Positions 1 through 64,000 of a stretch of DNA of 64,000 bases are shown here, piece after piece. The stretch is from the NCBI GenBank assembly GCA_964016885.1, contig OZ024748.1, positions 55,614,001 to 55,678,000 on the forward strand, given 5' to 3'. The DNA is from Eledone cirrhosa (lineage: Eukaryota). The stretch's first letter is position 1. The number at the start of each line of letters is the position of its first letter. Made by a program: the position numbers and the translations under genes. The notes under the pieces are model-generated. The model was not told the origin of the DNA. It was given only the letters and a program-made list of their open reading frames with translations, and made no database searches.

Positions 1-31899: not shown

Positions 31900-32127
31900 A
31901 CTTTCTCTCTTTCTTTCTTCCGCTTTCTCTCCCTCTTTCTCTCTCTCTTTCTCTCTGTCTTTCTCTCTCTCTTTCTCTCTGTCTTTCTCTCTCTCTTTCT
32001 CTCTGTCTTTCTCTCTCTCTCTATATATATCTCTCTCTTTCTCTTTTTCTTTCTCTCTTTCTCCTATCCTTTCTCTCTCGTTCTCTTTCTCTCTCTCGTT
32101 CTCTTTCTATTTCTCTCTCTCTCTATG

Positions 32128-32180
<53 letters not shown>
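31900..32180. repeat. (CT)n microsatellite
   Basis: Direct reading. Confidence 0.9.
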
Positions 32181-32182
<2 letters not shown>

Positions 32183-32715
32183 AGTGTGGAGAGAGACATA
32201 TGTTTCCTTTTCAGTCCCCGTCATATGTAGTCGATTAACTGTGATAGATATAGATATTAGCTATTTAGATGAATATAATACAAAAATGAAGTTACGTTTC
32301 TATTAAAAATAGATTAATATGACTGCAGTTTTGTTTGTGAAGTACTAATTATAGCAAATTACGGGTGTGCTGTAAATGATTTGAAACAGAACAGAATGTT
32401 TAACAGGAATTTTTCTGTTGAGTGATTAGCTACTGGAAGTTGCTAACACCCGCTGATATATCTGGTATATATTTTGTCTTTAAACCTGAATACAGATGTG
32501 GCTTGTTTGAAATTAAGCCCCAAGGGATGGTTTAGTTGGTGTGATAGATAACGATAAACGTAAATACAGACCCACAAAGACACACACAGAGAACAAGATT
32601 ATATATGTATATAAAAGAGTGGAAGAAAGAGGCTGGAAGATGGAATAAGAAGGGACACATGTACATACACAGAGAACACGATTACATACGTATATATATA
32701 TTTTATATATATATA

Positions 32716-32759
<44 letters not shown>

Positions 32760-32982
32760 AAGTAACTGTGTAGTGAGAACGTGAAACTTGAAATAACTTC
32801 AGATAAATTCAAGCAACTTTCTTTCTTTCTCTGAGAGAGAGAGTGAGAGAGAGAGTGAGTGTGTGTGTGAATTTATATATTTATATGTATGTACATATAT
32901 ACGTACGTTTCATCCTTAAAATATCTGTATGGATGTGTGTATATATATATATAATATATATATATAATGTTCTTTTTTTTAA

Positions 32983-33172
32983 ATAGAGAAATTACTTCTA
33001 CAGGACTATAACTGTTTCATTCGAAGGAAATCCTCGGGACTTTTCTGATGATTTCCTTCGAATTAAACAATTTTAGTCATGTAGAAGCCATTTCTATGTT
33101 AAAAATGTATACTCTGTTATGTATTGAGTACCTTACTTACTGTGGTTACCCCCGATTGAACCTGGGATACAC
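32983..33172 (+). mobile_element. Family P4 copy with fold-back inversion; hammerhead remnants on both arms
   Basis: ctgatgatttccttcgaat(t)aaacaattttagtcatgtagaag at 33045, with an inverted copy at 32993-33038. Other fragments at about 30303-30390 and 54945-54980. Confidence 0.7.
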
Positions 33173-33244
33173 ACGAATATATATATATATATATATATAC
33201 AATGATATTAAATAAATGGAAACTATATTTATAAAACCATATTT

Positions 33245-33305
33245 ATTCTATTATATATATTTCAAGGGTACCAAGATACATTGGTACGCTTTCATCAAAT
33301 AAAAT
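33245..33305 (-). ncRNA. Hammerhead fold of family P2 with C3U core change (likely inactive)
   Basis: AUUUUAU-UUGAUGA-aagcGUACCAauguaucuUGGUACccuu-GAAA-uauau-AUA-AUAGAAU. Confidence 0.6.
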
Positions 33306-33645
33306 ACAAAGTTTGTTTTATAAATAGACACATACCCATGAAAATCATACCTTATCAGTTGGAAATCCACTGAACTATCCAGTGAATTTCCAACCGATAA
33401 GGTATGATTTATAAAACAAACTATTTATAAAACAAACTTTGTTATACCTACACATGTGCTTTGTAAAAGCACATGTGTAGGTATAACTTTTATCATACAC
33501 TTCAGCTGCTAGCGCCTTTCTCATAATGTGTCTTAATTACCAGTGCGAGCGATAATTATAGGCAAAAGTATATTAATTTCAGACTAACACTATGTTCAAA
33601 TTGGTAGATATATCCACCCAAACACGTTTTACGTGTCGCTGAGTG

Positions 33646-33710
33646 ATGATAAACACGCTTTCTGATGAGGATCCAATTAGAGCTGAAACTCTCTTTGAGC
33701 TGTTTATCAT
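33646..33710 (+). ncRNA. Degenerate hammerhead candidate
   Basis: AUGAUAAACA-c-GCUUU-CUGAUGA-ggauccaauuagagcu-GAAAC...GAGC-UGUUUAUCAU. Long stem I; stems II and III imperfect. Confidence 0.45.
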
Positions 33711-33910
33711 TTTCTAAAGTTACAGGGAAATTCGTAATTTCACAACTGCAAATTTGGTATGGGTATACCCACTTTGTGCTTATGCAAGTATAACTTTATC
33801 ATGTACTTCGGCTGTTAGTGCACCGCTTAATATATGTATGGACATATGTACGCAAATGTATATATATATATGCATGTGTATGTATCTCTCTCTCTCTGTA
33901 TATACATATG

Positions 33911-33944
<34 letters not shown>

Positions 33945-35119
33945 CACGGCAAAGAGAGACGAACACAGATATATGACTATATGCGTTCAAATCATTACGG
34001 ACAGTAACCGCCAGGTTGAAGAAAATAATGACTAAAAATAGTACGGTTCACAGAACTCAATTAAAATGAGATATACGAACCTACTATGCTAACTATCAAA
34101 CATCCAGGCAGAATGGATGAGATTAAACTAGATTTTCCTCCACATTTTTCAACGTTATACTTCTTTTAATCGTTAAAATGCCTTTTGCTTTTTCAGAAAA
34201 TAGTCTGCTCAGAGGGAGATTTAGCTTTCATTTCTAGTAGATTGATTGGTCAGGTAGGAGCTCTCTTTCTCCCAGGTCTTCCTCTGATCAAGTAGACTGA
34301 TAATAAAATGCATTGCATTGTCGTAGCTTTAGCTTAAGACAGGCATTGTCTTAATGGAAAAAATAAAAATAACTGAGCACATTTAATTAAAATCAAAACA
34401 GGAGAAAATGTGTTGATGTTTTTCCTCTGTGCATTAACAATTGTGTGATTTTTCAACTTGGAATGGGATTTCAGTATTTGTTGCTACTTCTTCCTATTTG
34501 AATATCTACTTGGAAGTCTCCTCTTTGTGCTTAATATTGTATGGTGATGATCGTTTTTGGAGTAATACAAATGAATTGAATTAGCAGACAATATAAACCA
34601 GGTCGAGGTTTAGCGTCCTCGGGGATTAACACACATTGCTCGGCTCTCAACACACAAATGTGTGACTAAAAATATACTTTCTCTTCCAGCCTTGTCTTGG
34701 CAAAAACATGTCTACACCCCCTCCCTACTTAAGGCAGACAGACAATCACAGACGCCTGTGCTTACATCGAAATCGTTCATCATTTCAAATATGTGAGTGT
34801 TTGTTTGTATGTGCGTGTGTGTGTGTGAATGATTGTATGCTTCATGACGACGTGTATGTATATCTGTATGTAGGCGCCTACACATACATGTATAGTGTGA
34901 GTGCTTCGTAGCTATTATTTCCATGTTTATTTACATTGCTAAATATCTTGTTTATGGCTGAGAGAAGTTAGTCACAGCGTTATCACTACTGCTTCTTTCT
35001 GTCAAGAGCAACACTGAAATTTTGAGATCTTGGACAGCTGCCTTCAGCCTGGCGTATCAGAGAAACTCTGTTTATCCTTAAACTTCACTGAAAACTTATA
35101 TATTTATATTTAATGTTTC

Positions 35120-35190
35120 TTTCTTATTTCTCTCACTCACTCACTCTCTCTCTGTCTCTCACTGTGTCTCTCTCTGTCGCTCTCTTCGCT

Positions 35191-35226
<36 letters not shown>

Positions 35227-35400
35227 GCCTGTCTTTCTCTCTCTGCCTGTCTTTCTCTCTCTGCCTGTCTCTCTCTCTCTATGCCCGTCTTTCTCTCTCT
35301 CTATGCCCGTCTTTCTCTCTCTCTATGCCCGTCTCTCTCTCTCTCTATGCCCGTCTCTCTCTCTATGCCCGTCTCTCTCTCTTTCTCTCTTTCTCTTTCA

Positions 35401-35435
<35 letters not shown>

Positions 35436-35440
35436 ATGTG
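35120..35440. repeat. (CT)n with ~20-bp higher-order units
   Basis: Direct reading. Confidence 0.85.
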
Positions 35441-35489
35441 CTCTCCTGATTTGTGGCCTCTCCATTATCTGCAAAATATATATATATAT

Positions 35490-35605
35490 AATTGTTTCTA
35501 CTTTTGGCACAAGGCCAGCAATTACCCAGTGCATTACTGATACTTTATTTTATCGACCCAGTAAGGACGAAAGGCAACGTTAACCTCTGCGGGATTTAAA
35601 CTCAA
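35490..35605 (-). mobile_element. SINE family A, 5'-truncated
   Basis: aattgtttctacttttggcacaaggccagc...gggatttaaactca. Confidence 0.85.
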
Positions 35606-35939
35606 TATATGTGTGTGTGTGTGTGTGTGTGTCAATTTATCTATCTGTCTACCTTACTTCCTCACTACCATATCTGTCTATCTACATATATATTCGTGGA
35701 TGTGCTGTCTATTTATATTCCTGTGAACACTTCCGATGCGTTTCTTTCATATCTAATACTAGTATATAAGTTTATGTTCATTAGCAGCTTGTTAAACCTG
35801 ATAAAACTAATCTACAACCAAAAAGATTCTTGCTCTATCTATGCTGACTTTTGAAATAGTGGCGCATTAGTTCGTTTGTTATAATATCTAGGATCAATTT
35901 TTTGAACGGTATTATATATTTGAATCGACTTTAATTATA

Positions 35940-36132
35940 ATTTCTATGATAGGCACAATGCCAGTAATTTTGTGGGAGGGGGAAGTCGATTAAATTGACC
36001 GCAGTACGTAACCGTAAGGATGAAATGCAAAGTTAACCTCGGCGGGATTTGAACTCAGACCGTAAAGGACCGTAACTCTATGCTGCAAAGCATTGTTTTC
36101 GACTCTCTACCGATACTGCCAATCCACCACCC
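35940..36132 (-). mobile_element. SINE family A, long form
   Basis: ggcacaatgccagt...gggatttgaactcag...ctgccaatccaccaccc. Confidence 0.85.
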
Positions 36133-36722
36133 TTGAATCGACTTGGATAATAAAATTATATAATATAACATTTTGTAGTTTGTGTTTAGCTATGCGTGTG
36201 ACTGAAACCGGCCCTCCCTCTCAGTCCCTGGGTGAATTTTTCTTGCATGACACCCGTCCAAAGCTTAAATACTTTGGCGCGCACATTCTTACCAATATAA
36301 CTGGATTGTTTTCTGACTACGCTATTTAGACGTTAAGGTGTTAAGATAGTACAGGTCTATGATAATAGATATGACGAATCTCGTATGACTTGGTATTTAG
36401 TTTAATTATATACCATCAGTCCCAATGGGAAACTAAAAGGCGACTTAATGCTGAAGGAGCAATACTTTGAATGTTAATACAATTGTGTTGTTGACATTAC
36501 ATTATTAAAACCTTTCTGTTTTTCTTCTTTATTTTACTGCATGAAGAAACTCGTACCTCTGGGAACAGAACAGAGAATAAGGAAAGTAAGAGAAAAAATA
36601 GGAATAAAAGAAAGCAAATGAAATATAAATTTGTCATATTTGTGACGGAATTTGTATTATGTATTTGCTACGTATATATGTGTATATATGTATATATATA
36701 TATGTATATGTATATCTGTATG

Positions 36723-36774
<52 letters not shown>

Positions 36775-37061
36775 TAGGTATACATAAATATAAATATAAA
36801 TATATATATATATATACATAGTGTGTGTGGGTTTGTCAGATTGGCTGGGTATGCATGTATATAGATATAGAATTTTATATATATATATACACGCATATAC
36901 ATATATGTATATATATATGTGTGTATATGTATATATATATATGTATATACATATATATATATATATGTGTGTGTCTGTGTATATATATATGTGTGTATAT
37001 ATATATGTGTGTGTATTTATATATATTTGTGTATATATATATATGTGTGTATATCTATATC

Positions 37062-37092
<31 letters not shown>

Positions 37093-37170
37093 ATATGTAT
37101 ATATATAATGTATATATGTATATATATAATGTATATATATATATATATAATGTATATATATATATATATA

Positions 37171-37214
<44 letters not shown>

Positions 37215-37324
37215 ATAATAATAGTAATAATAATAAATTTGAAGACTAAAATCCAAAGAGGGCTCGATAAGGATAAATATATATCAAATATATAAGAATC
37301 GTAGAGCAAATATTTATTAAAATA

Positions 37325-37400
37325 ACAGATTAAAGTTTAAGCAAATAATCGCTGCTTTCACCCTTAACGGGATCTTCTGAAACTAACAAAGTCAATCTGT
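37325..37400 (-). ncRNA. Extended type I hammerhead candidate with non-canonical core CAGAAGA (U4A)
   Basis: ACAGAUUGA-cuuuguu-AGUUU-CAGAAGA-u-CCC-guuaa-GGG-u-GAA-AGCAG-cgauuau-UUGCU-U-AAACU-UUAAUCUGU. All three stems pair, and stem I has an internal bulge. Confidence 0.65.
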
Positions 37401-38285
37401 AAACGCAGAAGTGGATATTTCAAAAAACATTGCAACCGGAGGAAGACAGGAAGACGATACTTTGGTTCGTGGAAACGTTCCCTGGCAAAGAACGGGAAAA
37501 AACGAATATAATACGTCATTAATAGGAGCAGTGAAAAACAATTACGCGCAAATACAGAACCACGTTTATGGTATAAAAGAAGTCGTAGACTAATGTTCTC
37601 TTAGGTGGTTCATAGAGACGTTCTCTGGCAATGAACGGAAAAAAACGAAGATAATACGTCATATGTGGATCGTGGAGAACAATTGCACGCAAAGACAAAA
37701 CCACGCAAATGGTATAGCAGAAGTCGTAGACTAAATTCTAACTAGGAAACCGAATGAATCTCTGCTTCAGAGTTAAGAATAAAGTAAATAAATACAATAC
37801 AGGGGTAATAGAAATTAAATAAATGCATACACACATTCAAATACGTACATACACAAGCATACGCAAAACCCTTGCCATAGGTATACAAAACCACGCACAT
37901 ATAAATATGTGTGTGTGTGCGTGTATACAAATAAATAATTAAATAAACGTATATAAATAAATAAATACGTATATAACAAGCGCACCCACATACCTACATG
38001 TAAATACACAAATGTTCGAAGACGTAAGTCAGCCAAAACATGAAGTACACATATACACACACCCTACAGACGTACGAACCTGCATACACACGCAGACGCA
38101 AAACTCCCGTATACACATAACCAAACCATATGTACCAGAAAATATGAAAAAATGTATACGCCACAACATAATCAATCAAATATACGTATGAGAAAGTATA
38201 CGTACCTTCACAAAACATACAGGTAATATATACTTACCTATGCAAATAAGTAATGGTATAAACAAAACATATACTTAGCTACCAT

Positions 38286-38543
38286 ATGACGTCACTTTCA
38301 GCTTATATCTGGAGTCTAAAAGATAACCACACCCAATTTAAGTTACACTGGGAGATCCTAGCTAGGGCTAGATCGTATAACGGAAATAAAAGACCATGTG
38401 ACCTCTGCGCCGCTGAGGCCCTGGAAATACTCTACGCCACAGACCACATCTCAAACAAAAACTCTGAGGCAATTTCGGCTTGTAAACATAAATTGCACAA
38501 AACTTTCCTGTATTACAGCCCCACATTATACCCTAACGGATAG
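38286..38543 (+). pseudogene. C-terminal half of a Penelope-like GIY-YIG endonuclease
   Basis: TSLSAYIWSLKD...LHWEIL..ARSY....CDLCAAEALEI.......NKNSE.ISACKH matches the T-x-LS-x-YIW-x-LK / W-x-I / C-x-LC-x2-E / N-x3-E-x4-C-x-H pattern of PLE endonuclease C-termini. Confidence 0.85.
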
Positions 38544-38646
38544 TACGATCTATACGTGGATTTTTTACGTCTTGATGTTGTAGCTAAGTATATGTTTTGT
38601 TTATACCATTACTTATTTGCATAGGTAAGTATATATTACCTGTATG

Positions 38647-39927
<1,281 letters not shown>

Positions 39928-41258
39928 TGTTTTTTATATGTAGTAATAATAACATATTTAGCACGTTGCATAAAACATGTTCTAATAAAACATACATATT
40001 TAAAGTTCTGGAGATTTGTTTAATATGGTCATTATCGGAGTGCTGTGCATTCCATTCTAGAAAGGGTGACGTGATGTGATCTTCACCTCGTTCCAGTTTA
40101 ATCCGCTGGCAAAGGCGAGTTGTCATTTTCTTTATGTTATCAGCCTCGTCATATATATTGCGACACTGTGAATCTCCGTCAAAACTACGTTAAACGTATC
40201 TCTGGACTGGCCTTCAGTTACAGATGGTATGGTCGATAGTTTCTAGAACAAGACGTTCTATTGCTTTACTCATGTAGATCTCTTGTCCTCAAGAAAGACG
40301 GTTGTGTAACGCATACAAATTTGGCATGTTAATATATGCATATATTAAGGTTATGTAATTTTTTATAAATATTTAGACAGTCACGGTTAGGTTTCTTTAT
40401 ACATAGATACATCTTCATCATACCCTTCGGTTGTTCAGCATACGTATAATATACAGATAAAAATATGACAGTTTATGTATGTGTACTTATGACCGTGTGT
40501 GTGTATATATATATATAATGTGTGTGTGTGTGTAATGTATGTATATGTATTGAAAATCTTTGGGAGGGTCATGCTGCCAATAAAACGATAGTTACGGGTT
40601 TCACTTCAATTTATTGTTATAATTTCCCAGTTGGGTGGTTTAATAACCGGATTTTTATTTAGTTGTTGATTGTCATGAAAGCTCTTTTGTCACACATTCT
40701 CTGAGTTCAGTAACTACATGTGTTATTTTGTGTCTCTACTTTCTTCTATGCTACGCCATATTGTTTTTTGTGAACTGTGTACTTGGGCTCTGCATGTGTT
40801 ATATACGGATTTGTGAGTATGTGTGTGTCTTAGATAAAAGCTGAAAAAATAAATACATTTTCTAGTGCAGTCATAAATTCCATAATATTTTAAAGGGTGA
40901 TTGTACAAATATATTTAACAATTGCTCATATAACTAAAAATAAACGTGACAATATATAAATTGAGGAATGAAACGAAATAGTGTAAATAAAGATAAGTAA
41001 CATTTAAATATTCTTTTTTTAAAAGAACCATAACTTTATTTTTAAAAAGGCATATATAACTTATTTATTTGTTTGTGTGTTTTTTCACCAGTTTACATAT
41101 CTGTAACATTCATTATTTCTCACATACAAATGTATATCTTCCAGCTTCAGCAGTTTCAGTTCAAAATGTCAAATACTGCTTTAATAAAAGCACACACACA
41201 CACACATATATATACATAGTTTTCTTTAGCTTACACAGAAACACACACACGCACACAC

Positions 41259-41312
<54 letters not shown>

Positions 41313-41441
41313 GTTGTTAAGTCTGTAAATGTATCCGTTCATCCCTGTATATATATATATAAATATCTTCCGAATTCAGAGTAATTTTATTTTTATGTTT
41401 TTATGACTATAATATTACTAGACAGTATCTTATATATATAT

Positions 41442-41498
<57 letters not shown>

Positions 41499-42189
41499 AG
41501 AGAGATACATTGACAGAGAGAGAATTAATAGGTCGTTGTATTGTTTGACTATAGAAAATACTCTAATGATGACTGGGAATATAAGCCCATAGAACGGAAT
41601 AAAATGGGCATAAGTCTTAATTTAGTTTTTAAATCCTATCGGCCTATACGCCCTGTTATCATTAGACTACTATATAGTAAAATAAAAAAAATACGTTGAA
41701 ATTATTCATATATTTAGTATGCTACACCTCTGTCGAGATTCGTCTGGCAATAAAAAAGAGTACCAAACATATCATATCCCATGATAATGCCTACCCTACA
41801 AAAATAATATAAGTTACAAGCTATTTCGGCAGTGATAGAACCCAAGATGTTTTAGAAATTTACTGTTAATTTAAGCAGTAAACCATATTCAATACGTAAT
41901 GTATCAATTATATCGGATAAATTCACAACGTTTTGAGTGTCCCACGCCAGATGTTAAGCAGCTGAAACCCCAACACACGCCCACTGCATGTTAAGAAATA
42001 GTCGTCTAATTATATACTTTTGTCTCTCTGCTACTCCAATTGTTAATTAGATTATAAATGAATTAGTTAATCGACAATTTAATTAAGTATCCAGCAATAA
42101 CCGATCACTCTTAGATGAATGTTAGCAATGCAATTGTTATTTCGTTATTTCATGTCACAGCGTAACTACGTTTAAATCCTGATCAAAGA

Positions 42190-42530
42190 AAATCCATCGT
42201 TCGCCAGAAAAAGGGGAGTAGGTGTAAAACCAAGCTCGCTCTCTTTAATTCACTAATCGTCCCACCTTTTATCTATGGTTGTGAATCTTGGATAATGACC
42301 GGGAGAATACGATCGCGTATACAAGCGGCCAAAATTGAGTTCCTCTGAGGGGTCTTTGTAGTAACGTTACTCGAGAGAGTGCATAGCTCGGAGATGAAAG
42401 AGTCACTCCAGGTACAGCCACTACTTCACCGAATTGAGAGATTACAACTCCGATATTCCGGACTTGGGATTAGAATGTCTCAGGAAAGAATGTCCAACGG
42501 AATATCAAATTCCATAACGTTCGTGTAGAA
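42190..42530 (+). mobile_element. RTE-clade LINE fragment (post-RT region)
   Basis: VPPFIYGCESWIMTGRIRSRIQAAKIEFL*G...ERVHSSEMKESLQVQPLLHRIERLQLRYSGLGIRMSQERM. Confidence 0.85.
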
Positions 42531-43547
42531 AGAGACAAGCATCTGCTCATTTAATCACAGAAACAAGACTACAAATACAAGAACGGAAGATATCAGAATG
42601 TTTTCTAGAGCGACGTTATTAATAGTACTGTCGGCAGTAGTCGCAAACACAGCAATAAGAACCACAATGAGAAGCATACTTAAAAATACGATCTTTTTCA
42701 AGAAAGGATTTCTGCGTTAGAAGCAGAATGTTTGTATGTCGAGTGGTTGATATACTTTTAATATAACAAAAGTGCATCTGTAGACAACTAGATATGTGTC
42801 AAAGATGTATATGTAGCTATAGTTTTCTCTAAAAGAATTCAAGGACGAGATAAATTTCACCAAATAACTGAAGCAGTGAGGGTTTTCATATGGCAAAGGA
42901 ACATATTCCAAAAGACAAGGAAAGATTCTGATATTTAAATGTATATTCCTCACAGTACAGAGAATATTACACATCACATTGACATGAAGAATGCGAAATA
43001 GTAAATGTATGATAAAGAATCACATATGCAATGTTAATTAAATACTTACTGCTAAAGCTACTCTCAAGTTTTAGACACAGATCAGTCCTCAGGATTAAGG
43101 TCATTCCACTCATATCCATCCAAAATTTTGTTGAAACTCGAAGCAACCAGAACTGAATTATCCGAACTAGCCTTCAATTCATAAAACAGTATTTGGGAAT
43201 TTGCCTAATATTTTGCTACTAAATATATCGCATGAAGCTTGTCAAATTAATTTTAGTCTTGCTGTATCAAACGTACTACATTTATAGCCGGGGTAGGGCA
43301 TTTTCACATGTACCTTCTTCGTTTTCGTACGCAATTTTTTTTAAACACTCTGCATTCTTGAGACAATGATTGCATTATATGCAGGATGTGTAGGACACAA
43401 TTAAATACATTGGTTACTATTATGAATAAATGTGAGTGGAAATAGACTGAAGCAGGTGGAGAAGCTTAATAATCTTAGGGACATTTTCACGAGTAATGGA
43501 AGGCAGGTTGCTGAATTAAATCAAGAATTGCTAGAGCTGGTACAATA

Positions 43548-43697
43548 ATTGTTTCTACTTTTGGCACAAGGCCAGCAATTACTCCAGTGCATTACTGGTA
43601 CTTTATTATATCTACCCCACAAGAAAAAGTTAACCTCGGTAGGATTTGAAATTAGAACGTAAAGGGCCATAACTCTATGTTCCTGCCAATACCGCCT
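43548..43697 (-). mobile_element. SINE family A with internal deletions
   Basis: aattgtttctacttttggcacaaggccagc...ctgccaataccgcc. Confidence 0.8.
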
Positions 43698-43739
43698 AGT
43701 ACAATAAGGCGCCTGATTCAGCACTCAGTCATCAGAAAT

Positions 43740-44075
43740 GAAAGTGTGAAATCCAAACTCGGTATTCCTGCCTAAATATGGTCATCTATCTTGGGTATTG
43801 ACCGAATCAATCCGATGGCGATATCAAGCTGCCGAAACTGGGTTCCTACGAAAGGGACTGTAGTAATGTTACTCGGTAGGGCCTTTATCTGGTAGATCAA
43901 GGAGTCGTAGCAGGTGGAGACACTATTTCTCTTTATCGAGAGATCACAGTTCCGTTATTGCGGAAATGTTAAAATGTTGCGGAAAAATGCGGTGGACAGA
44001 TTTTACGGACAAAGGCAACCGGCAGGGGCTCCAGAGTTAGACGGCTAAACCCAGAATCACATGCTGGCAAGGAGA
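43740..44075 (+). mobile_element. RTE-clade LINE fragment (same region as 42.2 kb)
   Basis: YGHLSWVLTESIRWRYQAAETGFLRK...IKES*QVETLFLFIERSQFRYCGNV. Confidence 0.75.
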
Positions 44076-45027
44076 ACACATAGTTCACACATCCAACTAC
44101 TCCTATTTATTCCTATTCATCTATGTTTCTCTCTCTTTGTCTCTCTGTGTAATATATATATAGTGTGTGTGTGTAGAATATCTCCAATAATTTTCAGGAT
44201 ACAAGTAAGTAGCAGCAATAACATTTAATCAGAATCTGATGTGGCTTGTAATGATTACAAGAAATTTATGGCTTCAATGGAATGTAAAATATAGACGAAA
44301 TAAAGGACGGGTGGGCGATGGAAAAGAAGGGGAGGTAAGAAGATTGTTACAGTGCTAAAGTAGACAGTGTGTATATGTATATGTGCATTCACTTATTTGT
44401 ATGTATTTATGTCTCTGTTTATAAAGAAGTTACATTGCGTGAAATATGGATAGATGTGTGATGTTTGTCATATTGAGTATCACACTTATAAGAAACCTAT
44501 TTGTTCTATGAGTTTGCGTGTATAAATGCATGTAGGCAGAAGTTTCTATTGTTTGGGGATGTCTGTGTGTTCCTGCTTAATTGTTGCATATGTATGTGTA
44601 TATACACTTGTCAAGCAGTATTTATAATAAATGTGAATGTATGTGACTGCGCCCGTATTTCTTTCGGGTTTCGGCAAGTATATGAACTGTATTAAAGTAA
44701 ATATACAACAAAACCACATACGTATTTACCAATTCGTATCATTCTCCTGCCGCTACAGAAATTCTTGCATTTAATTATAAGCGATTCGTTACTCAGCACG
44801 TCTCTAGATCGTAGGCTATTAAGCGATAAAAAAAAGAAATTTTTTTTTTTTCGAAAATGGCGATGTTTAGTATTCCAACCTAGGTGCTGAACCAGGTTAT
44901 TTCAATAATGGCTTTGTTAACAATAAATGCGTTTTTTTTAATGAATTAGTCCATAATATGAAATATGAATGCATGAGTTCGTATCATTTGCAAGTCAAAA
45001 ATATAGATTTATATATTATATACATAG

Positions 45028-45167
45028 CAAAGAGTTACGGCCCTTTATGGTATGAGTTCGAATCCCGCCGAGGTTTACTTTACCTTTCACCCTTACGGTG
45101 TCGATAAAATAAAGTACCAGTAATACACTGTTTTAATTGGTGGCCTTGTGCCTAACGTAGAAAAATT
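45028..45167 (+). mobile_element. SINE family A, 5'-truncated
   Basis: gagttcgaatcccgccgagg...gtcgataaaataaagtaccagt...ggccttgtgcc. Confidence 0.85.
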
Positions 45168-45199
45168 ATGTACATAGTGATACATGGCGAAACACACAC

Positions 45200-45437
45200 A
45201 GTCTCTCTCTCTGTCTCTCTCTCTCTCTCTGTCTCTCTCTCTTTGTCTCTCTATCTCTCTCTGTCTCTCTCTGTGTCTCTATCTCTATCTATCTCTCTAT
45301 CTCTATATATCTCTCTCTCGCTCTGGCTCTCTCTCTCTCTCGCTCTTGCTCTCGCTCTCGCGCTCTCTCTCGCTCTCTCTCGCTCGCTCTCTCTCTCGCT
45401 CTCTCACTCGCTCTCTCTCTCTCTCTCGCTCGATCTC

Positions 45438-45469
<32 letters not shown>

Positions 45470-45678
45470 GCTCGCTCGCTCTCTCTCTCGCTCTCTCTCT
45501 CGCTCTCTCTCGCTCGCTCGCTCTCTCTCTCGCTCTCTCTCTCGCTCTCTCTCGCTCGCTCTCTCTCTCACTCTCTCTCTCTCGCTCGCTCTCTCTCTCT
45601 CTCGCTCTCTCACTCTCTTGCTCTCTCACTCTCTCGCTCTCTCTCGCTCTCTCTCTCACTCTCTCTCTCTCGATCTCT
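45200..45678. repeat. (CT)n/(CTCG)n microsatellite
   Basis: Direct reading. Confidence 0.9.
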
Positions 45679-46058
45679 TAAACCAGCAGAAACTGCAGTA
45701 AGTTTATGTATAACTATTTCTATATATTTAAATTGTCATTAAGCAAGATTATGCTGTTCATATTTTGTGCGCGTGTATATAGATTTATATGGGTATGTGA
45801 TTCTATCAAATATATGCAACTGAGTATATACATATTTCTATGCACATGTGAACGTTTATTGTTTGTTTTTATGGTGCATAATGTGTGGAATTGTGTTTAA
45901 ACCATTTGGTTTGTTTCTATGCAATTTTACATGTGAATAAATGTTTAAGTGTTGATAAGCATGTAACATTTTATTCTAGAAAACATAGTTGTGGTTTAAG
46001 ATTACTCTTTTTTTCATGGACTTTCTCACAGACTTCACCTCTTAATGACGATATTATT

Positions 46059-46059
<1 letters not shown>

Positions 46060-46142
<83 letters not shown>

Positions 46143-46248
46143 CACACATATGTACAATATGTATATATATATATATATACACATATGTACAATATGTATA
46201 TATATATACACATATGTACAATATGTATATATATATACATATGTACAG

Positions 46249-46281
<33 letters not shown>

Positions 46282-46376
46282 GTACAATATGTATATATAT
46301 ATACATATGTACAGTATATATATATATATATATATACACATATGTACAATATGTATATATATATACATATGTACAG

Positions 46377-46432
<56 letters not shown>
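46060..46432. repeat. (CA)n followed by a TA-based minisatellite (catatgtaca unit)
   Basis: Direct reading. Confidence 0.9.
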
Positions 46433-46721
46433 CCTATTCTATATAATAATAAGTGTTAAATCCACATATTTACATAAGAATGTTTATTAAATAACAAAGA
46501 ACAGCAAGAGTAAATAAGCAATATATACAATTAGATCCTATTGGCTTATTGAGAGATTTCACCGCTCTCACTTGCAATAATTTCGTTCATTTTGATAGAA
46601 AATAATCTTTTAAAACTCAGTTTTGCAATTACACTTTAATTATTTAAGCATTTATATGTTGTGTAGAGAAATTCCTCTTGTTGTATACATGTATAAGCCA
46701 ATATATTTATAATATTTCTTT

Positions 46722-46893
46722 TATCGGTAGAGGGGCGGACGCCATGATTTGCAGCATAGAGTTACGGCCCATTATGATCTGAGTTCAAATCCCGCCGAGG
46801 TTCACTTTGCCTTTCATCCTTACGGGATCGATAAAATAGAGTACCAGTAATTCATTGGAATAATTGCTGACCTTGTGTCAAAAGTAGAAACAA
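46722..46893 (+). mobile_element. SINE family A, short form
   Basis: tatcggtagaggggcggacgccatg...gagttcaaatcccgccgagg...aaaagtagaaacaa. Confidence 0.9.
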
Positions 46894-48249
46894 ATATTTC
46901 TTTTCTGTTTTACAATATGTCTTGCTGATTCTTTGTTAGTTCTCCCAGCCCTATGGAACACGAAATATGTTATACCCTCTGTTCAATTGACTTATATCAC
47001 CAGTAATTAATATGTTATGCTATTTTTCCTACTGAATATAGCTTACAATTTCTTAACTTGTACACTGACATTTAAGTTTTCTTTAAGGACTGGTGTCTCT
47101 AACAGTTTTTTATTTTATCTAGGTTAAGTGGTTAGCTGTTAATATACTACTGTGAGAATGTATCACACCTTCTTCCTCACTTCCTAGGGTATGTAATTTA
47201 AGTTAAACAACAAACTACATTTTTATTGTAAATGTGATATCACTCGACACTACAATGATCAGTAACATCTACTCCATTGGAGATGTTTCGCCCTAGGCTA
47301 AATCTTATCGAGCTCATTTATACTCAAAGATATTGTAACTATAACCATTTTCACATTTTAGGGATATCCATAACTACATTATATAATACTTTTATTTTAA
47401 GACGGCAATATTTTATATGAGGGAAATAGGACTATTTTTTGGTGAAAAAAAGCCACTGAAAATAGAAGTCACAGCAAAGTGGTGTTCTTGATTCAAGGAT
47501 TTGTTATTCGAACGAGACATTCAATAGAAGACATGCGAAAAGGTTTTCAGCAAATGGTGGTCAGTCATTTCGTCTCGCGTAGCGTTTAGAAAATGCCATT
47601 AACTCGTAGTTGAATGAGCTCGAGTAAGAACTAGTGTTTTATGTTTCTTTCAGGTTATAATTCAGGCTGCTTTTTACATTTATCCTTTCAGAGTGCTCAG
47701 GTATACTGTTTCGTGGTTTTGTACCACAATACGCAGAGGAAAATAGTCACATCACACTGCTATATGTTAAATGTACTGATAAGCTTTTCTAGTGATAGAA
47801 CAAGAGCTGAAATATAATGTAAGTATATCGCTTTTATCAGATAATAACTAGTAATTGTATTTGCTATGAGACTGCTTCTTATTGTGAATAATACTTGTCT
47901 GAAACTCTTACACGTATTCATTCCAAACTCTATGTGACTTTCGATGCTGTTGTCCCTGAGCTTTAAATATATTAAGACCTGATCTTTAAAATGGCAGACA
48001 ATATGAGTATAACTGTTTTGTTGTGTTGAATGATGACTTTTTTTCAGAGACGTTTATTTTACTGGCGATATGTTGATACAAGCAGCTAGACATATACTGT
48101 GTAATATTGAAACGATCGTATTGTACAGCATTAATAAAGAGATACAATATATATTTCGTTTTTTCTCTCTCTCTCTCTCTCTCTCTCTGTAACTATTGGT
48201 ATCACTTTTTTTCTTCCTCTCACTGTTGCTCTCTCTCTCTAAGTGTATG

Positions 48250-48355
<106 letters not shown>

Positions 48356-49689
48356 TGTGTGTGTCTATATATATATATCCGTATTTATGTAACTAAAATT
48401 ATCATCTCAATCGATGGTAAACCCACATTCATCATAGTCATGAATAATCGGGAAAACGTTTCTAATCTCCAAGAACGGATGAGATTAGCAGCAAATCAAT
48501 ATGGTCATGTTGTTTTGCATAACAAGAGGTGCACTTATGTATGCAGCTATGAGATTTGTTTGCATGCAATGTCTTTTATTGAAGATAATTACTTTTATGT
48601 CGAGCGCAAGACAAATGAGCTTCATACTTATTGTCTAGCAGGATGTCTATAAGAAAGGTTATCCATAGCAACATACATATATATTATATATATTATGTAC
48701 GTTTATATATATATATATAATGTTGTGTGTATATATATAATATATATATGTTTGTGTATGTATATACGTGTGTGTATGCATGTATATATATATGTTTGTG
48801 TATGTATGTATGTATCTATATATATATATATGTTTGTGTATGTGTGTATGTATATGTATATATATATATATGTGTGCATGTGTATGCATATATGTGCGTA
48901 TGCATGTATATATATATATATGTTTGTCTATGTATATATACATGTGTGTATGTATGTATATATATATATATGTGTGCATGTGTATGTATGTATGTGTGTA
49001 TGCATGTATATATGTGTATGCATGTATATATGTATGTGTGTGTATGCATGTATATATATATATATGTGTGTGTATGTATGTATACACACACAAACACACA
49101 CTAAAACACGTACTACTGACTGTGTGGATATGTGTATGTTCTAACAAAGAATAAGATAGGTATAGTTTGAGAAGCAATGGATGATAAGTAGAGGGAAAAA
49201 CTAGTGTGTAAAGAGAAAGATAGAATGTTTTTACTATTGCGTGGTATCGTAGAATACATTTCAAATTCGAGTTGAATCGTCTAGTGGCCAGGAGAATAAT
49301 GCTACTTAGAACCCCTGCTTTACTAAACTACCTCACACAGACAGACAGAGAGATAGACAGACAGTGAATGAGAGAGAGAGAGGGACAGTGAATGAGAGAA
49401 AGAGAGACAGACAAACAGTGAATGAGAGAGAGAGAGAGAGGGAGACAAACAGTGAATGAGAGAGAGAGAGACAAACAGTGAATGAGAGAGAGAGAGAAAG
49501 AAAAGGAGGATAGAAAGCAAGCAGACAGAGAGAGAGAAAGAGGACAGTGAGAGAGATAGAAAGAGAAGGACAGCGAGTGTGATAGAGACAGACGAGCAGA
49601 CAAATACACATATATATATAAAAACAAAAGAAAACTTCTAGATATATGTGCTTACATCATAATCCATGAGAACATTGTGTCTGTTCGAA

Positions 49690-49858
49690 GTATCAGTAGA
49701 GGGTCGGACATGCTTTCCAGCGTGGTTACGGCCCTTGCCATTCTGAGTTCAAATCCCCCCAAGGTTGACTTTGCCTTTCATCCTTACGGGGTCGATAAAA
49801 TAAAGTACCAGTAATGCACTGGGTAATGCTGGCCTTGTGCCAAAAGTAGAAACAATTA
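49690..49858 (+). mobile_element. SINE family A, short form
   Basis: agtatcagtagagggtcggac...gagttcaaatcc...ccaaaagtagaaacaatt. Confidence 0.9.
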
Positions 49859-50442
49859 TATCTGTTTGATCACAAACGAAATAACGTATCGTTACAATTT
49901 CAACGTGAAAGAAATTCCTGTGGTACAAAACCTGTGTTTAAATTAGTTAGCAGTGATCACATTATATATGTGGTGAATACTTTTGCTTGACTCGCTTTCA
50001 ATAACATAAGTTTTATTTGGGTTATAGCAAGTAAAATTATTAAAGCACCCTCCTACACACACACGTTAATTAATATATCTCAGTATTGAGTACTTATATT
50101 CGTCCCACCTCCAGTAACCCACAAGTTTACGGAAATAATTGAAGAAACGAATATACATATACATATATATTAACTTATTTTATTTTATTACTCTCATATA
50201 ATGTTTAACCCTAATCATCAGATCTGTTGCATACCTGTAGCTCAATATATAATCATATCATGCAGCCGTTACGTGATCCTGCAATTCTAATATGTTGTTT
50301 AACTGAAATATCTTCAAATATTTGCAACTGCACCCATAGATTTGAGAATACCTCAATTTCTGAATCATCCTGCAAAGGATGAAATAAAAGGTTGTGTTAA
50401 AGTCTATCTGTTTAAAAAAATGTGCTTTGCTGTTAAATATTG

Positions 50443-50504
<62 letters not shown>

Positions 50505-50705
50505 TTTACATCTCAAATGCATCCAATTTCTTAAGATACACATATAGGCATTTTCTATTTACAATATTTCCTTGTATTTCTGCACGGGTGAACTTTCAAG
50601 AGAATGGTCAATTTGTGGCTTGGCCTCACTGGCGCATTTTTGGGGTGTGCTCCTTGACTCTCGGGTTTGCAATATATATATATTATATATATACACACAT
50701 ACATA

Positions 50706-50870
50706 CCGTATTTCCCCGCGCCGAAGAGGCTTCGTCCTCGAGGATGCATCCTAATTTTGACAATCAAAAATTTGAAAAAAATAATAAACAACCTTCGGCC
50801 TCCAGGTCGCATGGTATATTTTTGAGACTTATTTGAGGGAAAATGTAGCGTCTTCGACGTCGGGAAATAC

Positions 50871-50872
<2 letters not shown>
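50706..50872. mobile_element. pogo/Tc2-like MITE
   Basis: TIRs ccgtatttcccc..gccgaaga / tcttcgacgtcgggaaatacgg, with TA on both sides. Confidence 0.8.
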
Positions 50873-50920
<48 letters not shown>

Positions 50921-52679
50921 TTTTTAATAGATGATCCTTTTCGCATTTCGATTCTTTGTACACTACATATTTCTGGTTTTGGTTGTCAAGCCTTTTAGCT
51001 AAACGTAGTTTAAATCGTCAAGACACAAAAGCCCAATCTCTCTTCCGATTGTAGATTACGTTTCGTCAGCGATTAAATATTTTAATTATTACAATTTTAA
51101 TGAATATTCTATTTTCAATAGTTTTACACTTGGAAAGGTGGGGCAACGCTTTTGAACTGAACAGCACGAGGTGAATTTGTAAATATACAGCCGTTTGCCC
51201 CTGTGACAGGTGGGAAACTGAGACGCAGTAAATAAGGCGGGAAGAAGATATCAACCCAGCTGATCATTTGCAGCTGCTTGTACGACATTTTCAAAGTGTC
51301 TTAATCAATTGTTCAATTAGATGATTACAGCTATTTAAAACGCTGTAATTAAAACCACTTTCATCATAACTGCGGTAAGCAGAGAATAGCTTTAAATGTA
51401 ATTTACATTCTAAATAAATAATTGTACAAGCTTTTAAATTTGATAGGCAGTAAGCTATGTTTCCTTACAAAGTATTTCAGCCGTCTCCAGCTCAGTAAGT
51501 TAATTATGATACTCAAGTAACGAAATGTGAGTAATTCTACATATTCATTTATGTCAGTTGAATAGAGGGCAACATTGAATTTTAACCCATTATGGAAAAG
51601 ATGTTTTAACAAATACTGCAAAAACCATTTCTTATTCGCTCAACAAACCTACCGAATACAATGTACCGATAATGCTATAAAACAAGAGGCATTGCAATAC
51701 AGATGTTGATTGAGGTAATAGTCAGTTACATAGTCTATATTAATTCAAACATTTTAATATTTTGGAATTTCGAAAATGTGAAAGCTAGCATCGAGATCAA
51801 TTGGATAGGAACTCAATAGCCTAACCGATATGAAGATGTATTAGAATAGATTTTGATCAACACTGTATCGTACAGCTATTGCCATGAGAACAAAGGATGT
51901 ACGAATGTAGAACAAAGAAGATATTCTTATATAATATATTTATTTTCATATATATATATATATATATATATATGTGAAAATAAATTTACAAATCATCTTT
52001 TCATATTTCTTCATTATGAAATACATAGGAATGTTCCAGTTGGATACATATGAATTAATATGTTGAACAAACTTTCGCTGTAATTTAATCACTTTAAGTT
52101 ACTACTAAAAATATAAAAGACAGTAACAAAAATATATATATATACAACAAGTGAAGCAAACTCATGCATACATAATTTAACCGTATTTAATTGAATAGAC
52201 TAATTTCTTTTCATAAACTGTTACAATGAAACAAATGTTTCGTTGTTAATATTTAGGAGTGTTGTAGCTATCCAATAAAACATCACACAATTATCTTTTT
52301 TTGAAATTCAAAAGAAACCAGGACAGTTTGAATATATCTTCAGTCTGGTAGTTAGTTATTTACCGTTGACTAATTACCTATATATCTATCTGTCTGTCTG
52401 CTGAATGTATTTAACAATAACTATATCCAGCTGCTCTCCTAATTTTTTTCTCTTTCACTTTTTTTCTGTCTCCGAGATTAGAGTGTTGGTCGTATATCTG
52501 TTTTAGGGTGAACTGCGCTAAACACATTCAATGGCCAGAGTTTGTGTAAAACTAGATGACGGTTTAAGCCTAAAATATCTGAAAACAAAAATAGAAAGTA
52601 CGACCCCTTTTACATTCATACAGAGAGCTTGATTCTACTAAATTGACTAAGAATATTTTGGTTGAGCGTGATTATAGTA

Positions 52680-52877
52680 CAGGGTGGTCCGAAAGTCTTG
52701 TCACCCCTACATATTGTTTTAACTTTAATTATTTTTTATTTTAATAATATAATATAAAATATCATTAATTTTAATATATGATTTTAATCATTTAAGCCAA
52801 CATTCGTCAACGAAATATGCGATAACGACATGGACAAAAGACGTGGTAGGGGGTAACAATATTTTCAGACCACCCTG
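52680..52877. mobile_element. Tc1/mariner-type MITE
   Basis: ta|cagggtggtccgaaagtcttgtcacccc ... gggggtaacaatattttcagaccaccctg|ta. Confidence 0.8.
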
Positions 52878-53307
52878 TAGAATATACGTACCCAATGATC
52901 CACGTGTTGGGATCGAACCCGTTGCCAAAGTTTCGGAAAATGCCATTAGAATAGGATTCCTCTATATTATTCCTCCTCTCAGCATTTTGTATGTAGTAAT
53001 ATTTGTAATTCTGTATTTCCTTAATGTATCCGTTATTCCGTTCCTTAAACTTATATACAGGGTGGTCCGAATGTCTTGTCACCCCTACCAGAAAGTAATG
53101 AGAAACAGTTTATGTTCCCATCGCAGTATCGTCCTCTTCGGAGGAGCTGCTTTGCCGAATCTTGCAGTGAAGTAATGTCACACATCCTCCATGCTCTTAC
53201 CAGAATACACACGATCATGTCTCCGTACACATACAAGCAGCCTCTTTTCCAAACTTTAGTAGCTCTGAAATAAATAGAAAATTATATTATTATTATTATT
53301 ACCCCGG

Positions 53308-54022
53308 CCGGTGGATTGGCAGTATCAGTAGAAGGTCGGACGCCATGGTAGGGCGGTGGATTGGCAGTATCAGTAGAGGGTCGGACGCCATGTTAGGGCA
53401 GTGGATTGGCAGTATCAGTAGAGGGTCGGACGCCATGTTAGGGCAGTGGATTGGCAGTATCAGTAGAGGGTCGGACGCCATGGTAGGGCGGTGGATTGGC
53501 AGTATCGGTAGAGGGTCGGACGCCATGGTAGGGCGGTGGATTGGCAGTATCGGTAGAGGGTCGGACGCCATGGTAGGGCGGTGGATTGGCAGTATCGGTA
53601 GAGGGTCGGACGCCATGGTAGGGCGGTGGATTGGCAGTATCGGTAGAGGGTCGGACGCCATGGTAGGGCGGTGGATTGGCAGTATCGGTAGAGGGTCGGA
53701 CGCCATGGTAGGGCGGTGGATTGGCAGTATCGGTAGAGGGTCGGACGCCATGGTAGGGCGGTGGATTGGCAGTATCGGTAGAGGGTCGGACGCCATGGTA
53801 GGGCGGTGGATTGGCAGTATCGGTAGAGGGTCGGACGCCATGGTAGGGCGGTGGATTGGCAGTATCGGTAGAGGGTCGGACGCCATGGTAGGGCGGTGGA
53901 TTGGCAGTATCGGTAGAGGGTCGGACGCCATGGTAGGGCGGTGGATTGGCAGTATCGGTAGAGGGTCGGACGCCATGGTAGGGCGGTGGATTGGCAGTAT
54001 CGGTAGAGGGTCGGACGCCATG
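53308..54022 (+). repeat. 16 x 45-bp tandem array of the SINE A 5' head
   Basis: Unit gtggattggcagtatcggtagagggtcggacgccatggtagggcg at 53311+45n; the last unit (53986) continues into a full SINE body ending about 54170. Confidence 0.95.
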
Positions 54023-54170
54023 CTTTCCAGCATAGTTACGTCCCTTTACGATCTGAGTTCAAATCCCGCCGAGGTTGACTTTGCCTTTCATCCTTACGAG
54101 GTCGATCAAATAAAGTACCAGTAATGCACTGGGTATTTGCTGGCCTTGTGCCTAAAGTAGAAACAATTAT
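53983..54170 (+). mobile_element. SINE family A, short form
   Basis: A-box, B-box gagttcaaatcc, central domain and (att)n tail. Confidence 0.9.
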
Positions 54171-54192
54171 TATTATTATCATATATTATTAA

Positions 54193-54412
54193 AGGGCGGT
54201 GGATTGGCAGTATCGGTAGAGGGTCGGACGCCATGCTTTGCAGTATAGAGTTACGGACCTTTATGATCTGAGTTCAAATCCCGCCGAGGTTAACTTTGCC
54301 TTTCATCCTTACGCGGTCGATAAAATATAGTACCAGTCACGCACTGGGGTCGATTTAATAGACTTTCCCCTACTCTCAAATTACTGGCCTTGTGGCTATA
54401 TAAGAAACCATT
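54193..54412 (+). mobile_element. SINE family A, long form, full length
   Basis: gggcggtggattggcagtatcgg...gagttcaaatcccgccgagg...ggggtcgatttaatagactttcccc...ggccttgtgg. Confidence 0.92.
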
Positions 54413-54524
54413 ATTATCATATATTATAATTAATGATATATTATATTATTAAAACAGAAAAAAATGAAATATAAAACAATATGTGACACGGGGTGACAAG
54501 ACTTCCGGACCACGTCAGGTTATT

Positions 54525-54835
54525 TCAGTAGTTCTCTGTTTTGTGTCTATTCCCTCTGATGTTTGGATTTCTGTTTATGCTTCTCCCTTTATATGTATAT
54601 TTCTTGGGATGATTCCGGCTTTCTCCGGGATGATTAAGGTACGTCCGGGTGTGGGGTCTATTTTTACTCCTTTTTGTCTATTTATGTGTAGAAATGGTGA
54701 ATGTTTTCTTGGAAATCTTCTGATTATTCTTTCTTCAAAATTTCTGTCTAAGTCTCGTCTATATTGGCGTTTTCTTTGATAAGTAGAATATTGTAGTAGT
54801 GATGTGTGGGTAGTCCCAGAGTGGGCTTTCGTGTT
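54525..54835 (-). pseudogene. Possible second PLE GIY-YIG C-terminal fragment
   Basis: Start-less open frame of about 100 codons: ...DLDRNFEERIIRRFPRKHSPFLHINRQKGVKIDP..., resembling the R-x2-E-x3-I...N-R-x2-G motif. Confidence 0.35.
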
Positions 54836-55919
54836 GATTTTTCATTCCTTAAAAAAAAAAAGGATTTTCGTCACTGTCTTCTCTTTTTCAATTCATATTC
54901 TATTATATATACATATATACTCTACCTATTACATATATATCGGACGAATGAAACAGTTCTAGTCCTGTAGAAGTTATTTCTATATAAGATAAAAAATATG
55001 TGTCTGTCAGTCGGAGAGAGAGAGAAGGAAAGACGAGTTTTTATCTATAATATATATATGTATATTTATTATATGAACATATTAAAGTTTAAGCTAAGAA
55101 TCGCTGCTTTAATCTGTTCTTATAATAAATATTTGCTCTACGGGTTATATATATATATATATATATAACATATTAATATATGTGGTTGTATGCTCGCATA
55201 AACGTCCTCCAATCAGTCACGCAGGCATACACACACTAAATGAGAATGCTAGTCGGGAGACATGTGCATGGCGCCTTTTCATGTGATTGACATGTTTGCA
55301 ATACAAGGTTCATTAACCTGTGTCGATGAAGTACAAACTTCAGCTACACACACATACAGATAGAGAGGAAGTATTTTACATGTTTGAAAGCTTCTCTGTC
55401 TTCATAGATATATTCTCACGGACTATTACTGTTAACTCACCTTGTGTGCCCTTTTTCTAATGGTTCTTATCTCTGCTTTTCCGTTCAAAACTCCTTACTC
55501 TATTTCATGATTTTTTAAATTCTGCTGAGATCGATTTCAGCTCTCACTCTCGGGATTTCCAGAAAAAAATTAAGTACTCCTCAAATACTAAATTCAGTTT
55601 AAGCAACCTTTCCTTCCCCCGAAATATGTGGCCATGTACAATTATAATAAATTAGTATCCCGTATTGCCAGTTAAGGAGGAAAATGCTTTGTATTGGATG
55701 TTTCTATTATAATTTATTTCGTTTGTTTTTTAAATATTAGCTATAATATTGCATATGTGGCAAGTTTTAGAAGAGTAATTTGTTTGAGAAGCTCTGTTGA
55801 GAATCAAGATAACATATACAAGGTACTCATATATGGGTCCCTGTGAATAGTAGCCTTCATGTAATAACCTCCACGGCCCTCTGTTCGTATAACGAGATAA
55901 AATGTGTCTAATGACTGTA

Positions 55920-56200
55920 ATGACTGTAAGAACATATGACAAATAGAAACACTACAAAACCAACAACATTGTATTTGTCATATGTTCTTACAGTCATATA
56001 TATATGTAAATCCAGCCATGCAATATTAGTAATATAACTTTCTCATCCTTAAGTTGGTTTTTGGAACATAGTTCAAGAAAGATATTTATCTAAAAGATCC
56101 ACCATTATACGTCTAAGTAAATATCTTTCTTGAACTATGTTCCAAAAACCAACTTAAGGATGAGAAAGTTATATTACTAATATTGCATGGCTGGATTTAC
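55920..56200. repeat. Twin hairpins flanking a short TA tract
   Basis: Inverted repeat about 55920-55945 / 55972-55997 and perfect ~83-bp inverted repeat 56006-56088 / 56118-56200. Confidence 0.9.
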
Positions 56201-57274
56201 TTCGCGAACCCTCGATTAACTGGTTATTCTTGATAGGATCGAGGACATAAGCAACTAAGCAAAAGTCCTGCGATCGGTATAATCTATGAAAATACAATTG
56301 AAATGTTTGAAAAAATATCATTAAAGTATATTAAAAGAACTCTATGAAAAAATGATTTAATGTAATTCATTAGAGAGCAAATACGATTAGCAGAGTTTTA
56401 AACAAATTGTTTGCCCTAATTGTACCGGTTATTTGAGTCCCGAGTTCAACTATCAGCGAAATAAACTCTAACATTTAACTTTCTGATGTAGGTAAAATAG
56501 AGTGCCAGTAAGGAACTGGAATATGAGTTTTTCTCTCAGGATCAGCTGCACTTCTGTCCGAGAAGAACTCGGGTGACTCTTTGGGGGAAAGTTTCAGAGT
56601 ATCTCTTTCCTTCTTAACGAAAACTTCCACTAAATTACAATGTAAAAATATATGGCCGCCAAAGACGTGGGTGTGTATAACACCTGATAAATGTGAAACT
56701 AACTAGAGCAATACACATGGCAGCCTAAAGACAAAAAGATATATGTTAGATGGGTGTATCAGAGTGTAGTTTTAGTCATAGTGATATAATGAAAAGCAAT
56801 TAAATGATAGGTATGTATGGCGCCCAGACTATCTTTGTAAAAGCAAAAAAGTAAACATCACAAAAGCGTTTTCTTTTTTAATCTCGTGATAAACATACTT
56901 ATATTACAATTAATTAGAGAAAACTCGTAATAAAATGCTGGAAAGCCTTAATTGATAACGTCATTGTAGGGGGTAAGTAATTAACTTTATACTTTATTTT
57001 ATGATTTTGTATCTTCTAGATGTTTTCGGTTATATCAGACCGTTTCCTTTTTCCTCAGACTTAAGGAGATAATTATATAAAATCGGAGACAACAAAACAA
57101 TAAAAAATGTAGCTGTTGAGGTCAGAATAATATACTTGCGTGTGTGTTTATTTGAGCAACTTACGATGTGTTCATATATATATATATAGAGAAAGTTTTA
57201 TATATACTCATAAACTATATCTATCTATTTACCTACGTATCTATCTATCTACCTACCTATCTCTATCTACCTAG

Positions 57275-57565
57275 TGACGAGAATGGCTCGAGTGAATGGG
57301 CCTTCTCTCTATATCAGCCTGTAGGTGAGAGTGGAAAAGAAAGAGGAACGGATGGGAGCACCTGCTCTTTGTGCTTCTGAGGAGGAGGGTTGCACATGTT
57401 TTTCGGGGGTGTGTGCGACCCACGTCAACGCCCCTTCCCTATTGAGGACTTCGATTGTTGAATTTTATTTGCTATATGTTTTTACACGTGCTTTGAAATG
57501 TATGTAACCCCCCCCCCTGTATTTGTCCCAATCGTTGATGCCCTGGTGGCAAATAAATAGAAAGT
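57275..57565 (+). mobile_element. Possible LINE (L1/Tx1-like) 3' end inserted in (TATC)n
   Basis: GC-richer island ending ggcaaataaatagaaag, with (tatc/tacc)n on both sides. Family assignment is tentative. Confidence 0.35.
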
Positions 57566-57717
57566 TATCTATCTACCAATCTATCTACCGACCTACCTAC
57601 ATATCTCTCTCTCTCTATCTATCTATCTATCTACCTAGCTGTATATATACCTATCTCTCTCTCTACCTCTCTCTCTCTTGCGATAGATAGATATACACAT
57701 ACACACACTCTATGTGC

Positions 57718-57750
<33 letters not shown>

Positions 57751-58637
57751 TATATATAGAGAGAGAGATAGATATAGCATTCGCACTCTCTATATGTGTA
57801 TATATATATAGAGAGAGTTATATATATATATACACACATACAAACTCTGTCTATGTGTAGATAGAGAGTGTGTATGTGTGTGCATTTGTGCTCATCCATG
57901 TGTGCACACATTTGCGTGAGAAAGTGTGAATAGGAGGGGAACCCCCCCCCCCCCTGCATTTGTTATGTTATCGTTCATTAACCAGTCACTTGCTTAATCG
58001 TCTTTGTTTACTTTCTTACTTAAAGTTTTAGTAAGAAAACTATCGCTTACTTAACGTTCCAGCTGCCATCAAATTAGATACCGCAACTCTTGTTTTCACT
58101 AATGAAAGCAAAACATGTTGTTTCTGTCTTATTTGGCAGGTATTCGAAAAATCTGGAGTATTCCAATTACAGTGAACTTAACATATCAGTCGAGTTCACG
58201 GCATTCAGACACACGTACCAATTCCTTTATGTTTTTGTTCGTACGCAGATACATACTTATATATATGAAAGTAAAGATAATTACAGAATTACGGTGTCGT
58301 GTCAAGTATATAAAGCATATAGATATGCACACACCCATACAAAAACGAACCCGTACAATGTTTCCTCACAATGTGAGGTATGTATGCATGTAAACATTAT
58401 ATATATATAGTATATATATAAATATAGTATATAAAGTATATATATATAGTATATATATATATATATAGCTTATTTAATAGCCTTTGCTTTCAGTACATCT
58501 TTCCTTGGCCCTTTTCCACTCTAGTAACACACCTCATTAAATCATACACTCTGTATTCACACATGGATGCAACAAACGAAAACGTAGGTGAAGCAACACC
58601 GAGTTTATGATTGTAATGATGATCATCATTATGGTAA

Positions 58638-58737
58638 TAATTGTTTCTACTTTTGGCACAAGGCCAGCAATTAACCAGTACATTACTGGTACTTTATTTT
58701 ATTGACCCCGTAAGGATGAAAGGCAAAGTTAACCTTG
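58638..58737 (-). mobile_element. SINE family A, 5'-truncated
   Basis: aattgtttctacttttggcacaaggccagc...aaggcaaagttaacct. Confidence 0.85.
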
Positions 58738-58866
58738 ATATTGAAAGTGTAACTATGTTTTATTAGTGATGATATTTAGTGCAGTAGTAATGGTAGATTA
58801 CTAATGCTTTCTATCTGGAAACATTCCATCAGAGCAAAAACGTAAAGAACACACACTAATACACTA

Positions 58867-58911
<45 letters not shown>

Positions 58912-60511
58912 AACACAAACACGCATAGAAAAAACGAAAAATTAAGATATTTTTTATCCTAACAGCCGTCCCTACATTTACGGATATATATATGCATACA
59001 TACATAGATACGTGTGTGCATATCATATATAGATTTGTATACATACACACACTTGTGTGTGTCTGGTAAACAGCAATGAATGTTAGCATTTATGAACAAC
59101 TTATTGAAGCATCTGAAAAGCGAGAATCCTTTTAAAAAACCAAATAGGTCAGCATCGCTTGTTTTAATCTCTAGTTTATGTAGCTTTAAGATGATGAGGA
59201 TTAAGCCTCTTTTGTATAGTAGAATGGTGTCTAATAGTGCTTTAAAATAAGATGTCTGCGAGATTTATTTATATCATAAACGCAACCAAAAGAATAACGA
59301 CTTTAAATTTTCTGCTTATATGATTAATTAAAGCAATATAGCTAATCAAATTAACATATTAAAAATCGAAAATCAGAGGACACTATTTATGATTCGCAAT
59401 AGAAGATATTAACCATTTTCATACCATAGTTTCTTATGAACGACAACGCAATATTCTAAAATAAATTTGAGAATAATCACGTGTTGGAGAGGTTTAGTTA
59501 TATATCTAATTTTTTCTCATTTATTAATTGTTATTTAAAAAAAAAAAACTTAGTGTTATTGTTCATATATAATATTAAGTGAATGTTTCAGATGAACACA
59601 CTTTACGACAATTTTCTGTCTTAGAATCAGATCTATTAAAGATTTGAATATGAAATGTGCTCAAAGGTGGAAATTATCTTGCTGTGAAGTAAATATTATC
59701 GCATGAGGATGAAATGTTTTGGCGGAAGAGCGGAGTAAACACACTGTCAATCAGGATTTGAATGTTTGGATCTATACATTCTAAAGACATGTGAGAAAGT
59801 CGCCACATTTCCCTCAATTTATTCTTGTGTTACTATTTCTCAGGAAGTAAAGAGCAGAACAACACACATTAAACCTTTATTTTTTAGTGTAGTAGAGACA
59901 AGTGGACGGTTAGGAGGAATTTATCCTCATATTTGTGGCTTGTGCGGAAATTATGCAATAGAAAGTATTCCATTAAGTGTACTAACAGGCCAGGTAATTT
60001 TCTTAAACGAGGTGACAGATTAAGTCGACATATATAAATCAACGACATGACAGTCAGAGTAATATTTTCTTTATTTATATATATTTACAATCAGGACATC
60101 TGAATCCAAACAATAAACGTAAAGTCATAATATCATCATTATTAGAATCCGCATAAAAAAAAAAAAACATGAATTATTAACATTCTTTACGTGTAGGTAT
60201 GTGTGTATGAAACAGTGTTTGTTGTTGTTGCTGTAAAGGTGAGGTGGATATATGTGATTGTTTTGGTTGTTGTAGATAGGTACCTAATTCCAAGTGTTTA
60301 CCGATGTGTCCGAACAAGGAAGAGCCTAACTCCCACTGTCATCGCCTCTATCTCTCTCGCCCTCCCCATCTTTCTACTTATATGTTCTAGTGGCGTTTCT
60401 TGGGACATTTGTTAAACCTGGATACAGCCACAGCCTATTTCTTCTAGAGAAGGATAGTGTGGAAAAATTAAGTGAGAAAGAGTTATAGAGGAAGAATCGA
60501 TCGCAGTGGTA

Positions 60512-60648
60512 GACTGGTACTTATTTTATCAACCTCGAGAGGATGAAAGGCAATGTGGATCTCGGCAGGATTTGAACTCAGAGAGCCAAAACGAATGCAG
60601 TAAAGCATACTATCCGACGTTCTAACGAACCTGCCAATTCGACGCCCT
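60512..60648 (-). mobile_element. SINE family A, degenerate
   Basis: actggtacttattttatcaacc...ggatttgaactcag...ctgccaattcgacgccc. Confidence 0.8.
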
Positions 60649-62607
60649 ATTTAACATTATACACGCTATATGTACGACAGCTTTATTCTGTCTGTTAATT
60701 ATATCTACTATGTTTTTTTTATTTGTAATCGTTTCATAACGTCTTAGAAAGCCCAATGAGTCATTGGTTCATTGATATACAAGCTATTGCGAGACGGGAA
60801 GCATGTGTAAAGATCTTTCTGTGTTCTTTAATTCATGTAAGATCCGGTTGGAAATTACATCAGAATTTAGACTAAGTTGCTGTTTCTTGATGAGGTGGAA
60901 TTTACGTGTGAATATGTTAAGTTCCTTGAACATATGTCATTTTATACTTTTCTACATTACTTCAAGTATAATGTTATCATCATAAACTTAATGAGTTAGA
61001 TTGCTTTGACGTGTTGTATTGAATGCAATAAAAATATGAAAAATACATTTGAATGTTAAACTGACAGCAACTAGCACCTTTAATTTTCATTATCATTTTA
61101 AACAATTATGTTAATATTGGGGTATAAAAACAATGTTATACTTACATTAAAGACAAATAGAAACATGAAACAGACGAACCTCGTAAAGGACGATACCAAT
61201 TACAAGATAGATTTGAAGAATATTGAACGTAAATCAAAGTAGAACACAACGAAAGTTGACTTTTCTGTGTCTCATTTATCAAGAATGAAATTTGTATTCC
61301 AAGAACAAGTTTATAACACATTAGTAGTGTGATTAAAAACAAATACAACATGAATCGATGGATGGATGGATAGATAAATAGATGGATACATAAATAGATG
61401 GATAGATGGATAGATAGATAGATAAATAGATAGGTAGATTTAAGTAGAATGGCTGTGACACTTGATTTGTTCGGAGAACGATATTGCACGGACGAGTTTA
61501 AATTAAAATGTGTTCTTTTATCCTCCGGCTCCTTTCTTTTTCCCCTCTCTCTCTGATCTCTCTACCTCTTTACCATTACCTCTCTTCCCCTCCCATTTTT
61601 ATTATTCCCCTCCCTCTCTTCTATCTATCTATCGATATATGTATATATATATATGTATATGTGTGTATATATATATTGTGAAAATATATATATATATATG
61701 TGTGTATGTATATATGTGTATATGTATATATATGTATATAATTTGAGACAATATTCAAGGTTTGTATAATACTTCCCTTTTTTAATTCACCATATTTTCA
61801 TCTATTCTTGCAGTTATTGCTATGCTATGCTATGAATTTGTTTACCTAAGGCTATATTAACACTGCTTCGAGGTACGAGTTATGAACAAAATCTCCCTGA
61901 AGCGAAATATATAAAAAAAATTCTACAGAGGATTGAACAGAGAAGTCTTACTATATATAATAATGGATCATCTTTTTAAGTGAAGAGATAAAATTGAAAA
62001 TATTTTAGTATATATTTCTATTATTTGGAGGTCATAAATTGTAAGACATTTCTATTCATATAAAAAGTAAAAATAGTTAATGTTTCGTCGTTTTACTCTT
62101 TAACGAACATTATGGAAAAATGAAAGTGTTGTTATTCTTAGGGATAATAGTGGTGACGCAGAAACCCTCCAGCTTGCTCTAATTCTGTACTTAACACATT
62201 TAAGAAATTTCGAATACTTCAAATTACATGAAATAGATTTTTTTTGGCACTCTCGAATTGGTGATTATAATGCTTTGGAAGAAAAAAAATTAAATCAAGA
62301 AGAAGCATGTTTCTAAAATTGAGGTTTTTGCATATTTTAACGTTTTATAATTGATTTAAATATCAATGTATAGCTAATAGTGAGTCTTTTATATATTTTG
62401 CAAATATAACATTTTTGATGAAGGGTCATATACACCGTGTGTAAACTAGTGTTGAATAGCTGTGGTGATATTCATTTTGGCGAGTGTCAACCTAGGACGT
62501 TTCTTCATTTAAAGGGAAGTAATCACTGATGACACGCCCACTCTGTATTACTGACGTATTTATCGGATGGGATTCGGGGGGGGGGGGGGGAACCGTGGAA
62601 AGTATAA

Positions 62608-63078
62608 AAATCCCGCCGAGGTTAACTTTACCTTTCTCCTTACGGGGTCGATAACATAAAGTACCAGTAATGCACTGGATAATTGCTGGCCTTGTGCCAA
62701 AAGTAGAAACAATTATTATTATATATATATAATAATTATTATTTTCGCATATAGGTAGCAGTATCGATAGAACGTTAGACACCCTGCTTTGCAGCATAGG
62801 GTTATCGCCTTTTACGTTCTGAGCTCAAATCCCGCCGAGGTTAAGTTTGCCTTTCATCCTTACGAGGTCGATAAAATAAGGCATCAGTAATGTACTGGGG
62901 TTGATTTAATCGAATACCCCCCCCCCCCAATTACTGGCCTTGTGCCTATAGTATTAATTATTATTAAAGTCAATATAATTCAAATATAAAATGCTTTATT
63001 TTATCGGGGTCGGTAAAATAAAGCACCAGTAATCCACTAGGGTAATTGCTGGCCCTGTGCCAAAAGTAAAAATAATTA
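62608..63078 (+). mobile_element. Cluster of three SINE A copies (short-truncated, long, short-truncated)
   Basis: Copies at about 62608-62715, 62752-62952 and 62995-63078. Confidence 0.85.
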
Positions 63079-63584
63079 TTTTTGCATATATGGTCTATGT
63101 TGCGAGCGTTAGACTTGTACGTATATAAGCTATGAATATCACGGGTCCTGGATTAGTTGACAGATTCTTTAGAGGATCACACACATGCTTGGCAATATGG
63201 TCTGAGGTCTACTCAAAGACTATATTTCAATATAAACTTTCGAGATCGATAATATAAAGTAGCACTCACATTAATTTCCAGCCTTGTGCCTATGGTAGAA
63301 ACATTAATAGTTAATAATGTAATATAACAATAATAGTGCTTTTGCTGGTGATGTTGGTAGGGGTTTAGAGCGTTGAGTTCGTGTCCTTGGAGTTGTTCTA
63401 TCTAAACATAAATTTGTTTTTCATATTTTAATTTAGATTTTGGTTCTTTTTTTCTGTCATATACTATGACTCTTACTCTTCCTCCTCCTTTTACTTTTGT
63501 TCTTTTCTTATTTTTTTTTTCCTTTTATTCTTCTTTATCTTTGTATCTTTTTTCTTTTTTCTACTCCTTCATCTCTTCCTCTGC

Positions 63585-63732
63585 CCTTTTTCATTTCCGC
63601 CCACTTCTTTCTGGAAGGATAGTGGTTGCAGAGTGCTCAGACTTGCCTCCCACTGTCTCATATCAGATGCAACAGTCTCCAGCTGGCACGGCTGCATCCC
63701 CCAATCAAGACCTGCCAAGTTCATGGATATTA
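63585..63732 (-). mobile_element. RTE LINE extreme C-terminus / 3' end
   Basis: NIHELGRS*LGMQPCQLETVASDMRQWEASLSTLQP resembles the RTE/Rex3-type end (I..L.W..LGi....L..va.dr..W..ll..L.P). Confidence 0.6.
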
Positions 63733-64000
63733 GCCGGTCAGTTTGGCTCATAAAATACCAGATATGTAACAAGGCTAAACATATTTGAATATAACACTCC
63801 CACTAACATTTGTGTCTACTCTGCCTTTCTGATACACCAATATGATTTCATCTTTGTCTTCGTCTTAGTCATATACTACTTGAATAAATGTTTATTTTTT
63901 TCTCTCTGTGTGTCTTGTGAGACTATTAAAATCTTTTTTTCAAAGAGTATTTCTACGCAAAATCTTTCTATTTAGCAGGTGTCAAATATCGGTTATGTTC

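What the first reader, a model, noticed from the sequence alone, without database searches (positions are those of the whole stretch)
37215..38648. Locus linking a GIY-YIG endonuclease to the short hammerhead family P1
Seen: a PLE endonuclease C-terminus (38286-38543, +) sits between perfect 69-bp inverted arms. The left arm runs about 1.07 kb on the minus strand to the same hammerhead and terminal sequence found at 15978, 23069 and 55080. Inference: undoing the inversion reconstructs ORF end, ~1.1-kb 3' UTR, hammerhead, ~110 nt, then (TA)n. That would identify the autonomous parent of the short copies. The mismatch-free arms and stop-free frame suggest a recent insertion.
Basis: partly seen in the sequence, partly recalled or inferred. 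Interest (0 to 1): 0.75.

Follow-up and report, generated by a model that had tools for sequence, protein, structure and literature searches.

The report
Twin-primed Penelope copy with mutant hammerhead
This is a broken, back-to-back copy of a very abundant Penelope-type jumping gene, not its working parent; the family's many copies show that the two arms of such insertions match each other even in intron removal, which likely means one forward-strand RNA is copied from two start points, and that its ribozyme-shaped RNA carries a fixed core change predicted to cripple self-cutting.

Summary
Observation holds: exact 69-bp arms (38214-38282/38580-38648); 29 of 29 other top loci have the ORF end colinear with the left arm; the parent encodes a 709-aa telomerase-like RT plus C-terminal GIY-YIG with Hydra-clade motifs. 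Corrections: the locus is an 85-codon remnant of average age (1.2% from the family majority), not the autonomous parent. The short 'P1' copies are 5'-truncated ends of the same element, none with a whole hammerhead. The hammerhead core is CAGAAGA (U4A): 17,572 exact genomic matches against 72 canonical. The long UTR holds a GT-AG intron; 273 of 4,582 junction matches are precisely spliced. In head-to-head insertions both arms carry the same splice form (24 of 24 pairs with a spliced arm) and start at different fixed sites (64 of 67). Best reading: two reverse transcriptases copy one sense RNA from both sides of a cut (TA)n target, which argues against the published antisense self-priming idea. 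Cleavage, splicing and mechanism are untested in RNA. The scan noted U4A, twin starts and spliced copies before on other DNA. New variant of a known kind; interest 0.55.

The parts
37221..38282 (-). Long arm: element positions r2167-r3220 (r = nt from the ATG of intact copy L077); unspliced 3' UTR / pseudo-LTR, begun at the outer start site
38284..38648 (+). Short, inverted arm: r1871-r2235, ORF end plus 105 nt of UTR, joined directly to (TA)n
38286..38543 (+). 85-codon remnant of the endonuclease C-terminus (CxxC, conserved E and N, CxH); two private amino-acid changes against the family
38214..38282 (-). Left copy of the 69-bp overlap (r2167-r2235)
38580..38648 (+). Right copy of the 69-bp overlap
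38283..38287 (.). Head-to-head junction; 4 of 5 bases fit both arms (microhomology, inferred)
37482..38237 (-). GT-AG intron, 756 nt, donor AG|GTAAGT at 38237, acceptor polypyrimidine-CAG ending at 37482; retained in this copy
37482..38205 (-). Alternative form of the intron, 724 nt, donor AAG|GTACGT at 38205
37463..37734 (.). Two-copy ~143-bp duplication (82%) of the acceptor region; the upstream acceptor copy is not used in any spliced genomic copy found
37325..37400 (-). Type I hammerhead-shaped motif: stem I 9+5 bp with 7-nt bulge, core CAGAAGA-U (37379-37372; A at 37378 in place of U4), stem II CCC/GGG, U-GAAA, stem III 4 bp, predicted cut after CUU at 37339
   Evidence: sequence
37221..37310 (-). 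Tail between recurrent 3' ends: 37310 (r3131), 37273 (r3168), 37221 (r3220); inferred reverse-transcription start sites
38253..38255 (-). Weak hint of a transcription start (5 of 83 donor-1 spliced arms end at r2194-2196)
36670..37214 (.). (TA)n-rich target, left flank
38649..39170 (.). (TA)n-rich target, right flank
15975..16136 (-). Short copy r3059-r3220; lacks most of stem I 5' strand, changes in stems II and III
23069..23292 (.). Short two-armed copy: r3068-r3131 inverted, joined to r3060-r3220; extra core change A6G
55062..55167 (.). Older (11-12% diverged) two-armed copy: r3083-r3131 inverted, joined to r3106-r3167; first half of the core absent

Best explanation
The locus is a dead, 5'-truncated, two-armed insertion of a high-copy Hydra-clade Penelope-like element in (TA)n, likely made when two reverse transcriptases copied one unspliced sense RNA from the two sides of the cut target and their cDNA ends were joined head to head. 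Shown: structure, colinearity, family membership, splice-form and start-site patterns across copies, the fixed U4A core. Inferred: the endonuclease cuts (TA)n on both strands; one strand primed at the outer start (r3220) and ran 1,054 nt; the other primed further upstream and ran to r1871; the first displaced 69 nt of the second, giving the perfect arms. In most family members the second start is r3131; here it is at r2235, either a rare internal start or a later deletion. The UTR doubles as the 5' leader of the next tandem unit: splicing removes its 20-21 upstream ATGs, so spliced RNA likely serves translation while mostly unspliced RNA is inserted. The hammerhead is likely weak or dead and insertion uses uncut RNA. 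Short copies are early stops of the same reaction.
For: Colinear in 29 of 29 loci. Intact 709-aa ORF in L077; model pLDDT 86.5, five best fold matches all telomerase RTs; Hydra motifs in it and 21 homologues. Of 113 head-to-head junctions, 89 had both outer ends visible and 67 had both at fixed sites; 64 of 67 use two different sites, against about 30 same-site pairs expected if arms chose independently. Arms agree at 275 of 288 subfamily columns (control 70%) and share rare variants at 4.9 per kb (control 0.54). 24 of 24 pairs with a spliced arm have the same splice form on both (16 donor 1, 8 donor 2), though these forms are 4.4% and 1.5% of junction matches (203, 70, 4,309 unspliced). Arms are often not nested, which excludes simple fold-back on the cDNA. 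31 of 81 arms from the outer start stop at r3118-3150, at the inner start; 0 of 81 stop within 3 nt of the predicted cut. Spliced copies are interspersed with unspliced ones across subfamilies. Both junctions also stand in public-run contigs. No ATG in the 301 nt from acceptor to start codon, shuffle P 0.008. Core: A4 17,572, U4 72, C4 46; 11 of the 30 U4 rows examined sit at truncation junctions.
Against: No RNA data or biochemistry: splicing, start sites and ribozyme state are read from DNA copies only. This locus's inner start (r2235) is atypical: of 8 arms with internal outer ends that I inspected only 2 (this one and L197) join (TA)n directly, so a later deletion could explain it. Long overlaps (hundreds of nt) need extensive strand displacement, untested for this enzyme. 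Arms differ from each other almost as much as random copies do (37.6 against 41.4 per kb), so the shared-variant signal is small. Spliced source loci could exist inside subfamilies; the tree is star-like and cannot exclude this. The loci were chosen by several different searches, not at random. The hammerhead fold is not the predicted minimum (-12.3 against -15.1 kcal/mol; proximal stem I probability 0.07; z -0.8), and copies are too alike for covariation.
Confidence: 0.7

Rival explanations
1. Two separate RNA molecules from the same source locus (or two tandem units of one transcript) are copied by a dimer, one per target strand; shared splice form comes from already-spliced source loci.
For: Tandem junctions exist (30 leader instances, 28 preceded by the r3220 end, not de-duplicated). 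Explains long overlaps without strand displacement. Subfamily agreement of arms fits equally. Splice forms differ in haplotype mix.
Against: Does not by itself explain why 64 of 67 pairs use different start sites, nor why outer arms stop at the inner start (31 of 81). Needs separate spliced sources of both forms in several subfamilies.
Confidence: 0.17
2. For this locus only: an ordinary r3131 + r3220 two-armed insertion whose short arm later lost r2236-r3131 by deletion into the flanking (TA)n.
For: r3131 + r3220 is the commonest pair (55 of 89). The end lies in a TA/TG-rich patch beside a long microsatellite; microhomology to the target is only about 1 nt.
Against: A second locus (L197) ends 12 nt away and also joins (TA)n; no remnant of the lost part is seen on the right flank.
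Confidence: 0.3
3. Self-priming on an antisense template or fold-back of the cDNA makes the head-to-head arms and explains intron retention (proposed in PMC3846280).
For: Near-palindromic junctions occur, many at the TTCAGAA heptamer in the core. 94% of junction matches keep the intron.
Against: 273 precisely spliced matches follow sense-strand GT-AG, with both arms spliced alike; arms are often not nested, as here.
Confidence: 0.06
4. The U4A motif is an active variant ribozyme, rescued by tertiary contacts or by the element's protein, that trims tandem transcripts.
For: Every other core position, three stems and a stem-I bulge are kept; same letter in a second organism label; natural core variants with residual activity are known, including U4C (PMC3088659); the Anolis PLE hammerhead cut only with protein (PMC11167929).
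Against: All single changes in the CUGA turn gave low activity in a full mutational scan of another hammerhead (PMC9901934, passage); all canonical Hydra hammerheads listed in File S2 of PMC8557442 have U4; 0 of 81 5' ends at the cut. Young copies keep every base alike, so retention within the family is not proof of selection.
Confidence: 0.25
5. The short copies are a separate non-autonomous family (retrozyme- or SINE-like) mobilised by this element.
For: 5' ends cluster at r3055-3068 (8 of 81); 3'-end motifs outnumber start-codon motifs about 45 to 1 (35,405 against 775).
Against: No own sequence, no tandem monomers, no whole hammerhead, different ends in each of the three copies, continuous length range.
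Confidence: 0.05

Closest known systems
Hydra clade of C-terminal EN+ Penelope-like elements, incl. Hydra-1_Obim (Craig et al. 2021, PMC8557442; section 11, passages, supplement parts 1-2 and one search seen)
   Same: Single ORF of ~710 aa, RW[KR], DKT, CxCx5C linker, no CCHH, CxxC and CxH around E and N, (TA)n target, type I hammerhead near the 3' end with the extra U before stem II and before GAAA.
   Different: 3.26 kb rather than under 3 kb (about 2.5 kb once the intron is removed); core U4A; tens of thousands of copies; N-terminal sequence differs by eye from Hydra-1_Obim, so a different family; no intron mentioned for Hydra in the parts I read.
Anolis Poseidon element PAc (Frangieh et al. 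2024, PMC11167929; abstract and main text read)
   Same: Internal initiation at two sites defining a tail; both target strands cut and extended; uncut RNA as main substrate; hammerhead mutants do not block insertion in vitro.
   Different: Starts there lie inside the ORF about 30-40 nt apart; here upstream of the ATG, 89 nt apart, with a minor third site. That paper does not tie the two sites to the two arms of one insertion.
Drosophila virilis Penelope and Chlamys-3_cRei pseudo-LTR introns (PMC2377424 and PMC8557442, passages)
   Same: Spliceosomal intron in the pseudo-LTR / 5' leader, kept in most genomic copies.
   Different: 75-bp intron in Penelope; here 717-756 nt with two donors, and about 6% of genomic junction matches have lost it exactly, many in copies that run far into the upstream ORF (58 or more of 135 arms reach about 390 nt upstream or the edge of the fetched DNA).
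LINE-1 twin priming (recalled, not read here)
   Same: 5' inversion with small duplication or deletion at the junction from two primers on one RNA.
   Different: Fixed start sites, no poly(A), different enzyme, overlaps up to hundreds of nt.
Metazoan non-LTR retrozymes (bioRxiv 10.64898/2026.07.22.740005, part 1 of 5 seen)
   Same: Short hammerhead-bearing repeats related to PLE ends.
   Different: The short copies here are not tandem and lack a complete hammerhead.

Membership tests
EN+ Penelope-like element | Telomerase-like RT and GIY-YIG endonuclease in one ORF | tested here: met
   L077 709 aa; top five fold matches telomerase RTs; IVY...YIG motif; 1 of 22 aligned members hits Pfam GIY-YIG at 1e-5, L077 itself none
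EN+ Penelope-like element | Partial tandems (pseudo-LTR), inverted 5'-truncated copies, optional tail | tested here: met
Hydra clade | C-terminal EN, no CCHH motif | tested here: met
   One Cys between IVY and YIG
Hydra clade | RWK motif, DKT in place of DKG | tested here: met
   RWR at 37 (K/R varies among homologues), DKT at 115
Hydra clade | CxCx5C linker; CxxC and CxH either side of E and N | tested here: met
   CNCRNRVDC at 564, CDLC at 662, CKH at 690
Hydra clade | (TA)n insertion preference | tested here: met
   Flanks here and most 3' flanks printed; not counted against a background
Hydra clade | Generally under 3 kb | tested here: not met
   3,261 nt in L077; about 2.5 kb spliced. A general trait, not strict, in the source
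Hydra clade | Canonical hammerhead | tested here: not met
   Architecture matches File S2 entries, core has U4A
Hydra clade | Placement in RT phylogeny with published Hydra proteins | not tested
   Published sequences were seen only as supplement text; compared by eye
Hammerhead ribozyme | Three stems around core CUGANGA / GAAA / NUH | tested here: not met
   All but U4 present; no Rfam match
Hammerhead ribozyme | Self-cleavage | not testable with these tools
   Indirect only: 0 of 81 5' ends at the predicted cut
Spliceosomal intron | GT-AG ends, polypyrimidine tract, exact removal | tested here: met
   Exact junctions in 203 + 70 genomic matches
Spliceosomal intron | Spliced junction in RNA | not testable with these tools
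   No RNA holder listed
Non-LTR retrozyme (short copies) | Tandem monomers each with a complete hammerhead | tested here: not met
Autonomous element (this locus) | Full ORF | tested here: not met
   85 of 709 codons

The most novel reading that the evidence does not exclude
Penelope-like head-to-head insertions are made by two enzymes copying one sense RNA from two fixed internal starts; introns survive because mostly unspliced RNA is used, not an antisense template; and a family reached tens of thousands of copies with a non-cleaving hammerhead kept as a structural landmark beside the inner start.
Probability: 0.55. Interest if true: 0.72.

Novelty: new variant of a known kind. Interest (0 to 1): 0.55.

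Why it matters
How Penelope-like elements form inverted ends, why they keep introns and what their hammerheads do are stated as open in the papers read (PMC3846280 leaves antisense against unspliced sense template undecided; PMC8557442 calls hammerhead function unclear and intron retention of unknown significance). This family carries a natural RNA barcode (two rare splice forms) and fixed start sites that make the template question testable from DNA alone, and a one-letter core change that makes the ribozyme question a simple assay. The locus itself is ordinary debris.

Tried and rejected
Rfam at gathering (whole window) and E-value (37200-38700) thresholds: no hammerhead. Pfam on the remnant and on the full ORF: no relevant hit. 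PDB sequence search with a 22-protein profile: nothing significant. RNA runs: no RNA holder listed; the runs laid are contigs of unrecorded library type and may include the assembled sample; they did not show this locus's own junction among the listed rows. Use of the duplicated upstream acceptor: 0 matches. A canonical-core subfamily: U4 count near the C4 control and partly junction-made. Ribozyme cut as source of 5' ends: 0 of 81 (12 of 93 arms ran past the 600-nt window and were left out). Hyper-edited copies: none passed my threshold among 497 segments. Transcription-start pile-up: weak only; near-limit clusters also appear for donor 2, and nine rows at r1817 are an artefact of my window. 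Target-site duplication: unresolvable in (TA)n. Covariation: not attempted, copies too alike. Literature searches showed no paper on U4A PLE hammerheads, spliced PLE retrocopies or PLE twin priming; the library lacks most subscription papers and bioRxiv supplements are closed.

Full report
Observation. A self-comparison of the window finds exact 69-bp inverted arms at 38214-38282 and 38580-38648. Between them lies an open frame ending at 38543; only 38286-38543 is coding remnant, and it has no Pfam hit. The minus strand from 38282 runs to 37221 and shares its last 60-160 nt with 15975-16136, 23069-23292 and 55062-55167. Rfam finds no hammerhead, but one can be drawn by eye at 37400-37325: stem I of 9+5 bp with a 7-nt bulge, CAGAAGA-U, a 3-bp stem II, U-GAAA, a 4-bp stem III and CUU. 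This fold is 2.8 kcal/mol above the predicted minimum and its proximal stem I is poorly populated.

The parent. The genome is a 3.0-Gb animal assembly; I did not establish the species. The ORF end had 477 candidates, 40 scored at 97-100%. In 29 of 29 other loci fetched, the ORF end runs straight into the reverse complement of the left arm, 25 of them in one piece through the hammerhead. Forty 9-kb stretches chosen on an RT segment define a 3.26-kb unit: 41-nt leader, 709-codon ORF, 1.09-kb UTR. One of 18 copies with an exact start motif is intact, L077. Positions below (r) count from its ATG. Its model (pLDDT 86.5) matches telomerase RTs best. It shows the Hydra-clade features listed in section 11 of Craig et al. 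(PMC8557442): RW[KR], DKT, CxCx5C, no CCHH, CxxC and CxH; 454 homologues were found at E 0.001 among 7,995 scored. No tree with published sequences was made. Exact motif counts give the scale: 35,405 at r3099-3126, 15,194 in the tail, 775 at the start codon; these are matches, not insertions.

The locus. On the element's sense strand it reads (TA)n, inverted r1871-2235, then r2167-3220, (TA)n. It is 1.2% from the family majority, against medians of 1.3% and 1.9% in two samples, so it is of ordinary age; perfect 69-bp arms have a chance of about 0.07 at the mean arm divergence. It is not autonomous.

The short copies. They are r3059-3220, r3068-3131 joined to r3060-3220, and r3083-3131 joined to r3106-3167; none has the whole hammerhead. 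In 93 arms sampled by a tail motif, 81 had a 5' end within 600 nt; these are spread continuously, with 8 at r3055-3068 and 31 at r3118-3150, and 45 adjoin an inverted arm. They are truncation products, not a separate family.

The hammerhead. A at core position 4 was seen in 105 of 109 aligned rows (some loci counted twice). Genome-wide: 17,572 exact matches with A, 72 with U, 46 with C, the last two patterns being the looser; 11 of 30 U rows begin at a truncation junction. Contigs of a second organism label carry A too. The canonical Hydra hammerheads in File S2 all have U4. A mutational scan reports low activity for all single changes in the CUGA turn (PMC9901934, passage); a natural U4C keeps some activity (PMC3088659, passage). 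No 5' end fell at the predicted cut (0 of 81). Likely weak or dead; untested.

The intron. Recurrent deletions join r2211 or r2243 to r2961, exactly at AG|GTAAGT or AAG|GTACGT and polypyrimidine-CAG. Exact matches: 203, 70 and 4,309 unspliced, so 6% are spliced. Both joints stand in public-run contigs. Spliced copies are mixed with unspliced ones across haplotypes (33, 30 and 56 rows). The leader follows the r3220 end in 28 of 30 instances, and the 301 nt from acceptor to start codon hold no ATG while the intron holds 20-21, which fits a 5'-leader intron as in D. virilis Penelope (PMC2377424, passages). Many spliced arms run into the upstream ORF, so ORF-containing RNA was spliced too. This locus kept the intron.

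Mechanism. Among 113 head-to-head junctions, 64 of the 67 with both outer ends at fixed sites use two different sites, 55 of them r3131 with r3220 (independent choice predicts about 30 same-site pairs); 22 further pairs had an end elsewhere and 24 were cut by the fetched stretch. Arms agree at 95% of subfamily columns (control 70%) and share nine times more rare variants, although overall they differ nearly as much as random copies. All 24 pairs with a spliced arm match in splice form; 12 more are unspliced on both. Arms are often not nested. Together this points to one sense RNA primed twice, in line with two-strand cutting and internal starts shown in vitro for an Anolis element (PMC11167929, main text), and against the antisense self-priming proposal (PMC3846280, passages). 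Two RNAs from one source locus remain possible. For this locus the r2235 end is rare: 2 of 8 internal ends inspected join (TA)n, so a later deletion is a live alternative. The likeness to LINE-1 twin priming is recalled, not read.

Novelty. The element type, inverted ends, tail, leader intron and hammerhead are known. I found no paper on a fixed U4A core, spliced genomic copies or paired start sites in PLEs (limited library). Earlier notes of this scan report each on other DNA; I had measured them before reading those notes, except the reading of the intron as a leader intron, which they prompted and I then tested. Other papers seen: PMC4209133 part 1 of 4 and passages; bioRxiv 2026.07.22.740005 part 1 of 5. 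Verdict: new variant of a known kind, interest 0.55.

Noticed in passing
window 7724-8860, 35476-35604, 35911-36138, 43540-43679, 45026-45181, 46722-46904, 49689-49866, 53979-54431, 58625-58737, 60495-60661, 62608-63091: A second dispersed repeat family with many 100-370 bp copies at 75-95% identity, both orientations.
   Followed up: no
window 53306-54022: Near-perfect 45-bp tandem array adjoining a copy of that family.
   Followed up: no
window 17378-18680, 56006-56200, 1002-1241, 2596-2782: Other palindromic or inverted stretches that do not match this element.
   Followed up: no
window 5957-6662: Diverged tandem repeat region.
   Followed up: no
window 37382-37376; loci L294, L303, L312, L315, L323, L325: 5' ends and near-perfect palindromic junctions cluster at the self-complementary heptamer TTCAGAA in the hammerhead core; a polymerase stall or end-joining microhomology could explain it.
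   Followed up: partly
L076:2063-2163: One arm has about a dozen T-to-C changes on the sense strand within 100 nt, as if an antisense strand had been A-to-I edited; no segment passed my editing screen.
   Followed up: partly
L099:5271-6326; L070, L073, L093, L100: Neighbouring unrelated RT open frames: one looks like another Penelope-like RT, the others like LINE RTs (judged by eye).
   Followed up: no
r2231 (window about 38218): Use of donor 2 keeps one upstream ATG with a short open frame, donor 1 would not if transcription starts near r2195.
   Followed up: no
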